Below are positions 1 to 64,000 of a stretch of DNA of 64,000 nucleotides, one piece after another. Under the pieces are notes generated by a model. That model saw nothing but the letters and a program-made list of their open reading frames with translations. It was not told where the DNA came from and ran no database searches. A program made the translations under genes and the position numbers. This DNA is from an uncultured Gemmataceae bacterium (GTDB taxonomy: Bacteria; Planctomycetota; Planctomycetia; Gemmatales; Gemmataceae): positions 2,336,001-2,400,000 of the forward strand of contig CAVVPN010000003.1 of NCBI GenBank assembly GCA_963750165.1, given 5' to 3'. Position 1 is the first letter of the stretch. Every line of letters begins with the position of its first letter.

Positions 1-476
1 ACCAACACATGGGCCAGGAAGTCTTTGCCGATCTCAGGAGACGAGCGAAGAAGCCGCAGTCGAAGGTACTCATCCGGCAGGTGCTCAAGGAAGCCCGGAA
101 CACAAGTCCAGGCGGCATTATCCTCCCCCCAGGCCACCTTTGGGTTTCTTACGACGTGGTCCGCATCCAGAACGTTGCCTGCAAGGTGGCGCAGTGCCTC
201 TTCTACAAAGACCACGGCAAGCACATGCCCAAAAAGAACTGCGTACACATCGAACTTTGTGAGAATTTTGAAGACTTGCAGCCTGTTTTTATGCTGTTAT
301 TGCGTCACACTCAGCCACAATCTGTCTACACCAACGTCTTCCAATACTGGTACTTCGACGTGGAAGGCCAGCACCATTACGCCCTGCTTTTCTGGGAGGC
401 GTTCATGTTCTGCCTGATCTTTGAGAACCCAGCCACCTCCCCTGACGCAACCGCTTCCCCACCATCACCAGGCTGA
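1..476 (+). CDS. Hypothetical protein, probably 5'-truncated by the window edge
   Basis: Frame is open from the window start through ATG 9 to TGA 476. GC is lower than in neighbouring genes. No recognisable motif in the visible part. Confidence 0.55.
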   Translation, partial: QHMGQEVFADLRRRAKKPQSKVLIRQVLKEARNTSPGGIILPPGHLWVSYDVVRIQNVACKVAQCLFYKDHGKHMPKKNCVHIELCENFEDLQPVFMLLLRHTQPQSVYTNVFQYWYFDVEGQHHYALLFWEAFMFCLIFENPATSPDATASPPSPG

Positions 477-662
477 AAAACGGGAGGCAGAAAGGGGGCG
501 GGAACGGACGAGGCGCCATGGACAGAGCAAACGGAAACCCAGTTGGTGCTGAAACATTGTGCCTACCGGCGGATATTCTTGAAATGACGGGACGAGTGCG
601 ATTTGGTCACCCAGGAAGCGTGAGTAACGTCCCATTTTTTCAGCGCACGACCCGCTTGCCCC

Positions 663-2273
663 TCAGTGGGCGAGTCGCGCTGCTAGCGTCTCCAGTTCCA
701 GCGGCGCCACCCGCACCACCTCCGCGGGCAACCGCACTCCCTGGCAGCGCAGCCCCGCGGCCCGCAGCAGCACCGCCGCGCCGTACAGCAGGTTAAGCGC
801 CACCGTCACCACGCGCCGCTGTCCCGGCTGCTCCAAAAAGGAGCCGCGCACCCACTCGTTGAACGCGCCCATCGCCGGCCCGCACCAGATTTGGTAATCG
901 AGCTTCCGCGACGGTTCGCCCGCGTTCGCCCAGCGCGACGACTGGCCCAGATACCAGCGGAATACCAGGGCCATTTGATGCTTCGGGTCGCGCGCCGCCC
1001 GCTCCAGCTGGGCCGGGTCGCGCTCGCGGAAGAACGCCTGCGTCTGCCGCCACACCTCGTCGAGTGGCAGCCGAAAAATCGTCTTCTCCAGGGTCGCCCG
1101 CTCCGCCGCGGGGATGTCCTCCAGGCCGTTGCGCGTGCGGTACAGTTCGTAGAGCTTCGCCGCCCGCATGGCGAACAGGGTGCCGCGCTTCAGTACCTGC
1201 ACCTTGACGCCCATCTCGAACATGTCCGCGGCCGGCGCCATGATGGTGTCCGCCTGTTCTGCCTCCGCCAGCATTTGCCGCACCGTGTCCGACGAGCCGG
1301 ACTCGACGCACGCCTGGTTGACCGAGCCGGTGACAATGTAAGCGGCGCCCATCGCGAACGCCGCCGCCGCGGCCGCCGGTGTCGAGATGCCGCCCGCGGC
1401 GCCGACCCGCAGCGGCTGCGCATACTGATACTGCTCCTGGAGGCGGTCGCGCAGGGCCAGCAGCGTCGGCAGCAGCGTCACGGCGGGGCGGTTGTCGGTG
1501 TGACCGGCGGAATCGGCCTCGGCGGTCACGTCCTGGGCCACCGGCACGTGCGCCGCCCACTCCGCTTGCTGGGCCGTGAGCCCCCCCTGAGCGACCAGCT
1601 GCCGCAGCAACGCGGCCGGCGGCGGCGCCATGAACCGGGCGGCGACCTCCACGCGCGACACCTTGGCGACGACGCGATTGGGCGCCACAACACGGCCATC
1701 GGCGGCGCGGTGGATGCCGTGAACACGGTAGGCGACGACGGGCAGCGTCAGATCGAGGTACGCGGACGCTTCCACGAGGCGGACGCCGGCGCGGCGGTAC
1801 AGGTCGGCGACAGCGGCTTCCAGGTGCGGTTCGTTGGGGCTGTGGATCAGGTTGAAGCCGTGCGGCCGCGTGCCCAGCGATTGCTGCAAGCGCTGCACCG
1901 CCTGCTCCACGACCGGCAACGCCAGGCCCGCGGCGCCGAAGAACGCCAGCAGGCCGGCCCGGCCCAGTGCCTCGACCAGCTCAACCGAGGCGATGCCGTT
2001 GGCCATCGCGCCCGCGGCGTAGGCGCAGCGGATGCCGTGGTCGGCGCAGAAGGTGGGGTCGCCGAGGTGTTCGAGGCGGTAGGCCGGCACCAGGACGGCG
2101 CGCGGCGAGGGGCGGGCGTGCGGTTCCAGGACGCGGTCGGGCGGTTCGAGGTGGAACGGCTGCTGCAGGTCGGCCAGGGCGTGCGCCAGCGAGCGGGCGG
2201 TGTCCGCCGGTGCGGTCGGCCGCTCCGCTCCATCGATAACGGCTGCCGCGGCCGGGGCCGCCGGTTGTGTCAA
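663..2273 (-). CDS. pfaD: PfaD-family enoyl reductase (PUFA/polyketide synthesis, FabK-like FMN TIM barrel)
   Basis: Motifs YAAGAMANGIAS, FFGAAGL, EADSAGHTDNRP, TGSVNQACVESG, APAADMFEMGVKVQVLKRGT and DYQIWCGPAMGAFNEW. Start uncertain (TTG 2273 or GTG 2288). Confidence 0.9.
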   Translation of the reverse strand: MTQPAAPAAAAVIDGAERPTAPADTARSLAHALADLQQPFHLEPPDRVLEPHARPSPRAVLVPAYRLEHLGDPTFCADHGIRCAYAAGAMANGIASVELVEALGRAGLLAFFGAAGLALPVVEQAVQRLQQSLGTRPHGFNLIHSPNEPHLEAAVADLYRRAGVRLVEASAYLDLTLPVVAYRVHGIHRAADGRVVAPNRVVAKVSRVEVAARFMAPPPAALLRQLVAQGGLTAQQAEWAAHVPVAQDVTAEADSAGHTDNRPAVTLLPTLLALRDRLQEQYQYAQPLRVGAAGGISTPAAAAAAFAMGAAYIVTGSVNQACVESGSSDTVRQMLAEAEQADTIMAPAADMFEMGVKVQVLKRGTLFAMRAAKLYELYRTRNGLEDIPAAERATLEKTIFRLPLDEVWRQTQAFFRERDPAQLERAARDPKHQMALVFRWYLGQSSRWANAGEPSRKLDYQIWCGPAMGAFNEWVRGSFLEQPGQRRVVTVALNLLYGAAVLLRAAGLRCQGVRLPAEVVRVAPLELETLAARLAH

Positions 2274-2418
2274 CGTGTGTCTGTCCACCCCTGCCCATCC
2301 CACACGTGGTTGCGGACGCTCTGCTGCATCTCTACACGATACAGACAGGCGAACGATTGTCCACAACAAAGTGCTTTGTGCGGCAAAGGTTGCGCCCGGC
2401 GGCGACGCGGGGGGAGCG

Positions 2419-2850
2419 TCAGGCGCTGAGGATGAATTGTTTGCCGGGGCCGTCGAGGATCAGCAGACAATCGCGGAGCACGTTGAGGCCGATCAGGGCG
2501 TCCACCGGGAGCGCTGTGGTTAACTCGGCAACCACGAGATCTGAGTAAACCAGGATGGGGCCGGTGATGGGGTCGGAAATGGTCAGGCTCATCCGGTACA
2601 AATCTATCGGAACTGACCCGCTGGCCGTCTGCGAGGTGCCGGAAATGAACGGCGTCAGCCCGAGGCGCTGAGGCACGTGGGGTGCCACGGTGGTGGCGTC
2701 GGCCCCAGAGTCGATCAGGGCACGAACCTGAACCGGCCGCGGGACGGGCTGTCCCGCTTGCACCAGGGCTGCCGTGTCCGGGCCGTTCAAACCGAACATC
2801 GCCTGGACGATCATGCCGTCCTTGTCGAGCGGGAAACTACTGTGCGGCAT
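2419..2850 (-). CDS. Retropepsin-like (single-domain) aspartyl protease
   Basis: ALIDSGA catalytic motif and C-terminal ALIGLNVL motif; 143 aa. Confidence 0.85.
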   Translation of the reverse strand: MPHSSFPLDKDGMIVQAMFGLNGPDTAALVQAGQPVPRPVQVRALIDSGADATTVAPHVPQRLGLTPFISGTSQTASGSVPIDLYRMSLTISDPITGPILVYSDLVVAELTTALPVDALIGLNVLRDCLLILDGPGKQFILSA

Positions 2851-3160
2851 CGATCATGCGCCTCCACAAGCAGCGCATCAACGGTTGCCATTCCCGCACA
2901 GGTTGAACGATGAAGGGCTGAAACTGAAATTGCTCTCGGCCGAACAGATACCCTTCGTCGAGGGTCGCGAACAGGCCGATCAGTTCGTCCCCCTTGATAA
3001 GGACCCACTTGCCTTCATGCCCTTGCTCCAGCAGCCGCGGCAGTTCCCGGCGGAACGTTTGGCATTCGCGATAAATGGAGCTGTCGGCCGGGACTTCGGG
3101 CATCTGGGTGTAGTGAATCGTGGCTAGACTGTCCAGCAATTCTTGCGGCTTCATCCTCAT
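2837..3160 (-). CDS. Small DUF5678-like protein coupled to the aspartyl protease
   Basis: FRRELPRLL...EGKWVLIKGDELIGLF.TLDEGY..G motif. Overlaps the downstream protease gene. Confidence 0.7.
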   Translation of the reverse strand: MRMKPQELLDSLATIHYTQMPEVPADSSIYRECQTFRRELPRLLEQGHEGKWVLIKGDELIGLFATLDEGYLFGREQFQFQPFIVQPVREWQPLMRCLWRRMIDAAQ

Positions 3161-3377
3161 CCCCTCCTTTCGGTTGGAAAGGATACCCGTTACCCCGGCC
3201 CCGTGTCAGCGCGAACCGCGCGGCCAGCTGCCGCAGACAAGATGCCGCGAAACGGCCGCGCCCGCGATTTCTTGCTTCCCTCCGCGGCCGCGCCCCGGCC
3301 ACAATACACCTTCCCCAGCGCCAGGCCGTCCGCCCGCCGCCGGGGCCATCGTTCCCCATCCGCTTCGGAGGTCGCCA

Positions 3378-4529
3378 ATGTCCACGTACCCCCGGTTCGC
3401 CCTGCCCCTGCTCCTGCTGGCGCTGCTGCCGCTGTCGGCCGCCGTGCCGCAGGAGAAGCCCAAGCCGCCGCAGCCGCCCGCCAAAGCGACACCTGGCGCG
3501 CTCGTGCAGGAGTCCGTCAAGAGCCTGCTCGCCCTGCAGGACGACGACGGCGCCTGGTCCTACGAGGGCGTCTACCGCGTCAACAAGGACCTGCCGGTCG
3601 GCTACCGCGTCGGCGGCACCGCGGCGGTCGGCTCCACGCTCCTGGTCGCGGCGCCCAACGACGAGAAGGCCCGCGCCGCCGTCCGCAAGGGTTTGGCCCA
3701 CGTCCTCAAGCACCTCAACCACCCGCTCATGCAGCCGAGCACCGAGAACAGGTACGACGTGCGCGTCTGGGGCCACGCCTGCGCCCTGGAGTTCCTCTGT
3801 CACGTCCGCGCCGCCAAGTGTGCCGGCGATCACGCCAAGCAGGTGGATGCGTGGGTGCCGAAGTTGATCGCGGCGCTGGTCACGGAGGAAATCCCCGGCG
3901 GCGGTTGGAACTACGCCAACCGGCGGGCGCACGCCACGTTCGTCACGGCGCCGGTGGCGCAGGCGCTGCTGCTGGCCCGCGGCCAGGGCGAAAAGGTGCC
4001 CGACGAGGTGCTGCGGCGCGCCCGCAAGGTGCTGGAGGAGAGCAGGACGAAGGACGGGGCGTTCCTGTACGGCGGCACGCTGGTCGGCAACGACAAGGCG
4101 GCGAAGTCGAAGATCAACCTGCTGCCCGGCTCCATCGCCCGCTCGGCGGTGTGCGAGACGACGCTGACGCTGCTCGGCGGCGGCTCCGTAGAGAACGTCC
4201 GCGGCGCGGTGGCGGCGTTCCACCAGCACTGGCAGGAACTGGAGAAGCGCCGCCAGAAGCCGGGCACGCACGTCGGCGATTACCTGATCGCGCCGTACTT
4301 CTTCTATTACGGCCACCGCTACTGCGCCCAGGCCATCCAGATGTTGCCGGAGAAGGAGCGCGCGGCGGAGCGCGAGCGGCTGCTGGCGTTGATCCTCAAG
4401 ACGCGCGACGCCGACGGCACCTGGAACGACCGCGTGTTCCCGCGCTCGCGCGGCTACTGCAGCGCGATGGTCGTGCTAGCCCTGCTCGGCGACCAGGCGC
4501 CGCTGCCGCCGGCGTTTGCGAAGAAGTAA
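3378..4529 (+). CDS. Secreted prenyltransferase/squalene-cyclase repeat (alpha/alpha toroid) protein
   Basis: GGAGG RBS before ATG 3378. Signal peptide. QW-like repeats LQDDDGAW, GGWNY, DGAFLY and RDADGTW. Confidence 0.75.
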   Translation: MSTYPRFALPLLLLALLPLSAAVPQEKPKPPQPPAKATPGALVQESVKSLLALQDDDGAWSYEGVYRVNKDLPVGYRVGGTAAVGSTLLVAAPNDEKARAAVRKGLAHVLKHLNHPLMQPSTENRYDVRVWGHACALEFLCHVRAAKCAGDHAKQVDAWVPKLIAALVTEEIPGGGWNYANRRAHATFVTAPVAQALLLARGQGEKVPDEVLRRARKVLEESRTKDGAFLYGGTLVGNDKAAKSKINLLPGSIARSAVCETTLTLLGGGSVENVRGAVAAFHQHWQELEKRRQKPGTHVGDYLIAPYFFYYGHRYCAQAIQMLPEKERAAERERLLALILKTRDADGTWNDRVFPRSRGYCSAMVVLALLGDQAPLPPAFAKK

Positions 4530-4536
4530 TTTGGGA

Positions 4537-4604
4537 GGCGAGCGGCGCGGCGTCAGCCCGCCGGTAACTCAAACTACCGGCGGGCTAACGCTGCGCCGCT
4601 CGCC
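4537..4604. repeat. REP-like palindrome (GGCGAGCGGCGCGGCG family), related copy at 40637-40702
   Basis: Imperfect inverted repeat ggcgagcggcgcggcgtcagcccgccggt / accggcgggctaacgctgcgccgctcgcc. Confidence 0.8.
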
Positions 4605-4617
4605 GGAAATTCGAGCA

Positions 4618-4890
4618 ATGGACCCCCTCGTCTTCATCCCGCCGCCGCTCCGCGCCCTGACCGGCGGCCTCGACTCCCTGCGCGCGCCCGGTGCCACCGT
4701 CGGCGCGGTCATCGACGCCCTGGAATCGCGCTTCCCCGGTATGCGCGCCCGGTTGTGCGACGGCGACCGGCTGCGGCCCGGCGTCGCGGTGGCGGTCGGC
4801 ACGGAACTGGCCACGCTGGGACTACTGCAACCCGTGCCGTCGGGGAGCGAAATCCATTTTTTGCCGGCGATCAGCGGTGGATCGTCTTGA
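4618..4890 (+). CDS. MoaD/ThiS-family ubiquitin-like sulfur carrier
   Basis: VFIPPPLR.LTGG...GATVGAVIDALE.RFPG...EIHFLPAISGG, followed by SS and stop. Confidence 0.85.
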   Translation: MDPLVFIPPPLRALTGGLDSLRAPGATVGAVIDALESRFPGMRARLCDGDRLRPGVAVAVGTELATLGLLQPVPSGSEIHFLPAISGGSS

Positions 4891-4916
4891 CGAAGGGTGG
4901 AAAAAGAAGATACTAT
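4887..4916 (+). promoter_or_regulatory. Putative sigma70-type promoter
   Basis: TTGACG-N18-TACTAT in an AT-rich patch, directly upstream of two hairpins. Confidence 0.45.
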
Positions 4917-4928
4917 AAAAAGAGGTGA

Positions 4929-5042
4929 CGGCACGAGGTTTAGCTGGGACTCGCAAACCAGCCAATCCTCGTGCCGACATTGGAAGGGTGTGTAGGCAGG
5001 ATATTTCTTGGATGTAATGAGTGGGACTCGCAAACCACTCAT
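4929..5042 (+). ncRNA. Candidate structured RNA: two hairpins with identical GACTCGCAAA loops
   Basis: TGGGACTCGCAAACCA at 4945-4960 and 5022-5037. Each caps a different stem: cggcacgagg/cctcgtgccg with gctgg/ccagc, and atgagtgg/ccactcat. Confidence 0.45.
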
Positions 5043-5539
5043 CACGTTTCTTGACAAAAGCAACGTCTGTGCCAACCCTTTTCTCAATCCCACTCTTTCA
5101 CTCCTTTTCTCCTTAACCAACTTATCTGTAATCACTTGCGATTCGCTTTTTTCTGCATCTTGTGCGGCCTGTGCGATTTCGCGTCGCCTCCGAGGCGGTG
5201 ACTGGGCTGTTTTGCAACAGTTCGTTGCGCGATTCTGCCCAGGCTGGCGCATTTTGAACCACGGCGGTAGAACTGCGCTGCGAACAGCGGATCAGAGCAA
5301 CCGAATGTGATCGTCTGATCAGGAACGTTCCTGACTGGCGTCTGCTCCGACTGGAGTTGCCGGGTGCGAGGTTGTGAATAGGGAATGAGCGCGTCCCCTG
5401 GGACAGTCAGGGGGTGTGTGAAATGAAACGAGAGGAAAACCCTCCCTGGCACTCCCTTCATTATACCGTCCAGCCCGCTTTCAGGGAACGGCCCTGGTGT
5501 CACCTGGCCGCGGATGCCGTGCATCGCTATCCTCGCGAT

Positions 5540-6480
5540 ATGTCCTCCGCCATTCTGCCCCCGGCTCAGACGCCGACCTGCTCGCAACCCGGCGGCGGCT
5601 TCTGCGCCAACCTCGAACTGGCCTGGGGCCGCGTCCGCCGCGCTTGCCTGCGCCGACTCTTTCCCGGCTACGTCCGCCGCATGGTCGAGCTGCGCCAGGG
5701 CGACTGCCCCGATTGTCCGCACGACATCATCGACAGCCGCGATCTCAAGTACGCCCGACCGGCGTGCGGCTTCTGGTTCCGCGCCCGGGACGACCGCTTC
5801 GCCTGGCGCGACCGCCTCGGCGTCGCCCGCGCCGGCCTGGCCGAACTGCTCCTGTTCAGCCTGGCGGCGCTCGTGCTCGCCGGTGGCCTGACCGCGGCGG
5901 CACTGCTGATCCACTGGGCCTTCTGGCTGCCGCTGGCGGTGGTCGCGCTCGGCTGGCTGGGGATCGCCTGGTTCTTCCGCGACCCCGAACGCACCATCCC
6001 CGACGACGCCGCGGCCCTGCTCAGCCCCGCCGACGGCACCGTCACCCATGTCGAGGAGGTCGCGGAACCTGACTTCCCCGGCGGCCGAGCCCTGCGCGTC
6101 AGCATTTTCCTGTCCATCTTCAACGTCCACGTCAACCGGGTGCCGCGCATCAGCCGCGTGGTGCGCGTCCGCTACTTCCCGGCGCTTTCCTGGACGCCCG
6201 TAACCCCGACAGCGCGCGCCGCAACGAGCAGCTGTGGCTCGACCTGGAGGAGCCCGACGGCCGGCCGCTGCGCGTCAAGCAGATCGCCGGCGCCGTCGCC
6301 CGCCGCATCGTTTGCTGGCTCAAGGCCGGCGACACCCTGGAGGCCGGCCAGCGCTTCGGCATGATTAAGCTCGGCTCGCGCACCGACCTGCTGCTGCCCG
6401 CTGGTGACGCCCGCGACCTGCGCGTCCACGTTGGCGATCGGGTCCGCGGCGGCAGCACCGTCCTGCTGTACTTCCGCTGA
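5540..6480 (+). CDS. psd: Phosphatidylserine decarboxylase proenzyme (frameshift near 6180, probably sequencing error)
   Basis: WFFRDPER, SPADG and SIFLSIFNVHVNR. After adding one C at the ttcccggc run: YFPGAFLDAR...QIAGAVARRIVC...FGMIKLGSRTD (self-cleavage LGS), stop at 6480. Confidence 0.9.
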
Positions 6481-6779
6481 GCCATCGATGCCGGTCGTGC
6501 CACCGGAGCAACCATTAAAATTTACTTATTTTCCCAAACCCGCTTGCTTCCGAGCGAGCGCTGCTTTACGATCTTTTCCATTCGATCAGCACTCCTCCTC
6601 GCCCCGTTCGGCGGTCTCTCCCATTGGGCCCGATCCGAACATCCCCAGGTACGTCGCCCACGGAATGGCGACCAGACCAATTACCACAGGAAAATCTTCC
6701 CAGTCGGCTCCGGTTGCCGGCAAACGGTGTCTACATCCTTATCTATCTGGATTCTTGCGATCTCTGGGAGGCTGTTCTC

Positions 6780-9700
6780 ATGGCCCTGTCCTCGTTCCTG
6801 CGAAAATGGTTCCGCCGGTCGCCGCAACGGCCGCTGCGGCGCGTGCTCACCGTGGAGACGCTCGAAGACCGGTGCGTGCCGGCGCTGGTGCCCGGCATCG
6901 GCGTGTTCGACGCCGCCACCACCACCTGGTATCTGCGCAACAGCACCACCTCCGGCCCCGCCACGGTGACGCCCTTCCAGTTCGGCGGGAAGGGCTGGGA
7001 CGCCGTCATGGGCGACTGGAACGGCGATGGCGTCAAGACCATCGGCGTCTTCGATCCGAGCACCGGCACCTGGTATCTGCGCAACAGCAACACTCCCGGC
7101 CCGGCCGACGCTGGCATCATTCAGTTCGGCGGCGACGGCTGGATACCGGTCGTCGGCGACTGGACCGGCCAGGGCAAGGACACCATCGGCGTCTTCGACC
7201 CCAGCACCGCCACCTGGTATCTGCGCAACAGCAACACCCCCGGCGCTGCCGACATCAAGTTCCAGTACGGCGGCCAGCACTGGGTTCCGGTGGTGGGCGA
7301 CTGGAACGGCGCCGGCAAAACCACCGTGGGCGTCTTCGATCCGGGCGACGCCGTCTGGTATCTGCGCAACAGCAACAGCGCCGGCGCCCCGGACTACCAG
7401 CCGTTCCGCTACGGCGTGGCCGGCTGGACGCCCGTCGTCGGCGACTGGGACGGTGATGGCACGGACACGATCGGCGTTTATGACAATCTCGGCGAGTGGT
7501 ATCTCCGCAACAGCAACAGCGGCGGCACCCCGGACCGGACGCCGTTCTCCTATGGCGTCGGTTCCTGGCAGCCGGTGTTCACCGAGTTGCCCGCGACCGA
7601 CACGAACGCCAACCTGGGCTCGGGGAGCGGCAAGGGCACCACGGACACCACGGGCACCACGGGCACCACGGGCACCGGTTCGACGACCACCTCGACGGGA
7701 ACGACCGACCCCACGACCGACCCCGGCACGAGCGCTGGCACTGACGGCACGACCGGCACCACGACCGGCACCGGCAACACCAGCGGGACCACCGGCCCCG
7801 CGGCGCCCGTGGCCGCGACCCTGACCCTGAGCGTGCCGACGACGGCGACGGTCGGCAGCAGCGACCCGTTGACCGTGACAGCGACGCCGAACGACGGCCC
7901 CGGCTTCACGGGCACCTTCACCATCGACGTGGACCTGAGCCACGACGGTCACTTCGACGCGCCGGCGCTCTGGGCTTCACCCAGGGCATCCTCAATCTGA
8001 GCACCAACGTCGGCCAGACGAACCTGTTCGGACTGCCCGCTGGCACCTACCAGGTCCGCGCCGAGGCCACCCAGGTGGACGGCACCACACTCGTCAGCGC
8101 CCCGGTCAGAATCACCATCTCGCCCCCGGCGCCGGCCATGACGCTGCCCACGTACTTCGAGCCCAACCTGGGCCAGTTCGACGAACCGGCCCTTCTCTAC
8201 CTGATGCGCAACCAGGGCTACGACTCCGCCATCACCGCCACCGGCGCCGTCTTCTCCGGCCCGGCCCAGGACCCGAGCAACCCGCAGGGCGCTCCCATCA
8301 ACCTGTCGGTACAGATGCAGTTGCTCGGCAGCAAGGTCAGCAGTTCCGCGTTCAGCGGCCAGCAAACGCTGGCCAGCACCAGCAACTACTTCCTCGGCAA
8401 CGATCCGTCAACGTGGCGCAGCAACGTGCCCAACTACGGCCAGGTGCTCGAGCAGAACGCCTACCAGGGCATCAACGTCCTGTACCAGGGCGACAACGGC
8501 CAGCTGCGCTTCAGCTTCACCGTGGCGCCCGGGGCCGACCCCAACCAGATTCTGATGACTTACCCAGGCGCGTCCGTCAGCATCGATGACCAGGGCAATC
8601 TGGTGCTGACCACGGCCAACGGCACCGTTACGCAGGGCGCCCCGGCCGCCTACCAGACCATCAACGGCGTCCAGGTGGCGGTCAAGGTCGATTACCAGTT
8701 GACCGGCTCCGCCGTCAGCTTCCATCTTGGCGGCTACGACCCCACCCATGCGCTGGTCATCGACCCGCCGCTCATCTTCTCGACCTACCTGGGCGGCACT
8801 GGCAGCGACACCGGCCAGAAGATTCGCGTCAACACCCTCGGCGAGGTCATCGTCGTCGGCCACACCAGCTCGACCAACTTCCCGATCGTCGCCCCGGCGG
8901 CCCAGTCGAACAATCGCGGCGGCAACGACATCTTCGTCACCATCATGAACAACTCCGGCACGGCGCTGATCGCCTCGACCTACCTGGGCGGCAGCGGCGA
9001 CGACGAGCCGGAGGCGCTGACGCTGGACACCAACAACAACATTTACATCGGCGGCTACACCACGTCCAACAACCTGCCCGTCATCATGAACGCCTACCAG
9101 ACCACCGCCGGGGGCGGCAAGGACGGCTTCTTCATGCGGCTGAGCCCCGGCGGCAATTCGCTCCTGTATTCCAGTTACTTCGGCAGCACCAAGGACGAGC
9201 AGATCAACGGCATTGGCCTGGACGGGGTCGGCAACATCTACGTGGATGGCTGGACGCAGTCGGCGAACCTGCCCACGAGCATGGGCGCCTACCAGACCAC
9301 GTTCCAGTCGGCCGGCCCGCCGATCCTGGACGACGCCTTCGTCGCCAAGTTCACTGTCGGCCCCACCAGCACCACACTGGACTACTCCACCTTCCTCGGC
9401 GGCAACGGCGATGACGAGGCCAACAACCTGGTCGTGGACGCGAACGGCAACGCCTACGTCGTGGGCCAGACCAAATCCACCAACTTCCCGGTGACGGGCG
9501 GCGCCTTCCGGGCCACCAACGCCGGCAATAACGACGTGTTCATTACCAAACTGAACCCCACCGGCACGGGGCTCGTGTGGTCCACGCTGTACGGCGGTCC
9601 CACCGACGACATCGCTTCCGGCGAGGCCGTCGATTCCGCCGGCGACGTGTACTTCTCGGGGCGGACGGGCGGCACCAACGCCGGCCTGCCGGTCAGCCCG

Positions 9701-10705
9701 GGGGCGCCGGGGCTCTCGGCCATCGGCTTCTTCGGCAACGCCTTCATCGCCAAGATGAACGCGACCGGCACCGCGCTGATCTTCTCGACCTACTTCTGCG
9801 GCAACAACGACCAGGCGCTGTTAGACCTCACCCTCGACACCCAGGGGAACGTGTACGCGACCGGCTGGGAGGATTCGGACTCGGAACTCAGCTTCGTCAA
9901 CCCCATCCAGGTCAACAACGGCACCTTCGCCAGCGCTGACGCTGTCATTGTCGCCTACAACGCCACCGGCACGGGCATCGCCTTCTCGACGCCGATCGGC
10001 GGCACCATGGACGAGCACGGCAACGGCATCGCCATCGACAACCAGGGCGGCATCTACATCACCGGCTACACGAAGTCCACGAACTTCCCCATCCATAGTT
10101 CGGTGGTGGGCACCGCGGTAGTGCAGTCCGTCAGCAATGGCGGCGGCCAGGACGCATTCGTCACCAAGGTCGGCACGGTGGGCCTGTTCCCGCCGCCGCC
10201 GCCCGCCGGCGGCGGCGGTAGCAGTGGTACCGGCGGCGGTGGCACCGGTGGTGGTGGCGGTGGTGGCGGTGGCGGCGGTGGCGGCGCTGGCGGTGCCGCG
10301 CTCAGCGCGGTCCCCGAGGACCGCTTCGAGAACAACGACACCTCGGACGTCGCGTCCCAGATGGGCACGATGACCGCGGGCACGCAGTCGTACACGAACC
10401 TGACCCTCACCCAGCACTTTGATGGGACGTTCGACCAGGACTGGTACAGCTGGACCGCGGGCGCCAGCGGCACGCTGACCGCGACGCTGAGCAACATCCA
10501 GGCTGGCGGCGGTACGTTTGAAGTGGAGGTGTGGAAATTGAACAGCAATAACACGCTGTCGCAGATCGGCACGACAGGGGCCACCCCCGGCGCCACGACC
10601 GAGGTGGCGACCGCCCCGGTCACGGCTGGCGAAACCGTGTTCATCTACGTGTTCAGCCCCGTTTTCTCCACGGGCAGTTACGCACTGGATACCAACCTGA
10701 CGTGA
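6780..10705 (+). CDS. Large extracellular protein: planctomycete leader, FG-GAP-like repeats, Thr/Gly linker, SBBP beta-propeller repeats, C-terminal PPC-like domain (frameshift near 7962)
   Basis: LTVETLEDRCVPA leader. About 5 repeats of WYLRNSN..G.....FG...W.PVVGDW.G.G..TIGVFD. Restoring one C at gcgccggc joins ORF 6624-8000 to 8075-10705. SBBP repeats of type STYLGGSG.D....I.VD..GN.YV.G.T.S.NFP. Confidence 0.8.
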
Positions 10706-10822
10706 GCCGGTGGGCAGCCTGACCATCGGACCAACGAGCAACCCCGTTTACGGTTCGCGCCGGGAAGCGCGAATCATAAACGGGGTTGTTTCGTGGTACA
10801 GGCGGCTCGCCTGACCACGACG

Positions 10823-12040
10823 TCAGAAGGCGATCTGCACTTCCACCATCGGCCCGTGGAAGAACACGCTGCCGGTGTGGGTGCCGGTGCCGTTTGGGTT
10901 GGAGAGGTTGAAGTCGATCTGTTGCGTCGATTCGGGCAAGTCCAGCAGCCACAGCGCCATGTAGCCGGCCCGCACCTTGATCTGGTCCCATAGCAGGAAG
11001 TCCGCGAACACGCCGAGTTCGTACACCTGGCTGAAGTACGTGCTGGTCCGGTGGCTGTCGAAGCCGACAAAGCCGTCGCCACGCTGCAGGGTGTAATTGC
11101 GGCTCATGAAGTCCGCGCCCCAGGCACCCTTACCGTTGATGCCCAGGGCGAAGCGCGACAGGATCGGGTAGGTGAACTCGAAGCCCAGCTGCGGGGCGAC
11201 GATGTTGTTGGTCACGTTCGAGCCGACGGTGGCGACCGATCTGGGGTTGCTCGGCGGGCGTACGATGCCGTCGTCGTCGGTCAAGACGGAGTAGTTATCC
11301 TGGAAATACACGTAGCGCACGCCGAACAGGAAATCGAACCCGGGCGACGTCGAGTAGCGGTAGTTGGCCTCACCGCTGCCGAGCTGCGATTTCAGCTGCT
11401 GCCGCACGATGTCGGACTGCAGCCACAGGTTGTTGGTGTTCTGGAAGCCGAGCGGCGCCGGGTTGACGCCGAACAGCACGTCGATACCGCCCGGCGAGAT
11501 GGTGCTGGCCGTCGAGGTCTGCTGGCCCACGTAAAAGCCGCTGATTTCAAAGGCGTTCTGCCCCTCGCGCCAGCCGGCGGCGGCGCGGACGCCGCCCGTC
11601 ATGCCGGGCTGGACGTTGTTGAAGTTGGCGATGACCGGCGAGCCGAGCGGCGCCTGGTTGCCGCTGTCGAAGTTGGCCGGCAGGCCCGCGATGTTGGAGC
11701 CGGGATCCTTGTAGGCCAGGACGCTGCTGTTCAGGCCCTGCCGCATCAGGCCCATGCCGCCGATGTGGACGTAGAAGCCCTGGCCGGCGCCGCAGCCGGG
11801 GCAGTCGTCGTCGAAGGCGTTCGGGCTGCCGTCGCGCTTGAGCGAGAAGGGCGAGTCGGGCTCCTGCGTGCCGGGGCCGGGCGCTGGGCAGAATTGTGGC
11901 CCGTCCATCGGCGCGGGGCTGTTGGCGAACGTGGGCGGATAGAAGGGCCCGCCGGCTCCGGGTGGCGGCGGCATCTGGGCCTGCGCCCCAGCCGCCAGGC
12001 CGAGCGTGATGAGCGTTGCCTGGATCCACCGCTTAATCAT
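10823..12040 (-). CDS. BBP7-like planctomycete outer-membrane beta-barrel protein
   Basis: Signal peptide, Pro-rich N-terminus, N.IVAPQLG, GKGAWGA and KVRAGYMALWL motifs, C-terminal FFHGPMVEVQIAF ending in Phe. Confidence 0.75.
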   Translation of the reverse strand: MIKRWIQATLITLGLAAGAQAQMPPPPGAGGPFYPPTFANSPAPMDGPQFCPAPGPGTQEPDSPFSLKRDGSPNAFDDDCPGCGAGQGFYVHIGGMGLMRQGLNSSVLAYKDPGSNIAGLPANFDSGNQAPLGSPVIANFNNVQPGMTGGVRAAAGWREGQNAFEISGFYVGQQTSTASTISPGGIDVLFGVNPAPLGFQNTNNLWLQSDIVRQQLKSQLGSGEANYRYSTSPGFDFLFGVRYVYFQDNYSVLTDDDGIVRPPSNPRSVATVGSNVTNNIVAPQLGFEFTYPILSRFALGINGKGAWGADFMSRNYTLQRGDGFVGFDSHRTSTYFSQVYELGVFADFLLWDQIKVRAGYMALWLLDLPESTQQIDFNLSNPNGTGTHTGSVFFHGPMVEVQIAF

Positions 12041-12398
12041 GATTCTTCCCCCTAAACATGCCGGGCGGCCGACCCCCCCTCGCGCGGGAGGCCCCTGCCG
12101 ATGGCGCGAGGCCGGCCGGCATGGCGATCGGTTTCGCGCTCGTTCCTCTTGCTACACCCATCGTCCCACAGGACCGGTACACTTGAGACTTTCGGTACAA
12201 TCGCGCCGTCCTGTACGACCGGCCCAGTCGTGGTAGACTGGTGAAACTGGGCAAGCGCTCCGAGCCGCCGGCAGCGTCGGCGCACCGCGCGGCACCGGCG
12301 CGGCCGGCGCGGCTGCGCCGGGAAATGGGTCGGAAGGGTTGCGGCCGGCCGCCAGCCGGGGTAGCCTCGGGGGAGTGCGGGGTATGTTTAGGAGGCTG

Positions 12399-12653
12399 GG
12401 TAGCCGAAGTCGTGAGACTTCGGTCTGAACTCCCTCGTTGTGGCACGGTCTCCTGACCGTGCCACCGGCTGTGACCTCCCTCGTTGTGGCACGGTCTCCT
12501 GACCGTGCCACCGGCTGTGACCGAAGGTCTCCTCTTTGTGAAACCAGGGGAGACCTTCGGTCGGGGGCCGTGGCTTGGTCCGGAGACCAAGCCACAACAG
12601 GGGAGACCAAGCCACAACAGGGTGGGGTCTGAACTCGCACGAGTTCAGCTACC
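12399..12653. repeat. Composite REP/REPIN cluster
   Basis: Outer GGTAG-hairpin and hairpin-CTACC. Inner 46-bp tandem duplication (12430-12475, 12476-12521) with a gtggcacggtc/gaccgtgccac stem. Further gaccgaaggtctcc/ggagaccttcggtc and gtggcttggtc/gaccaagccac stems. Confidence 0.8.
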
Positions 12654-12672
12654 AATTACCGAGGAACGCACC

Positions 12673-14169
12673 ATGACCAGAACCGCCATCGCCCTGCTGG
12701 GGTTGTTATTCCTGACGGCGCCGGCCGCCGCTCAGGGGCAGGGCAAACCGCTCGTCGATCTCTGGGACGCCGCCTATCTGCAGGGCGGCCGGGCCGGCTA
12801 CGTCCACACCACCGTCCACGTAATCGACCGCAACGGCCAGAAACACCGCCTCACCACCATCGACCTGCACCTGAAGGTGAAGCGCTTCAACGACGTGATC
12901 GCTCTGCACATGACCACCGCCACCGAGGAGACCGCTGCCGGCAAGGTGGTCGCAACCGTCCTGCGGCAGGAGACCGGCAAGAACCAGCACCGGACCATCA
13001 CCGGCGTCGTCAACGGCAAACAGCTGCGGCTGACGGAGAACGGGACGAAGGCGCTGCAGCCGGCGCCGTGGGACGACCGCGTGGTTGGGCAATACCGGCA
13101 GCAGCAGTTGTTCAGGGACTACAAGGTGCAGCCCGGCGACCGCTTCAGTTACTACAGTTTCGAGCCGACCATCAACCTCGTCGTCAACACGCACGTGGCC
13201 GTCAAGGATTACGAACTGGTGGCACTGCCGGGGAGCAAAACGAAAAAGCGACTCTTGCGAGCGGAGGTAAAACCGGACAAGATCGATAACTTCCAGTTGC
13301 CGACGGTGACCTACTGGCTGGGCGCCGACTGGCAGGTGGTGCGTTCGCAGGTGGAGATCCCCGGGCTGGGCCAGATGACGCTGTATCGCACGACGCGCGC
13401 GGACGCCACGGCGTCGGGTCAGGTCGCGGCGCTGACCGACGTGGGCCTCAGCCAGATGATTAAACTGAGCCGGCGCATCCCGCAGCCGCTCGACACCACG
13501 AAGGCGGTGTACCGCATCACCTTCAAGAACGAGGACGACCCGGCGACGGCGCTGGCCCAGGACGGCCGGCAGAAGGTGGTCAAGCAACAGGGCAGCGCCA
13601 TTGAGGTGGTGGTGCAGGCGACGCACGGGCCGAAACCGGGACTGCCGGCGGCGAAGGTGGCGGACGAGTTTCTGCAGAGTTCCTACTTTATCACCTGCAA
13701 CGACGCGAAGGTGAAGGAGCACGCCCGCAAGGCGGTCGGCCTGGAAACGGACCCGTGGAAGAAGGCGCTGCGGATCGAGCGCTGGGTGCACCAGAACATG
13801 ACGAGCGCCAACGATGAGGCGCTGGCGCCGGCGGATCGCGTGGCACGCACTTTGCAAGGAGATTGCACCGAGTACGCGATGTTGACGGCGGCGATGTGCC
13901 GGGCGGCAGGCATTCCCGCGAAGACCGCCATCGGGTTGATCTACGCCGATACGAAGACCGGGCCGGTACTGGCCTTTCACATGTGGACGGAGGTGTGGGT
14001 GCGCAATCAATGGCTGCCGATCGATGGCACCCTGGGCCGCGGCTACGTCGGGGCGACGCACCTGAAGGTGTCGGACCATAGCTGGCACGACACGCAGTCG
14101 CAGACACCGCTGCTGCCGTTGCTGCGGGTGCTGGGCAAGATGTCGGTCGAGGTGGTGGCGGCGCAGTGA
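12673..14169 (+). CDS. Secreted transglutaminase-like domain protein
   Basis: GAGG RBS and signal peptide. Catalytic triad motifs GDCTEYA, HMWTEVW and WLPIDGT. Confidence 0.85.
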   Translation: MTRTAIALLGLLFLTAPAAAQGQGKPLVDLWDAAYLQGGRAGYVHTTVHVIDRNGQKHRLTTIDLHLKVKRFNDVIALHMTTATEETAAGKVVATVLRQETGKNQHRTITGVVNGKQLRLTENGTKALQPAPWDDRVVGQYRQQQLFRDYKVQPGDRFSYYSFEPTINLVVNTHVAVKDYELVALPGSKTKKRLLRAEVKPDKIDNFQLPTVTYWLGADWQVVRSQVEIPGLGQMTLYRTTRADATASGQVAALTDVGLSQMIKLSRRIPQPLDTTKAVYRITFKNEDDPATALAQDGRQKVVKQQGSAIEVVVQATHGPKPGLPAAKVADEFLQSSYFITCNDAKVKEHARKAVGLETDPWKKALRIERWVHQNMTSANDEALAPADRVARTLQGDCTEYAMLTAAMCRAAGIPAKTAIGLIYADTKTGPVLAFHMWTEVWVRNQWLPIDGTLGRGYVGATHLKVSDHSWHDTQSQTPLLPLLRVLGKMSVEVVAAQ

Positions 14170-14178
14170 ACTGAATTC

Positions 14179-14230
14179 GTCCGAGCCCGAGCGCCAGCGC
14201 GGGAGCCCGCGCTGGCGCTCGGGCTCGGAC
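14179..14230. repeat. REP palindrome (AGCCCGAGCGCCAGCG family), related copies at 58080-58140 and 60997-61054
   Basis: Perfect 25-bp inverted repeat with a 2-nt loop just after the stop codon; may also act as a terminator. Confidence 0.85.
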
Positions 14231-14637
14231 AAATATCCCGAACCTGAAAAATCCAAAAACCGTCCGATAGTAAGCGCGAGGCAAACCGTCTATAGTATAG
14301 TGGCCCCCGAACCGCAGCGGCCGGCGCAAGTCCAGACGGCGGCAAGCGTTCGTCCAGGGATGGCCGGGAAACGTCCGATGCGAGGCTGTCAGCATCCCCC
14401 TACCGCAGTGACCAAACGCCCCTGATGGGGCCTCTCGTGCGCGGCAACACCTCGCGGCAAAATGACGTGGAGCGAAAAAAACACTAGCGCAAGGGCCGCC
14501 ACCCATCAGGATAGAAGCAAACCCCGAACACCGGAACAGCGTTGGTCCGCCCAGGAAAACCGGGAAGAGAACGCCGGCCGTCGTGTGGGCAGACATCGCC
14601 ACGGGTCTGAGCCGTGGCTGAACGGAAGAGATTCTCG

Positions 14638-17600
14638 ATGACTCAACAGGAACGGCACGCCTGCAAAAGCCTGTCCGCGACGGTCGCCGCCTCGGTCGCT
14701 GTCGCCACCCTGCCGCCGCGTGCCGCCGACCCGCCCGGCCGCGAAGCCACCTGGGAAGACGTGTACCGCAGCGCCTCGCCCAGCCAGCAACAGGAACTGC
14801 TGACGCTTGCGGGCGCCCAGGGCCTGCTCTACGCCCACCAGCTGCCCCCCGTCAATGGCGCCCGTCCCGCCGCCGACGAGTCCCGCACTCTCCGTCTGCT
14901 GTCCCAGGCCCTCGCCGGTCAGACCGAGGAGCTTGGGCCCGTCCACGTGGCCGCTGTTACCGTCGAGGACGATGCCCTCGACGAACCGCAGCGCGAGGCC
15001 GTCGCCCGCGCCCTGGCGACGCCGGATCTGTGCTTGATCCAGGGCCTGCCCGGCACCGGCAAGTCGCGCGTGGCCGCGGAAATCGTCACGCAGGCGGCCC
15101 GCCGTGGCGAGCGTGTGCTGCTGCTGGCCCCGGCGGCGCCGGCGCTGGACCGTGTGCTCGAACTGGTGCAGGGCCGCGATGTGCTGTGCCCGCTCCGCTG
15201 CCTGGGCCGCGACGAACGCCCTGAACACCTGAGCCCGGCCGCCCGCGCTGCCACCTTCGAGGAGCGCATGCGGACGCTGCGCGAGCACTCGCTGCGCAGC
15301 GCCGCCCAGGCCCGCCACGAGGCCGAGCAGCGCTGTCAGTGCTGCCGTCAGGAAGAACTGCTGTGGCCGCGCCTGCAGGCGCTGGCCGAGGAATGCGACG
15401 GACTGTGTCCCCAGGCGGCGGCGCTCGCGGAAGAGCGCGCCGGTGTCCCCGACGCGGTGCGCCGCCAGGCCGACGCTGACATTGTGGCCGATCAACCCGC
15501 GTTCAGGACCGCCCTGGACGAGGCCGCCCAGGCGCACCGCGAACAGCTGGGCCGGCTCGACGCAGCGCTGATCGACGCCGCCAAGAAGCACACGCAGAAG
15601 CGCCAGGAGCTGGACACGTTGACGGCCGAGCTGACAACGCTGCGGCCGCTGGCGGAGGCCAAGCAGCACGGCCACTGGTGGTCCGGGACGTGGTGGAAGG
15701 CGCGCTTCCAGGGTGATGTGGTCGGCCGGGTCGCGGAACTGGAGAAGCAGCAACAATCGCTCGACGCGGCGCTGGCCAAGCTGGATCAGGACAACCAGGC
15801 GCTGACACAGCAGCGGGTCGAGGCAAAGGAGCAGTACCAGAAGGTCCGCGCCGCCGGCATTGACGCCGAGATCGCGCGGCGGCAGGGCGATCTGGACCGG
15901 CAGCGCGAGCATCTCGACCGGCACCAGGCCCTGCTGCGACAGCACTGGCAAACAGTGACGGCCGGAGTGGACGCGGACCGGTTGCCGGCCGAGATGACCG
16001 TCGCGGCGGTGCAGGCCGCGCTGGCGCGCTGGCAGCAGCGCTTCCAGGACGACGAGGAAAATTGCCGCTTCGCCACGCAGTGGGCGGCCCAGCTGGCGGA
16101 GAGCCTGGAGAGCCTGGCGGCCCGGCTGCCGCGGCTCACCAACCTCGTGGCGGCCACCACGGCGGCGACCGCCGGCGACCTGCTCGGCGAGGCTGGCCCC
16201 TTCGACCTGCTTGTGCTGGAGGAAGCGGATCAGGTCACCGAGTCGGAATTGCTCAAGGCGGTCCGCCGTGCCCGCCGCTGGGTGCTGCTGGGCGAGCCTG
16301 GCCCGGTCGCGGTTGGCCGTGCGGCACCCGCCCTGGCCCGCGCCGCGCCGTTCCACCGGCTCTGGCAGCACCTGCACTGCAACCCGAGCCGGCTGCCCTA
16401 CACCTGGCAGCGCGAGCAGGGCGGTCTGTGCTGCCGGCTGCGGCCGATTACGAACGAGCAGCGGCAGTGGCTGGAACGCGAATCGCTGGCTGACTTCCCC
16501 GAAATCGAGCTGCGCATCCTGGCGGCGCCGCGGGTGCCGCCGGCGCTGGCCGAGGTGGTCTTCCCGCCGTCACTGTCAGTGGCCGAGGCCAAGGAGTTCA
16601 TCTACCGCGAACTGCAGGAGCTGGCCGTGCAGGCGCACGCCAGCAGCCTGGGCTGGCGCGAGTCGGCCGACTGCCTCACGGTCCACCTGAGCGACCATGT
16701 GACGCCGGCCGGTTCCGCGGTGACGCTCGACGAGGGCGTCCGTGAGCTGCTCGGGCCGGGCGACGACGCCACGCCGGTGTGGACCTGCTGCCTGGAGTTT
16801 GACCGCGCCGCCGGCTGGACGCGGCCGCGCGCCGAGGAGTGGCTGCTGACGCACCTGGGCGTGCGCGACCTGAACCGCACCGCCCTGCTGGAGACGCCGC
16901 GGCGCATGACGCCGGCCCTGGCGGCGCTGCTGTCCGACGGCCTGTTGGCGGCGCCGTACCGCCTTGCCGCCGGCGCGGCTCCGGGAGACGGCCCGGCACT
17001 GGAGTTCGTCGCGGTGCCGCCGCTGGGCCGTCGGCGCGAGCCCGCTGGCCGTGACAGCGACCGCCGCCGCAAGGACGGTCCACGCCCCGCCACCGCCGGC
17101 CCGGGACCGCTGCCGCGCCTGGGCGCCGGCCTGGAACTGGATCTGGCCGCGACGCGGCATGGCGGTGACCGACTGCCGGCGGACCTGCGCGCCGCCCTGC
17201 CGAACCGCGGGCTGGTCAACTTCTTTGAAGCGCAGGCGGTCGTTCGCAAGCTGGAAGAACTGTTCGCCGCCGCGGCGCCGCCGGCCAGTGTCGGCGTGCT
17301 GGCGCTGTACCCGGCCCAGGCGGAACTCATTCGGCAGCTGGTGCGGCGCAGTCCGAAACTGACGGCGGCCGCGGAGTCCATCGCCATCGATGTGCCGGCC
17401 GCGTTTCGGCAGCGCGAGTGTGACGTGGCGGTCGTCAGCCTGACACGCAGCCACGGCCACCGGGCGGTGCCCTTCGGCGACGGGCCGGCAGGGCTGCTGC
17501 TGGCGCTGTCGCGCGCCCGGCGGCGGCTGGTGCTGGTGGGTGACCCGGGCACGCTGGCACGGCGCGTGGAGTGGCGCGGCCCCCTCGACCACCTCGACGA

Positions 17601-17709
17601 AGCCGCCGCCGCCGCCGAGGTCCGCCTGCTCGGCCAGCTGTTGCGCTACCTGCAGGGCCAGGGCCGCCACGCCGACGCCTTCCAGCTGAGCGAAGGCGGG
17701 GGCGTATGA
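14638..17709 (+). CDS. SF1 (UPF1/DNA2-like, AAA_11/AAA_12) helicase-like protein with coiled-coil insert and degenerate motifs
   Basis: Q-motif LDEPQREAV, Walker A QGLPGTGKS, Walker B-like LLVLEEADQ, N..EA..V, VGVLALYPAQ and LSRARRRLVLVGD. Confidence 0.8.
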   Translation: MTQQERHACKSLSATVAASVAVATLPPRAADPPGREATWEDVYRSASPSQQQELLTLAGAQGLLYAHQLPPVNGARPAADESRTLRLLSQALAGQTEELGPVHVAAVTVEDDALDEPQREAVARALATPDLCLIQGLPGTGKSRVAAEIVTQAARRGERVLLLAPAAPALDRVLELVQGRDVLCPLRCLGRDERPEHLSPAARAATFEERMRTLREHSLRSAAQARHEAEQRCQCCRQEELLWPRLQALAEECDGLCPQAAALAEERAGVPDAVRRQADADIVADQPAFRTALDEAAQAHREQLGRLDAALIDAAKKHTQKRQELDTLTAELTTLRPLAEAKQHGHWWSGTWWKARFQGDVVGRVAELEKQQQSLDAALAKLDQDNQALTQQRVEAKEQYQKVRAAGIDAEIARRQGDLDRQREHLDRHQALLRQHWQTVTAGVDADRLPAEMTVAAVQAALARWQQRFQDDEENCRFATQWAAQLAESLESLAARLPRLTNLVAATTAATAGDLLGEAGPFDLLVLEEADQVTESELLKAVRRARRWVLLGEPGPVAVGRAAPALARAAPFHRLWQHLHCNPSRLPYTWQREQGGLCCRLRPITNEQRQWLERESLADFPEIELRILAAPRVPPALAEVVFPPSLSVAEAKEFIYRELQELAVQAHASSLGWRESADCLTVHLSDHVTPAGSAVTLDEGVRELLGPGDDATPVWTCCLEFDRAAGWTRPRAEEWLLTHLGVRDLNRTALLETPRRMTPALAALLSDGLLAAPYRLAAGAAPGDGPALEFVAVPPLGRRREPAGRDSDRRRKDGPRPATAGPGPLPRLGAGLELDLAATRHGGDRLPADLRAALPNRGLVNFFEAQAVVRKLEELFAAAAPPASVGVLALYPAQAELIRQLVRRSPKLTAAAESIAIDVPAAFRQRECDVAVVSLTRSHGHRAVPFGDGPAGLLLALSRARRRLVLVGDPGTLARRVEWRGPLDHLDEAAAAAEVRLLGQLLRYLQGQGRHADAFQLSEGGGV

Positions 17710-18755
17710 ACGCCACCGCGAGCCTGACCTTTCCGGGCAGCCGGGCCCTGGCGGCCTGGTGGCGGTTGTTCGCGGGCCTGCGGCCGCAGGCGTTCTGGGT
17801 CGCGCACCTGGCGCTGCACCGCGTTGAGGCCGCCGCTTTGCTCCACATCCCCGATCACGTCGAACCCCTGACCCGCACCCTGCTGAATGCCATCGCCCTG
17901 GAGAACGGCAGCGCCCAACCGCTGCTGCCGCGGTTGCACGGCCGGCTGCACCTGGAGCCGGCGCTGTTGCGGCGCGTGCTGGCCGGGCTGGTCGCCGACG
18001 GGCTGCTGGCGCAGCCGGCCGAGAACGATTGGCGCCTGACACCGGCTGGCCGGCAGGCACTGCAACAGGGTCAGTTCCCGCGGTCGCGGCGCGAGCGGGG
18101 AGCGTTCTACTTTGCCGAGCCGCTGACGCCAGGGACGGGCCGGCCGCCACACTTCCTGGCGCTGGCCCCGGGGTCGGCGCAGCCGTGGGCGCCCGAAGGC
18201 GACTGGGCGTTCGACGTGGCGCTGCTGGCCGGGTGCGTCCACCAGTCGGCGGAGTGGAAGGAGCGCTACGGCTTCCCGACCGAGGTGGCGGCGGTGGCCG
18301 GCGGCGCGACGCCGGCCTCGTGGCTGGATGTGGTGGTGGACCGGCCCGAGCGGCTGCTGGCGGCGCTGCTGCGCGTGGCGACGCCCACAGGGCCGCAGTT
18401 GCAGGCGTTCGCGGCGCGGCCGGAGGGCTGGGCGCTGCAATCGGCGCCGGCGTTCGTCATCAAGGCCGACTGGCACGAGGCGTTTCCCGAACTGACGGGC
18501 GAGCCAACGGAAGGGCAGTGGCGGCAGGCGTGGGCGGAGTGGTGCGAGCCGCGCGACATCACGGCGGCGGAGGCGGAGGCGTGTGTGCTGGAGGCCGCCG
18601 AGGAGCAGTTGCGCGTGGCGGCGCCGGCGGAGGTGATCGACCGCCTGCGGGCCGCCCGCAGCGATGCGCTCAAGGGCGAGGCGTGGCTGCTGGCCGGCGA
18701 CGGGCTGGTGCGGCGGGCGGCGGTAGTGGAGTTGCGGCCGCGGGCGGGCGGCTGA
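17706..18755 (+). CDS. Hypothetical protein with N-terminal winged-helix-like region, translationally coupled to the helicase-like gene
   Basis: ATGA overlap at 17706-17709. LHLEPALLRRVLAGLVADGLL....WRLTPAGRQAL wHTH-like pattern. Confidence 0.75.
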   Translation: MNATASLTFPGSRALAAWWRLFAGLRPQAFWVAHLALHRVEAAALLHIPDHVEPLTRTLLNAIALENGSAQPLLPRLHGRLHLEPALLRRVLAGLVADGLLAQPAENDWRLTPAGRQALQQGQFPRSRRERGAFYFAEPLTPGTGRPPHFLALAPGSAQPWAPEGDWAFDVALLAGCVHQSAEWKERYGFPTEVAAVAGGATPASWLDVVVDRPERLLAALLRVATPTGPQLQAFAARPEGWALQSAPAFVIKADWHEAFPELTGEPTEGQWRQAWAEWCEPRDITAAEAEACVLEAAEEQLRVAAPAEVIDRLRAARSDALKGEAWLLAGDGLVRRAAVVELRPRAGG

Positions 18756-18845
18756 GTCCATCCCGACGCCGGAACCCATCACGGCGCGCCTCCCATCGGC
18801 CCAAAGGTGACAACCAACGGCACCGCCTTTTCCTCTTCTGCCGTC

Positions 18846-19793
18846 TCAACCTCCCTTTCCTCTCGGAATGAACCCGGGAACACCGGTCTCCACCACGCGA
18901 TTAAACCGGACCTGCAACTTGATTCCTTCGCTGATCTCCCGCACGGCCTCTTCAGGAAGGGTGGAGACTTCAAAGTTCTCCTTGATCCGGCTGGGGGTCT
19001 TCGAGGTGGTCAGGAGGGCCGTCCCGCGCTGGATGGCCCAGGCGAGCAAGACCTGCGCCGGGGTCTTGTTGACGCGCCTGGCGATCGCGGTAATGACAGG
19101 ATCGAGCAGCAAGTTGGGCTCGCTACTATGCCCCAGCGCTGCGAACGCTTGCAACACGATGCCATGCTTGCTGCAATAGTCCAACAGGTCCCATTGCGGG
19201 AGATACGGATGGGACTCGACGTGAACCACTGCGGGCTTGATCCGGGCCGCCTCAAAGATTTCTTTCGTCTGGTCCAGGCTGATGTCGGACAATCCGATGG
19301 CCTTGCACTTGCCCTCGTCCACCAGGCCCTCCAACGCCCTCCACGTATCCAGCAATGTCACCCCCTTGTCATAAATCACATTGCCGTTCGCATCCCTCGG
19401 GTCCTGCTCGTCTCCAGGTTGGAAGGCAAAGGGAGTGTGGATGAGATAAAGATCGACGTGGTCGAGCTGGAGTTTCTTGAGACTGGCCTCGAAGGCGGGT
19501 TTGACGCGCTCAGGACGATGATTGTTATTCCAGAGCTTCGTGGCGACAAACACTTCCTCCCGCTTGATCGTCCCCGCCTTGAACACCTCCTGCAGCGCTG
19601 CGCCGACCTCCGTTTCATTTCGGTAGCGTTCCGCAGCGTCGAGCAGGCGAAATCCTGCCTCCAGCGCCGCCCTGGTCGCGGTTCTGGTTGCCACGGGGTC
19701 GGGAATCAGTGTGCCAAAGCCGAGGGCGGGGATGGCACCGGCTCCATTGTTGAGGGCCATCTTCGTATGGCGAAGGTTGTCGCTGTCTACCAT
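18846..19793 (-). CDS. Aldo/keto reductase (AKR1/5-like)
   Basis: IPALGFGT, LDAAERY, FVATKLW, DLYLIHTP, KAIGLS and TPAQVLLAWAIQRG motifs. Confidence 0.9.
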   Translation of the reverse strand: MVDSDNLRHTKMALNNGAGAIPALGFGTLIPDPVATRTATRAALEAGFRLLDAAERYRNETEVGAALQEVFKAGTIKREEVFVATKLWNNNHRPERVKPAFEASLKKLQLDHVDLYLIHTPFAFQPGDEQDPRDANGNVIYDKGVTLLDTWRALEGLVDEGKCKAIGLSDISLDQTKEIFEAARIKPAVVHVESHPYLPQWDLLDYCSKHGIVLQAFAALGHSSEPNLLLDPVITAIARRVNKTPAQVLLAWAIQRGTALLTTSKTPSRIKENFEVSTLPEEAVREISEGIKLQVRFNRVVETGVPGFIPRGKGG

Positions 19794-19836
19794 TGTTTCA
19801 CCCCTCCAATATGAACCAGGTTTCCTGCGTCTTCGA

Positions 19837-21372
19837 TCAAACCCATCCATCCTTCGGCCCCTCGGCACCGAACCAGCGCTCCGTGATCACTTTCTTTCGC
19901 GTGTAAAAAGCAACGGCGTCGGCACCCTGCGCAAAGAGATCACCGTAAAGCGAACTCTTCCAGCCGCCGAACGGAAAGAACGCCATCGGCGCCGGCACGC
20001 CGAGATTGATGCCGAGCATCCCGGCCTGGATGCGTTCGCGGAAAATGCGGGCCGCGGCACCGGATTGCGTGAAGAGAGAGACCGTGTTGCCGTAGCGGCT
20101 ACGGTTTGTCAACGTGATCGCCGCGTCCAGGTCTGGGGCGCGCATCACGCTTACCACCGGGCCAAAAATCTCCTCCCGGCCGACGAACATCTCCGGTGTT
20201 ACCTCGTCAAAGACCGTCGGCCCGAGGAAGCAACCGCGCGGCCTGTGGGGGACGGTCTGGGAACGGCCGTCGAGGCGAAGCCGGGCTCCTTCCGTCACTC
20301 CGCGCTCGATCGCAGCCCGGATCCGCTTTTCCTCACGTGGGTTCACCACGGGACCGAGCGTCGTGGTGTCGTCCAGGCCGTCTCCCAGTTTGAGTTCACC
20401 CGCCGAGCAGATGAAGGCATCGACGACGGCGTCCTGTCGCACTCGATCGCCGACCGCCACCAGCACGCTCCCGGCCAGACAGCGCTGGCCCGCAGAGCCG
20501 AAGCACGATCCAATCAGGTCGGGCAAGCTGCGCTCCAGGTCGGCATCGGGCAAGACGATCAGATGGTTCTTCGCTCCGCCGTGTGCCTGAACCCGCTTGC
20601 CGTGAGCCGCTGCGGTGCGGTACACCGACTCCGCCACTGCCGACGAGCCGACGAAGGAAACTGCCTGGACATGCGGGTTGGTGATGAGCCGTTCGCTTAC
20701 TTCCTTGCTGCCCTGCACCACGCCGACGACACCCGGCGACAAGCCGGCCTCCGCGAACAGTTCGATGAGTCGGGTGCCGGTGAGCGGTGCCTTCTCGGCA
20801 GGTTTGAGGAGGAACGTGTTCCCGCAGGCGACGGCGAGCGACATCATCCACAGCGGAATCAAGGCCGGGAAATTGAACGGCGGAATGCCGACCACCACAC
20901 CCATCGGTTCGCGGATGGCATGGCAGTCGGCATCCCGCGAAATGTCGGTCAGCGTCTGTCCCATCAGCTGAGAGGGAATGCCGCAGGCAAATTCGACGAC
21001 GTCCATCCCGCGCCGCAGCGCGCCGCGCGCCTCGCTCAACAGCTTGCCGTTTTCGCGAACGATGCTGTGTGCCACGTCCGAGGATTTCTTTTCCAGCAAC
21101 TCGCGGAACTTGAACAGGACGTGAGCCCGCTCCGGCGCCGGCGTGGCGCGCCAGCCAGGGAAGGCACGGGCGGCGGCAGCGCAGGCCTCGTCCACCTGCT
21201 CCGGCGCGGCCTCGCGCACCGGCGCCAGCACCTCGGCCGTGTCCGCCGGATTGCAGATGTCGCGGCTCGTGTTCCCACGGCCCTCGACCCAGGTTCCGCC
21301 GATCAGGTTCAGCGCGGCAGCCGAACGCGAGGATGTGGCAGGCGACCGATCAGGGGCAGCAATGGTGCTCAT
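19837..21372 (-). CDS. mmsA: CoA-acylating methylmalonate-semialdehyde dehydrogenase
   Basis: GIPPFNFPA, VSFVGSS, GKRVQAHGGAKNH, GSAGQRCLA, EEIFGPV and PAPMAFFPFGGWKSS motifs. Confidence 0.9.
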   Translation of the reverse strand: MSTIAAPDRSPATSSRSAAALNLIGGTWVEGRGNTSRDICNPADTAEVLAPVREAAPEQVDEACAAAARAFPGWRATPAPERAHVLFKFRELLEKKSSDVAHSIVRENGKLLSEARGALRRGMDVVEFACGIPSQLMGQTLTDISRDADCHAIREPMGVVVGIPPFNFPALIPLWMMSLAVACGNTFLLKPAEKAPLTGTRLIELFAEAGLSPGVVGVVQGSKEVSERLITNPHVQAVSFVGSSAVAESVYRTAAAHGKRVQAHGGAKNHLIVLPDADLERSLPDLIGSCFGSAGQRCLAGSVLVAVGDRVRQDAVVDAFICSAGELKLGDGLDDTTTLGPVVNPREEKRIRAAIERGVTEGARLRLDGRSQTVPHRPRGCFLGPTVFDEVTPEMFVGREEIFGPVVSVMRAPDLDAAITLTNRSRYGNTVSLFTQSGAAARIFRERIQAGMLGINLGVPAPMAFFPFGGWKSSLYGDLFAQGADAVAFYTRKKVITERWFGAEGPKDGWV

Positions 21373-21465
21373 GAACTCCTCCGGAAGCTGGAGAGTCTGT
21401 TCACGGACAAATGCCCGTCGAATGAATCAGCACATTCACGGACGTGGAGACAGGGAGCGGCCGGT

Positions 21466-22448
<983 letters not shown>

Positions 22449-22652
22449 TGTGCTTCCTCCTCGTGAAGTTATCCGGGGCCTCGCACGGCTTTCCTGAACA
22501 CGAATTCTGCAGACCCGCTGCTCGGATGCGGCAGATCATCGCCGACCGGACCTGGTTCGGGCTTGAAACCTAACCCTGACTCCCTTTCTCTTTTCTTTTT
22601 ATAGAAATTTCCTTCCCTCAAGAGCAGTTCCCAGTCGCGTGGACCACAAACC

Positions 22653-22710
22653 GTGGCATGGCTCTCCAGAGCCGTGGTGGAAACCGCACGGCTCTGGAGA
22701 GCCGTGCCAC
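22653..22710. repeat. GTGG-type REP doublet
   Basis: gtggcatggctctccagagccgtg / cacggctctggagagccgtgccac inverted pair. Confidence 0.75.
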
Positions 22711-23009
22711 GTCGTGTGCGCCTGCCCTGCGTGAACCGCTCTAACCTGATCGACAGTACACTTTCAAGGAAAAGCGCCGAAGGAAAAACGGGGCCGGAAT
22801 GCTCCACAGAAGATTTGCGGTTCGGGCCGTGATGCCGGCGTCCCACCGGCACCACAGCCCAACCATTACCCGATAACGGGGAGGCGATTTTGAAGGGTTG
22901 TTGAAAAAGCGGCAGGGGTATCTGTGCGCCATGACGTGCTGGCAGTAAGGTGTTCACCAGCCCCAAGCGTCAGCGCGGGGAAACGCCGCCTACCATCAGG
23001 GAGGTCCTC

Positions 23010-25485
23010 ATGCACCGCTTCACGTTCGCCGCCCTCGCCGTCAGCGCCCTGGCCGTCCCTCTGCTCGGCCAGCAACCCGCCCCGGACAAGGCAAAACCCA
23101 GGCGCGTCCTGCCCGGCCTGGACGCGACCGGCGCCGTGCGGCTGCACAACCAGTGGTCGCTGCGGCCGGCCGGCAAGCAGGTGGAGCTGGGCGACTTCCC
23201 CGTCGCCGCGGCGCTGCACCCCAGCGGCCAGTGGCTCGCGGTGCTGCACGCCGGCTACGGCCCCCACGAAATCCACATCGTCAACCTCGATTCCACCGGG
23301 CCGCGCGTCGCCAACCGCGTTACGCTGAAGCAGACCTTCGGCGGCCTCGCGTTCACGCCGGACGGCAAGACCCTGCTCGCCGGCGGCGGCGAATTCGATG
23401 TCGTCCACCGCTTTCGCTTTGAAAAAGACGCCGGCCTGCTCGCGGACTACAAATCGCTGGAAATCCCGAAGAAGACTGACAAGTTCATCCCCAATGGGAT
23501 GGCGGTGAGTCCGGACGGCAAGACCGTGTACGTCGCCGGCACCTGGGGCCACGCCGTCAGCGTGCTCTACCCGGACGAGCCCAAACGTGCCGGGTACGTC
23601 CCGCTCGGCAAGGACAGTTACCCTTACGGCTGCCTGCTCGACAAGGCGGGTGAAACGCTGTACGTCAGCCTGTGGAACAAGGCCCAGGTGGCGGTGATCA
23701 ATTTGAAATTGAAAACAGTCGTCCGCCACTTCAGCACCGAGAAACACCCGACCGAAATGCTGCTGTCGCCGGACGGCAAGGCCCTGTTCGTCGCCTGCAG
23801 CAACTCGACGCAGGTGAGCGTCGTCAGCGTGGCCGACGGCAAGAACCTGGAGACGATCCACTGCGCCCTGTACCCGAAGGCGCCCAGCGGCAACACGCCG
23901 AACAGCCTGGCGCTGACGCCGGGCGGCGAGCTGCTGTTCGTGACCAACGCGGACGCCAACAACGTCGCCGTCTTCAACGTCAGCAAGCCGGGCAAGGCGA
24001 AGCCGCTCGGCTTCATCCCGGCCGGCATGTACCCGACGGCGGTGCGCCTCGACGCGGCCGCCAAGAAGCTGTACGTCGTCAACGCCCGCGGCATCATGCC
24101 GAAGTCAAACCGCCACGGCCCCAATCCGATCAAGCTCGGCTACGGCGGCATCCGCGAGTACATCGGCGGCCTGTACCGCGGCACCCTGAGCGTGCTGGAC
24201 ATCCCCACCGAGGAGCGTATGGTCGCCTACACGCAGCAGGCGCTGCTGTGCAGTCCGCTGCGGCCCGACGCGGGCGCCACCGGCGAGCGGCCCGCGGACA
24301 GTCCCATTCCCGCGAAGGTCGGCGACGCCAGCCCGATCAAGCACTGCATCTACATCATCCGCGAGAACCGCACTTACGATCAGGTTCTCGGCGACATCAA
24401 GGAGGGCAACGGCGACGCGAGCCTGTGCATTTTCCCGGAGAAGGTAACGCCCAACGCCCACCGGCTGGCGCGGCAGTTCGTGCTGCTCGACAACTTTTAC
24501 GTTGACGGCGAGGTGTCTGCGGACGGCCACGAATGGAGCATGGGCGCGTACGCCACGGACTTCGTCAAGAAGGTGTGGCCGCTCGCCTACCGTGGCAGCC
24601 CGACGAAAAAGATGAACATTTACCCGTCCGAGGGCATGCACGACGACATCGAACGGCCGGCGGGCGGCTATATCTGGGACCGCTGCGCCGAGGCGAAGGT
24701 CAGCTACCGCAGCTACGGCGAATGGGTCGAGAACGGCAAGACGCCGAAGGACCCGGCGAAGGCGCGCGTCAAGGCGCTGGAGGGCCACATTGACCCGTGG
24801 TTCCGCAGTTACGACCTGGACTACCCCGACGTGAAGCGGGCGGAGCGTTTCATTGAAGAGCTGAAGGGCTTCGAGAAGCAGGGCGAGATGCCGCAGTTCA
24901 TGGTGGTGCGACTGCCGAACGACCACACCTACGGCACCCGGGTCGGCAAGCCGACACCGACCGCGATGGTCGCGGAGAATGACCACGCGCTCGGGCTGAC
25001 CATCGAGGCGATTACCAGGAGCAAGTTCTGGAAGGACACGGCGATCTTCGTGCTGGAGGATGACGCCCAGAACGGCTCCGATCACGTGGACGCGCACCGC
25101 AGCGTGGCCCTGGTCATCAGCCCGTACACCAAACGCAAATATGTTGATTCGACGATGTACTCGACGACCAGCATGTTGCGGACGATGGGGCTGATTCTGG
25201 GGCTGCGGCCGATGAGCCAGTTCGATGCGGCGGCGACGCCGATGTACCACGCCTTCCAGGCCAAGCCAGACCTGACGCCGTATACGCATGTGGTGCCGGA
25301 CGTGGGCATGAAGGCGAAGAACACCGCCCAGGCGTGGGGCGCCGAACTGTCGGCGAAGATGGATTTTTCCGTCGAGGACGCGGCGGATGATTTGCTGTTG
25401 AATGAAGTGATCTGGCGCTCGGTGCGCAGGCCCGAACTCGCCGATGCCGCCGCCGGTGCGCTCCGCGTTCGTGTATCCGAAATAG
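23010..25485 (+). CDS. YncE/YVTN beta-propeller fused to a phosphoesterase (alkaline-phosphatase superfamily) domain; small C-terminal frameshift near 25428
   Basis: Signal peptide, SPDGK repeats, YIIRENRTYDQVLGD, VSADGH and EDDAQNGSDHVDAHRS. Removing one base gives the expected end SVRGPNSPMPPPVRSAFVYPK*. Confidence 0.85.
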
Positions 25486-25505
25486 CCGTGAGGGATAAGC
25501 GCGCA

Positions 25506-25618
25506 TTATTCACCGCGGAGAACGCAGCGAGCGCAGAGAGACGACAAAGAAATGGATAAACCATTCTTTGTCTTCTCGCTGCGCTCTTTGCGCTCTCTGC
25601 GCTCTCCGCGGTGAATAA
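25506..25618. repeat. Inverted-repeat element (CACCGCGGAGA...CTCCGCGGTG type) between convergent genes
   Basis: 16-bp terminal IR ttattcaccgcggaga / tctccgcggtgaataa with internal 9-mer-like gcgcagag repeats. Confidence 0.75.
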
Positions 25619-25625
25619 ATCCTGC

Positions 25626-26254
25626 TTAGCGGCCGTTGTTGCCATACCAGTAGCTCGGCGCCTGGCCATAGTTCGGCGTGTTATAGCCGTAGTTCTGATA
25701 ATAGTTCGGCTGATAGCCGACGTAGCCGTTGGCGGGGTAGTTGCCGTAGCCCTGGTAGGCAGCCGCCTGCATCACGCCGTAGTTATACAGGTAGGGGTTG
25801 TAGCCCCAGTAGTAGGCAGCGGGGTTCAGCTGGGCGGGGTTGGGTGGCGTGAACTGCGGACCAGACGGCGGACCTTGCGGCAGCTGCTTCGCGGGCGACA
25901 TCTGGGCGCGGCGGCCTGCGGCTGCAGGACGGTGCCCGGGGCGGGCAGGCAACCGCCGTCGCCGCAGAAGCCCATCGTGCAGGACGGCGCGCCGCAGCCG
26001 GTGAAGCACGACGGCATGGCCGGCGGCGGGCAGCAGCCGCTGAACTGGCCGCCGCTCATCATCAGCGGGCAGCAGCCGTCGGCCATGATGTTGCCATAGC
26101 ATACCGGGCTGAAAGCGTTGTACGGCCGAATGCAGATGTACGTGGAATACTTGCTGCAGCGACAGCGCCAGCAGCGCAACCCGGCGGACGACACTTGCGG
26201 GAGCACGCCGAGTACCGTCATGCTCAGCAGGCTCAGAAAGAGAAGTTTTTTCAT
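25626..26254 (-). CDS. Secreted Cys-rich/Pro-rich/Tyr-rich low-complexity protein (frameshift near 25907)
   Basis: MKKLLFLSLL signal peptide and Cys-rich N-part. Adding one C joins it to the YYWGYNPYLYNYG...PSYWYGNNGR* tail. Confidence 0.65.
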
Positions 26255-26491
26255 GGCGCGGTGGGTATCCGAGTGTGGGGGCGGACGCCCCAGTCCACCG
26301 TCCTGGTGGCGAGCGTGCGCCCGTGATCCGCTGGAAATTTACCACCCGTCCCGAACCGGTGCGGCGGCGGCGACGACTTTTTTTCGCCGCCGCCGTCGCC
26401 GCGCCCGGGCGCGACAGGCGCATTGCGCGGATCCCACCGCGGTCGCAGAACGCGCCGAGAAAACGGCGCCGGCGGCGATTTTCGCTCAAGT

Positions 26492-27340
26492 TCACGCGGC
26501 GGCTGCTGGCCGCTTGACCCGGCGCATGTCGAGCACGGGAATGGTGGACAGAATGTCGCGCGTGGTGAGCAGCGCCTTGTCGGCGGACTCGCGCGCCGTC
26601 GGCTCGCTGCCGATGGCGACGTGCCAGGCCTGCAGCACCTGATGAACGCGCTCGCGGCGAGCGGCGTCGAGGATGCCGGCGCACTGCGCCGCGGTGAGCA
26701 GCCGTTCGGGGTCGGTCGGCGCCTCGTGGTAGTCGTGCGCCAGCAGGGCGCGCTGCAACCGGGTCTCCAGCGCCTTCCACGACTCGATGACGGCCAGGTC
26801 AAAGTGATCGCCGGCGAACATCTCCTGGGCGCGGTTGAGCGCTTCGGCCTCGCGCTCGACCAGTTGCGACATGCGGGAGGCGACGTCCTGGGCGCTGAGC
26901 CGGCCGCGCAGCCAGAGGGCGCCGGCCTGCGTGACTAGCAGCCAGAAGACGCCCAGGCCCAGCGGCACCCACGGGGCGACGCGCGCCACCCAGGCGATGT
27001 CGCTGTGCTTGAGCAGCTGGTTCTCCAGGAGGTAGGCCAGGTACAGACCGCCGTAGAACGGCGGCAGCAGCAGGGCGACGGCGTAGATGTAGTTGCCGAG
27101 GCGCTCCGCCGTGCCGGCCCAGCGGGCGCTAAGCAGCATCAGGCTGTAGAAGTAGACCACCAGCGCCACCAGGCCCGCCAGGACGCCGTAGACGAGGCCG
27201 ATGCTCAGATAAATTTTGTTCTCGTCGAAGCCGTAATCGAAGCCCACGTGCTGGATCTTCTCCACGAGCGGGTGCAGAGCGAACAGCGTGCCCAGCAGCA
27301 CCAGCGTGAGATGCATCTTCGTCCTGGTGAACTCGGTCAT
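26492..27340 (-). CDS. Four-TM membrane protein with C-terminal HEPN/DUF4145-like helical domain
   Basis: Four hydrophobic segments, then A..MF..DHFDLAVIESWKALETRL...A...GIL...A.KAL..TRDIL, a HEPN-like helix pattern. Confidence 0.65.
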   Translation of the reverse strand: MTEFTRTKMHLTLVLLGTLFALHPLVEKIQHVGFDYGFDENKIYLSIGLVYGVLAGLVALVVYFYSLMLLSARWAGTAERLGNYIYAVALLLPPFYGGLYLAYLLENQLLKHSDIAWVARVAPWVPLGLGVFWLLVTQAGALWLRGRLSAQDVASRMSQLVEREAEALNRAQEMFAGDHFDLAVIESWKALETRLQRALLAHDYHEAPTDPERLLTAAQCAGILDAARRERVHQVLQAWHVAIGSEPTARESADKALLTTRDILSTIPVLDMRRVKRPAAAA

Positions 27341-27561
27341 TGATGGGACTCGCCAAATGGGTCGGCGCGGCCCGTGCGCGTGTGAGAGGACGCGCTCCGG
27401 GCCGCGTCTGGCGGATATTGTAGGGCGGGGCGTCAATCTAATCTGACGATCACCGCTGTTCAATCTTGTAGTGGTGGTCCTGGCCGAGCAGCCACACCAC
27501 GTCACGGGGGCGGTCCACGATCAGGGGGAAATCTGGCCGTCCCGGATTTTGGTGAAAGTCT

Positions 27562-27738
27562 TTACGCCGAAGGCGTTGGATAACAAAGCCCGGGGTCGCG
27601 CAGCGCACCCCGGGAACCGAACGTCATTAATTGGCTTACGCCGAAGGCGTTACATCAATTCCCCGGTGTTAACGTGATAGCTCTCCCCGGGGTGCGCTGC
27701 GCGACTCCGGGCTTTGTTATCCAACGCCTTCGGCGTAA
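27562..27738. repeat. REPIN-like element (TACGCCGAAGGCGT family)
   Basis: ~53-bp inverted arms ttacgccgaaggcgttggataacaaagcccggggtcgcgcagcgcaccccggg and complement (1 mismatch), plus a central tacgccgaaggcgtt copy. Confidence 0.85.
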
Positions 27739-27811
27739 CAATACCAACGTCATGGTACAGTTGCTTGGTAGTAGCGATGATCACGGTAACCTACTTCCCC
27801 AAGTTTACGGC

Positions 27812-30400
27812 TCACGCCCCGTGGAAATCCACCTCCGCCTCCAGCGCGTGCTTCTGAATGAAGTCGCGGCGCGGCTCGACCTTCTCGCCCATCAGCGTGC
27901 GAAACATGTCGTCCGCCTTCATCGCGTCGTCCAGCTGCACCCGCAGCAGCGTCCGCTTCGCCGGGTCCAGCGTCGTCTCCCACAGCTCGCCGGGATCCAT
28001 TTCGCCCAGTCCCTTGAAGCGCGTCACCGACAGGCCGCGCTCGCCGGTCTTACGCACCTCCGCCACCAGGCTGCGCAGGTCCGTCAGCCAGCGCTGCGCC
28101 TCGCCATTCTCCAGCCGGAAGCGCTGCGGTGGCTCGCGTCCAGCCACGCGCTCCAGCGGCACCAGGTCCGCCCCGCTCATCCCGAACTCGCGCAGCCGTT
28201 CCAGACCGCGGTTGATGGCGCGCACCTCGTGCAACTCCTGCACGTGCAGCGTCACCGCCGGGTGGCCGTTGCCGTTGACGGGAGCCTGCCCGTCCGCACC
28301 GGCCACCGGCGTCACGGCTCGCAGCTCATCGCCGACCACGAGCGGGTGGCCCAGCTCTGCTTCCTTCGCCTGGCGGAAGGCGTCCAGCTCCGCCTGCGTC
28401 CGGAACCACTGCTCGCCGGTGCCCAGCGTCACGCGGTAGACCGGCAGTCCCTGGTCGGTTGCCCGCGCCAGAAAATCCTTCAGGCTCAGGCCGCGCCGCA
28501 CCAGGATTTCCAGCGGCTCCGCGACGTCGTTCAGCACCCCCACCAGCCGCTCCAGCTGTTCGCCCTCCAACACCGCCGCCGGCCGCGGGTGCATCCCCGT
28601 CATGCCCAGCACCGCGTCGGCCGTCAACTCCTGCAACCGCAGCCGCGTGCCGTCCAGGCCGCGCCGCATCAACTCCTGCGTCATTGCCTCCGCCGTCTGC
28701 ACGAAGCGCACCTGCTTCTTCTGCGTCACCTTGTACAGGGGCGGCCGCGCCACGTACACGTGCCCGTCCTCGATCAGCTTGCGCATCTGCCGGTAGAAGA
28801 ACGTCAGCAGCAGCGTGCGGATGTGCTGGCCGTCCACGTCGGCGTCGGTCAGGATGACGATCTTGCCGTAGCGCGGGTTCGCCGGCTCCTCGCTGTAGCC
28901 GATGTCCACGCCCACCGCCGAGATCAGATTGCAAATCTCCTCGTTGCCCAGCACCTTCTCCGGCCGCGCCTTCTCGACGTTCAGCACCTTGCCGCGCAAC
29001 GGCAGAATCGCCTGGTAAAAGCGGTCGCGTCCGCTCTCGGCCGAGCCGCCGGCGGACTGGCCCTCCACCAGGAACAGCTCCGACTCGTCACGGTCGCGAC
29101 TGGTGCAGTCCATCAGCTTGCCGGGCAGGCCGCCGGAGTTCAGGATGTTCTTGCGGTCCTTCATCGCCTTGCGCACCTTGGCCGCGGCCTCGCGCGCCTG
29201 GGCGGACAACTCCACCTTCTTGATGATGCGCAGGGCGTCCTTTGGGTTCTCCTCCAGGAACGTGCCCAGTTGCTCGCTCACCACGCTGATGACGGCGCCC
29301 TCGACCTCGGGGTTGTTCAACTTGACCTTTGTCTGCGACTCGAACTGCGGATCGGGCACCTGCACGCTGACGATGGCCGTCAGCCCTTCGCGAAAGTCCT
29401 CGCCCTTGGGTTCGACGTTCTTGAACAGCCCTTCCTTGGTACCGTAACTGTTGAGTGTCTTCGTCATGGCGGCGCGGAAGCCGCTCAGGTGCGTGCCGCC
29501 GCCGGGGTTGTGGGCGTTGTTGGCGTAGCAGTACACCTTCTCCTCGTCGCTGTCGGTGTATTGCAGGGCCACTTCCACGCGGATGTCGTCAATCGTCTTC
29601 TCGATGTAAATCGGCTTGTGCAGCGTCGTGACATCGGCGCGCTTGGTCAGGTACTCGACAAACTCGGACACGCCGCCGGCGTAGTGGAACGTTTCTTCCT
29701 TGTTGATGCGCTCGTCGGCCAGCTTGATAACCAGGCCCTTGTTGAGAAACGCCAGTTCGCGCAGGTGCGTCTCCAGGGTGTCGTACTTGAACTCAATGTG
29801 GTGGAAAATCTGCGGGTCCGGCTTGAACTTGACGGTGGTGCCGGTGCGCTTGCCGGCGGCGCCGATTTCAGTGACCGGCGTGATCGCCTTGCCGCGCTCG
29901 TACTCTTGCTGATACACCTTGCCGTTGCGGCGCACCTCCGCCAGCGTCCACTCGCTCAGGGCCGTCACCGCCTTGGCGCCCATGCCGTGCAGGCCGGCGG
30001 AGACCTTGTAGACGCCCTTGTCAAACTTGCCGCCGGCGCCGACGGTGGTCATCGCCACCTCCAACGTCGATCGTTTTTCTTCCGGGTGCATTTCCACGGG
30101 GATGCCGCGGCCGTCATCCATGACGCTAACGCTGCCGTCCACGTTGATCTTCACCTGGATGGTGCGGCAGAAGCCAGCCAGAGCCTCGTCCACGCTGTTG
30201 TAAACCAGTTCATAGACGAGGTGGTGCAGGCCCTTGCTGCCGGTGTCGCCGATGTACATGCCGGGCCGCTTGCGGATGTGAGCGGCGTTCTTCAGCACCT
30301 GCATGCTCTCTTCGGTGTACTCCTCAACGCCGGCCTGGTGGGCCGCCCGCTCCTCCGCGGTCAACTCGTCGGCCACAACCACGTTCGCTTGCTCGCTCAT
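27812..30400 (-). CDS. gyrB: DNA gyrase subunit B
   Basis: IRKRPGMYIG, DDGRGIPV, GGTHLSGF, FESQTK, LVEGQSAGGSA, PLRGKVLNVEK, TDADVDGQHI and RFKGLGEM motifs. Confidence 0.97.
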   Translation of the reverse strand: MSEQANVVVADELTAEERAAHQAGVEEYTEESMQVLKNAAHIRKRPGMYIGDTGSKGLHHLVYELVYNSVDEALAGFCRTIQVKINVDGSVSVMDDGRGIPVEMHPEEKRSTLEVAMTTVGAGGKFDKGVYKVSAGLHGMGAKAVTALSEWTLAEVRRNGKVYQQEYERGKAITPVTEIGAAGKRTGTTVKFKPDPQIFHHIEFKYDTLETHLRELAFLNKGLVIKLADERINKEETFHYAGGVSEFVEYLTKRADVTTLHKPIYIEKTIDDIRVEVALQYTDSDEEKVYCYANNAHNPGGGTHLSGFRAAMTKTLNSYGTKEGLFKNVEPKGEDFREGLTAIVSVQVPDPQFESQTKVKLNNPEVEGAVISVVSEQLGTFLEENPKDALRIIKKVELSAQAREAAAKVRKAMKDRKNILNSGGLPGKLMDCTSRDRDESELFLVEGQSAGGSAESGRDRFYQAILPLRGKVLNVEKARPEKVLGNEEICNLISAVGVDIGYSEEPANPRYGKIVILTDADVDGQHIRTLLLTFFYRQMRKLIEDGHVYVARPPLYKVTQKKQVRFVQTAEAMTQELMRRGLDGTRLRLQELTADAVLGMTGMHPRPAAVLEGEQLERLVGVLNDVAEPLEILVRRGLSLKDFLARATDQGLPVYRVTLGTGEQWFRTQAELDAFRQAKEAELGHPLVVGDELRAVTPVAGADGQAPVNGNGHPAVTLHVQELHEVRAINRGLERLREFGMSGADLVPLERVAGREPPQRFRLENGEAQRWLTDLRSLVAEVRKTGERGLSVTRFKGLGEMDPGELWETTLDPAKRTLLRVQLDDAMKADDMFRTLMGEKVEPRRDFIQKHALEAEVDFHGA

Positions 30401-30441
30401 TGCGGTTCCTCACTGTCGAATGCCCCGGCTGGGGCGCTTGT

Positions 30442-30774
30442 TTACGGTTCAGTGTTCCACGTCCCGGCGCAGAAGCGCAGGTCGGTCAGAGTGGTGTTGG
30501 ACAGCCGGCCGCGCAGCAGTTGCAGCAGCCGTTTCTTGTGGAAGTGGGCCAGCTCCTGCAACAGCACCGCGTTGGCGACCTCCACCTCCAGCACGCCGCG
30601 GCGCAGAGCCACGACGCGCGTGTGCGGGGCGAACTCCGGCCCGACCGCCTCGGCCCAGGCACGCTCCAGGTGCAGCCGGCCCTGCCGCCGACCCCAGCCG
30701 CGCGCCGTGAACAACCGGGCGAGGATTTCGCCCAGCGGCTCGGGGCCCTTGTCGGGGTTCTTGCCCTTGGCCAT
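30442..30774 (-). CDS. DUF721/DciA family protein
   Basis: P..LGEIL...W.EAVG......T....LR.GVLEVEV...LLQEL motif, located between dnaN and gyrB. Confidence 0.85.
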   Translation of the reverse strand: MAKGKNPDKGPEPLGEILARLFTARGWGRRQGRLHLERAWAEAVGPEFAPHTRVVALRRGVLEVEVANAVLLQELAHFHKKRLLQLLRGRLSNTTLTDLRFCAGTWNTEP

Positions 30775-30785
30775 GCGCACTCCTC

Positions 30786-30842
30786 GTGGGGCAGGCTTTC
30801 CAGCCTGCCGACCTGAATGGCAGGCTGGAAAGCCTGCCCCAC
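30786..30842. repeat. GTGG-type REP doublet
   Basis: Perfect 24-bp IR gtggggcaggctttccagcctgcc / ggcaggctggaaagcctgccccac. Confidence 0.85.
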
Positions 30843-30849
30843 GACCGGA

Positions 30850-31971
30850 TCACTCGACCTCGCGGAACGGCACCACCAGGTACTGATAATCGTTCGGTTC
30901 GTTGCGGAACAGCGCCGGGCTGTTGCCGTCGTTCATCTCCACTGTCAGCGGCGCGTCCACGTCCAGGATGCGCAGCATTTCCACCAGGAACTTCGGATCA
31001 AAACTGATCTGCACAGTCTTGCCTTCGTAGTCGATGGGCAGTTCCACGTGCGAGCGGCTGGCGTCGGTGCCACGGGCGGACAACGTTAGTTTGCCCTTGG
31101 CGAACTGGAAGACGACGCGGCGGCTGTCGTCCTCCGTCATGATGGCCGCCTGGCGCACGGCGCTCATGAACGGCCCGACCAGCAGCGGAATCTTGATCGG
31201 CTGCTTGGCTGGCAGCACCTTGCGGTAGTCCGGAAAGCGGCCCTCCAGCAGCCGGCTGTAAATCATGGCCCGTTCGGTGCGCACCAGGATTTCGTTGGGC
31301 CGCAGAGCGACGCGCACCGTTTCGTCCGGTTCCTGCAAGTTGCGTTCAAGCAGCGTCATCGCCTTGGGCGGCACCACGGGCATGTGGCTCTTGGTACTGT
31401 GGCCGCCGTGAGCCGTGGCGGGACCGTCCGTACACGCCAGACGCCGGCCATCCGTCGCCACCAGACGAATATGGTCCTCGTCCAGCTCCCACAGCACACC
31501 GGTGGTGGCGCCGTAGCGAGCCTGCTCCGCCACCGCGGCGGCGAACTGCGTCCGTTTAATCATCTCGCGCAGCACACCGGCGCTGACCTCGTGGTACTTC
31601 TCCTCCACGAACGCCGGGAAGTCTGGAAACGCCGAGGGGTCCTCGCTCGGCATCTCAAACTCGTTGTAGCGGCCGCGCAGCACGCAACTGCCGGGGTTGG
31701 CCTCAACGGTGACTTCCTCGTCTGTGGATTCGCGCAGGATGGCGATGAGGCGGGCCACCGGCAGCATGGCCTCGCCGGGCTCCTCGACGGTAACGGAGCG
31801 CACGTCGATGCGAATGCCGACCTCCGTGTCCGTGGCCATCAGCGTGCAGCGATCCGGCTGGGCAATGGTTTTGACGTTCTTCAAAATGGGTTTCACGTCG
31901 CGGGCCGCCACCGCCACGCTGGCAAGCTGACAGGCCTGCAAGAAACCTTCGCGATGACAAATCGCTTTCAT
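30850..31971 (-). CDS. dnaN: DNA polymerase III subunit beta (sliding clamp)
   Basis: KPILKNV, LMATDTEV, VATDGRRLA, SRLLEGRFPDY and YLVVP motifs; AGGAG RBS. Confidence 0.95.
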   Translation of the reverse strand: MKAICHREGFLQACQLASVAVAARDVKPILKNVKTIAQPDRCTLMATDTEVGIRIDVRSVTVEEPGEAMLPVARLIAILRESTDEEVTVEANPGSCVLRGRYNEFEMPSEDPSAFPDFPAFVEEKYHEVSAGVLREMIKRTQFAAAVAEQARYGATTGVLWELDEDHIRLVATDGRRLACTDGPATAHGGHSTKSHMPVVPPKAMTLLERNLQEPDETVRVALRPNEILVRTERAMIYSRLLEGRFPDYRKVLPAKQPIKIPLLVGPFMSAVRQAAIMTEDDSRRVVFQFAKGKLTLSARGTDASRSHVELPIDYEGKTVQISFDPKFLVEMLRILDVDAPLTVEMNDGNSPALFRNEPNDYQYLVVPFREVE

Positions 31972-32039
31972 GAGACTGCTCCTGTCTGACCGGCTGGGCT
32001 GACGCGCCCGTTTCCGGGTTGAACTCCATTTCCGGATGG

Positions 32040-32335
32040 TTTTGCTTTCATTCACGCTTGCCGAAGAAATAAATCATCTTTTTCTTTTCTCTCCAGCAGC
32101 AGTATTTAAGCAGCGCTTGTTTGTTGTTCGCAGGTCAGTTGCTGCGCTCTTGTTCTTTATCAGCACGCCATTTGCGTAAATGCTACCGTTGTGGAAAACC
32201 TGTCGCGCCAGGGTCGGTGGTCTGTTGCGTACTGTTGTCGGCGCCAGTCGTTTACTGACCGTGCAGCTTTCCGGAGCTATCCCATCACCGCTTCTGAACC
32301 ACGGCGCGACTGGGCGCGACAGGTTTTCCACCATG
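32040..32335. other. Putative replication origin (oriC)
   Basis: dnaA-dnaN intergenic position. DnaA-box-like TGTGGAAAA (32190-32198) and TTTTCCACC (32324-32332). Minus-strand TACTGCTGCTG trio-like run followed by an AT-rich tract (32066-32110). Confidence 0.65.
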
Positions 32336-32355
32336 GTGCAGGCGGTCCGCCTGCA

Positions 32356-33351
32356 TTACGAAAGCTCCGCCTGCAAGCGCCGGACAGCGCCGGACAGCGC
32401 CGCATCCTGTTCCAGGGCTCGCTCCACCTTGCGACAGGCGTGCAGCACCGTCGTGTGATCGCGGCCGCCGAAGTACGCACCGATCTGCCCCAGCGACAGG
32501 CCCGTCAGCTGGCGGGCCAGGTACATGCCGACCTGCCGCGGCACCAGCACACCCCGATAGCGCCGGCGCGATTGCAGCTGCCGCGGTTCCACCCGGAAGT
32601 AACCGCCCACGCGCTGGGCGATGCGCTCCATTGTGATGCGGCCGGCGTCAGCCTGTTCGCGGAAGTGGCCGGCCACCGCGGCCACGTCCGGCGCCGGCCC
32701 GGGCTGTCGCAGCAGCGCTTCCAGGTTCGTCAGGGCGCCGTCCAGCTGGCGGGCGCCGCCGGGCAGATGGTCCGCCAGCCAGGTCAGCACTTCCGGGGCG
32801 ACGGCCAGGCCGCGCTCCTCGGCGCGGCGGCGCAGGACGGCCAGCCGGCTGGCGGCGGACAGCGGCGTCAGGGCGACAGTCAGGCCCGCGGCCAGGCGGC
32901 TCGTCAGCCGGGCCGGCAGCGGTTCGCCGCGGTGCGTCAGTTGGGCCGGCCCGGTCAGGGCCGTCAGCACCACCTGCCGCTGTCGCGTCACGGCGTCATC
33001 GATCAACCGCACGAGCACCTCGGCCGCTCCGGGTGCCAGGTGTTGCACGTCCTCGACCACGATCAGGTCGGCGTCCTGGCCGGGCGTCGGCGCGTCGGCG
33101 GCGGGATGCAGGTCAGCGGCCGCCAGCGCATGGACAACCAGCGCCGGACAATCCCGCGTCAGTTCCTCGATCAGGGCGGACACCAGATGCGTTTTGCCGC
33201 TGCCGGTGGGGCCGTGCAGAAGCAGCGGATTGTGACGGCGACGCGGGCGCTGTTGGCGAACGCACTCCAGCACGTCTCGAACCGCCACGAACGCCGCACG
33301 GGTTTCCGCGACAGCCACGAAGCGTGCGAAGCTCAGTGCGGGCCGGTGCAT
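32356..33351 (-). CDS. dnaA: DnaA-like replication initiator lacking domains I-II
   Basis: NPLLLHGPTGSGKTHL, RLTSRLAAGL and RQLDGAL motifs. Domain IV PRQVGMYLARQLT.LSL..IG.YFGGRDHTTVLHACRKV. Only 331 aa. Confidence 0.88.
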   Translation of the reverse strand: MHRPALSFARFVAVAETRAAFVAVRDVLECVRQQRPRRRHNPLLLHGPTGSGKTHLVSALIEELTRDCPALVVHALAAADLHPAADAPTPGQDADLIVVEDVQHLAPGAAEVLVRLIDDAVTRQRQVVLTALTGPAQLTHRGEPLPARLTSRLAAGLTVALTPLSAASRLAVLRRRAEERGLAVAPEVLTWLADHLPGGARQLDGALTNLEALLRQPGPAPDVAAVAGHFREQADAGRITMERIAQRVGGYFRVEPRQLQSRRRYRGVLVPRQVGMYLARQLTGLSLGQIGAYFGGRDHTTVLHACRKVERALEQDAALSGAVRRLQAELS

Positions 33352-33656
33352 GGTTCCGGTAGTTCCCTCCCCGCACCAGGCGGTAGTGTGGGACTGGTTC
33401 TAAATTTCGGCCAGAAAACCGGTTGCGAGTACCGCGACGCCACGGGCCGGTGCGCCCGTCGTCTAAAGCATTGTATCCGAAAGGCGGCGCGGGGTAAAGC
33501 ACAATCGGCCCCAGGATGGCGCGACGTAAGTGCTTGAAAGAATGTGAGATCGGATTGAAAATTGGGAGGAGAGTTGGGGCACGGAGCCGGGTGCGGTATC
33601 GGTCCTGTGCGACCGACCGCGCCCGGCTCCGTGCGCCGGTGCTTGCAATTCGGAAG

Positions 33657-34094
33657 TCATTTCCCCTGTTTCGGTTGCGTCTGATGGTAGCGCGACACAC
33701 CGAGGCGTTCGCGCACCTGCTGCATGACACTGTCGGGCATGAGGCGTGTCCACAGCGCACTGGGGGATTCCACGGCCGAGGTCGATAACGCCAGCACGCG
33801 CCGCCGCTGGACTGGGTCGAACTTGCAGGCGGCGATGATGCCGGCCGGCCAGACACCCTGGTCGCTCACGGCGATGAACAGGTTCGGTAACTCCTTTTCG
33901 TGCTTGCCCTCGTAGAGGTACACGTCGAACGGCCCGTGGGCGCCGAAGACGGGTACGACAGGCAAGTTCTCGACGTAGTTGCTGACGCGCGTGGGCCGCA
34001 CTGCCTCGGTTTGCAGCAGGGCCTGGCTGGGGCGCAGGCTGACCGCGGCCAAAACGGAACCGTCCGCCAATGGCGCACCGACCAGACCGGTCAT
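33657..34094 (-). CDS. Hypothetical protein, or frameshifted C-terminal continuation of the upstream gene
   Basis: Open frame with host-like codon usage. Its ATG overlaps the upstream TGA (ATGA at 34091-34094). A frameshift join near 34130 is also possible. Confidence 0.55.
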   Translation of the reverse strand: MTGLVGAPLADGSVLAAVSLRPSQALLQTEAVRPTRVSNYVENLPVVPVFGAHGPFDVYLYEGKHEKELPNLFIAVSDQGVWPAGIIAACKFDPVQRRRVLALSTSAVESPSALWTRLMPDSVMQQVRERLGVSRYHQTQPKQGK

Positions 34095-35874
34095 GCTGGT
34101 GGCGGCGGCCGGCCGCGCCAGGACGCGCCCGACAGCAACCCGGGCGGCCACAGCGGCGCCAGGCGGGCCTGGTAGATCAGCAGCGGCTTGAGCCAGTTGC
34201 CGTGGTGCTCGTGGGACAGTCGCGTGTACTTCAACTGCAGTTCGTAGGTGTCTTCCTGGATGGTGCCTGCCTTGAGGAACTTCGGGTGTTGCAGCAGGAT
34301 GTCGAGCCAGGCGAGCAGGGCGTTTTTGTAGTTGGTCAGGGTCCGCGGGTTGACGATGTTGGCGGCCCCCTTGCGGGCGCGGAACAGATCGTAGCGGGCC
34401 TTGACCGTTTCCGGCAACATCTCTACCTCGGACTGGTCGAGGAAGGCGTCAATGTTAGTCATCGTCTTGTAGTGCCTGAACCACTGCAGTTTTTCCGCCT
34501 CGGGTGACTTCGCACCCTTGAGCGCCGCCTGGTGTTCCAGATCCTTGATTTCTTCTGGTTCCAGATACAGGCCGTTTTGGCGGGCGTATTCCTTGTACTC
34601 GCTGTAGCCCTGAGCCCAGGCCAGCCTGGACTGGTAACGGCCCGCGCCGACGAGCACATCGGTTTTCACGTTCCCCTCGTCGGGTTCGGTGCCGAAGAAC
34701 TTGCGAATCGACCAGCCCTCGCCGCCGAACCAACCTTCCGTCTGGAGCTGCTCGGCGTAGTAGACCTCGGCGCGGGCGGGGTAGCTGCGGAAGATCGATA
34801 TCGCCATGCGCGGCATACGGTAGCGAGCCGGGTCGTATTCCAGTTTGTCGATGCGGGGGTTGCCGTTCGGCGGCGGCAGCGGCTGCTGGGCGTAGATGTA
34901 CCAGGCGCGGACGATTTGAAACACGTCCACGTCGTCGCCCTCGAAGTTGCGGCTCTCGGGGTTGGGGCAATAGGGCTTCACCTCGGCAAACTTTTCCGGC
35001 AGCACGGGGAACTGCGCCTGCGGTTCGAGCAGCGGCACCGTCTCCTGCGGATTGGTCAGCTTCTCGAAGCGCGAGGGCAGGTCACGGTTCTCTTGCAGGA
35101 AACCAACGACCTTGGTGGCGGTGCCATAGTTTTTCAGGCGCTCTTGAAGGCGGCGCACGAAGCGTGGATATTTAGTGCAGAAATCAATGAAGCGTTTGGT
35201 GTTGACCTTCTTGCCCTGGGCGCCGGCGGCCCACAGGCTCTCGGGGTAGCGGTCGGCCGGGTCCATCATGCTCATGTCGAGCAGGCACTGCATGACGTTC
35301 TGGTCGTCGCTCTGGCCGATCTTGAGCTGGTAGGTGAAACCGATGTGGTAGCGCATCTCCGGGTTGGCGGGCGAGCGCAGTTCGGGGTTGGGATGGTCGT
35401 TGCCCTTGTTGCGGCGCTCGCCCTCGGCAAGTAACTCGATACCGCGGGTCACGAAATAATATTTGTCCTTGGGCTTGTCGCACTCGACGGCGACGTTGAA
35501 GGACAGGTTCCAGCTCTGGAACAGCCAGGGCGTGATGAAGTGCGGTTGCAGCTTGGTGAGCGAGCGGACGATGCTTTCGAGTTCGTTGTACTCGTGTTTC
35601 TTCTGTTTCTCGATGGCGGACAGCCACAGATAGGTGACGGCGATGCCGCGCAGCCCGGACGCGACCAGGCGCAGGGCTGAGCCGGTCAGTTCCGGTTCGC
35701 CCTGATCGACCTCGCGCAGCGCAGGTTTTCCGCCTGCTTGTTGATCGACGGGGAGTCCGCTCCCAGCGCCACCCGGCCGCGCAGGAACAGCGACACCGTG
35801 AACAGCACCAGGATCAAACCAAAATACACAAACTTGCGCGTCAGCGATTGCTGCTGGAATTTGTTTTGTGCCAT
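34091..35874 (-). CDS. Conserved planctomycete TM + TPR-like protein of the ABC-transporter operon ('IRE-like'); frameshift near 35720
   Basis: AAGGAGG RBS and N-terminal TM (RKFVYFGLILVLF). After adding one C: LREVDQGE...GLRGIAVTYLW...LTKLQPHFITPWLFQSWNLSFNV, continuing into ORF 34091-35452. Confidence 0.75.
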
Positions 35875-35892
35875 TTCATCCTCCTTCGGAGG

Positions 35893-36008
35893 AGTCATTA
35901 GTCATTAGTCATTAGTCATTAGTTTTCTGGGTCGCAGATCAAAGCAAAAGTTTAGGTGCTCGGCTGCGACCCAGAAAACTAATGACTAATGACTAATGAC
36001 TAATGACT
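35893..36008. repeat. Perfect 45-bp inverted repeat built from (AGTCATT)4 heptamers
   Basis: Arms 35893-35937 and 35964-36008 are exact reverse complements. Confidence 0.9.
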
Positions 36009-38014
36009 ACGTGGGATTCGCGATCTCGCGGGACTTCATCAGGTAATAGCCGAGGATGCCGCAGGGCACCAGGTACGCCAGCAGCGGCAGCAGATTGTCC
36101 AGGAACAGCACCTGCATGAGCGAAATGTCGAAGCCGTTGGACACGTAGATCGCCAGGTCATAGCGCGTCACGTCCGGAATGACGCGCATCAGCAACTTGA
36201 GCAGCCAGCGGTACGAATCGTCAAAGGCGACAATGACGCCGTACTGTCCGGTTGACTTGTCCAGCGGCGCGTTGATGTTCTGACGGTTCCACAGCCGCAC
36301 CATTGAGCCCATCGGGCCGCCCTCACGGCCGCCCTCCGTCCGCCCCTCCGCCAGCGAGCGGATGTAGTCCGAGAACAGGCCGGCGCCGCACAAAAAGCCG
36401 GTCGCCAGAAAAGCGATGATGCCGCTCAGGTACGTGCTGGCGATCACCGCGATGCCCAGCACCAGACACGCCCCCAGCCAGATCGCCACCGCGCCCTTCA
36501 GGAAGTTGATCCAGAACGGATAGTCGCCCTCCAGCAAGTACAGGTCGCGGCGCGCGACGCCGATCATCTGCGTGCTACTGCCCGGCGTCCGCTCCACGTT
36601 GATGAGCACCTGCATGGCCGGCGGCTTCTTGCCGTTTTCACCGGGACTGAGCCGGGCCGCGTCCTCGCGCAGCTTCTTGAAAATGGCCGCCGGCACCCGC
36701 AGCTTCTGCGTGTGGTAGTCGGTCACCTCGACGCCGCCCATTTGATAGACGCCGTACTTGTTCAGCAGCTGCAGGTCCGTCTCGTTCAGGCCCTCCGCCG
36801 GCGCCTCGGCCGCTGGCTTCTTCCGGGGGCCTTCCTTCTGGTGCGCTTTCAGCAGTTCAATGCGCTCGTCGCTGGACTGGTCCAACGCCTTCTTCACGGC
36901 GGGCACCGACAGACTGACCGGGCGCGAACGTGAAGGTGCAGAAAACGCCCTGGGCCTCGATGCCCTTGGTGGTGCGGAAGATGTCGAAGGTGAACTCCAG
37001 GTCCACCGGTTCGGTGCGGTCGCTCAGCGCCGCCGGCAGCTCGTCGAAGATCCAGATGGCGTACTGCGTTCCCTGGCGCTCGGAGAACAGGCCGGGGCCG
37101 GCGATGTAACTGCGGTAGTCCCATTCACGGCCGACGCTCTCGCCGCGGGTGTCGCGGGTGGTGCCGTGGAACGTGAGGTTGTTGGCGAACAGCGGCACCC
37201 GGGCGTGATAGCTTTCCGCCGCCGCCTCCGGCGAGACGCCGCGCAGCACATAGAACAGGCTCAGCAGCGTCACCGCCGCCAGTTCGGCGAGCAGCAGCAG
37301 GGCGTAGCCGGTGAAGCGGCCCAGGACGATCTCGTAGCGCTGCACCGGCTTGGTGACGATGGTGTGAATGGTCTGGTTCTTGACATCGGCGGGAATGCTG
37401 AACGAGCCGAGCAGTACCGCGGTGATGATGAACAGCAGTGACATCGCGAAGTAGGCGACACCAACACGGGTGCGCAGCTGATCCTCGGCCTTGCCGGTGA
37501 TGTACCAGTCGGCGTACAGGTAGATGATTGGGATGACCAGGCAGATGGCCCAGATGCGCAGCCGCCAGGCTTCCTTGAGGCTGACGCTGGCCAGGGCCCA
37601 GATACGGCGGCCGACCAGGCGATGCGCGAACACGTCGAGCAGGATCGGCAGCGTGACGGCGAACAGGGCCAGGCCGCCGCCGAGCGTCAGAAAGAGGGCC
37701 TGGGCGAAGGTGTAATGGAGGGTGGGCGGCAGACGCGGCTCGGGGTTGGGCACCGCGATCAGCGGCTGCGAGAAGAACAGCACGATGAAGATCGCGTAGC
37801 TGACGGCACTGAGGCTGGCGGCGGCGAAGACGAAGCGCTTGGTGGCGCTCCATTCGGGGTCGATCCAGGCGGGTCGCTGCAGGTAGTAGGCCAGGCCCAC
37901 GATGACCAGGGCGATGGCCGCCAGGGCGCCGGCGTCCTGCAGCCAGCCGGCCAGCGCCGTGGGCAACAGCGCCCATTCCAGCTGCGGTCGTTCGATAATC
38001 AGGCTGGCAAACAT
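36007..38014 (-). CDS. ABC transporter permease (ABC-2-like; frameshift near 36915)
   Basis: Multiple TM helices. SIPADVKNQTIHTIVTKPVQRYEIVLGRF, GESVGREWDYRSYI, FTFDIFRTTKG, NFLKG and C-terminal MKSREIANPT. Confidence 0.8.
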
Positions 38015-38147
38015 GGCGTTCGTCGATCCTGGGTAGAACGGGATGAATCAGGGAAATCGGTCTTTCCGCCGCTTGCAGCTCAGAGTCACCGGACAACACT
38101 CTGTGGTCGCAGGCTTTAGCGCGGTTTGCAGGTGCGTGTAGCATGTA

Positions 38148-38206
38148 GTAGGTCCGGCGAGCCGAGCCGGACCCGCAGCGGGTGCCGCTCGGCTCGCGGC
38201 ACCTAC
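38148..38206. repeat. GTAG-type REP doublet
   Basis: gtaggtccggcgagccgagccggacc ... ggtgccgctcggctcgcggcacctac. Confidence 0.7.
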
Positions 38207-38249
38207 CCCAGACCGCTACACCCAACCGCAATCCGCTTTAGCCTGCGTA

Positions 38250-39398
38250 TTACCCCGGCACGAAATAAGATCAAATCAATTCTACCGGGGCAGCGTACCG
38301 AGTCCACGGATGTAGAAAGTAACTTATCACATGATCCGGCACCCGAACCAAGCGTTTCATGAAGTCCAACAACCGGCCCTGCAACGTCGGCCGGTCGGGC
38401 GGCAGGCCCGCCTCGTTCACCGTACCCTTCATGTCGTTGTTCAAATACTCCACTGGGTTCAACTCCGGCGAATACGCCGGCAGATAAAACACCTCGATCT
38501 GGTCCCGGTGCGCCTCCACCCAGGCCTGTACCGCCGGCGTCTTGTGGGCTTGCAGCCGATCCGCGATCAGCAGCATCTTCCGCGTCGCCCCTGCGATCAG
38601 CTTGGTCAAGAACATCAGGAACACCGCCGCGTCGAGCGCGCCCTGGTAAGTCATGAACCGTACCGTCCCCTCGTTGCTGATGGCCGAAATCTGGTTGACC
38701 CGGAGGTGGGGCTTAGGCACCTCCATCGTCGCGCGTGCTCCGAGGCGGGCGTAGCCGTAACCGGGGTGGTGATCGGCCGCCACGCCGACCTCATCGGTCC
38801 ACAGAATTTCCGCCTGCTCGCGCTCAGCCTGGGCTTCGATGGCGGGGTAGGTTTCCAGCAACCACTCCTCGACCGCGTCGGGATCCTGCTGCCGCGCGTG
38901 CCGGCTCGGTTTCTTGGAGGTGTAACCCCAGCGGCGCAAGTACGCGCCGACGGTGCGCTCGGCCAGGTCGATGCCGAACTCCTGGCGGATCAGGTCGCGC
39001 ACGGCGCGGCGCGTCCACAAGGCGTGCGGGATGCCCACTTCCTCCGGGGAGTGCAGGTCGATGCACGCCCGGATGCGCTCGGCCTGCGGGTCGGACAAGT
39101 AGCGCCCGGAACCGAGCGGCCGGCCGCTGCGACCGCCGGGCAGGGCAGACAGGCCGTCGGCGACGTAGGCCGTCCACCAGCGACTGATGGTTTCGTGGCA
39201 GACGCCCAGGAGTTCGGCGAGATCCAACTCGGAGTAGCCCAACTCGATCCCCCGTAAGGCGCGCAGACGCAGCACCTGGAGGGCTTCATCCGACAACTGG
39301 CGGGCGTCAGGTAACTGGATGGACATGAGCAGTCTCCGTCTCGGAGTGTCGCGGTTATTCTCCCAACGGACTTTTGAGCAACTTTCATGCCGTGGTAA
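38250..39398 (-). mobile_element. IS630-family insertion sequence
   Basis: Terminal IRs (ta)ttaccccggcacgaaa / tttcatgccgtggtaa(ta), 16/18 match including the flanking TA duplication at 38248-38249 and 39399-39400. Confidence 0.9.
38271..39326 (-). CDS. IS630-family transposase
   Basis: N-terminal HTH, LWTRRAVRDLI, WTDEVG, IADRLQAH and LPAYSPELNPVE DDE motifs; single intact ORF. Confidence 0.93.
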   Translation of the reverse strand: MSIQLPDARQLSDEALQVLRLRALRGIELGYSELDLAELLGVCHETISRWWTAYVADGLSALPGGRSGRPLGSGRYLSDPQAERIRACIDLHSPEEVGIPHALWTRRAVRDLIRQEFGIDLAERTVGAYLRRWGYTSKKPSRHARQQDPDAVEEWLLETYPAIEAQAEREQAEILWTDEVGVAADHHPGYGYARLGARATMEVPKPHLRVNQISAISNEGTVRFMTYQGALDAAVFLMFLTKLIAGATRKMLLIADRLQAHKTPAVQAWVEAHRDQIEVFYLPAYSPELNPVEYLNNDMKGTVNEAGLPPDRPTLQGRLLDFMKRLVRVPDHVISYFLHPWTRYAAPVELI

Positions 39399-39476
39399 TA
39401 AGCCGAACGCAAACTAAAGTTTGCGGCTACGGCCTGAGCCGGGCAAGCCGTTTTATCCGCTTGCGGCAGAAGTCCC

Positions 39477-40454
39477 TCAACTGCCCACGTCGGTCACATG
39501 TTCGGAGCGCTCCTTGCCGTCGCCTGTGGCGGCCGGCGGTGACGGCGGCGCGGCCTGGCGCTGGCCCTCGGGCAGATAACGGCGGCCGGGGTGGGCCTTG
39601 CTCTGCTGCACGATGTGCAGGAACAGATCCTCCAGCGTCGTCGTCGGATGCCCCAGGAACTCCAGCTTGCCGCCGTGCCGCGCCAGCACCTCTTCCAGGT
39701 CGCGGCGCAGTTCGTCGTTGATCTGCACCCCGCTGGCCCGCAGTTCCAGCCGCTGCACATCCTCCAGCAGCGTCTTGACGCTGCCCATTTCCTGCAATTC
39801 GCCCTCGTTCAGGATGGCGATGCGGTCGCAGATGTCCTGCACGTCCTCCAGACGGTGGCTGCACATGATGACCGTCTTGCCCAGGTTGCGCAGATCCACG
39901 ATCTTGTCCTTCATCCAGCGTGTGCCGAGCGGATCGAGGCCGCTGGTCGGCTCGTCGAGGATGACGAGTTCGGGATCGTTGATGAGGGCCTGGGCGAAGC
40001 CGATGCGCTGTCGCATGCCCTTGGAGTATTCGCGGAGGATGCGCTTCTTGTCGGCGCTGAGGCCGACCATGTCGATGAGCTTCTGAGAGCGGGCGCGGCG
40101 CTCGGCGGGCGGCAGGTTGAACAGGCTGCCGTAGAAGTCGAGCGTCTCCTCGGCGGTGAGGAAGCGATACAGATACGACTCCTCGGGCAGGTAGCCGATG
40201 CGCTCGTTTTTCTTGACATCGGCGGCGGGCTGGCCGAACAGGTACGCCTCGCCCTCGGTGGGGAAGAGTAGACCGAGCAGCAGCTTGATGGTGGTGGTCT
40301 TGCCGGAGCCGTTGGGCCCGAGCAGGCCGAAAATCTCGCCGCGACGGATTTCCAGGTTGAGGGCGCGCAGGGCGACCTTCTTCTGCCGTCCCCAGAAGTC
40401 GCGGTAGACCTTGGTGAGCTTGCGTGTCTCGACCAGGACGTTGGAATCACTCAT
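39477..40454 (-). CDS. ABC transporter ATP-binding protein
   Basis: [27 protein letters not shown] and CSH motifs. Confidence 0.93.
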
Positions 40455-40636
40455 GAACAGCTACCTCGCCTGTTCGCAATACTCGACCGACGGGCGCGGC
40501 GTTGTGGGTTGCTACGCCGTCAGGGTCGTCAGGGTTCGCCGGTTTGTGCGCTTGTGCCAAGCGGCTTGGCGGAGGTTATCTTAACAGAAACGGCCGGCGC
40601 TGCCAGGGGGCAGTCAGGGGTGAACCTTCGGTTTCG

Positions 40637-40702
40637 GGCGAGCGGCGCGGCGTCCGGCCCGCCGGTACTGCGAGTCACCGGCGCTGACGCCGCGCCGCTC
40701 GC
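40637..40702. repeat. REP-like palindrome (same family as 4537-4604)
   Basis: ggcgagcggcgcggcgtc...accggcgctgacgccgcgccgctcgc. Confidence 0.75.
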
Positions 40703-40861
40703 TCAATTCCAGAGGCACAGTCGCTGCGCTCCCGGTCAAGGGTCGGATACTTTACTTTTCACACGATTTTCGTTGGCGGTCCGTTCGGCGAGCGCGGTAC
40801 ACTCGGCGATCTATGATGGTCTTTTATTCGTGGTTTCCGGCCTCTTTTCAGGAGAGTTCCG

Positions 40862-41905
<1,044 letters not shown>

Positions 41906-41923
41906 CCGAAGGAGGAGTCGAAC

Positions 41924-42382
41924 ATGGGTTCGCTGTGCAAGCGCTGGGTCGGGCTGCTGGTGCTGGCGGCGGTCTGCGCCGCGGGCTGCGGCGACAGTAC
42001 CACCGGCACCGTCAGCGGCGAGGTCACCTACGAGGGCAAGCCGGTGGAGACGGGATACATCACCTTCCACCCCGCCGACGGCGGCAAGGGGACCGAGGTC
42101 GCCGCCCCCATTAAGGACGGCAGGTTCACCGTGGCCAACCTCAGCCCCGGGCCGAAGATGGTCCACATTGCCGGCAACAGCAAGGTGGAGTTCGCACGCA
42201 CTACCGAAGAACTGCGGCAGCAGTCCAGGGCCAAACCCAAGGTGGACCCGGTCACCGGTCTCATTCCGGCTCCCGACGCGGTGCCGAACGACGCCGAGGG
42301 CAACCGTGTCCGGGTGGTGGTGGAGGCAGGGACGCAGACGATGAACTTTCCGCTGAAGAAGCCGGCGGCGAAGAAGCAGTGA
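41924..42382 (+). CDS. Lipoprotein, carboxypeptidase-regulatory-like domain (usual DUF1559 partner)
   Basis: Lipobox AAGCG; VSGEVTYEGKPV..G.I.F.P...I.DGRF motif. Confidence 0.85.
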   Translation: MGSLCKRWVGLLVLAAVCAAGCGDSTTGTVSGEVTYEGKPVETGYITFHPADGGKGTEVAAPIKDGRFTVANLSPGPKMVHIAGNSKVEFARTTEELRQQSRAKPKVDPVTGLIPAPDAVPNDAEGNRVRVVVEAGTQTMNFPLKKPAAKKQ

Positions 42383-42467
42383 CGCGGAGCGCTAGGCCGC
42401 AAGCGGCAGACAAGATGGGGATGGCGCTCCAACTGCTCTTTCTGCCGCTTGCGGCCTGGCGCTGCTC

Positions 42468-43205
42468 TTACGCCTGCTCGAACGCCACCACCACGCACGT
42501 CACATTGTCGCGCGAGCCGCGCTCCAGCGCCATCTCCACCAGCTGATCGGCCCACGCCTGCGGGTTGGGGTAGCGCGTCACGCCCTCGCGCAAATCGTCC
42601 TCGGTGATGTGGTTGGTCAGGCCATCGCTGGCCAGCAGCAGACGGTCGCCCACTTCGGGCGTGAGCGGCACCACTTCCGCGTTCTCGAAGGTGCCGGTGA
42701 AGCCCAGGAAGCGGTGCAGTACATGCTGGTAGGGGCTGTTGCGGGCCTCCTCCGGCGATAGGGCGCCGCTCTGCACCAGTGCCTGGGCGACGGAGTGATC
42801 GACGGTAAGCTGCTTGACCTGATCGCCGCGGATGAGGTAGGCCCGGCTGTCGCCGAGGCCGGCGACGTAGACCCGGTTTTGCTGGTGCAGGGCGAGCACG
42901 GCGGTGGTGCCCATGCGGCGTCCCGGGGGCTGGTCGCGGCCGGCATCGACGATGGCGGAATTCGCTTCCTGCAGGGCGCGCAGCACGGCGTTGTTGGCGG
43001 TATCCTGGGCGGCCAGGCGGTCCTGCACGACCCTGGGAATGATGTCCGCTGCCAGACCGCTGGCCTGTTCGCCGCGATCCTGACCGCCCATGCCGTCGGC
43101 CACCAGGAACAGGTGGTTGACCGGATCCACGACAAAGCGATCTTCGTTGTTTGGTCGGACTCCCTGCGCCGTGCGGCTACCGACGTGGAGTACAAAGTCG
43201 GCCAT
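42468..43205 (-). CDS. PP2C-family Ser/Thr protein phosphatase
   Basis: GVRPNNED, VADGMGG, MGTT, GDSRAY, LTVDHS, LASDGL and GSRDNVT motifs. Confidence 0.93.
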   Translation of the reverse strand: MADFVLHVGSRTAQGVRPNNEDRFVVDPVNHLFLVADGMGGQDRGEQASGLAADIIPRVVQDRLAAQDTANNAVLRALQEANSAIVDAGRDQPPGRRMGTTAVLALHQQNRVYVAGLGDSRAYLIRGDQVKQLTVDHSVAQALVQSGALSPEEARNSPYQHVLHRFLGFTGTFENAEVVPLTPEVGDRLLLASDGLTNHITEDDLREGVTRYPNPQAWADQLVEMALERGSRDNVTCVVVAFEQA

Positions 43206-43550
43206 GAGGAGGACTCTCCCGCGTGACGGTCCCACCCCCGCCGGGCGCACCACTTCCGGGGGTTCTTTTTCCTTAGCTCATCTTATCTTGTTTTGCAAGC
43301 CTGAGCTACAGCAGGCTGGCCGGTTTTCGGGGTTTCGGCGGCGCGGAAGGGCGCCGAATCTCGACGTGTGAAAAAGTTGGCCCCCTTGGCCTCCTTGGCC
43401 CCCTTGCTCGGTCAGGCAACGCCGGCCGGCGTCCGGCTGTGCCAACCGCACAGGCCGGCGGCGACCCGCTGGCGGCCGGCGGTTGGGCGGATATAACAAC
43501 AACAACGCCTTCCCATTCCTGGGCTTGGCACCGAGGAAGGACCAGCCGCA

Positions 43551-44348
43551 GTGACGTCACAACCGCCGGCCCTGCACGTCTGGCTGCCGCCGCTGAGCGC
43601 TCTCGACCGGCGTCTGCGGCGTGCGGAAATCATGGATCAGGAGGATTTGGACCCGCGCGCCCACGAGGCCGCCCTGCGCGGCCTGGAGCGCATCAACCGC
43701 CTGAGCGGCAGCAACGGGGTGTTGTGGCGTGAGGTTTGCGAGTTGTTCCGAACCGCGCCGGCGCGGCCGCTGCGGCTGCTGGACGTGGCCACGGGCGCGG
43801 GCGATGTGCCGCTACGGTTGTGGCGGTGGGCGCGGCGGACGGGGTTGCCGCTGGAGGTGGCCGGCTGTGATCGCAGTGCCGTGGCGGTGGCGCATGCGCA
43901 ACGGCGGGCGCGGGAGCTGGGCGCCCAGGTGACGTTCTTCCCCTGCGACGTGTTCCGCGACCCGCTGCCGGCCGACTTTGACGTGCTGACCAGCTCGCTG
44001 TTTCTGCACCATCTGGACGAGGCGGAGGCGGTGACGGTACTGCGAGCCCTGGCGGCGGCGGCGCGGCGGCTGGTGCTGGTCAACGACCTGGAGCGGAGTC
44101 TGCCCGGCCTGTTACTGGCGGTCGCGGGGACGCGGTTGCTGTCGCGCTCGCCGGTGGTGCATCACGATGGGCCGTGGTCGGTGGCGGCGGCGTTCACGGT
44201 GCCGGAGGCGCGGCGGCTGGCGCGGGCGGCGGGGCTGACCGGGGCGCGGGTAACGCGCTGCTGGCCGTGGCGCTGGCTGTTGACGTGGCGGCCCGATCTT
44301 TCTTTCTCCCTCCCCTCTGGTGGGGGAGGGTCGGGGTGGGGGGGATGA
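43551..44348 (+). CDS. SAM-dependent methyltransferase of the type III PKS cluster
   Basis: R...AEIMD, LERINRLSG, LLDVATGAGD, SLFLHHL, NDLERS and HDGPWSV motifs. Start uncertain. Confidence 0.88.
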   Translation: MTSQPPALHVWLPPLSALDRRLRRAEIMDQEDLDPRAHEAALRGLERINRLSGSNGVLWREVCELFRTAPARPLRLLDVATGAGDVPLRLWRWARRTGLPLEVAGCDRSAVAVAHAQRRARELGAQVTFFPCDVFRDPLPADFDVLTSSLFLHHLDEAEAVTVLRALAAAARRLVLVNDLERSLPGLLLAVAGTRLLSRSPVVHHDGPWSVAAAFTVPEARRLARAAGLTGARVTRCWPWRWLLTWRPDLSFSLPSGGGGSGWGG

Positions 44349-45538
44349 CGCACGACTGCGACGCACTGGTGATCGGCGGCGGCCCCGGCGGCGCGACGGC
44401 GGCGCTGCTGCTGGCGCGGGCCGGCTGGGCGGTGACGCTGCTGGAGCGGCAGTCATTTCCGCGGCGCAAGGTGTGTGGCGAGTACCTGTCGGCGACGAAC
44501 CTGCCGCTGCTGGACCGGCTCGGCGTCGGCGATGTGTTCCGCGACCTGGCCGGGCCGCCAGTGCGGGAGGTCGGCCTGTTCTGCGGTGAGCGTGTGCTGC
44601 GTGCCGACCTGCCGCGGCCGGACGGTTGTGGCTGGGGCCGGGCGCTGTCGCGCGAACGGCTGGACACGCTGCTGTTGCGGCGGGCCGTCGCGGCCGGCGC
44701 CGACGTGCGCCAGCCGTGGGCCGCGCGCACGCTTTTGGACCTGGGCGACGTTTATGAGTGTGAGGCGTTCTCGACGGAGACGCGAGCGGCGGTACGGCTG
44801 CGGGCGCCGGTGGTGATCGCGGCGCACGGTTCGTGGGAGGCGGGGGCGCTGCCGACGCAGAGCCCGCGGACGCCGCCGCGGCCGGACGACCTGTTCGGTT
44901 TCAAGGCCCACTTCCGCGGCAGCCGGCTGCCGGACGGCCTGATGCCGTTGCTGGCGTTCTCGGGCGGCTACGGCGGCATGGTCCACTGTGACGACGGCCG
45001 CGTCAGCCTGTCGTGCTGCGTGCGTCGCGACCAGCTGGGGCGGCTGCGGCGCGGTGACGACGCCGGCGCCGGCGAAGCGGTGCTGGAGCACATCACGGCG
45101 GCGTGTGCCGGTGTGCGGCGGGCGCTGGCCGGGGCGGAGCGCGACGAAGCCTGGCTGGCGACGGGGCCGATCCGGCCGGGGGTGCGGGTGCGGCCGCGGC
45201 GGGGGCTGTTCCAGGTCGGCAACGCGGCCGGCGAGGCGCATCCGGTGGTGGCAGAGGGCATCAGCATGGCGCTGCAGGCGGCGTGGCTGCTGACGACGGA
45301 GCTGGGGCGCTGGCGGCACGGCGGCGCGGACGTGGCGGCGCTGGCGGTGACCGGCACGGCGTATGCAGGGCGGTGGCGGCGGAGTTTCGCGGGTCGGCTG
45401 CGGGCGGCGGCGGTGGTGGCGCACTGGGCGATGCGGCCGGGCGCGGTGGCGCCGGTGCTGCCGTGGCTGCGCTGTTTTCCGGCGCTGCTGACGTTGGGGG
45501 CGTGGCTGAGCGGCAAGGCGACAAGGATAACATCATGA
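44345..45538 (+). CDS. FAD-dependent oxidoreductase/monooxygenase
   Basis: IGGGPGG, FPRRKVCGE, GFKAHF and VGNAAGEAHP..AEGISMA motifs; ATGA overlaps on both sides. Confidence 0.9.
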   Translation: MTHDCDALVIGGGPGGATAALLLARAGWAVTLLERQSFPRRKVCGEYLSATNLPLLDRLGVGDVFRDLAGPPVREVGLFCGERVLRADLPRPDGCGWGRALSRERLDTLLLRRAVAAGADVRQPWAARTLLDLGDVYECEAFSTETRAAVRLRAPVVIAAHGSWEAGALPTQSPRTPPRPDDLFGFKAHFRGSRLPDGLMPLLAFSGGYGGMVHCDDGRVSLSCCVRRDQLGRLRRGDDAGAGEAVLEHITAACAGVRRALAGAERDEAWLATGPIRPGVRVRPRRGLFQVGNAAGEAHPVVAEGISMALQAAWLLTTELGRWRHGGADVAALAVTGTAYAGRWRRSFAGRLRAAAVVAHWAMRPGAVAPVLPWLRCFPALLTLGAWLSGKATRITS

Positions 45539-46641
45539 CATTGGCGCTGGTCGGCGTGGGCACGGCGGTGCCGGCGACGGTGATCGATCAGGACGAGGCG
45601 CTGCGGATCGCGCGGTCGCTGTGCTGCCGCACGGCCGAGCAGGCGACCTGGCTACCCGCGATGTACGGTCACACCGGCATCGAGCGCCGCCATCTGGTGC
45701 TGGGGCCGGACGTGGTGCGCGACGTGCTCGACGGTACGCGCCGCTCCGGCTCGCCATTCCTGCCGAGCGGCGCCGCCGACGACCGCGGTCCGACGACACG
45801 CCAGCGTCTGGAGCATTACACAGCGGCGGCCGGGGCGCTGGCGCTGACGGCGGCCCGGCGGGCGCTGGAGCAGGGCGGCCGGCCGGCGCGGGCGATAACG
45901 CACCTGGTCACCGTGTCCTGCACCGGCTTCCACGCGCCGGGGGTGGACGTGGAGCTGATCCAGGGGCTGCCGCTGCCGGCGGGGGTGCAGCGGACGCACG
46001 TCGGCTACATGGGCTGTCACGGGGCGCTGAACGGTCTGCGCGTGGCCAACGCCTTCTGCCGGGCGGAGCCGGCCGCGTGCGTGCTGCTGTGCGCCACAGA
46101 GCTGTGCAGCCTGCACTACCATTACGGCTGGGATCCGCAGAAGATCATCGCCAACGCGCTGTTCGCGGACGGCTCGGCGGCGCTGGTGGCGGTGCCGGCG
46201 CGGTCGGCCCCGGCCGACGCCTGGCGGCTGATGGCCAGCGGTTCGTGCGTCTTCCCCGATTCGCGCGACGCCATGACGTGGACGGTCGGCGACCACGGCT
46301 TCGAGATGACGCTGTCGAAGCAGGTGCCGGGGCTGATTGCGCGACACCTGCGGCCGTGGCTGGCGGACTGGCTGGCGGGCCACGAGGCGGCGCCGGCGGA
46401 CGTGGCCAGCTGGGCGGTGCACCCGGGCGGGCCGCGCATCCTGGACGCGGTGGAGGCGGCACTGGGGTTGCCGCGGGCGGCGACGGCGGCGTCGCGGGCG
46501 GTGTTCGCGGAGCACGGCAACATGTCATCGCCGACAGTGCTGTTCATCGTGGAGGAATTGCGCCGGCTGGGGGCGCCGCGGCCGTGTGTGGCGCTGGGCT
46601 TCGGGCCGGGGCTGACGGTGGAGGCGGCGCTGTTCCGGTGA
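45535..46641 (+). CDS. Type III polyketide synthase (chalcone/stilbene synthase family)
   Basis: VSCTG, catalytic Cys in GYMGCHG, His in HPGG, Asn in HGNMSS, LFADG and GFGPGLTVE. Confidence 0.95.
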   Translation: MTLALVGVGTAVPATVIDQDEALRIARSLCCRTAEQATWLPAMYGHTGIERRHLVLGPDVVRDVLDGTRRSGSPFLPSGAADDRGPTTRQRLEHYTAAAGALALTAARRALEQGGRPARAITHLVTVSCTGFHAPGVDVELIQGLPLPAGVQRTHVGYMGCHGALNGLRVANAFCRAEPAACVLLCATELCSLHYHYGWDPQKIIANALFADGSAALVAVPARSAPADAWRLMASGSCVFPDSRDAMTWTVGDHGFEMTLSKQVPGLIARHLRPWLADWLAGHEAAPADVASWAVHPGGPRILDAVEAALGLPRAATAASRAVFAEHGNMSSPTVLFIVEELRRLGAPRPCVALGFGPGLTVEAALFR

Positions 46642-46807
46642 TCTATTTCTCATGTTATCAAACCGGGAAGGAGCCATGAAGGTTGGCGGGAAATTGCTTC
46701 TCTGATTGACTCGTTCTCCCCGATGTCTAACATCAAACGGTTCCTATCGAAACTCGTCGGCCTGACCGGCGCCAGCGCCGGCAGGTCAGAACCGGGAGAA
46801 CGATACC

Positions 46808-47476
46808 ATGATGCGTGCGGTGTGTGGACTGGCGCTACTTGCGATTCTTGCCGCCGCGCCGGCGTCGGCCCAGGCGGGCTTCGTCACGGCCGTGACGATC
46901 AACTCCCCCAACCAGCTCACGGACGGCGCCCCTCCGAACCCATTTGAGATCGGCTGGAGGTTTACACCGAACCAGCAACTCGTCGTGACCGCCCTGGGCA
47001 CGTGGGACGGCAATGGCGTGACGATCCCTTCGGGCACCAAGGTCGGCATCTTCGACAGCTCCGCCAACCTGATCGCCAGCGTCTCGATCAGCCCCACGTC
47101 AACCCTCAGCAATCAGTTTCGCTACGAGAATCTGGCGACTCCTGTGACGCTGTCGGCCGGGAACGCTTACACCCTGATCGCCCTTTTCCCCGCCGGTGCG
47201 GTGGCGCCCGAGTACAGTGCCGCCGCCTCGTCCTCGTACTCGACCGACCCTGCCGTGGGCACCATTCACTTCACCAACGCATACCTCTCCCCCGGGACGA
47301 CGGACCTCACTTATCTTGGGACCGTGAACGGCGGGTTTGCCGATTACGTTCAGTTCGGGCCTAACTTCCAGTACCAGTCGAACGCCGCACCCGAGCCGGC
47401 GTCCGTTACCCTATTCGGCATCGCACTCCTCAACCTGGCGGGCTACGGACTGTATCGGCGGAAATGCCGCCGCTAA
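46808..47476 (+). CDS. PEP-CTERM sorted surface protein (DUF4082-like domain)
   Basis: Signal peptide, EIGWRFT....VTALG motif, C-terminal APEPASVTLFGIALLNLAGYGLYRRKCRR. Confidence 0.88.
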   Translation: MMRAVCGLALLAILAAAPASAQAGFVTAVTINSPNQLTDGAPPNPFEIGWRFTPNQQLVVTALGTWDGNGVTIPSGTKVGIFDSSANLIASVSISPTSTLSNQFRYENLATPVTLSAGNAYTLIALFPAGAVAPEYSAAASSSYSTDPAVGTIHFTNAYLSPGTTDLTYLGTVNGGFADYVQFGPNFQYQSNAAPEPASVTLFGIALLNLAGYGLYRRKCRR

Positions 47477-47494
47477 TGCCAAAGCCCCCGGGGC

Positions 47495-47538
47495 GCTTCG
47501 GGCCGGGGCTGACGGTGGAGGCGGCATTATTCCGGTGA
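47495..47538 (+). repeat. 44-bp direct repeat of the type III PKS 3' end (46598-46641)
   Basis: 41/44 identical; the mismatches are synonymous (GCG CTG vs GCA TTA). Confidence 0.85.
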
Positions 47539-47621
47539 GCGGGTGGTTGCCTGCGGCCCAGCGGCGCGTTATTCTGCGGCATCGCGTTCCACAACAGCGG
47601 TTTGTCGAGCGAGGAGCAACC

Positions 47622-48413
47622 ATGAAGCAAACGGGAGTGCTGCTGGCGCTGCTGAGCGCCGGCGTGCTGGCGCTGGCGAGCGTCCGCATGGCGGACGGCC
47701 AGGACAAGGGCAAGGACAAGGCGGTCGGCAAGGACAAGGTCGGCAAGGACAAGGGCGGCAAGGACAAGGCTCCGGAAGTGCCGCCGCGCAAGGGCAAGAC
47801 CGAGGTCATCCGCCTGTTCAATGGCAAGAACCTCGAGGGCTGGGAGGGCGAGAAGGATTTGTGGTCGGTCAAGGACGGCACGATCATCGCGAAGAACAAG
47901 GATCCGATCAAGGTGAGCACGTACCTGCTGACCAAGCGGAAATTCACGGACTTCCGCCTGACGGCGACGGTGAAGCTCGTCGAGTCGGAGATGCACTCGG
48001 GCATCGCGTTCTGGGGCCGCAAGGCGCCGGACAAGGGCGCCCCGTACACCTACGCCGGCCATCTGGTGATGTTCCCGACGGGCTGGGGCATGTACGACCT
48101 GTTCGGCCGCGGCGGTCTGCCGGTGTCGGGCGCCCCGGCGAAGAAGGTCGGTAAGCAGCACGACTGGAACGATCTGGAGATTCTGGCCCAGGGCAACCGC
48201 GTGCGTGTGGCGGTCAACGGCGTGCAGGTCGTGGACTGGCGCGACCCCGAGCCGAAGCGCATCATGGAGGGGCCGATCGGACTGCAGCTGCACTCCAACA
48301 AGGTGCCGCAGGAAGTCCACTTCAAGGATTTGATTCTGACGACGTTCCCCGAGTCGCAGATGATCACGCTGCAGCCGCAGACCGAGGTGAAGGGCAAGAA
48401 GGACAAGAAATAA
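47622..48413 (+). CDS. DUF1080 (3-keto-disaccharide hydrolase-like) secreted protein
   Basis: GAGGAG RBS and signal peptide. LFNGKNLEGW, SGI.F, WNDLEI and GPIGLQLH...V.FKDL motifs. Confidence 0.9.
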   Translation: MKQTGVLLALLSAGVLALASVRMADGQDKGKDKAVGKDKVGKDKGGKDKAPEVPPRKGKTEVIRLFNGKNLEGWEGEKDLWSVKDGTIIAKNKDPIKVSTYLLTKRKFTDFRLTATVKLVESEMHSGIAFWGRKAPDKGAPYTYAGHLVMFPTGWGMYDLFGRGGLPVSGAPAKKVGKQHDWNDLEILAQGNRVRVAVNGVQVVDWRDPEPKRIMEGPIGLQLHSNKVPQEVHFKDLILTTFPESQMITLQPQTEVKGKKDKK

Positions 48414-48487
48414 CGGCAACCGAACGCTCGCGCCCGGGGCCGCAGTACAGGTGTCTCGCACGTAACCTGGATTGCGGCCCCGGGCGC

Positions 48488-48775
48488 TTACCCGTGCGGC
48501 CGGTCTGCGGTGGTGATTTGTTCGGCCCCGTTGCACGTCGCCTCGCCTGCCGTTGGGTTGACGCCGCGAGCAACGGGCTGTTCCGCTACCGTCCCGTCTG
48601 TCAGGCGGACGAACTGCCGAACCGCTTTACCCCCACTTTCCAAAATGGAAACCAGGTCGCCGGCCTGCCCTTGCTGTGCCGCCTCCCGAGCCAGGCGGAC
48701 CGCGTCGCGCAGTTCGTTCGCAGAGCCCAACGTGTCTTCCGTGTTCTCGTTGACGATGTAGAACTGAGACATCAT
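48488..48775 (-). CDS. Small hypothetical protein
   Basis: 95-aa ORF with AGGAG upstream, coupled to the upstream ORF by an ATGA overlap. Confidence 0.6.
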   Translation of the reverse strand: MMSQFYIVNENTEDTLGSANELRDAVRLAREAAQQGQAGDLVSILESGGKAVRQFVRLTDGTVAEQPVARGVNPTAGEATCNGAEQITTADRPHG

Positions 48776-49062
48776 TCGTCTCCTGTGCCATGCGTCTCGG
48801 GTTCGTGCGCTCGGTCGATGTAGACCCAGAGGTGCTTGAGGGCGGCCTGGGCGTGAACCTCGAGGAATTGCTGGGGATCGGCGATGGATTGCAAAACTTG
48901 CGCCAGGTGATTGGCCGCGCTGAGCCGATCAACCCCGGCGGACTCGAACGTGCCGGTGGCGGTGTGCTGAAGCCCGAGAGCTTGCAAAATTGGCACAACG
49001 TTGTTGCGCAGCCCGGACCCCATGTCGCCGGTGTAAGAGATGCGCAAAATCACCCGCCACAT
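48772..49062 (-). CDS. Small hypothetical protein (possible ferredoxin-like VapD/Cas2-type fold)
   Basis: 96-aa ORF with a beta-alpha-beta-beta-alpha-beta hydrophobic pattern; the fold is inferred only. Confidence 0.55.
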   Translation of the reverse strand: MWRVILRISYTGDMGSGLRNNVVPILQALGLQHTATGTFESAGVDRLSAANHLAQVLQSIADPQQFLEVHAQAALKHLWVYIDRAHEPETHGTGDE

Positions 49063-49223
49063 CGCCTACCCTACCGTTGCCGGGTGTCGCCCGCAAAGCA
49101 GTTCGCATGATCCCACGCCGCGTCCGCACCGTCGAGGGTAGACCGAGTGTCGTTGAGTTCGGCCTGCCCGACCCATAGCAACCAGCGACTCGGCCAGGGG
49201 AAATGCGGCCGATCCAGTACGCC

Positions 49224-50096
<873 letters not shown>

Positions 50097-50102
50097 GGTC
50101 GG

Positions 50103-50375
50103 TTAACCTTCTTGCTTCGACTGTTGGATTGCCTCAATCAATCGCTTCGTACTTTCGATGTTGGAGCGGTACAGGTGGCTGCGCTGTCCGGCGAGGGTGA
50201 GGTAGCCGCCCAGGACAAACAGGCTCAGTCCCGTGGCGGCCATCGCCCAATCGACCTCCGGCCGCGACAGCGACCCACCGCCCAGGAGCAGCCCCAGCCC
50301 GACCGCAAACAGGCCAAGGAATATCTCCACCTTGGCCCAGGCGCCGCCGAACCGTGGGACCCGTTCACTCGGCAT
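50103..50375 (-). CDS. Small two-TM membrane protein
   Basis: Two hydrophobic helices and a LAGQRSHLY motif; 90 aa. Confidence 0.65.
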   Translation of the reverse strand: MPSERVPRFGGAWAKVEIFLGLFAVGLGLLLGGGSLSRPEVDWAMAATGLSLFVLGGYLTLAGQRSHLYRSNIESTKRLIEAIQQSKQEG

Positions 50376-50407
50376 GGAACAGTTCCGGTTATTGACCGAG
50401 CGTTGGG

Positions 50408-50773
50408 TTACGCCGTTACCATCGGGTCGGACGCCGCCCAGGCACTTCTACCCTGCGGCGTCATGGCAAACCAACCCCGCCACACGTAACTCAGGTCCGC
50501 CGGGTTCGCGCACGCTGGCTCGTCTTCCCGTTTCACTTCCAACAACCCCTCGGACACCAGGCGAACGATGCGGTCAGCGATTTCCTGGAGCGGGGGCGCC
50601 TCCTTCGCGGGGCGAAGATAATATGCCCCGGAGGCGCGGCGGTCGTACTCCTCGGAGGACAAATCGAAGCAAACGAGTTGGTAAATCTCCTCCAAATTTT
50701 CCCAGTCGTCCGCGGTGGCGTTCAGGATTTCCCAGCTCGTCTTATCGACCGCAACCATGACAGCCTCCGTCAT
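50408..50773 (-). CDS. Hypothetical acidic protein, winged-helix-like (possible immunity protein)
   Basis: EIADRIVRLVSEGLLE...WFAMTPQGR pattern; ATGA overlap with the upstream ORF. Confidence 0.6.
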   Translation of the reverse strand: MTEAVMVAVDKTSWEILNATADDWENLEEIYQLVCFDLSSEEYDRRASGAYYLRPAKEAPPLQEIADRIVRLVSEGLLEVKREDEPACANPADLSYVWRGWFAMTPQGRSAWAASDPMVTA

Positions 50774-51000
50774 TTCCAGAAGGGCCGAAAGTGTGGGGCA
50801 CGAAACACCCGGCCGTCGGCCCTGCGTACCGTGTGGCGGACCATCTCCTCACCGGTCGTCTCGTGACGGAACATTTCCTGGATACTGGTCCCGCCTGGGT
50901 TCCGCAGGTTCGTCGAAGGTTCCACCTCGGTCCGGATGACTTCCCATTGACCCGGGTCCGCTTCGTAATCCTTCAGCAAGTCGGCGAACGACCGGCTCAC
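50770..51000 (-). CDS. Small hypothetical protein (possible orphan toxin domain)
   Basis: 76-aa ORF with RHT and PHFRP motifs, coupled to the downstream gene. Confidence 0.5.
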   Translation of the reverse strand: MSRSFADLLKDYEADPGQWEVIRTEVEPSTNLRNPGGTSIQEMFRHETTGEEMVRHTVRRADGRVFRAPHFRPFWK

Positions 51001-51054
51001 GAATCGACTCCATGATACCGCCGCACCGTCGGCCCCTGCCAGCCGGCCCTGGGT

Positions 51055-52329
51055 TCACTTCGCCGCCGCCACCACCTTCTTGGCCGCGTCGGTCAGGTCG
51101 GTCGCCGTCTGCATCATCGGCAGTTCCGACCGGGCTGCCGTCAAAATCTCGCGGGCCTTCTCGGCGTTGGTGCCCTCCAGTCGCACCACCACCGGCACGC
51201 GGAAACCGACCTCGCGCCCGGCCTTCACCAGCGCGTCGGCGATCAGGTCGCACTTGGCGATGCCGCCGAACACGTTCACCAGCACGCCCTTCACCCGCGG
51301 GTCCGCCAGGATAATGCGGAACGCCTCGATGGCCCCCGCCTCGGTCACGCCGCCGCCCACGTCCAAAAAGTTGGCCGGCTCGCCGCCGTGGTACTTGATG
51401 ATGTCCATCGTGCTCATCGCCAGCCCGGCGCCGTTGACCAGACAGCCGATGTTGCCGTTCAGGCTGATGTACGTCAGCCCCGCCTTGCCCGCCCGCAGCT
51501 CCGCCGGGTTCTCCTCCGTCACGTCGCGCAACTTCTCGATCTCCGGGTGGCGGAACAGGGCGTTGTCGTCGAACGTTACCTTGGCATCGACGACGACCAC
51601 CTTGCCCGACTCCATCACCGCCAGCGGGTTCACCTCGGTCAAGGTGCAGTCCTTCTCCAGGAACACCTTCGCCAGCGCCACCAGCGTGTCGGCGGTCTGG
51701 GCCACCTGATCGCCGGTGAAGCCCAGGTCCAGGGCCATTGCCCGCGCCTTGAACGGGTGCAGGCCGGCGGTCGGGTCGAAGTGCAGTTTGAGGATCTTCT
51801 CCGGGTGCCGCGCGGCGACCTCTTCGATCTCGACGCCGCCCTCGGCGCAGGCCATCAGCAACGGCAGGCCGACGGCGCGGTCGAGCAGCACCCCCGCGTA
51901 GACCTCGCGGCCAATCTTCTCCTTCGCCTCGACCACCAGCACCTTCGCCACCTTCTGGCCGTCCACGCCGGTTTGCAGGGTGACGAGCGGGTGTTTGAAC
52001 ATCACCTCCGCGCAGCGGGCGACGTCCTCACGCTTGGTCACGAACTTGACGCCGCCGAGTTTCTCCGCGTCGGCCTTGACGCCGGCGAACGCCGGCAGAA
52101 TGGCCTTGATCGAATCGGGATCGTCGGCGGCGCCGGGGCGGTAACCGCTGCCCTTGAAGCCGCCCTTGCCGCGGCCGCCAGCGTGGACCTGCGCCTTGAG
52201 CACGATCGGACCGCCCAGCTTGTCGAAGGCCGCCACCGCTTCCTGGGCCGACGACGCCACAATGCCTCGCGGCACCGGCGCTCCGGCCGCCGCCAGTAAC
52301 TCTTTCGCCTGGTATTCGTGAATTTTCAT
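51055..52329 (-). CDS. sucC: Succinyl-CoA synthetase beta subunit
   Basis: MKIHEYQAKEL, KAQVHAGGRGKG, EVNPL, DDNALFRH, GCLVNGAGLAM, ANFLDVGG and VRLEGTN motifs. Confidence 0.97.
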   Translation of the reverse strand: MKIHEYQAKELLAAAGAPVPRGIVASSAQEAVAAFDKLGGPIVLKAQVHAGGRGKGGFKGSGYRPGAADDPDSIKAILPAFAGVKADAEKLGGVKFVTKREDVARCAEVMFKHPLVTLQTGVDGQKVAKVLVVEAKEKIGREVYAGVLLDRAVGLPLLMACAEGGVEIEEVAARHPEKILKLHFDPTAGLHPFKARAMALDLGFTGDQVAQTADTLVALAKVFLEKDCTLTEVNPLAVMESGKVVVVDAKVTFDDNALFRHPEIEKLRDVTEENPAELRAGKAGLTYISLNGNIGCLVNGAGLAMSTMDIIKYHGGEPANFLDVGGGVTEAGAIEAFRIILADPRVKGVLVNVFGGIAKCDLIADALVKAGREVGFRVPVVVRLEGTNAEKAREILTAARSELPMMQTATDLTDAAKKVVAAAK

Positions 52330-52367
52330 GATGACTTCCTCAGCTGGATCAACATATCTCTATAAAA

Positions 52368-52582
52368 AATTAGCCACAGAGGACACAGAGGACACAGAGA
52401 GAAAGACAGAGAAAGAGTTTTCTCGGTCTGCCGATCTGTTACTGCGTCCGACCGTTCTGTTGTCATCACGCATTTTCGCAAGGCTTTGTTGTTCAATATC
52501 TTGCGGCAGCATGTGATGTCTTTAGAAAAGTCGGACGCAGTAATTGGTTTGTTTTCTCTCTCTGTGACCTCTGTGGCTAATT
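52368..52582. repeat. Inverted-repeat element (GCCACAGAGGACACAGAG type) with a nested MITE-like unit
   Basis: Outer IR aattagccacagagg / cctctgtggctaatt. Inner 14-bp IR ttactgcgtccgac (52439-52452) / gtcggacgcagtaa (52530-52543). Confidence 0.75.
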
Positions 52583-54007
52583 CTTCAACACTTCAATCTG
52601 CCCCGGGTCCGACACCATGATCTGCGGCCGTTCGCGGTACAGCGTCAGCGTGCCGGTCACGCGGATGCGCTGGCCGTCGAAGAGCGACCGCAGCGCCTTC
52701 GTGTCTTCTTTTTTGAACTTCGTCTGCGCTTCCTCGTTCAGCACCACCGTGAAGTTACCGTCGTTGCGGTAGTTCTCCTCGGAGTTCAAAAACACCAGCT
52801 TCGCGCCGCCGCTGGCCCCGGTCGATTGCACCTTCATCTCGACCGTCACCTTCTTGTCGAGGTTGGCCTTCACCACCTTCGGCGTCAGCTCCTCGCCGCT
52901 CGCCAGCTTCGGCCCCTTGTCCTTCTGCGCCGGCTGCAGCACGCGCAACGGCAGCTTTTGCCGGATCGTCACGTCGCCGTCCACGTCGCGGATCTGCAGG
53001 CTGACCGTCGGCGTTTTCGCGTCCCAGTCAATCGCGATGAAGCCGAAGTTGTCGCCGGTGTTCATCGTCATCACGCGGTGCCGGTTCACCAGTTGTTTGC
53101 GCCAGCCGCTCTTGAAGCCCTGGTTCAACCCGCTGCTCGTCAGGTCGAAGAGCGGGTAGCCAAGGCCCGCGTCGATCACCGACAATTCCGCCATGTGCAG
53201 GTCGCCGCTCAGCACCACGACGCCGTTCGCCTTCGTGTCCTTCAGCAGTTGGAACAGCCGCGCGCGCTCGCGCGGCAGGTTCATCCACTTCTCGAACGGC
53301 TGGTCCTCCGCCACCAGCTGAATGCTGGAGCACAACAGCCGCAGCTGCGCCGGCTCGCGCAGTTGCCGCTCCAGCCATTTCCACTGCGCCTCGCCCAGGA
53401 TGGTCTTGGTCGGCTCGTCGTCGGGGACGTAGGTGCCGCCCTTGCCCGCCTGCTTCAGCGGGCTGCGGAAAAAGCGCGTGTCCAGCAGGATCACCTGCAC
53501 GCGCTGCCCCGGTGGGCCGAACAGCTTCGCGTCGTATACCCCCTCCTGCTGGCGCCGCGGCGAATCCGCCGGCTCGCCGAAGAAGTCCAGGAACAGCTTC
53601 TGTGACTGCTTCTTCAACGGGAACTCCGTGCCGGCGTCGTTCAGGCCGTAGTCGTGGTCGTCCCACGTTGCCAGGATGGGGCAGGTCTTCTTCAGCTTCT
53701 GAAAGCCCGGCACCTGCGCCAGCTTGTCATAGCTCTGCCGGATCAAGTCCACCGTCACGTTCCTTGTCAGTCGGTATCCCTTGTCGGCGGGGACGAGGTC
53801 AGCGTACATGGAATCGCCGATGAACAGGAACAACTGCGGTTTCGCCGCGACGATGGCGTTCCAGATCGGCTGCGGCTCGTGCTGGTTGGCGCAGGAGCCG
53901 AAGGCGATGCGTTCCAGGCGTGGGCTGGCCTTGGACTCCTGGGCGTGGGCCGCCGGTGGCAGCGCCAGCACGAGGGTTAGCAGGAACAGGGAACGGATCG
54001 GCTTCAT
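52577..54007 (-). CDS. phoD: PhoD-like alkaline phosphatase with C-terminal OB-fold domain
   Basis: IAFGSC, IGDSMYAD, TWDDHDYG.ND, LLDTRFFR, LGEAQWKWL and LSGDLH motifs; C-terminal G..IRVTGTL..Y..RPQI. Confidence 0.85.
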   Translation of the reverse strand: MKPIRSLFLLTLVLALPPAAHAQESKASPRLERIAFGSCANQHEPQPIWNAIVAAKPQLFLFIGDSMYADLVPADKGYRLTRNVTVDLIRQSYDKLAQVPGFQKLKKTCPILATWDDHDYGLNDAGTEFPLKKQSQKLFLDFFGEPADSPRRQQEGVYDAKLFGPPGQRVQVILLDTRFFRSPLKQAGKGGTYVPDDEPTKTILGEAQWKWLERQLREPAQLRLLCSSIQLVAEDQPFEKWMNLPRERARLFQLLKDTKANGVVVLSGDLHMAELSVIDAGLGYPLFDLTSSGLNQGFKSGWRKQLVNRHRVMTMNTGDNFGFIAIDWDAKTPTVSLQIRDVDGDVTIRQKLPLRVLQPAQKDKGPKLASGEELTPKVVKANLDKKVTVEMKVQSTGASGGAKLVFLNSEENYRNDGNFTVVLNEEAQTKFKKEDTKALRSLFDGQRIRVTGTLTLYRERPQIMVSDPGQIEVLKN

Positions 54008-54232
54008 GGCAGGGCCTCTGGCGGGTCCGGGGTGCGCAGGGGCGACGGCGTTAATTAACGGAAACCGTGGCCGCGCAACCAGAGGGCAGGCGGCCCGAAT
54101 TCCAGGTCCGCTTTCCGGGCGCGTCTGCCTATAATGGAGGTAGCGGCAGGAGGCCGTTTCATCTCATATCATCTCACAGACCCCCCCGAACGGGCTTTGC
54201 GACGCATTCGGATAAACGCATGGGAATGCGTA

Positions 54233-55486
54233 TCAGTTAGACCGAATGCGTTGCATCGGCAGCACGTCCGGCCGCACAGCCGGTTCCGCTTCATCTTTCC
54301 AGAAGACGGGCACGATGCCAAGGGTTTCCTGCTCCTGAATCAGACAGGTGAGATTATGGCAGAGGATTTTGCAGAGCGATTCATTGATCATACCAGTGTC
54401 GCTCTTGCTGCGCACCGAGTCGCCGAACTTCCGCTTGATGGCGCTGAAGGTGGACTCGACGTTGCTTCGCTTGTGATAGTGCCGCAAAAACTCCTCGCGC
54501 TGGAACTGGAAGAAGTGGAAGGCGCGCTCGAACTGGCCGCCGACGGCGCCGGTGGCGTTGCTCTTGAACGGGATGAACGCCGCGGCGCCGCACGCGGCGA
54601 TTTCCTCAAAGTTCTCCAGCGACGCATACGCCTTGTCGGCCGACACCTCCCCGATCTCAAAGCGCCGCCGCGTCTCCTTCACCAGCGGCACGAACTGCGG
54701 ACAATCCCCGGAGTCTTTGTCCAGAATACGGACAGCGGTGACGATGTTCGTCTTCACGCCGCACGCCAGGTGGACTTTCACCCACACGCACCTGTTGCGG
54801 GTGATGCCATACTTCTCGTCCAGCCATTTTTCGTAGCGGCAGCTGCCGAAGCCGCTGCTGTCGATGGCGAAGTCCGTCTCGACCACGCGGAGCGGGCTGG
54901 CGCTGATGGCGATGAGTTCCTTGAGGATCGGCGTGAAGAAAGCATCCTCGAAAAAACTGTTCACCTTCATGCCAGGGATGGGCTTGGTGGTGTGGCCGCG
55001 CTCGTGCGCGTCGAGCAGGTCGCAGGAGAAGCGCCGCGAGGACAGGCCGCAGTAGACCTTGAAGGCCATCGCAAACACGGCGTCGCGGCTCAGGTGTGGC
55101 TTGGGGCCGGGCAGGCTGCTGGAGCGATCGCGGTCGGGCAGGCGACTGCACAGGTCCGCGAGCAGCACTTGCAGGCGGCGCTTCTCCGTGGCTTGCGCCC
55201 TGTTGAACGCCGGCCAGTCTTGCGCGTACGTCTTGCGGACGGGGATAACGTCGGTGTCGATGGCCGGGGCTTGCTCGCCGCCGTCGCGCTCGCAGGCCAG
55301 TTTCGCGGCGATGACGTGCTTGCACGGTTTGCCGGTCAGGCCGAAGTCTTCGCAGGTGCAGCCGGGCGGGATGATCGTGACTCGGTATTTGGTGGTAAGG
55401 CTGGTCTGGGAAGGAACAACCCAGGCGCTGCCGTCGTAGACGATTTTTGCACGCGCCGCGATCTCCAGGGCCTTCAGTTCACGCAT
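54233..55486 (-). CDS. DDE transposase with N-terminal SWIM zinc finger
   Basis: CTCEDF.....CKH (SWIM). FAIDSSG, WVKVH, SADKAY and Y.KRSNVESTFS.IKR (DDE, IS4/IS5 clan). Confidence 0.9.
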   Translation of the reverse strand: MRELKALEIAARAKIVYDGSAWVVPSQTSLTTKYRVTIIPPGCTCEDFGLTGKPCKHVIAAKLACERDGGEQAPAIDTDVIPVRKTYAQDWPAFNRAQATEKRRLQVLLADLCSRLPDRDRSSSLPGPKPHLSRDAVFAMAFKVYCGLSSRRFSCDLLDAHERGHTTKPIPGMKVNSFFEDAFFTPILKELIAISASPLRVVETDFAIDSSGFGSCRYEKWLDEKYGITRNRCVWVKVHLACGVKTNIVTAVRILDKDSGDCPQFVPLVKETRRRFEIGEVSADKAYASLENFEEIAACGAAAFIPFKSNATGAVGGQFERAFHFFQFQREEFLRHYHKRSNVESTFSAIKRKFGDSVRSKSDTGMINESLCKILCHNLTCLIQEQETLGIVPVFWKDEAEPAVRPDVLPMQRIRSN

Positions 55487-55859
55487 ATCCACGTCGCCAC
55501 CCTGCCTCTCGGAAGGCGCGCACGTAGAATGGAGTTGAGGGCCGCATTCGGGCGTGCAAGCGCCGGAGTGTTGTCCGCTCCAGGGGCTGTTACTAGCAGT
55601 CCCTGGAGCATCATTTCTCCGCACGATAGTACGCAATTTATCTCCACAAGTACAGGTCAGCAGTGGACTTACGAATATTTTTCCGCTGCGGAAAAACGGT
55701 CGGTTGCGCAGAAGCACGTCAGGGGCGCGTCAGGATGAGGCAGGAGCGCAGAAGGCGCCGTCTACGACCAACCGGGCGGTCTGGGGCCGGATCGCGTCGG
55801 GGGCGTTTCTGGGAAGCCGTCTGGAAAATCTGACAAGCAGCGACAACAATAGAAAAAGG

Positions 55860-55946
55860 TGGGGGTGGGGGGACTCGAACCCCCAAATGGTGAAACACCA
55901 CGGCGGGTTGGGAACCCGCTGCGTTTTCCAGTTTCGCCACACCCCC
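55860..55946 (-). tRNA. Class II tRNA with Leu-type body and CCC (Gly) anticodon
   Basis: Acceptor GGGGGTG/CACCCCC + A73. D arm GCG-AAACTGGAAAA-CGC. Anticodon arm GCGGG-TTCCCAA-CCCGC. Variable arm GTGGTG-TTT-CACCAT. T arm GGGGG-TTCGAGT-CCCCC. 3' end reads A-CC-T. Confidence 0.85.
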
Positions 55947-55958
55947 GCAGGCTGTTGC

Positions 55959-56030
55959 AGACGCGGACCCGAGTTGAACGGGCTTTCTGGACTTTGCCAA
56001 GTTCCCCGAGAAACCGTCCTCCCCCGCGTC
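55959..56030 (-). tRNA. Irregular tRNA-like gene (apparent anticodon GGC)
   Basis: Acceptor GACGCGG/CCGCGTC. T arm GCCCG-TTCAACT-CGGGT. D arm GAGG-ACGGTT-TCTC. Anticodon loop TTGGCAA on an imperfect stem. Lacks U8. Confidence 0.55.
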
Positions 56031-56277
56031 GTTTGCTACAGCATGTTGGCTGGTCGGGCAGGAGTTACCGACTCCTGCCCGATCGCCAGCCTTCACCGGT
56101 TTTTCCCAGCCCTCCCAGGTTTGATCGGGTTGACTTTTGGCCTACGGATGGGTATCTCCCCATCCGCTGTCGGACATTTCCAGCAATGTCCGACGCACGC
56201 CACGCAGACAGATCATCGACGAAAGCAAAACCTAACTTTAGGGACAACCCCCTTACCGTCAGACAGGAGAGACGGCA

Positions 56278-56624
56278 ATGACCAAGCTGCGCAGAAGGGC
56301 CACGCGACTCGCCCCGTGTCCTTCAGGATGCCCGTTGGTGTGTACGACGACTTCGTTTCGGTTGCAGAAACGAGGGGCGTGGATGTGTCGGGCTTGCTGA
56401 ATTGGATGTGCGCCGAGTACCGCCCCACGCTCTTGAAAAAGAAGGCGGATTACGAAGCCGCCATGCTGGAGGCTGCGGCGGCAAGCCTGCGCGAAAACCT
56501 GGCTTCACCCGGGGAAAGCCGCAAGGCGCTTGGCGTGCTGCGCGACCTGCTCAAACAGCTTCAGGATATGTACGCGGCTCTGTCGAAGCGGGCTCTCGAC
56601 GAGGACGAAAGACGGGCCGGGTGA
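56278..56624 (+). CDS. Ribbon-helix-helix-like DNA-binding protein (probable 1-nt frameshift at ~56286)
   Basis: AGGAG RBS before ATG 56278. Adding one G gives MTKAAQKGHATRPVSFRMPVGVYDDFVSVAETRGVDVSGLLNWM (RHH pattern). An in-frame ATG at 56328 is an alternative start. Confidence 0.65.
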
Positions 56625-56705
56625 CAGGGGACTGCGCGCCCCTTTCGGTCGGGCATTATTCATTCATCATCAACGACCGGGAGTGCGCGAACACGGCTGA
56701 ACACG

Positions 56706-56746
56706 AAACGCCACCAACCAAGGCGCCTTGGTTGGTGGCGTTTTTT
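56706..56746 (+). terminator. Intrinsic terminator-like hairpin
   Basis: aaacgccaccaaccaagg-cg-ccttggttggtggcgttt followed by a T run, downstream of the RHH gene. Confidence 0.7.
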
Positions 56747-56903
56747 CATTGGATCGAATGCGTCGCAACTCGCCCGAATGCGTCACAACCGGCGAATGCG
56801 TGGCAAAGCCCCCCGAACGACCGGGGGAGACCGGAGAATCCCTGTTCTCACCCTGGCCGGACGACCGTAAAGCAAGGACTTTGACTGCCACTGGAGGACT
56901 GCG

Positions 56904-58048
56904 ATGCTGGAAACCACCCGCCTGCTCCGCGACCTGGTGGCCCTGCCGAGCGTCAACCCGATGGGCCGCACCGGCCCCAACCCCGACTTCTTCGAGCACC
57001 GCGTCACCGCCTACCTGGAAGCGTTCTTCCGCGACCTCGGCGTGTCCTGTGAGCGGCAGACGGTGGCGCCGTCGCGCGACAACATCATCGCGCGCTGCGT
57101 GCTGCCGGGGCGCGGCGGACGCTGCTGCTCGAAGCCCACCAGGACACGGTGCCGACCGATAACATGACCATCGAACCGTTCGGGGCGAAGATCGACGGCA
57201 ACCGCCTGTACGGCCGCGGCGCCTGCGACATCAAGGGCGGCCTGGCGGCCATGCTGGCGGCGTTCGCGCGTGTGGCCCGCGAGAAGCCGGCAGGTGCCGC
57301 CAACGTCGTGCTGGCCTGCACCGTGGACGAGGAGTACACGTTTCTCGGCGTGCAGCGCCTGGTGCGCGACGGCCTGAAGGCGGACGCAGCCGTCGTCGCC
57401 GAGCCGACCGACCTCAACATCGTCCATGCCCACAAGGGCGTCGTCCGCTGGGACATCGTCACGACGGGTCGTTCGTGTCACAGTTCGCGGCCCGAGCAGG
57501 GCCAAAACGCTATCTACTTCATGGGCCGCGTGCTGACCGCCCTGGAGCAGTACGCCGGGCAGCTGCACCAGTCGCGGCAGCATCCGCTGCTGGGCCGGCC
57601 GACCCTGAGCGTTGGCCGCGTCGAGGGTGGCACCAGCGTTAACACGGTGCCGGATCGCTGCCGCATCGAGATCGACCGCCGGCTGATCCCGGGCGAGGAG
57701 CCGCTGGCGGCGCAGCAGGACGTGACGCAGTTCTTGCAGGGCCGGCTGGGGCCGGACGTGCCGTTTACATGTGTGCCGCCGTGGATGAGCAAGGGCGCCC
57801 TGAACCCGGAGGGCTCCGAGGCGCTGGTGCAGGAATTCGGCGCCGTGATCGACGCCGTGCGCGGCCGGCACACCGTCGAGGCGGTGCCGTTCGGCACCGA
57901 CGCCTCCAACATCGCCGCGGCGGGCGTGCCGGCCATCGTGTTCGGCCCCGGTGACATCGGCAAGGCCCACACCTGCGACGAGTGGGTGCCGCTCGATGAA
58001 GTCGAGACGGCCAGTGAGATCCTGTTTCGCTGGCTCTGCCAGGGTTGA
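56904..58048 (+). CDS. M20 family (ArgE/DapE-like) deacylase (frameshift near 57108)
   Basis: L.DLVALPSVNP. After adding one G: LLLEAHQDTVP, GRGACDIKG, VDEE, VAEPT, GRSCHSS, GTDA and AHTCDEW. Confidence 0.9.
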
Positions 58049-58079
58049 TACGGAATCGCCTTGGCGGTTCTTGTTTCTG

Positions 58080-58140
58080 GTCGGAGCCCGAGCGCCAGTG
58101 AGGGGCAGGCTTTGCCCCGCGCTGGCGCTCGGGCTCCGAC
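58080..58140. repeat. REP palindrome (same family as 14179-14230)
   Basis: gtcggagcccgagcgccag / ctggcgctcgggctccgac arms. Confidence 0.8.
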
Positions 58141-58193
58141 TTGACGGCCGCGCCGGGTCATCTATCATGAGGAGGGAAGTACGGATCGCACAT

Positions 58194-58266
58194 GGCCCCG
58201 TCGTCTAGAGGCCCAGGACAGCGGCTTTTCACGCCGCCAACACGGGTTCGAATCCCGTCGGGGTCA
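58194..58266 (+). tRNA. tRNA-Glu(TTC)
   Basis: Acceptor GGCCCCG/CGGGGTC, D-arm GTCTAGAGGCCCAGGAC, anticodon arm GCGGC-TTTTCAC-GCCGC, T loop TTCGAAT. CCA not encoded. Confidence 0.95.
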
Positions 58267-58499
58267 ATCAGAAGCGCTGGAATGACAAGGGTTTAGAGAG
58301 GCATCTGCTGCAACAAAACTCTACCCGCTCGACTCGTACTGACTGGAGCGGTTCGCACGCGGATCGCGCCCGCGGTGGGACGGCGGGCACAGCTTGACCA
58401 GCAGGGGCCTGTACTGCCACAGCAAGGAGGCCAAGGGGGCCAAGGTTTGCACACGTCGAGAATCGGCGCCCTGGCCCCGTGCGGCTGGCACGGCGCGAC

Positions 58500-58703
58500 C
58501 ACCACATGCTGAATTCGTCATCCTCGGCGACGCGGCGCAGGAGTTCCGGGTCGGCCGGTCCAGCCCAGCAGGCCAGCCGTGCGATCCGCCCGGGTGGGTT
58601 CGGTTTGCACCTGGATCGTAACCCGTTGGTGTTCCTGGAGCGGCAACGGCTGGGCCGGCTTGAGCACGCCGTTTTCGTACACGGCTTCGACGGTGATGGC
58701 CAT
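58500..58703 (-). pseudogene. AF2212/DUF104-like antitoxin, frameshifted near 58555, 3' end disrupted; no cognate toxin
   Basis: MAITVEAVYENGVLKPAQPLPLQEHQRVTI is the AF2212-like signature. It continues ...GWTG(D)PELLRRVAEDDEF in another frame. The 3' boundary is approximate. Confidence 0.7.
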
Positions 58704-58748
58704 CGGTGGGCCTCCCAAAAAGAACGCGGTGCGACCCTTCGCATTCTG

Positions 58749-58850
58749 GAGCGTGTTGGCGCTCGGGGGGTAGCGGAAGTCGCCAGACTTCCGTCCGGTG
58801 CTGCTCGGAAGTCTGGCGACTTCCGCTACCCCCCGAGCGCCAACACGCTC
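58749..58850. repeat. GTAG-type REPIN, perfect 45-bp inverted repeat
   Basis: Arms 58749-58793 and 58806-58850 contain gtagcggaagtcgccagacttccg, related to the hairpin at 12400. Confidence 0.88.
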
Positions 58851-58985
58851 TGGCCGGGGTGAGGAAACCAGAGCCGGACGCCGCTCCAAAAAAAAGCGCA
58901 CCCCAGCGCAGCGTCCGGCGACCGAACGCATCTATAGAAAGACGGGAAGATCCACGTCCCCCCACGACGCCAGGAGAATCACCTC

Positions 58986-60985
58986 ATGGGATTGGGTACT
59001 GTACGTTTGACGCGACTCGCCACCGCCGTTCGCGGCACGGTCCTGGGACTCGCGCTTGGGACGCTCGCCGTCCTGGCGTTCCCGGGCGCCGCCGGCGCCC
59101 AGCCGCCGAAGGGGCAGCCGAAGACCAAGACCGGCCTGCTCGTCAACGAACCGAAGGCCAGTCCGGGGTACACCCTGGTTGCGCCCTGACCTCGCACAAC
59201 ACTTATCTGATCGATCTCCAGGGCCGCGTCGTGCGGACCTGGAAGAGCGACTGCAACCCGGGCGCGTCCGCCTACCTGCTGCCCAACGGCAACCTGCTGC
59301 GCACCGGGGCGGTGAAGAACCCGCCGTTCTTCGGCGGTGGCGCCGGCGGCCGCGTTCAGGAGTTCACCTTCGACGGCGAGCTGATCTGGGACTTCACGCT
59401 CTCCAGCCCGACGAAATTGTCGCACCACGACATCTGCAAACTGCCCAACGGCAACCTCCTGATGATCGTGTGGGAGAAGAAGACCGCCAAGGAAGCCATC
59501 GCCGCCGGGCGCCGACCGGAGACGGTCAAGCAGGGGCACCTGAACGCGGACTGCATTCTGGAAATCCAACCGATGGGCAAGACCGGCGGCAAGATCGTCT
59601 GGGAGTGGCACACCTTTGACCACCTGATTCAGGAATTTGACTCCAAGGTGGCCAATCACGGCGACCCGGCCGCGCACCCCGAGCTGATCGACGTGAACTT
59701 CGGTGAAGGCACCCTGGCCGCCATCGTTGCCCGGCCGGAGGAGTTGAAGAAGTTGCAGGCCATCGGCTACGTCGGCGGCCCCACCGGCAAGAAGGGCGGC
59801 CCGGGCATGATGGGGGCGGACTGGCTGCACACCAACGCGATTGCCTACAACGCCGAGCTGGATCAGATTATGTTGAGCATCCACGAGTTCAACGAAATCT
59901 GGATCATCGACCACAGCACCACCACGGCCGAGGCGGCCGGCCACAAGGGCGGCAAGTACGGCAAGGGCGGCGACCTGCTCTACCGCTGGGGCAACCCCCG
60001 GGCTTACCGCGCCGGCGCCGTCAAGGACCAGAAACTCTTCGGCCAGCACAACGCCCACTGGATTCCGAAGGGCCGGCCCGGCGCCGGCCACGTCATGATC
60101 TTCAACAATGGCATGCGCCGCGTCGGCGGCGCCCACTCGACGGTGGACGAGATCGTCCTGCCGGTCGATGCGAAGGGCCACTACGAAAAGCCGGGCAAGG
60201 CGTACGGGCCGGACAAGGTCCACTGGAGCTACGCCGCGCCGAAGAAGTCGGACTTCTTCTCCTCGTTCATCTCCGGCGCCGAGCGGCTGCCTAACGGTAA
60301 CACGCTCATCTGTTCCGGCGCCAACGGCACCGTCTTCGAGGTGACGCCGACGAAGGAAATGGTCTGGAAGTACGTCGTGCCGTTGAAAGGCGGTTTCGGC
60401 GGTCCTGGCGGCCCTGGTGGCAAGATCTTCGGCGGCCCGCCCCGGCCCGGCCAGTTGCTGCCGCCGTTCCTGCACGGCATGCTGAACCTCACGGACGAAC
60501 AGAAGAAACAGCTGGAGACCGCGGAAAAGGGTTTGGCGGCAAAGCTCGACCAGTTGCTGACCGCCGAGCAGAAGAAGAAGCTCAAGGACGGGCCTGGTGG
60601 CTTCGGCCCCGGTTTCGGCGGTCCTGGCTTCGGCGGCCCACCGCAGTTCGGCCAGCTGATGCCGGCTCCGGTGCAGGAGCGGTTGAAACTGACGGACGAT
60701 CAGAAGAAGCAACTGGCGGGTTTGCAGAAGGAGGCGGACAGCAAACTCGACACGCTCCTGGAGGCGGGACAGAAGAAGCAGCTCAAGGACATGCAGGGCG
60801 GTATCAAGAAAAAGAAGGGCCCCGGTGGTTTCGGCGGCGGCCCCGGAGGGGGCTTCGCCGGGCCGCCCGGACTCTTCCGGGCGCCGCGCTACGCTCCGGA
60901 CTACCCCGGACTGGTGGGCCGCACCCTGACGCCGGGGGCGCTGCTCGAAGACCTCGTCAAGGATGTGCCCAAGAAGAAGGGGTAG
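58986..60985 (+). CDS. Arylsulfotransferase (ASST)-like beta-propeller protein with Gly/Pro-rich and LTXXQ repeats (frameshift near 59185)
   Basis: Signal peptide. GYTLVAP(L) joins T.LIDL.G.VV..W after adding one C. HHD, DWLHTNAI, LLYRWGNP, QHNAHW and AERLPNGNTLI motifs. Confidence 0.88.
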
Positions 60986-60996
60986 CGAGCGATTGG

Positions 60997-61054
60997 GTCG
61001 GAGCCCGAGCGCCAGCGCGGGGCAGCGCTGGCCCCGCGCTGGCGCTTCGGGCTC
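60997..61054. repeat. REP palindrome (same family as 14179-14230)
   Basis: gagcccgagcgccagcgcgggg / ccccgcgctggcgcttcgggctc. Confidence 0.8.
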
Positions 61055-61124
61055 AGAACACCGGCTTTCTGCCGCTTACGGTTTGGCACCCCGACCCTCC
61101 GAACGACCAATCAGAGAAGTTCTG

Positions 61125-63269
61125 ATGAGCAGGTCCGCACGATTCTTGCTGCCCGCCGCGCTGCTGGCGCTGCTGCTGGAGCCGAGCCCGGCGCTCGCCT
61201 ACATCGGCCCCGGCGCCGGCTTTGCCCTGGCCGGCTCGTTCCTGGCGGTGTTCGCCGCCATGTTCTCGGCCGTGATGCTGCTGTTGACCTGGCCGGTGCG
61301 CCTGCTCTGGCGCGTCCTCTTCCGACGGCGACCGCCGTGCAGCCGCTTCAAGCGCGTCGTCATCCTCGGTTTGGACGGCCTCGACTACACACTGACCGAA
61401 CAGATGCTCGCCGAGGGCAAACTGCCGCACCTCGAAGCGTTGCGCAAGCAGGGCTGCTTCAAACCGCTGGCGACCACGCTGCCGTCGATTTCACCGGTGG
61501 CGTGGTCGTCGTTCCAGACCGGCACCAACCCGGGCAAGCACAACATCTATGATTTCCTGACGCCGGACCTCAAGACGTATGAGCCGAAGTTGAGTTCCGT
61601 GGAAATCCGGCCGCCGCGGCGCATGCTCCGCCTCGGCAAGTACCGCATTCCGCTGGGCCGCGCGGATGTGCGCTTGCTGCGCAAGAGCCGGCCGTTCTGG
61701 AACTACCTCGGCGATCGCGGCATCTTCAGCAGCATTATTCGTGTGCCGATCACGTTCCCGCCGGAAAAGCTCCGCGGCGTGCTGCTGTCGGCGATGTGTG
61801 TGCCGGACCTGCGCGGCACCCAGGGCATGTTCTCGCACTACACCACGCGGCCGCAGCAACCTGGCGTGCGCACCGGCGGCGAGGTTCACCACGTCACCCG
61901 CACCGGCAACAAAATCCGCGCTGACCTCATCGGGCCGGAGAATCCGTTCCTGACCGACCGCAGCGTGCTGAAGGCGCCGTTCGTTGTCACGTTCAAGCGC
62001 GACCGCGTGTTTCTGAAGATCGGCGGCGACCGCCATGAGCTGCGCAAGGACGTGTACACGGACTGGATTCGCGTCGGCTTCCGTGTCGCCCCGGGCGTCA
62101 GTGTGTATGGGCTGTGCAAATTCCTGCTGCTGGAGAACGGCGCCGAGTTCGGCCTGTACGTGACGCCGGTCAACATCGACCCGGAAAACCCGGTGATGCC
62201 GATCAGCTGGCCATCGGTCTATGCCCTTTACCTGGCGAAGCGGCAGGGGCCGTTCGCGACGCTCGGCCTGGCCGAGGACACCTGGGCGGTCAACGAGCAC
62301 GTCCTGGGCGATCAGGGCTTTTTGCAGCAGTGCCTGGACGCCGACCGCGAGCGCGAGGCGATGTTCTTCGATTCGCTGGACAAGGTGCAGCGCGGCCTGT
62401 GCGTGGTGGTCTTCGACGGCCCCGACCGGCTGCAACACATGTTCTGGCGCAACATCGACCCAACGCATCCCGCCCGCGCCAACCATCCGGTGCCGGAGGG
62501 TCGTAACTACATCGAGGACCTGTACCGGAACATGGACGACCTGGTCGGCCGCACGATGGCGAAGTGTCAGGGCGATGACAATCTGCTGATGGTCATCTCG
62601 GACCACGGTTTCAATAACTTCCGCCGCGGTCTCGACCTGAACCGCTGGCTGGAGGAGTACGGCTACCTGGTGTTTCATGAGGGGCGGCGCAACGAGGAGT
62701 TTCTGGCGGGCGTCGATTGGTCGCGGACGCGGGCCTTCGCTCTCGGGTTGACCGGCATCTTCATCAACCTGCGCGGCAAGTACGCGCAGGGCATCGTCGA
62801 GTCGGGCGAATCGGCCGACCAGCTCCGCGAGGAGATCGCCCGGAAGCTCACAAGCCTGGTTGATCCGCAGACCGGGGCCAGCGCCATCAAGCGGACGTAT
62901 GTGACGGCGAAGGTGTATCGTGGCCCGTATGTGGATCACGCGCCGGACCTGATCCCCGGCTACCAGCGCGGCTACCGCGTCTCCTGGGAAACGGCCATCG
63001 GCCGCGGCACTGAGTCCGTTTTCCACGACAACACCAAGGCGTGGAGCGGCGACCACTGCATCGACCCATCGCTCATCCCCGGCGTGCTGTTTTGCAACCG
63101 CCCGCTGGACGTGGAGAACCCGCGGCTGCTGGACATCGGGCCGACCGTGCTGGATCTGTTCGGCGTGGACGTGCCCGGCCACATGGACGGCCAGGTGTGG
63201 GGGGTGGGCGGCGACGAGAACAGTGTGGCGCCGCGGCGCGAACTGGATACTGCAATCAAGGTGACCTGA
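61125..63269 (+). CDS. Alkaline-phosphatase superfamily (nucleotide pyrophosphatase/phosphodiesterase) protein
   Basis: AYIGPGAG N-terminus. VILGLDGLD, SPVAWSSFQTGTNPGKHNIYDF, DRLQHMFW, ISDHGF and WSGDHC motifs. Confidence 0.9.
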   Translation: MSRSARFLLPAALLALLLEPSPALAYIGPGAGFALAGSFLAVFAAMFSAVMLLLTWPVRLLWRVLFRRRPPCSRFKRVVILGLDGLDYTLTEQMLAEGKLPHLEALRKQGCFKPLATTLPSISPVAWSSFQTGTNPGKHNIYDFLTPDLKTYEPKLSSVEIRPPRRMLRLGKYRIPLGRADVRLLRKSRPFWNYLGDRGIFSSIIRVPITFPPEKLRGVLLSAMCVPDLRGTQGMFSHYTTRPQQPGVRTGGEVHHVTRTGNKIRADLIGPENPFLTDRSVLKAPFVVTFKRDRVFLKIGGDRHELRKDVYTDWIRVGFRVAPGVSVYGLCKFLLLENGAEFGLYVTPVNIDPENPVMPISWPSVYALYLAKRQGPFATLGLAEDTWAVNEHVLGDQGFLQQCLDADREREAMFFDSLDKVQRGLCVVVFDGPDRLQHMFWRNIDPTHPARANHPVPEGRNYIEDLYRNMDDLVGRTMAKCQGDDNLLMVISDHGFNNFRRGLDLNRWLEEYGYLVFHEGRRNEEFLAGVDWSRTRAFALGLTGIFINLRGKYAQGIVESGESADQLREEIARKLTSLVDPQTGASAIKRTYVTAKVYRGPYVDHAPDLIPGYQRGYRVSWETAIGRGTESVFHDNTKAWSGDHCIDPSLIPGVLFCNRPLDVENPRLLDIGPTVLDLFGVDVPGHMDGQVWGVGGDENSVAPRRELDTAIKVT

Positions 63270-64000
63270 TGGCGGCGAAGCGAAACATCAGCCGGCGGAC
63301 GTTCCTCAAGGGCGCGGCCGCGGCGGCGGCGGTCGGCGCCGCGGCGGTGGGCACCGGCGTCTGGCTCGGCAGTCAGGGGCGCGTGTCGCGCACCGCCGGC
63401 AAGAAGGTGATCGTCATCGGCGTGGACGGCATGGATCCGCGGTTGTGCGAGTACATGCTCGAACAGAACCAGCTACCGAACCTGAAGCGGCTGCGCGACG
63501 CGGGCGGCTTCAGCGACCTGGCCACCAGTATGCCGCCGCAGAGCCCCGTCGCCTGGGCCAACTTCATCAACGGCGCCGGCCCGGGCGATCACGGCGTCTT
63601 CGACTTCATCCAGCGCCACCCCGACCGGCCGTGGAGCGACGAGATGCCGCTGAACCCGTTCTACGGCGGCTCGGAAACCTTGCCCGGCGTGGGCGCGTGG
63701 GAGGTCGGCGACTACAGCCTGCCGCTCGACTTCTGGCCGTTTAACCACCAGCCGCAGCGCACCATCCTGCGCCGCAAGGGGGTGCCGTTCTGGGATTTTC
63801 TGGACGCGGCGGGCGTGCCCTCGACGTTCTACGACCTGCCGTGCAACTACCCGCCGAGCCCGTCGCACCACGGCCACCACCGCTGCCTGTGCGGCATGGG
63901 CACCACGGACGTGATGGGCAGCGACCCGGGCCTGTACCAGTATTTCGCCCAGATCCTGCCCGCAGAGAGTGAGCGGCTGGCGGGCGGCACGCACACGCTG
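63269..64000 (+). CDS. Tat-exported alkaline-phosphatase superfamily protein (partial, runs off the window)
   Basis: ATG overlaps the upstream TGA. MAAKRNISRRTFLKG twin-arginine signal. VIVIGVDGMDP and PQSPVAWANFI.G..PG.HGVFDF motifs. Confidence 0.88.
   Translation, partial: MAAKRNISRRTFLKGAAAAAAVGAAAVGTGVWLGSQGRVSRTAGKKVIVIGVDGMDPRLCEYMLEQNQLPNLKRLRDAGGFSDLATSMPPQSPVAWANFINGAGPGDHGVFDFIQRHPDRPWSDEMPLNPFYGGSETLPGVGAWEVGDYSLPLDFWPFNHQPQRTILRRKGVPFWDFLDAAGVPSTFYDLPCNYPPSPSHHGHHRCLCGMGTTDVMGSDPGLYQYFAQILPAESERLAGGTHTL

Follow-up and report, generated by a model that had tools for sequence, protein, structure and literature searches.

What is a pair of irregular tRNA genes doing inside a compact insertion sequence, and does it belong there? 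tRNA genes are usually viewed as places where mobile DNA lands, or as something that large phages and islands carry; to our knowledge, they are not thought of as a standing passenger of a 2.6-kb insertion sequence. The locus lies within a window of 64,000 nucleotides (the whole stretch of DNA analysed; assembly GCA_963750165.1, contig CAVVPN010000003.1, forward-strand positions 2,336,001–2,400,000) from an uncultured Gemmataceae bacterium, and all coordinates below are those of the window.

The intact insertion sequence occupies 54193–56810 (2,618 bp), as read directly from the sequence and re-detected by script, and is flanked by a perfect 9-bp target-site duplication, CCCCGAACG, whose left (54184–54192) and right (56811–56819) copies have the same letters and lie directly outside each element end. 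The terminal inverted repeat on the 3′ side of the transposase, GGCTTTGCGACGCATTCG (54193–54210, likewise read and scripted), is matched at 17 of 18 bases by the right end (56793–56810), the reverse complement of which is GGCTTTGCCACGCATTCG. Copies of a subterminal CGAATGCGT-type motif follow the left repeat to approximately 54255, and the GGCTTTGC start of that end is also found in relatives L012, L010, L082 and L077; the upstream end (56757–56810), which aligns with the ends of L012 and L010, has three subterminal CGAATGCGT repeats, the last of them within the terminal repeat. No further copies of the element were found in its own genome, where it is therefore single-copy. An empty insertion site was not found among the 30 relatives searched, and none is demonstrable there because the two flanking genes are not neighbours, lying on different contigs or in different places in the relatives with listed matches. 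Insertion flanks tend to be runs of C or G, and L082 is without a clean duplication.

The transposase is encoded on the reverse strand at 54233–55486 (417 amino acids, counted from an ATG common to its relatives, with no internal stops) and combines an N-terminal SWIM zinc finger (E 8e-9) with a DDE_Tnp_1 catalytic domain (Pfam accession: PF01609; E 9.1e-21). Its best NCBIfam match, transpos_IS5_2, scores 107.8 bits, below the cut-off of 140, and covers residues 203–379 only; annotated IS903B transposases are 25–27% identical over residues 197–378 (44% of the query; E about 2e-6 to 7e-6), with no counterpart to the SWIM half. Terminal repeats beginning GGCTTTG and a 9-bp target duplication are features of IS903, and the window element shares both with this group of the IS5 family, together with the DDE_Tnp_1 catalytic domain; it differs in its 417-residue transposase with the additional N-terminal SWIM zinc finger, in its multiple subterminal repeats and in a 1.1-kb cargo slot upstream of the transposase. 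Transposase relatives form 831 clusters at E<=1e-30, with 2 of 401 genomes matching at E<=1e-40 in a phylum-wide search, the window's own genome counted. The element is very probably a recent insertion, structurally intact, from a large family of SWIM+DDE, IS5-like insertion sequences with IS903-type ends and a cargo slot that is bounded by the upstream end on one side and by the promoter and leader hairpin of the transposase itself on the other. The preliminary description of the locus, which had proposed a 2,618-bp element with 18-bp inverted repeats and a 9-bp direct repeat, a SWIM+DDE transposase and an IS5-like affiliation with IS903-type GGCTTTG ends and 9-bp duplication, is borne out on each of these counts by the sequence of the ends and the Pfam matches.

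Comparison with the nearest complete genomic relative, L012, a 1,589-bp element devoid of cargo, delimits the slot in this copy to approximately 55650–56755. In the transposase leader, a -10-like box is followed by a conserved 15-bp hairpin (55577–55609, reverse strand) that can be aligned to the one in L012, and a similar hairpin follows a TATAAT box in L075 and L093; the hairpin marks the start of the core insertion sequence, downstream of the cargo, and the box before it is a putative transposase promoter. Within the slot, a two-gene tRNA unit lies on the transposase strand, opposite a divergent small gene resembling those of ribbon–helix–helix (RHH) proteins, with its own terminator. The unit comprises a tRNA-like RNA derived from tRNA-Cys and, after a spacing of 12 nt, a Leu-type class II tRNA with anticodon CCC. 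Sister elements carry other cargo: an open reading frame (ORF) judged by its sequence to be putatively PIN-like and a 254-residue ORF in L010, and a 122-residue ORF in the G246 copies.

The long-arm tRNA (55860–55946, reverse strand) is reported by ARAGORN as an 89-nt ‘Gly(ccc)’ tRNA at 55858–55946 and scores 57.3 bits against the Rfam tRNA model, where the gathering score is 29. It measures 87 nt up to A73, has acceptor and T arms of the 7/5 type and a variable arm of 6 bp, and is trailed by a T run. Across eight relatives, 97.1% of cells in the cloverleaf are paired and 16 of the 26 pairs have changed on both sides, a level reached by none of 500 shuffles (slid controls, 45–61%); all seven acceptor pairs and the loop-closing pair covary, so that the 7-bp acceptor and the 5-bp T stem are both backed by covariation. 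The anticodons of the same eight are CCC, UUC, AGC, UUA, UUA, ACG, GGG and GUC; a Leu anticodon (NAG or YAA) appears in none of them, nor in any of four genomic pattern matches, and the 7-nt anticodon loop (8/8), A73 in the last aligned column (8/8) and U33 (7/8) are retained. The cloverleaf is under structural selection while the anticodon turns over. As to identity, the D arm was compared with the 96 tRNAs of the genome, and the four best matches are all Leu (16–17 of 21 bases); tRNA-Ala comes first in a naive whole-length alignment because the acceptor stems are similar, and the D-arm comparison decides for Leu. Judged by sequence, the long-arm tRNA is a class II body of Leu type. The host genome also has a 16-tRNA array, with arrays of up to 21 in relatives; many other ‘odd long tRNAs’ called there by ARAGORN are, by the look of their sequence, G+C-rich false calls. 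In neither the window nor L082 was the anticodon found to be related to the target site or to the element ends; a 9–10-nt match between the anticodon arm and a subterminal repeat in L093 is regarded as chance, since it has no counterpart in either.

The second RNA (55959–56030, reverse strand) went uncalled as a tRNA by ARAGORN and has no Rfam match at E<=1. It has U73, a GACGG D-loop motif and an intact T arm, the first two in common with the canonical tRNA-Cys genes of the host's family, and an irregular anticodon arm, in which two stem pairs are mismatched and the loop reads GGC, not GCA, in the canonical register. A covariance model (R1) gives canonical tRNA-Cys genes 35–48 bits and the odd clade 66–99 bits. 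Over six homologues, 99.1% of cells are paired, with changes on both sides in 7 of 19 pairs and none of 500 shuffles as high; although uncalled as a tRNA, the stretch is a conserved cloverleaf-like RNA. The two irregular tRNA-shaped genes proposed as passengers at the outset are accordingly upheld, the first through ARAGORN and Rfam and the second through covariation.

Between the tRNA unit and the divergent gene lies a putative control region (56048–56194), recognised by sequence and fold, with hairpins at 56048–56091, 56145–56166 and 56169–56194, in keeping with the several strong hairpins noted earlier. A sigma-70-like pair, TTGACT (56130–56135) and TATCTC (56153–56158), faces the RHH-like gene and is conserved with a ATCGACGC block in L077, L078 and L079; a strict-consensus promoter scan found no promoter. 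The fold of 55850–56260 on the reverse strand, a stretch that includes both tRNAs, has a z-score of -4.89.

The RHH-like gene (56278–56624, forward strand) belongs to a family of 115 residues, and its extent follows from homologue alignment and a structure model. Alignment reveals a 1-nt deletion between 56287 and 56288, right after the conserved ATG at 56278, so that only a shortened frame stays open, which begins with GTG 56316 (or ATG 56328) and reaches its stop at 56622–56624; this frameshift counts against reading the unit in this copy as a regulated suppressor tRNA. The protein has 43 homologues and no Pfam family at E<=0.1 except a chance-level UBA match, and its homologue P0002 has no NCBIfam family. 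The AlphaFold model (pLDDT 78.6) has an extended N-terminal stretch and helices at residues 20–33 and 37–76; almost all of the top Foldseek matches listed are RHH proteins at E>=0.31, led by Arc, CopG, MazE-mt9, AtaR and TacA (TM 0.67–0.8 on the target over about 40–54 columns, likewise E>=0.31). Behind the gene, a terminator-like perfect palindrome of 38 nt (56706–56743, matching itself at 100% on the opposite strand) and a T run occupy 56706–56751; the terminator scan does not list it, presumably because its loop is 2 nt and the scan needs 3–8. There is no co-oriented toxin gene beside the RHH-like gene, after which the terminator and the element end come next; no recognised toxin family was found in the related loci scanned, and the RHH family was absent from 74 candidate stretches of viral contigs. 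Of the divergent RHH gene with its own terminator that had been described, the gene family and the palindrome with T run hold, but the gene is frameshifted by 1 nt in the window.

Recurrence decides whether this assembly is more than an accident of one copy. Among 11 soil metagenome loci located through the RHH protein, a tRNA adjoins the RHH gene, upstream and divergent, in seven, and the order transposase, tRNA, RHH is found in five; the complete element L082 (2,514 bp) has the same ends as the window element. Within the host's family, the tRNA-subtype pattern matches in 4 of 252 genomes, and in each of the four the tRNA is followed, at a distance of 330–460 nt, by a SWIM+DDE transposase in the same orientation; ORFs within 1.5 kb were cut by the locus edges in these loci, and wider loci revealed the transposases. 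The three other genomic copies of this tRNA subtype had no RHH homologue that could be found next to them. In three soil RNA libraries, belonging to three studies, contigs about 160 nt long span both tRNA genes at approximately 93% identity, their presence being no proof of transcription; variants among them include an anticodon CCA with a compensatory closing-pair change and another with UUA. The sequencing-run match is small (0.04 of words), and the contigs cover the tRNA pair only, being uninformative for the RHH and transposase genes.

The idea that decaying tRNA pseudogenes were captured by chance and are hitch-hiking in this one copy could draw on the single-copy state of the element, the frameshifted RHH gene and the empty slot of L012, but is highly improbable and already contradicted at the family level: the layout recurs at independent metagenome and genome loci with transposases 40–73% identical, compensatory changes hold both RNAs folded, and the tRNA pair is present at about 93% identity in four other samples. 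Where the preliminary description had allowed for homologues lacking tRNA cargo and a one-off capture, 12 named loci carry a tRNA (L077, L079, L081, L082, L085, L092, L093, L094, L048, L109, L112 and L123). Its overall interpretation stands as to an IS5-like carrier with tRNA and RHH passengers but needs narrowing, as only a minority of the transposase family has tRNA cargo: loci found through the transposase alone had such cargo in 0 of 20 cases in one sample and 3 of 27 in another. Since most transposase relatives are without a tRNA, it is not needed for transposition.

The anatomy of the element, its mobility signature, the recurrent layout, the structural selection on the tRNA and the turnover of its anticodon are matters of observation, for which the explanation tentatively placed first, at somewhat less than an even chance, is a suppressor tRNA, of the missense or nonsense kind, that accepts leucine, is mobile and comes with a regulator of its own. 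The long-arm tRNA would be transcribed and processed as an ordinary tRNA in the host and charged with leucine, a step proposed because bacterial LeuRS recognises A73 together with the D arm and elbow of Leu type and does not read the anticodon. LeuRS, AlaRS and SerRS are described as ignoring the anticodon, with anticodon variants of their tRNAs mistranslating, in the account given in PMC11028032, and allo-tRNAs with non-cognate anticodons are reported to insert Ser in Escherichia coli and to be toxic (PMC5389517). The CCC tRNA would then read GGG glycine codons as leucine, and the tRNAs of sister elements would do likewise at other sense codons or at UAA; what the element carries from one genome to another would therefore be a suppressor tRNA of missense or nonsense type. 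Among the host's long ORFs, taken as a crude set, GAC is used about 42 times and GGG about 13 times per 1000 codons; several of the anticodons read common codons, so a well-expressed, Leu-charged tRNA should be harmful, which tells against this reading. The RHH-like protein may bind the shared intergenic region and hold the tRNA unit and itself low, a role suggested by the divergent gene order kept in 7 of the 11 RHH loci. Against decoding stand the class I tRNA-like cargo of L123, with a 6-nt loop, and of L112, without U33; these and the Cys-like partner RNA do not look fit for decoding. The negative outcome of the consensus promoter scan, the dispensability of the tRNA for transposition and the failure to find an RHH homologue next to the other three genomic copies also weigh against the suppressor reading.

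The same misfits favour an alternative, in which a non-decoding tRNA-like RNA serves the element itself, supplying signals for processing (RNase P and 3′ processing sites) or for insulation, or acting as a cofactor that keeps transcription from outside off the transposase gene or tunes transposition, leaving the anticodon free to drift. Broken or odd anticodon arms recur in the slot (the Cys-like RNA here and in L048; L123 and L112), the position of the tRNA is constant, just upstream of the transposase on the same strand, and a T run lies behind every tRNA. Set against this, the transposase is equipped, downstream of the tRNA, with a -10-like box and a conserved leader hairpin of its own, cargo-less L012 retains the hairpin with no tRNA at all, and most family members do without one; the canonical 7-nt loop in 8/8, U33 in 7/8 and a covarying closing pair persist despite fully replaced acceptor stems, which a mere processing signal would not need. 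Such a role appears unlikely.

Concentration of the turnover in the anticodon and closing pair, on a conserved body with canonical loop architecture, is also what would be expected of a decoy or shield: a stable tRNA body would display a chosen anticodon loop and so absorb an anticodon nuclease, or a toxin that modifies tRNA, deployed by a rival element, a phage or a neighbour, with the anticodon following the enemy. Sporadic, mobile carriage (4/252 genomes) and the other genes held by the slot in L010 and G246 fit this idea, but none of the copies had a recognised nuclease or toxin gene next to it, a decoy would have to be abundant, and A73 with a Leu-type body in 8/8 is left unexplained; we consider it distinctly improbable. 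Least probable of all, to the point of being scarcely credible, is private translational control, with the tRNA decoding codons that the host seldom uses but that are placed in the transposase or RHH gene of the element itself, or with codons having an element-specific meaning. The window transposase has GGG at 2 of 418 codons, which at most fits avoidance, not dependence; in relatives, anticodon-matched codons stand opposite the usual amino acid (a conserved D at GAC, R at CGC), and they are not enriched in an element's own transposase relative to 10 other transposases. Enrichment was absent across the 11 transposases, the two GGG codons of the window gene being too few to test, and an element-specific codon meaning is ruled out by the standard residues at matched codons in five transposases and the lack of in-frame TAA in UUA elements (e.g. 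L079).

Returning to the suppressor reading, what distinguishes the system is that a defined carrier moves a structurally selected Leu-type tRNA, the anticodon of which differs from one close relative to the next and in no case is that of Leu. If the tRNA is charged and decoding, bacteria in nature would exchange ready-made missense and nonsense suppressors, with a bearing on how codon reassignment starts, on regulated mistranslation as a weapon or stress response, and on the robustness of recoded ‘genetic firewall’ organisms against mobile tRNAs. More speculatively, and on balance doubtfully, the family could be a vehicle for ‘codon-misreading cassettes’, each a leucine-accepting tRNA with a swappable anticodon (sense or UAA) and a dedicated small repressor, an RNA toxin and protein regulator for addiction, abortive defence or stress-induced mistranslation, spread by transposition among soil bacteria. 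The system is small, with one tRNA and one putative repressor, and is amenable to direct testing with one reporter.

Among known systems, the ‘transporter IS’ of ISfinder is an insertion sequence with passenger genes; known passengers of this kind are protein genes, for example regulators, methyltransferases and resistance genes. The window element resembles these in having one transposase, one inverted-repeat pair and genes dispensable for transposition, and in cargo that varies among sister elements (tRNAs here; ORFs in L010 and G246), and differs in that its recurrent passenger is a tRNA with a changing anticodon; a search of full-text literature returned no description of an insertion sequence with such a passenger. 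Phages, plasmids and integrative elements likewise move tRNA genes and arrays, mostly canonical and on large elements, whereas here one or two irregular tRNAs travel in a 2.6-kb insertion sequence. Mistranslating anticodon variants of tRNA-Leu, -Ser and -Ala, as presented in PMC11028032, keep their amino acid when the anticodon changes, through synthetases that ignore it; those variants are chromosomal point variants or engineered, in contrast to the separate, horizontally mobile clade to which the window tRNA belongs.

The closest described system is that of the allo-tRNAs from soil Acidobacteria, as far as the report of Mukai et al. 2017 (PMC5389517) portrays them: tRNAs with a long variable arm and anticodons for many sense codons and UAA, an identity set by the body and not the anticodon, and an occurrence in metagenomes and metatranscriptomes from soil, where irregular tRNAs often stand in tandem. 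According to that account, allo-tRNAs have 8/4 or 9/3 acceptor/T arms and mostly Ser identity, where the window tRNA has 7/5 arms, a Leu-type D arm and A73. The same authors suspected links of allo-tRNAs to toxin–antitoxin systems or transposable elements (PMC5389517); in the window, the RHH-like partner gene stands alone, with no toxin, and the carrier is a defined insertion sequence with ends, duplication, transposase and a fixed slot.

The element occupies window 54193-56810 (2,618 bp), a span bounded by terminal inverted repeats of 18 nt, GGCTTTGCGACGCATTCG and a near-copy matching it at 17/18 positions, with the target duplication CCCCGAACG on the outer side of both. On its minus strand lie a transposase gene (54233-55486; 417 aa, SWIM and DDE_Tnp_1 domains), an 89-nt tRNA (55858-55946) called 'Gly(ccc)' by ARAGORN and scoring 57.3 bits as an Rfam tRNA, and, 12 nt upstream of the tRNA, a second cloverleaf-like RNA (55959-56030) called by neither ARAGORN nor Rfam; three hairpins are present, and a small divergent gene occupies the plus strand (56316-56624), with a 38-nt palindrome, perfect in its pairing, and a T run behind it. 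The inverted repeats, duplication, SWIM+DDE transposase, two tRNA-shaped genes, hairpins and divergent gene with a terminator-like palindrome listed in the preliminary description were all re-found, and its account of the element is therefore correct. The host genome (9.6 Mb) holds one copy; an empty insertion site could not be shown. A 65-nt stretch right after the stop codon of the divergent gene (56626-56689) has an 83% identical copy on another contig of the same genome (C12:312285-312349; L003), and the metagenome locus L084 matches window 56615-56743 at 73%. A palindromic repeat of ~60-100 nt (58039-58140), directly before tRNA-Glu (58193-58267), recurs in at least eight further genome copies at 84-92% identity, most matching both strands, with only chance-level microRNA matches in Rfam.

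By sequence, the transposase is classed as IS5-like: its top NCBIfam model is transpos_IS5_2 (107.8 bits, below the cut-off of 140), and residues 197-378 share 25-27% identity with annotated, plasmid-borne IS903B transposases, in which nothing corresponds to the SWIM half. The family is large: in a search of 1.84 billion representatives, 831 clusters (50% identity) match at E<=1e-30; matches at E<=1e-80 occur in 61/252 genomes of the host's family, and at E<=1e-40 in only 2/401 genomes of an even phylum sample, the window's own genome counted.

Three relatives set the core insertion sequence apart from its cargo. L012 is a plain insertion sequence of 1,589 bp with the same ends and a transposase 67% identical to that of the window; alignment of the two recovers the terminal repeats with subterminal repeats and the hairpin in the transposase leader as common parts, leaving a surplus of about 1.1 kb in the window (roughly 55650-56755). 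In the decayed L010 (transposase 78% identical) other open reading frames (ORFs) occupy the same slot, and in genome G246 the slot of three identical copies holds a 122-aa ORF and a gene for a putative ribbon-helix-helix (RHH)-like protein. Downstream of the cargo stand a -10-like box and a conserved hairpin, so that the transposase seems to have its own promoter. In the sister element L093 the place of the RHH-like gene is taken by a small ORF, helix-turn-helix-looking by eye, that precedes the tRNA and shares its strand (L093:6907-7135). In another, L112, an int-alpA RNA (L112:342-410; Rfam RF02996, 55.2 bits) precedes the tRNA-like cargo by 700 nt.

When loci were collected by transposase alone, a tRNA or tRNA-like gene was found in the slot of 0/20 in a first set and 3/27 in a second (L109, L112, L123), the latter all class I types with loops unfit for decoding in two of the three; tRNA cargo thus recurs in a subclade as a dispensable passenger and does not belong to the transposition machinery. 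When the cargo DNA was searched against 201 genomes of the order, the two RNA genes alone were recovered, and not the RHH-like gene or the spacers.

The tRNA itself is a class II molecule, with acceptor, T and variable-arm stems of 7, 5 and 6 bp and the discriminator A73. Its T loop is of the common kind, the D loop contains G18 G19, and the anticodon loop reads U-U-C-C-C-A-A (7 nt). Its D arm is closest to the tRNA-Leu genes of its own genome (16-17/21 bases), the best four of 96 tRNAs all being Leu; naive full-length alignment, in which the acceptor stem misleads, ranks tRNA-Ala first. Across eight such long-arm sequences 97.1% of cells are paired and 16/26 pairs have changed on both sides, a result equalled by 0/500 shuffles, and sliding the partners by 1-3 columns leaves 45-61% paired; the two-sided changes extend to every one of the seven acceptor pairs and to the closing pair of the anticodon loop. 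The loop is canonical (7 nt in 8/8, U33 in 7/8) and A73 is constant. Variation among the five closest relatives falls in the anticodon and its closing pair, in the acceptor stem and at a few bases in loops. A subtype-specific pattern matches 4/252 family genomes, with anticodons CCC, UUC, AGC and UUA and a leucine anticodon in none of the four copies; the wider loci of the three other copies place the tRNA 330-460 nt upstream of a same-strand SWIM+DDE transposase 40-50% identical to that of the window. In the sister element L093, far-end subterminal repeats share 9-10 nt with the anticodon arm of the element's own tRNA, anticodon included (L093:8870-8955 and L093:7219-7239); the window and L082 show nothing of the kind, and the resemblance is probably due to chance. 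In genome G070 a second odd ARAGORN call, a 96-nt 'Gly gcc' (L037/L094:8003-8098), is found at a distance of 500 nt from the UUA tRNA and scores 15.2 bits with the model of the upstream RNA described below.

Because the tRNA structure is under selection, the anticodon loop canonical, A73 constant, the D arm Leu-type and the anticodon subject to turnover between relatives, our tentative reading, to which we give somewhat less than even credence, is that the long-arm tRNA accepts leucine under any anticodon and decodes, acting as a mobile missense or nonsense suppressor. Leucine would be attached irrespective of the anticodon, which bacterial LeuRS ignores. Disregard of the anticodon by LeuRS is established (PMC11028032). 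The charged tRNA would then decode, and the resulting missense or nonsense suppression would be spread by the element. Comparable natural tRNAs, the allo-tRNAs, function and are toxic in E. coli according to Mukai et al. 2017 (PMC5389517), and toxicity, expected here too, weighs against suppression, with GGG at ~13 and GAC at ~42 per 1000 codons in a crude ORF set. A decoy role for the tRNA cargo appears improbable. Separately, an element-specific codon meaning was rejected, anticodon-matched codons keeping their standard sense in five transposases; nor does the element's own transposase use these codons more than ten others do, and no relation was found between anticodon and target site.

The upstream RNA is likewise conserved in its cloverleaf-like fold: among six sequences 99.1% of cells are paired and 7/19 pairs have changed on both sides (0/500 shuffles as high; 27-52% paired when partners are slid 1-3 columns). 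U73 and a D-loop motif are common to it and the canonical tRNA-Cys genes of the family; with the Cys-like model those genes reach 35-48 bits and the odd clade 66-99 bits. Its anticodon arm is irregular. Such partner RNAs look non-decoding, which counts against suppression and lends something to a non-decoding structural or regulatory role of the tRNA cargo; with the long-arm loop canonical, we consider that role unlikely. The member at L048 is likewise upstream of a SWIM+DDE transposase, and the other four are not, within 1.5 kb; members at L034/L045 and L036/L046 lie between HTH_17 and AAA_25 genes or just before an IS1-type transposase, neighbourhoods pointing to other kinds of mobile DNA. 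Elsewhere in the host genome (C10:88560-90125) 16 tRNA genes stand in tandem, and the bodies of several are short or unusual; in relatives (L051, L054, L060, L064) arrays of 10-21 tRNAs surround tRNA-Cys genes.

Contigs of ~160 nt from three soil RNA libraries, each of a different study, and from one further run whose type is not recorded span both RNA genes at ~93% identity (55869 to 56011-56043), with the rest of the element uncovered. From the differences listed for them one can derive a CCA-anticodon variant in which the closing pair has changed in compensation, and from a loose contig end a further UUA variant; the sequence ending some contigs, which we take to be Illumina adapter, would mean short inserts. 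These contigs faintly hint at expression of the RNA pair, RNA-library contigs being no proof of transcription.

The divergent gene, earlier described as an RHH gene, is present on the plus strand, with one base missing directly after the conserved start codon as an addition to that description. Its product has 43 homologues in a collection of 5.8 billion proteins, mostly of 115 aa and named only 'hypothetical', and no Pfam or NCBIfam family. A structure model from 14 homologues (pLDDT 78.6) predicts an extended N-terminal stretch and then helices, and the Foldseek matches listed on top are almost all RHH proteins (Arc, CopG, MazE-mt9, AtaR, TacA) at E>=0.31, so that an RHH-like nature is likely, not proven. 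A metagenome scan with the family gave 11 loci, seven with a tRNA directly upstream of and divergent to the gene (L077, L078, L079, L081, L082, L084, L085) and five with a SWIM+DDE transposase (43-73% identity) next in window-like order (L077, L079, L081, L082, L085); L082 is a complete element of 2,514 bp with the same ends as the window's. Cargo at these loci includes Leu-type long-arm tRNAs with anticodons ACG, GGG, UGG, UUA and GUC, a 73-nt irregular tRNA (in L081, and in L079 as the second of two genes) and, in L084 and L085, long GCU tRNAs that have additional loops. At L080 the gene stands in different surroundings, and no tRNA accompanies it. In L085 a c-di-AMP riboswitch (3656-3788; Rfam 51.5 bits), 250 nt past the gene, is presumably host DNA at the insertion site. 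For the suppressor reading, the gene would be the obvious candidate regulator, since it diverges from the tRNA unit in those seven loci of the 11; against the reading stand its frameshift in the window and the finding of no RHH homologue beside the three other genomic tRNA copies.

No account of an insertion sequence with tRNA cargo was found in full-text literature searches, although locus maps in Figure 4A of Mukai et al. 2017 may show related loci. That study (PMC5389517) is the nearest published work. Besides allo-tRNAs it describes irregular tRNAs in polycistrons close to toxin-antitoxin genes, for which it suggests a link to transposable elements; allo-tRNAs are defined there by an 8/4 or 9/3 feature, which the window's long-arm tRNA lacks. 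The element combines two known kinds, insertion sequences with passenger genes and tRNAs identified by their body that carry non-cognate anticodons.

Follow-up and report, generated by a model that had tools for sequence, protein, structure and literature searches.

The genome of an uncultured Gemmataceae bacterium (9.6 Mb, 12 contigs) contains a tRNA gene that combines a body of leucine type, including an acceptor end that is not that of a tRNA-Gly, with the anticodon loop of tRNA-Gly(CCC). The gene is situated in the window, which here denotes the whole stretch of 64,000 nucleotides that was analysed. It is not a chromosomal tRNA gene but the cargo of a single-copy, IS-like element of 2.6 kb, which extends from approximately 54193 to 56811. 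Both boundaries of this transposon can be recognised, the fold of the tRNA is intact, and homologous tRNAs with other anticodons are carried by related elements. According to the favoured reading, for which we estimate a probability of roughly 60%, the tRNA is transposon cargo that would be charged with leucine and read GGG codons. Its setting in a transposon was overlooked in the original prediction and is the decisive context of the gene.

Anatomy of the tRNA gene and type of its body

A tRNA with the anticodon CCC was detected by ARAGORN at 55858-55946 on the reverse strand, and Rfam model RF00005 matched the same strand end to end at 55860-55946 with 57.3 bits (E 9.2e-11; gathering score 29). 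The molecule is a class II tRNA of 87 nt in which none of the 24 pairs is broken and all conserved core bases are present. Its acceptor stem (GGGGGUG/CACCCCC) is paired at 7/7 positions and is followed by U8, G9, and a D stem of 3 bp (GCG/CGC) with an 11-nt D loop, AAACUGGAAAA, that includes A14, A15, G18, and G19. The anticodon stem GCGGG/CCCGC bears the 7-nt loop UUCCCAA with the canonical U33 and A37, and a single unpaired U separates the variable stem from U48 in the 18-nt variable region (C-GUGGUG-UUU-CACCAU-U-U48). The T arm reads GGGGG-UUCGAGU-CCCCC, and the discriminator A73 (at 55860) is followed by CC-TTTTT. A strict pattern consisting of a Leu D arm, YUCCCA, a long arm, and a T loop matched the window once and none of 100 dinucleotide-preserving shuffles. 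ARAGORN labels the gene as a plain tRNA-Gly.

The fully paired cloverleaf with a long variable arm and the loop UU-CCC-AA, as described in the original prediction, was thus recovered by ARAGORN, by RF00005, and in the sequence itself, and the predicted A73, G2-C71, A15/U48, Leu-style D arm, 7/5 scaffold, and single unpaired base before U48 are all present. The concern that the gene end A-CC-T might signal a lack of CCA maturation has become moot. No CCA was seen after the discriminator in the tRNA genes of the host (by eye and uncounted, in a list of 97 ARAGORN calls of which many are false positives in GC-rich DNA), so CCA must be added post-transcriptionally for all of them, and the gene end is no defect.

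The affiliation of the tRNA body was assessed with a covariance model, R1, derived from 19 Leu-type CCC tRNAs. R1 gave a self-score of 90.7 bits for the tRNA at 55860-55946, and the Leu tRNAs of the host were next best (74.0-83.4 bits for five of them, 66.8 bits for an array Leu(CAG)), followed by the other isotypes (best Gly 56.0 bits, best Ser/Tyr 48.7 bits), a preference for Leu that is partly built in because the input sequences had been chosen by a Leu-type D-arm pattern. Profiles made from the few host genes of each isotype (five Leu, four Ser, three Gly, one Tyr) and applied with nhmmer showed the same order: the Leu profile matched with 20.3 bits over positions 4-81, the Gly profile with 10.6 bits in the T arm only, the Ser profile with 8.9 bits, and the Tyr profile not at all. 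Similarity to Leu thus exceeds that to the other class II isotypes in both comparisons.

A tRNA-Gly body is class I with U73, G1-C72, C2-G71, and G3-C70. The Gly tRNAs of the host are all class I, have 72-74 nt, and carry U73 and C2-G71; the tRNA in the window is class II with A73 and G2-C71. A canonical class I tRNA-Gly(CCC) coexists in the host genome, and its loop is identical to the loop of the Leu-type tRNA, including C35 and C36. Leu identity is defined by Leu-type tertiary core elements, namely A15/U48, the D arm, and the spacing of the variable stem. In the CCC tRNA, the core comprises A15/U48 and an 11-nt D loop with G18G19 on a D stem of 3 bp, and the variable stem is followed on its 3' side by a single unpaired base. 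This layout equals that of the host Leu(CAG) gene; A73, which is likewise typical of tRNA-Leu, is also present. The anticodon is the exception, being CCC instead of the NAG or YAA of canonical tRNA-Leu. For LeuRS, the paradigm of the identity set is that of E. coli (Asahara et al., 1993, as cited in the available portions of PMC3333845). Judged from these features, the body is leucine-type with a non-Gly acceptor end, and the claim of a Leu-type rather than a Gly-type body held against R1, the host profiles, and the host Gly tRNAs.

Canonical bacterial tRNA-Leu resembles the CCC tRNA in D arm, A15/U48, variable-arm geometry, T arm, and A73, but the gene is a cargo of a mobile element and only 49-59% identical to the Leu tRNAs of its host. 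The best identity to any host tRNA, irrespective of isotype, is 59/87, so the gene is no recent local duplicate. The D-arm word UGGCGAAANUGGAAAACGC occurred in 46 matching stretches of viral contigs, where 9 of 16 ARAGORN tRNAs were Leu(UAA/UAG/CAA), and the T-arm/acceptor word of the CCC tRNA was absent from the viral contigs scanned. It is exceedingly improbable that CCC arose through faulty sequencing or assembly of an ordinary tRNA-Leu gene, as at least two substitutions separate it from every Leu anticodon, the loop length is exact, the identity to the host Leu tRNAs is low, and the same kind of gene was found in 19 independent records.

The host transposon and its relatives

The tRNA gene and a transposase gene lie between terminal inverted repeats (TIRs), and a direct repeat is found immediately outside (Table 1). 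The flanking CCCGAACG copies are likely a duplication of the target site, 7-8 bp in length. Before the right TIR, CGAATGCGT-type repeats occur three times in tandem (56755-56813), and further subterminal repeats of this type extend at the left end to about 54255. The right-end region shares 74% identity with the terminal part of a related element (L121), and GGCTTTGC forms the start of the TIRs in three others (L126, L131, L134); the TIRs of element L238 begin with GGCTTTGT. The element has a G + C content of 0.55-0.63 as compared to 0.68-0.72 in its flanks, and the transposase, like the element as a whole, is present once in the genome. The transposase frame remains open as far as 55717, but the alignment with 17 homologues does not begin until residue 70-78 or thereabouts, and the ATG at 55486 is therefore the likely start. 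When the target site was compared with relatives, orthologues of the M20 peptidase were present in these, and the PhoD side was not syntenic.

Table 1. Features of the IS-like element and its cargo in the window.
Feature	Position	Strand	Basis and remarks
Direct repeat CCCGAACG, left copy	54185..54192	.	Sequence reading and repeat search
Left terminal inverted repeat GGCTTTGCGACGCATTCGG	54193..54211	.	Repeat search and sequence reading
Transposase, DDE_Tnp_1 with SWIM zinc finger	54233..55486	-	PF01609 E 9.1e-21; PF04434 E 8e-9
Imperfect palindrome	55577..55609	.	Repeat search; ~100 nt upstream of transposase ATG
Class II Leu-type tRNA gene, anticodon CCC	55860..55946	-	ARAGORN, RF00005, anatomy, R1, host-Leu profile
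Small cargo ORF, 98 aa	56328..56624	+	GC3 0.78; divergent from tRNA
Perfect palindrome, 19-nt arms	56706..56743	.	Repeat search; directly after small ORF
Right terminal inverted repeat, 19 nt	56793..56811	.	95% complementary to left; repeat search and sequence
Direct repeat CCCGAACG, right copy	56812..56819	.	Sequence reading and repeat search

The small ORF has 48 homologues with 56-81% identity, none with an assigned name and most of them 115 aa long. Weak signals hint at a ribbon-helix-helix or antitoxin-like protein (MazE7, 6a6x, E 0.004; RHH_5, CopG_antitoxin, and Arc, all below the curated thresholds). Searches of 200 relatives, of 400 genomes from the phylum, and of the viral contigs gave no match to its family, and its first codons (MTK) are here in another frame, so the cargo may be decaying. 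The imperfect palindrome upstream of the transposase is a possible operator, with similar palindromes at the equivalent site in three related elements (L125, L238, L234), and the perfect palindrome may serve as a terminator. A scan for the sigma-70 consensus retrieved no promoter-like site at 55600-56900, and no aminoacyl-tRNA synthetase gene was found near the tRNA.

Related elements in sister genera contain homologous Leu-type tRNAs with the anticodons UUA and UCC. The UUA tRNA (element L232) scores 81.3 bits with R1 and is 74-77% identical to the CCC tRNA, and the UCC tRNA (L238) scores 78.2 bits and is enclosed by the GGCTTTGT TIRs. The IS-borne tRNAs are 63-74% alike mutually, with the fold kept, and 49-64% like the Leu tRNAs of the host. 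Glycine anticodons occur in 4 of the 6 IS-associated tRNAs, which corresponds to a binomial P of ~3e-4 if the tRNAs were independent, but the copies are related and hence not independent. The proposed check of whether homologues vary only in the anticodon was borne out in spirit, since Leu-type homologues with UUA and UCC exist. The UUA homologue was recovered by pattern search, whereas BLAST searches with the CCC tRNA in 60 relatives yielded no match. A loose pattern of D arm plus CCC matched twice more in 400 genomes of the phylum, once a class I Gly(CCC) and once a non-tRNA sequence. At L125 (genome G493), a homologous transposase is preceded by a CCC tRNA of class I, but no enclosing inverted repeats were found, and the locus is kept as a lead only. 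An int-alpA RNA near that locus suggests another kind of island.

In the element described here and in three others (L232, L238, L234), the tRNA precedes the transposase by 340-440 nt and has the same orientation. This constant place, together with the free change of the anticodon among homologous copies (CCC, UUA, UCC) and a 28-nt leader/trailer helix that prolongs the acceptor stem of the L232 tRNA, would also fit a tRNA-shaped RNA that serves the transposon in cis instead of decoding. Such an RNA might be an RNase P/Z processing site, an insulator between the element end and the transposase message, or another means of transposase control, and its anticodon would matter only in not being too harmful. 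We consider this explanation considerably less probable than decoding, since a processing signal would require neither a full Leu identity set nor U33/A37 nor the exact 7-nt loop of the host Gly(CCC), all of which are kept. Moreover, 43 of 47 other transposase copies examined have no upstream tRNA (present in 4/47), and many of the 19 other CCC tRNAs are without an adjacent transposase in the DNA covered.

No link at the codon level between the tRNA and the genes of the element itself was found. The idea that the transposase requires leucine at GGG was discarded, because its 2-3 GGG codons align with G/A/N/S/K/R and never with Leu in 17 homologues, and no excess of cognate codons was found in tRNA-bearing versus tRNA-less transposases. 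TAA is the stop codon of the transposase gene in the element with the UUA tRNA, but also in 2 of 8 tRNA-less ones.

Leu-type CCC tRNAs in other bacteria

Searches of 185,579 species genomes and of metagenomes revealed 19 further Leu-type CCC tRNAs (18 distinct), of which 8 loci stem from the species genomes and 11 from metagenomes. Apart from the metagenomes, their sources are Acidobacteriota, Chloroflexota, Deinococcus, Gemmatimonadota, and CPR bacteria. The anticodon CCC was fixed by the search pattern in these 19 tRNAs, and its conservation is thus given by construction. Transposase or integrase genes are located near 4 of the 19 loci (L008, L009, L010, L160); no conserved neighbour gene was found among the 19, whose contexts are otherwise unrelated and include several short contigs. 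With a loose pattern, a canonical Gly(CCC) was present in G000 and once each in three of four other genomes, and none was found with the same pattern in Deinococcus marmoris.

All 20 CCC tRNAs, including the one in the window, have A73 and seven paired positions in the acceptor stem. In an alignment of 19 sequences, double compensatory changes occurred at 18 of the 24 pairs, which indicates that at least the other CCC tRNAs are under selection as RNAs. These changes speak against an inert passenger, i.e., a well-preserved but silent or uncharged gene that the transposon acquired and that has no effect on the cell, as do the 24 unbroken pairs and complete core of the tRNA itself and the persistence of the fold in homologous IS-borne tRNAs at 63-74% identity. 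An inert gene would be consistent with the single copy of the element, the frameshifted start of the small ORF, the result of the sigma-70 scan, and a neighbouring cargo that lacks homologues in the 200 relatives and 400 genomes of the phylum. Codon usage points in the same direction: GGG makes up 14.7% of the Gly codons of the host and 12.7 per 1000 codons (2,944 long ORFs), and an efficiently used Leu-tRNA(CCC) should be harmful at so common a codon, a cost that argues for silence. On balance, inertness appears improbable.

The glycine determinants deserve separate consideration. C35 and C36 are major determinants for GlyRS, and if the molecule were a genuine tRNA-Gly that has acquired an additional arm and is recognised by GlyRS via these two bases, GGG would remain a Gly codon. 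The tRNA does possess C35, C36, G1-C72, and G3-C70, and the L232 element carries another tRNA in which a class II body is joined with a GCC anticodon and U73. Glycine charging of the CCC tRNA is nevertheless very unlikely, since A73 and G2-C71 distinguish it from every canonical Gly tRNA of the host, A73 is invariant among the 20 CCC tRNAs although their acceptor-stem sequences vary freely, and the host Gly profile matches the T arm alone. The analogous nematode tRNA was not charged with glycine, as stated in the available part of PMC4300185.

Predicted decoding of GGG and comparison with known systems

If the tRNA is a decoder charged with leucine, its transcript would be processed and receive CCA as the host tRNAs do, and LeuRS, which would recognise A73 together with the tertiary core and disregard the anticodon, would attach leucine. 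EF-Tu would then bring the Leu-tRNA to GGG in competition with the tRNA-Gly(CCC) and tRNA-Gly(UCC) of the host. The expected outcome would be low-level Gly-to-Leu replacement, or effectively none if expression is low, as for nematode nev-tRNAGly(CCC).

This nematode tRNA (Hamashima et al., 2012, PMC3333845; 2015, PMC4300185) is the closest published analogue, and by analogy the CCC tRNA can be regarded as a bacterial counterpart of the nev-tRNAs. According to the available portions of both papers, the two share class II structure, a tRNA-Leu-derived body, an invariant A73, and the anticodon CCC; each coexists with a normal glycine decoder of GGG, and the predicted outcome is leucine at GGG. 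The tRNA also fits the definition in PMC3333845 by being class II, having A73 and a Leu-derived body, and bearing an anticodon of neither Leu nor Ser. The same sources describe nev-tRNAs as nuclear and nematode-specific, whereas the present tRNA is bacterial and transposon-borne. They further report that in nematodes, which have no class I Gly(CCC), GGG is decoded by Gly(UCC), in contrast to the host with its canonical Gly(CCC), and that C. elegans uses GGG rarely (0.44%, PMC4300185), compared to 1.27% in the host. In vitro, the nematode class II tRNAGly(CCC) was charged exclusively with leucine in dependence on A73 and the V-arm (PMC3333845, PMC4300185, available portions), and no Gly-to-Leu product was detected in C. 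elegans (PMC4300185, available part). Leucylation is thus demonstrated for nev-tRNAs, whereas it is predicted for the CCC tRNA of the element.

The original prediction had pointed to the allo-tRNAs, with the reservation of a 7/5 scaffold. The 7-bp acceptor stem and 5-bp T stem bear out this reservation, and the nev-tRNAGly(CCC), which it had not named, is the closer parallel. In the available text of Mukai et al. (2017; PMC5389517), allo-tRNAs are bacterial, mostly from soil, and have a long variable arm and a mismatch of anticodon and body, as does the CCC tRNA, and Acidobacteria are prominent among them as well as among the Leu-type CCC tRNAs. The same text hints at an association of allo-tRNAs with transposable elements and toxin-antitoxin genes. 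Allo-tRNAs differ, however, in that their acceptor/T geometry is 8/4 or 9/3 and that serine was inserted by the ones that were tested, whereas the CCC tRNA is 7/5 with A73 and a Leu-type core. Another natural bacterial chimera of identity and anticodon, and a candidate for deliberate mistranslation, is tRNAProX/ProRSx of Streptomyces and Kitasatospora (PMC11415595, available portions), but there the Pro body is class I, A33/A34 are unusual features, and a gene for a dedicated synthetase adjoins, whereas the tRNA described here has a canonical loop and no synthetase nearby.

Leu-type CCC tRNAs in bacteria are not mentioned in the available portions of the allo-tRNA paper and of a review on non-canonical tRNAs, and in the available part of a 2024 JBC review (section 17) tRNAProX is the sole bacterial case described. 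A search of the open-access literature, main texts only, retrieved no Leu-type tRNA(CCC) from bacteria and no case of a tRNA carried as passenger by an IS element. Sense-codon ambiguity through a dedicated tRNA is known from very few systems, namely Candida and related yeasts, nev-tRNAs (in vitro only), and Streptomyces tRNAProX. The occurrence in bacteria of a Leu-type 7/5 tRNA that shares the anticodon CCC with the nematode tRNA implies that this chimera arose, or was kept, more than once, and its seat in a transposon makes the tRNA able to move between genomes. The use of such tRNAs by the ribosome and their purpose become directly testable in bacteria, where the gene can be cloned, induced, or deleted, and the CCC, UCC, and UUA tRNAs of related elements provide natural anticodon variants on one scaffold.

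A broader and distinctly more tentative possibility is that the Leu-type tRNA is functional cargo throughout a planctomycete transposon family and that its anticodon was switched repeatedly (Gly CCC, Gly UCC, ochre UUA), forming a mobile module for the reprogramming of decoding, and that, together with the 19 other cases, nev-type tRNAs are widespread and horizontally spread in bacteria. If this were true, such a module would place leucine at glycine codons or stop codons in any new host, and nev-type tRNAs would be a bacterial phenomenon and not a nematode curiosity.

Structure and isotype of the CCC tRNA

One of the two tRNAs called by ARAGORN in the window carries the anticodon CCC, and the Rfam tRNA model covers this gene end to end (57.3 bits, E 9.2e-11; see the table of features). 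The transcript reads GGGGGUG-UG-GCG-AAACUGGAAAA-CGC-A-GCGGG-UUCCCAA-CCCGC-CGUGGUGUUUCACCAUUU-GGGGG-UUCGAGU-CCCCC-CACCCCC-A. On its 7/5 scaffold, 24 of 24 stem pairs are formed; the 7-base anticodon loop includes U33 and A37, an 18-nt hairpin with one free U before U48 makes up the variable region, and both position 15 and the discriminator are A. All structural features listed in the original prediction, which had proposed a leucine-bodied tRNA with a glycine anticodon, were recovered by sequence readout, ARAGORN and Rfam, and no match to a strict pattern of this architecture arose when the window was shuffled 100 times. The gene end A-CC-T had been mentioned as a possible defect. This concern was rejected, since CCA was seen after the discriminator (by eye, uncounted) in none of the genome's 97 ARAGORN calls, which include many false positives in GC-rich DNA.

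The host genome (9.6 Mb in 12 contigs, 66% G + C) has a normal set of class I glycine tRNAs, 72–74 nt long, whose GCGGG.. acceptor stems contain C2-G71 and whose discriminator is U73. One of them, at contig C1:387556-387628, is a canonical tRNA-Gly(CCC) with the same anticodon loop, UUCCCAA. The CCC tRNA, in contrast, has A73, G2-C71, and a long arm. A covariance model (R1) built from 19 Leu-type CCC tRNAs, a training set picked by its Leu-type D-arm pattern, was run over the whole host genome and scored 90.7 bits on the CCC tRNA itself, 83.4, 80.1, 78.8, 74.8, and 74.0 bits on five host Leu tRNAs, and 66.8 bits on the Leu(CAG) of a tRNA array; Gly(UCC) (56.0 bits), Ser, Tyr, and others (≤49 bits), and the canonical Gly(CCC) (46.0 bits) followed below a gap. 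In the reciprocal test, sequence profiles made from the host's own genes, with few genes behind each, matched the CCC tRNA with 20.3 bits over nearly the full length (Leu), 10.6 bits in the T arm only (Gly), and 8.9 bits (Ser), and the Tyr profile did not match. The exact D-arm word of the CCC tRNA was found in 46 stretches of viral contigs with 16 ARAGORN tRNAs, 9 of which were Leu(UAA/UAG/CAA). With the host Leu tRNAs, the CCC tRNA shares 49–59% identity. No other tRNA in the genome exceeds 59/87 identity with it, which rules out a recent duplication of a host Leu gene.

Further tRNA-related loci were observed in the host genome. The 3′ half of the canonical tRNA-Gly(CCC) has five extra copies on contig C11 (at 20779, 924335, 968844, 1032823, and 1054066), which look like attachment-site remnants of elements integrating into this gene; the three copies that were scanned (L165, L166, L168) were not called as tRNAs. 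At C10:88560-90125, 16–17 tRNA genes form a tandem array that probably derives from a mobile element or phage; among them are short-armed Leu tRNAs and a Ser(GCU) of class II not called by ARAGORN. A class I tRNA at C12:1257491-1257563 has the anticodon UAU (Ile), an uncommon bacterial AUA decoder.

The transposon and its surroundings

The CCC tRNA is followed immediately downstream, in the same orientation, by an open frame of 494 codons that encodes a DDE_Tnp_1 domain together with a SWIM zinc finger. Its likely start is an internal ATG, because alignments with 17 homologues begin only at about residue 70–78. Inverted repeats of 19 nt (95% complementarity) bracket both the tRNA and this transposase gene, with CGAATGCGT-type repeats stacked within both ends and eight identical bases, CCCGAACG, on either side. 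The exact boundary is uncertain by a single G, which leaves a duplication length of 7 or 8 bp. The element is single-copy in the host genome, and its G + C content is 0.55–0.63 compared with 0.68–0.72 outside. The small cargo ORF has 48 unnamed homologues (56–81% identity, mostly 115 aa), and its own first codons, MTK, lie in another frame. Its family gave weak ribbon-helix-helix (RHH) signals (MazE7, E 0.004), the matches to RHH_5, CopG_antitoxin, and Arc all being below threshold.

Features in and around the transposon (window positions)
Feature	Position	Strand or sequence	Source
Left inverted repeat	about 54192-54210	GGGCTTTGCGACGCATTCG	repeat search
Transposase, likely start (ATG)	55486	same strand as tRNA	
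CCC tRNA	55858-55946	minus	ARAGORN
CCC tRNA	55860-55946		Rfam
Small cargo ORF, 98 codons	56328-56624	opposite to tRNA	
Right inverted repeat	56793-56811	complement of GGGCTTTGCGACGCATTCG	repeat search
M20 peptidase gene	56904-58048		
GC-rich hairpin	58746-58855		

The M20 peptidase gene starts about 85 nt beyond the right end of the element and is in two frames, split near 57150 by either a frameshift or a sequencing error; its orthologues in relatives are single frames of 386–493 aa, except for a 1534-aa open frame in one genome (G017). The long, nearly perfect hairpin downstream of tRNA-Glu had several sub-threshold matches to Rfam microRNA families and is probably a terminator or repeat element.

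Leu-type tRNAs in related transposons and distant genomes

Among 90 other genomes from the host's bacterial family, 28 contain relatives of the transposase; the overall figure, with the host counted, is 30 of 151 genomes. The related elements have ends beginning with GGCTTTGC and measure 3.1–3.7 kb, so cargo is carried there too. When 47 other transposase places (29 loci and 18 loci) were scanned for tRNAs, four had one 340–440 nt upstream and in the same orientation as the transposase. On contig 9 of genome G466 (locus L232), an 86-nt Leu-type tRNA with A73 and the anticodon UUA (ochre) scored 81.3 bits with R1; it is 74–77% identical to the CCC tRNA and has the same D arm and T arm. Its leader and trailer prolong the acceptor stem into a 28-nt helix, 93% complementary (L232:4697-4811). 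The same element holds, further upstream on the opposite strand, a 96-nt class II tRNA (L232:5303-5398) with a Ser-like D arm, U73, and the Gly anticodon GCC, which reads the commonest Gly codons. Contig 13 of G466 (L238) carries a Leu-type tRNA with A73 and the anticodon UCC (78.2 bits), enclosed by the inverted repeats GGCTTTGTAAGGCAAC. The remaining two of the four are class I tRNAs, a less regular one with the anticodon CGC (L234, genome G485) and one with C33, A73, and the anticodon CCC (L125:1142-1216, genome G493), whose placement inside an element could not be shown. The latter lies 285 nt upstream of a 56–58% identical transposase with, by eye, a small RHH-like ORF between them, and an int-alpA RNA match is located 700 nt further upstream. 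In a more distant relative (genome G529), a Leu-type A73 tRNA with the Pro anticodon UGG (L229:1494-1579) is separated by 13 nt from the end of a transposase gene of the IS1595 family and is followed by CC and a T run.

The IS-borne Leu-type tRNAs are 63–74% alike mutually and 49–64% like host Leu tRNAs, and form a separate lineage that moves with mobile elements while its anticodon changes. Of the six tRNAs associated with this transposase family, four have glycine anticodons (chance about 3e-4 if independent); as the elements are related and hence not independent, this excess is kept as a lead.

A strict search pattern (C11-type Leu D arm, YUCCCA, long arm, T loop) retrieved 8 further genes among 185,579 species, one genome each (Pyrinomonadaceae (two), Acidobacteriaceae, a deltaproteobacterial MAG, Deinococcus marmoris, Chloroflexota, Gemmatimonadota, and Paceibacteria), and 11 metagenome contigs, with no match in viral contigs. 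A73 and seven acceptor pairs are present in all 20 CCC tRNAs, the host's included, and five anticodon-stem pairs in 17 of 20. The search pattern itself fixed the CCC anticodon and D arm, so their constancy proves nothing. The consensus fold of the 19 distinct sequences is a cloverleaf with compensatory double changes in 18 of 24 pairs. This covariation identifies the Leu-type CCC tRNAs as maintained RNAs. Sub-groups at 75–95% identity span two acidobacterial classes, and the host CCC tRNA is an outlier of the set, sharing at most 69% identity with another member. Of four other carrier genomes tested, three also possess a canonical class I Gly(CCC). Two metagenome contigs hold the same Leu-type CCC tRNA-shaped gene between cas9 and cas1 (L151:2994-3076 = L154:793-875), with the loop CUCCCAG and 4/5 anticodon-stem pairs.

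A wider viral scan, in which any non-A35 anticodon was allowed, gave 107 matching stretches with 34 well-paired Leu-type A73 tRNAs bearing non-Leu anticodons (UUA 7, UGG 7, UCC 3, UGA 3, AGA 3, GCC 2, CUA 2, UGC 2, and five singletons). Long-armed tRNAs with a Leu-like D arm occur on many contigs of phages or proviruses (L013-L119); in some the discriminator fits the anticodon (Asn GUU G73, Gln UUG G73, His GUG C73), and others combine an A73 Leu-type body with an anticodon for stop, Pro, Gly, Ser, or Ala.

Predicted activity and relation to known systems

LeuRS is described in two studies as a synthetase that does not use the anticodon for recognition (PMC11028032; PMC3333845), and the identity set it does read is present in the CCC tRNA. 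Because of this combination, the likeliest predicted molecular activity is that of a Leu-tRNA(CCC): the tRNA would be charged with leucine and would read GGG codons. The main rival is a cis-acting, tRNA-shaped element of the transposon, a reading to which the constant position upstream of the transposase and the freely changing anticodon would both be suited, but which fits less well with a complete Leu identity set and a canonical anticodon loop. GGG makes up 14.7% of the Gly codons in the host (12.7 per 1000 codons). Efficient use of Leu-tRNA(CCC) at GGG would be costly, and low expression or conditional use is expected by analogy with what has been proposed for nematode tRNAs. Transposase codon comparisons revealed no dependence of the element's own genes on the CCC tRNA, and did not bear out a retention of tRNA-matching codons in the transposase.

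The closest published case is nev-tRNAGly(CCC), which has body type, discriminator, and anticodon in common with the CCC tRNA (PMC3333845; PMC4300185), but resides in nematode nuclei instead of a bacterial transposon. The nev-tRNAs of Caenorhabditis elegans are reported there to be processed, CCA-tailed, and exported, yet no Gly-to-Leu product was found (PMC4300185). Allo-tRNAs share the mismatch, their occurrence in bacteria from soil, and an association, hinted at by the authors, with transposable elements and toxin-antitoxin genes, but are defined by an 8/4 or 9/3 geometry (PMC5389517) as opposed to 7/5 in the CCC tRNA. The tRNAProX, as described in a review, differs by a class I body and its own synthetase (PMC11415595). 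Neither a bacterial Leu-type tRNA(CCC) nor a tRNA as an IS passenger appeared in the abstracts and text passages covered, which dealt with allo-tRNAs, leucine tRNAs with a CCC anticodon, mistranslating tRNAs, nev-tRNAs, isotype mismatch, and passenger genes of insertion sequences. The tRNA gene in the window is genuine and intact, joins a Leu-type body to a glycine anticodon, and is carried by a transposon; it is a member of a mobile lineage of Leu-type tRNAs that switch their anticodons.
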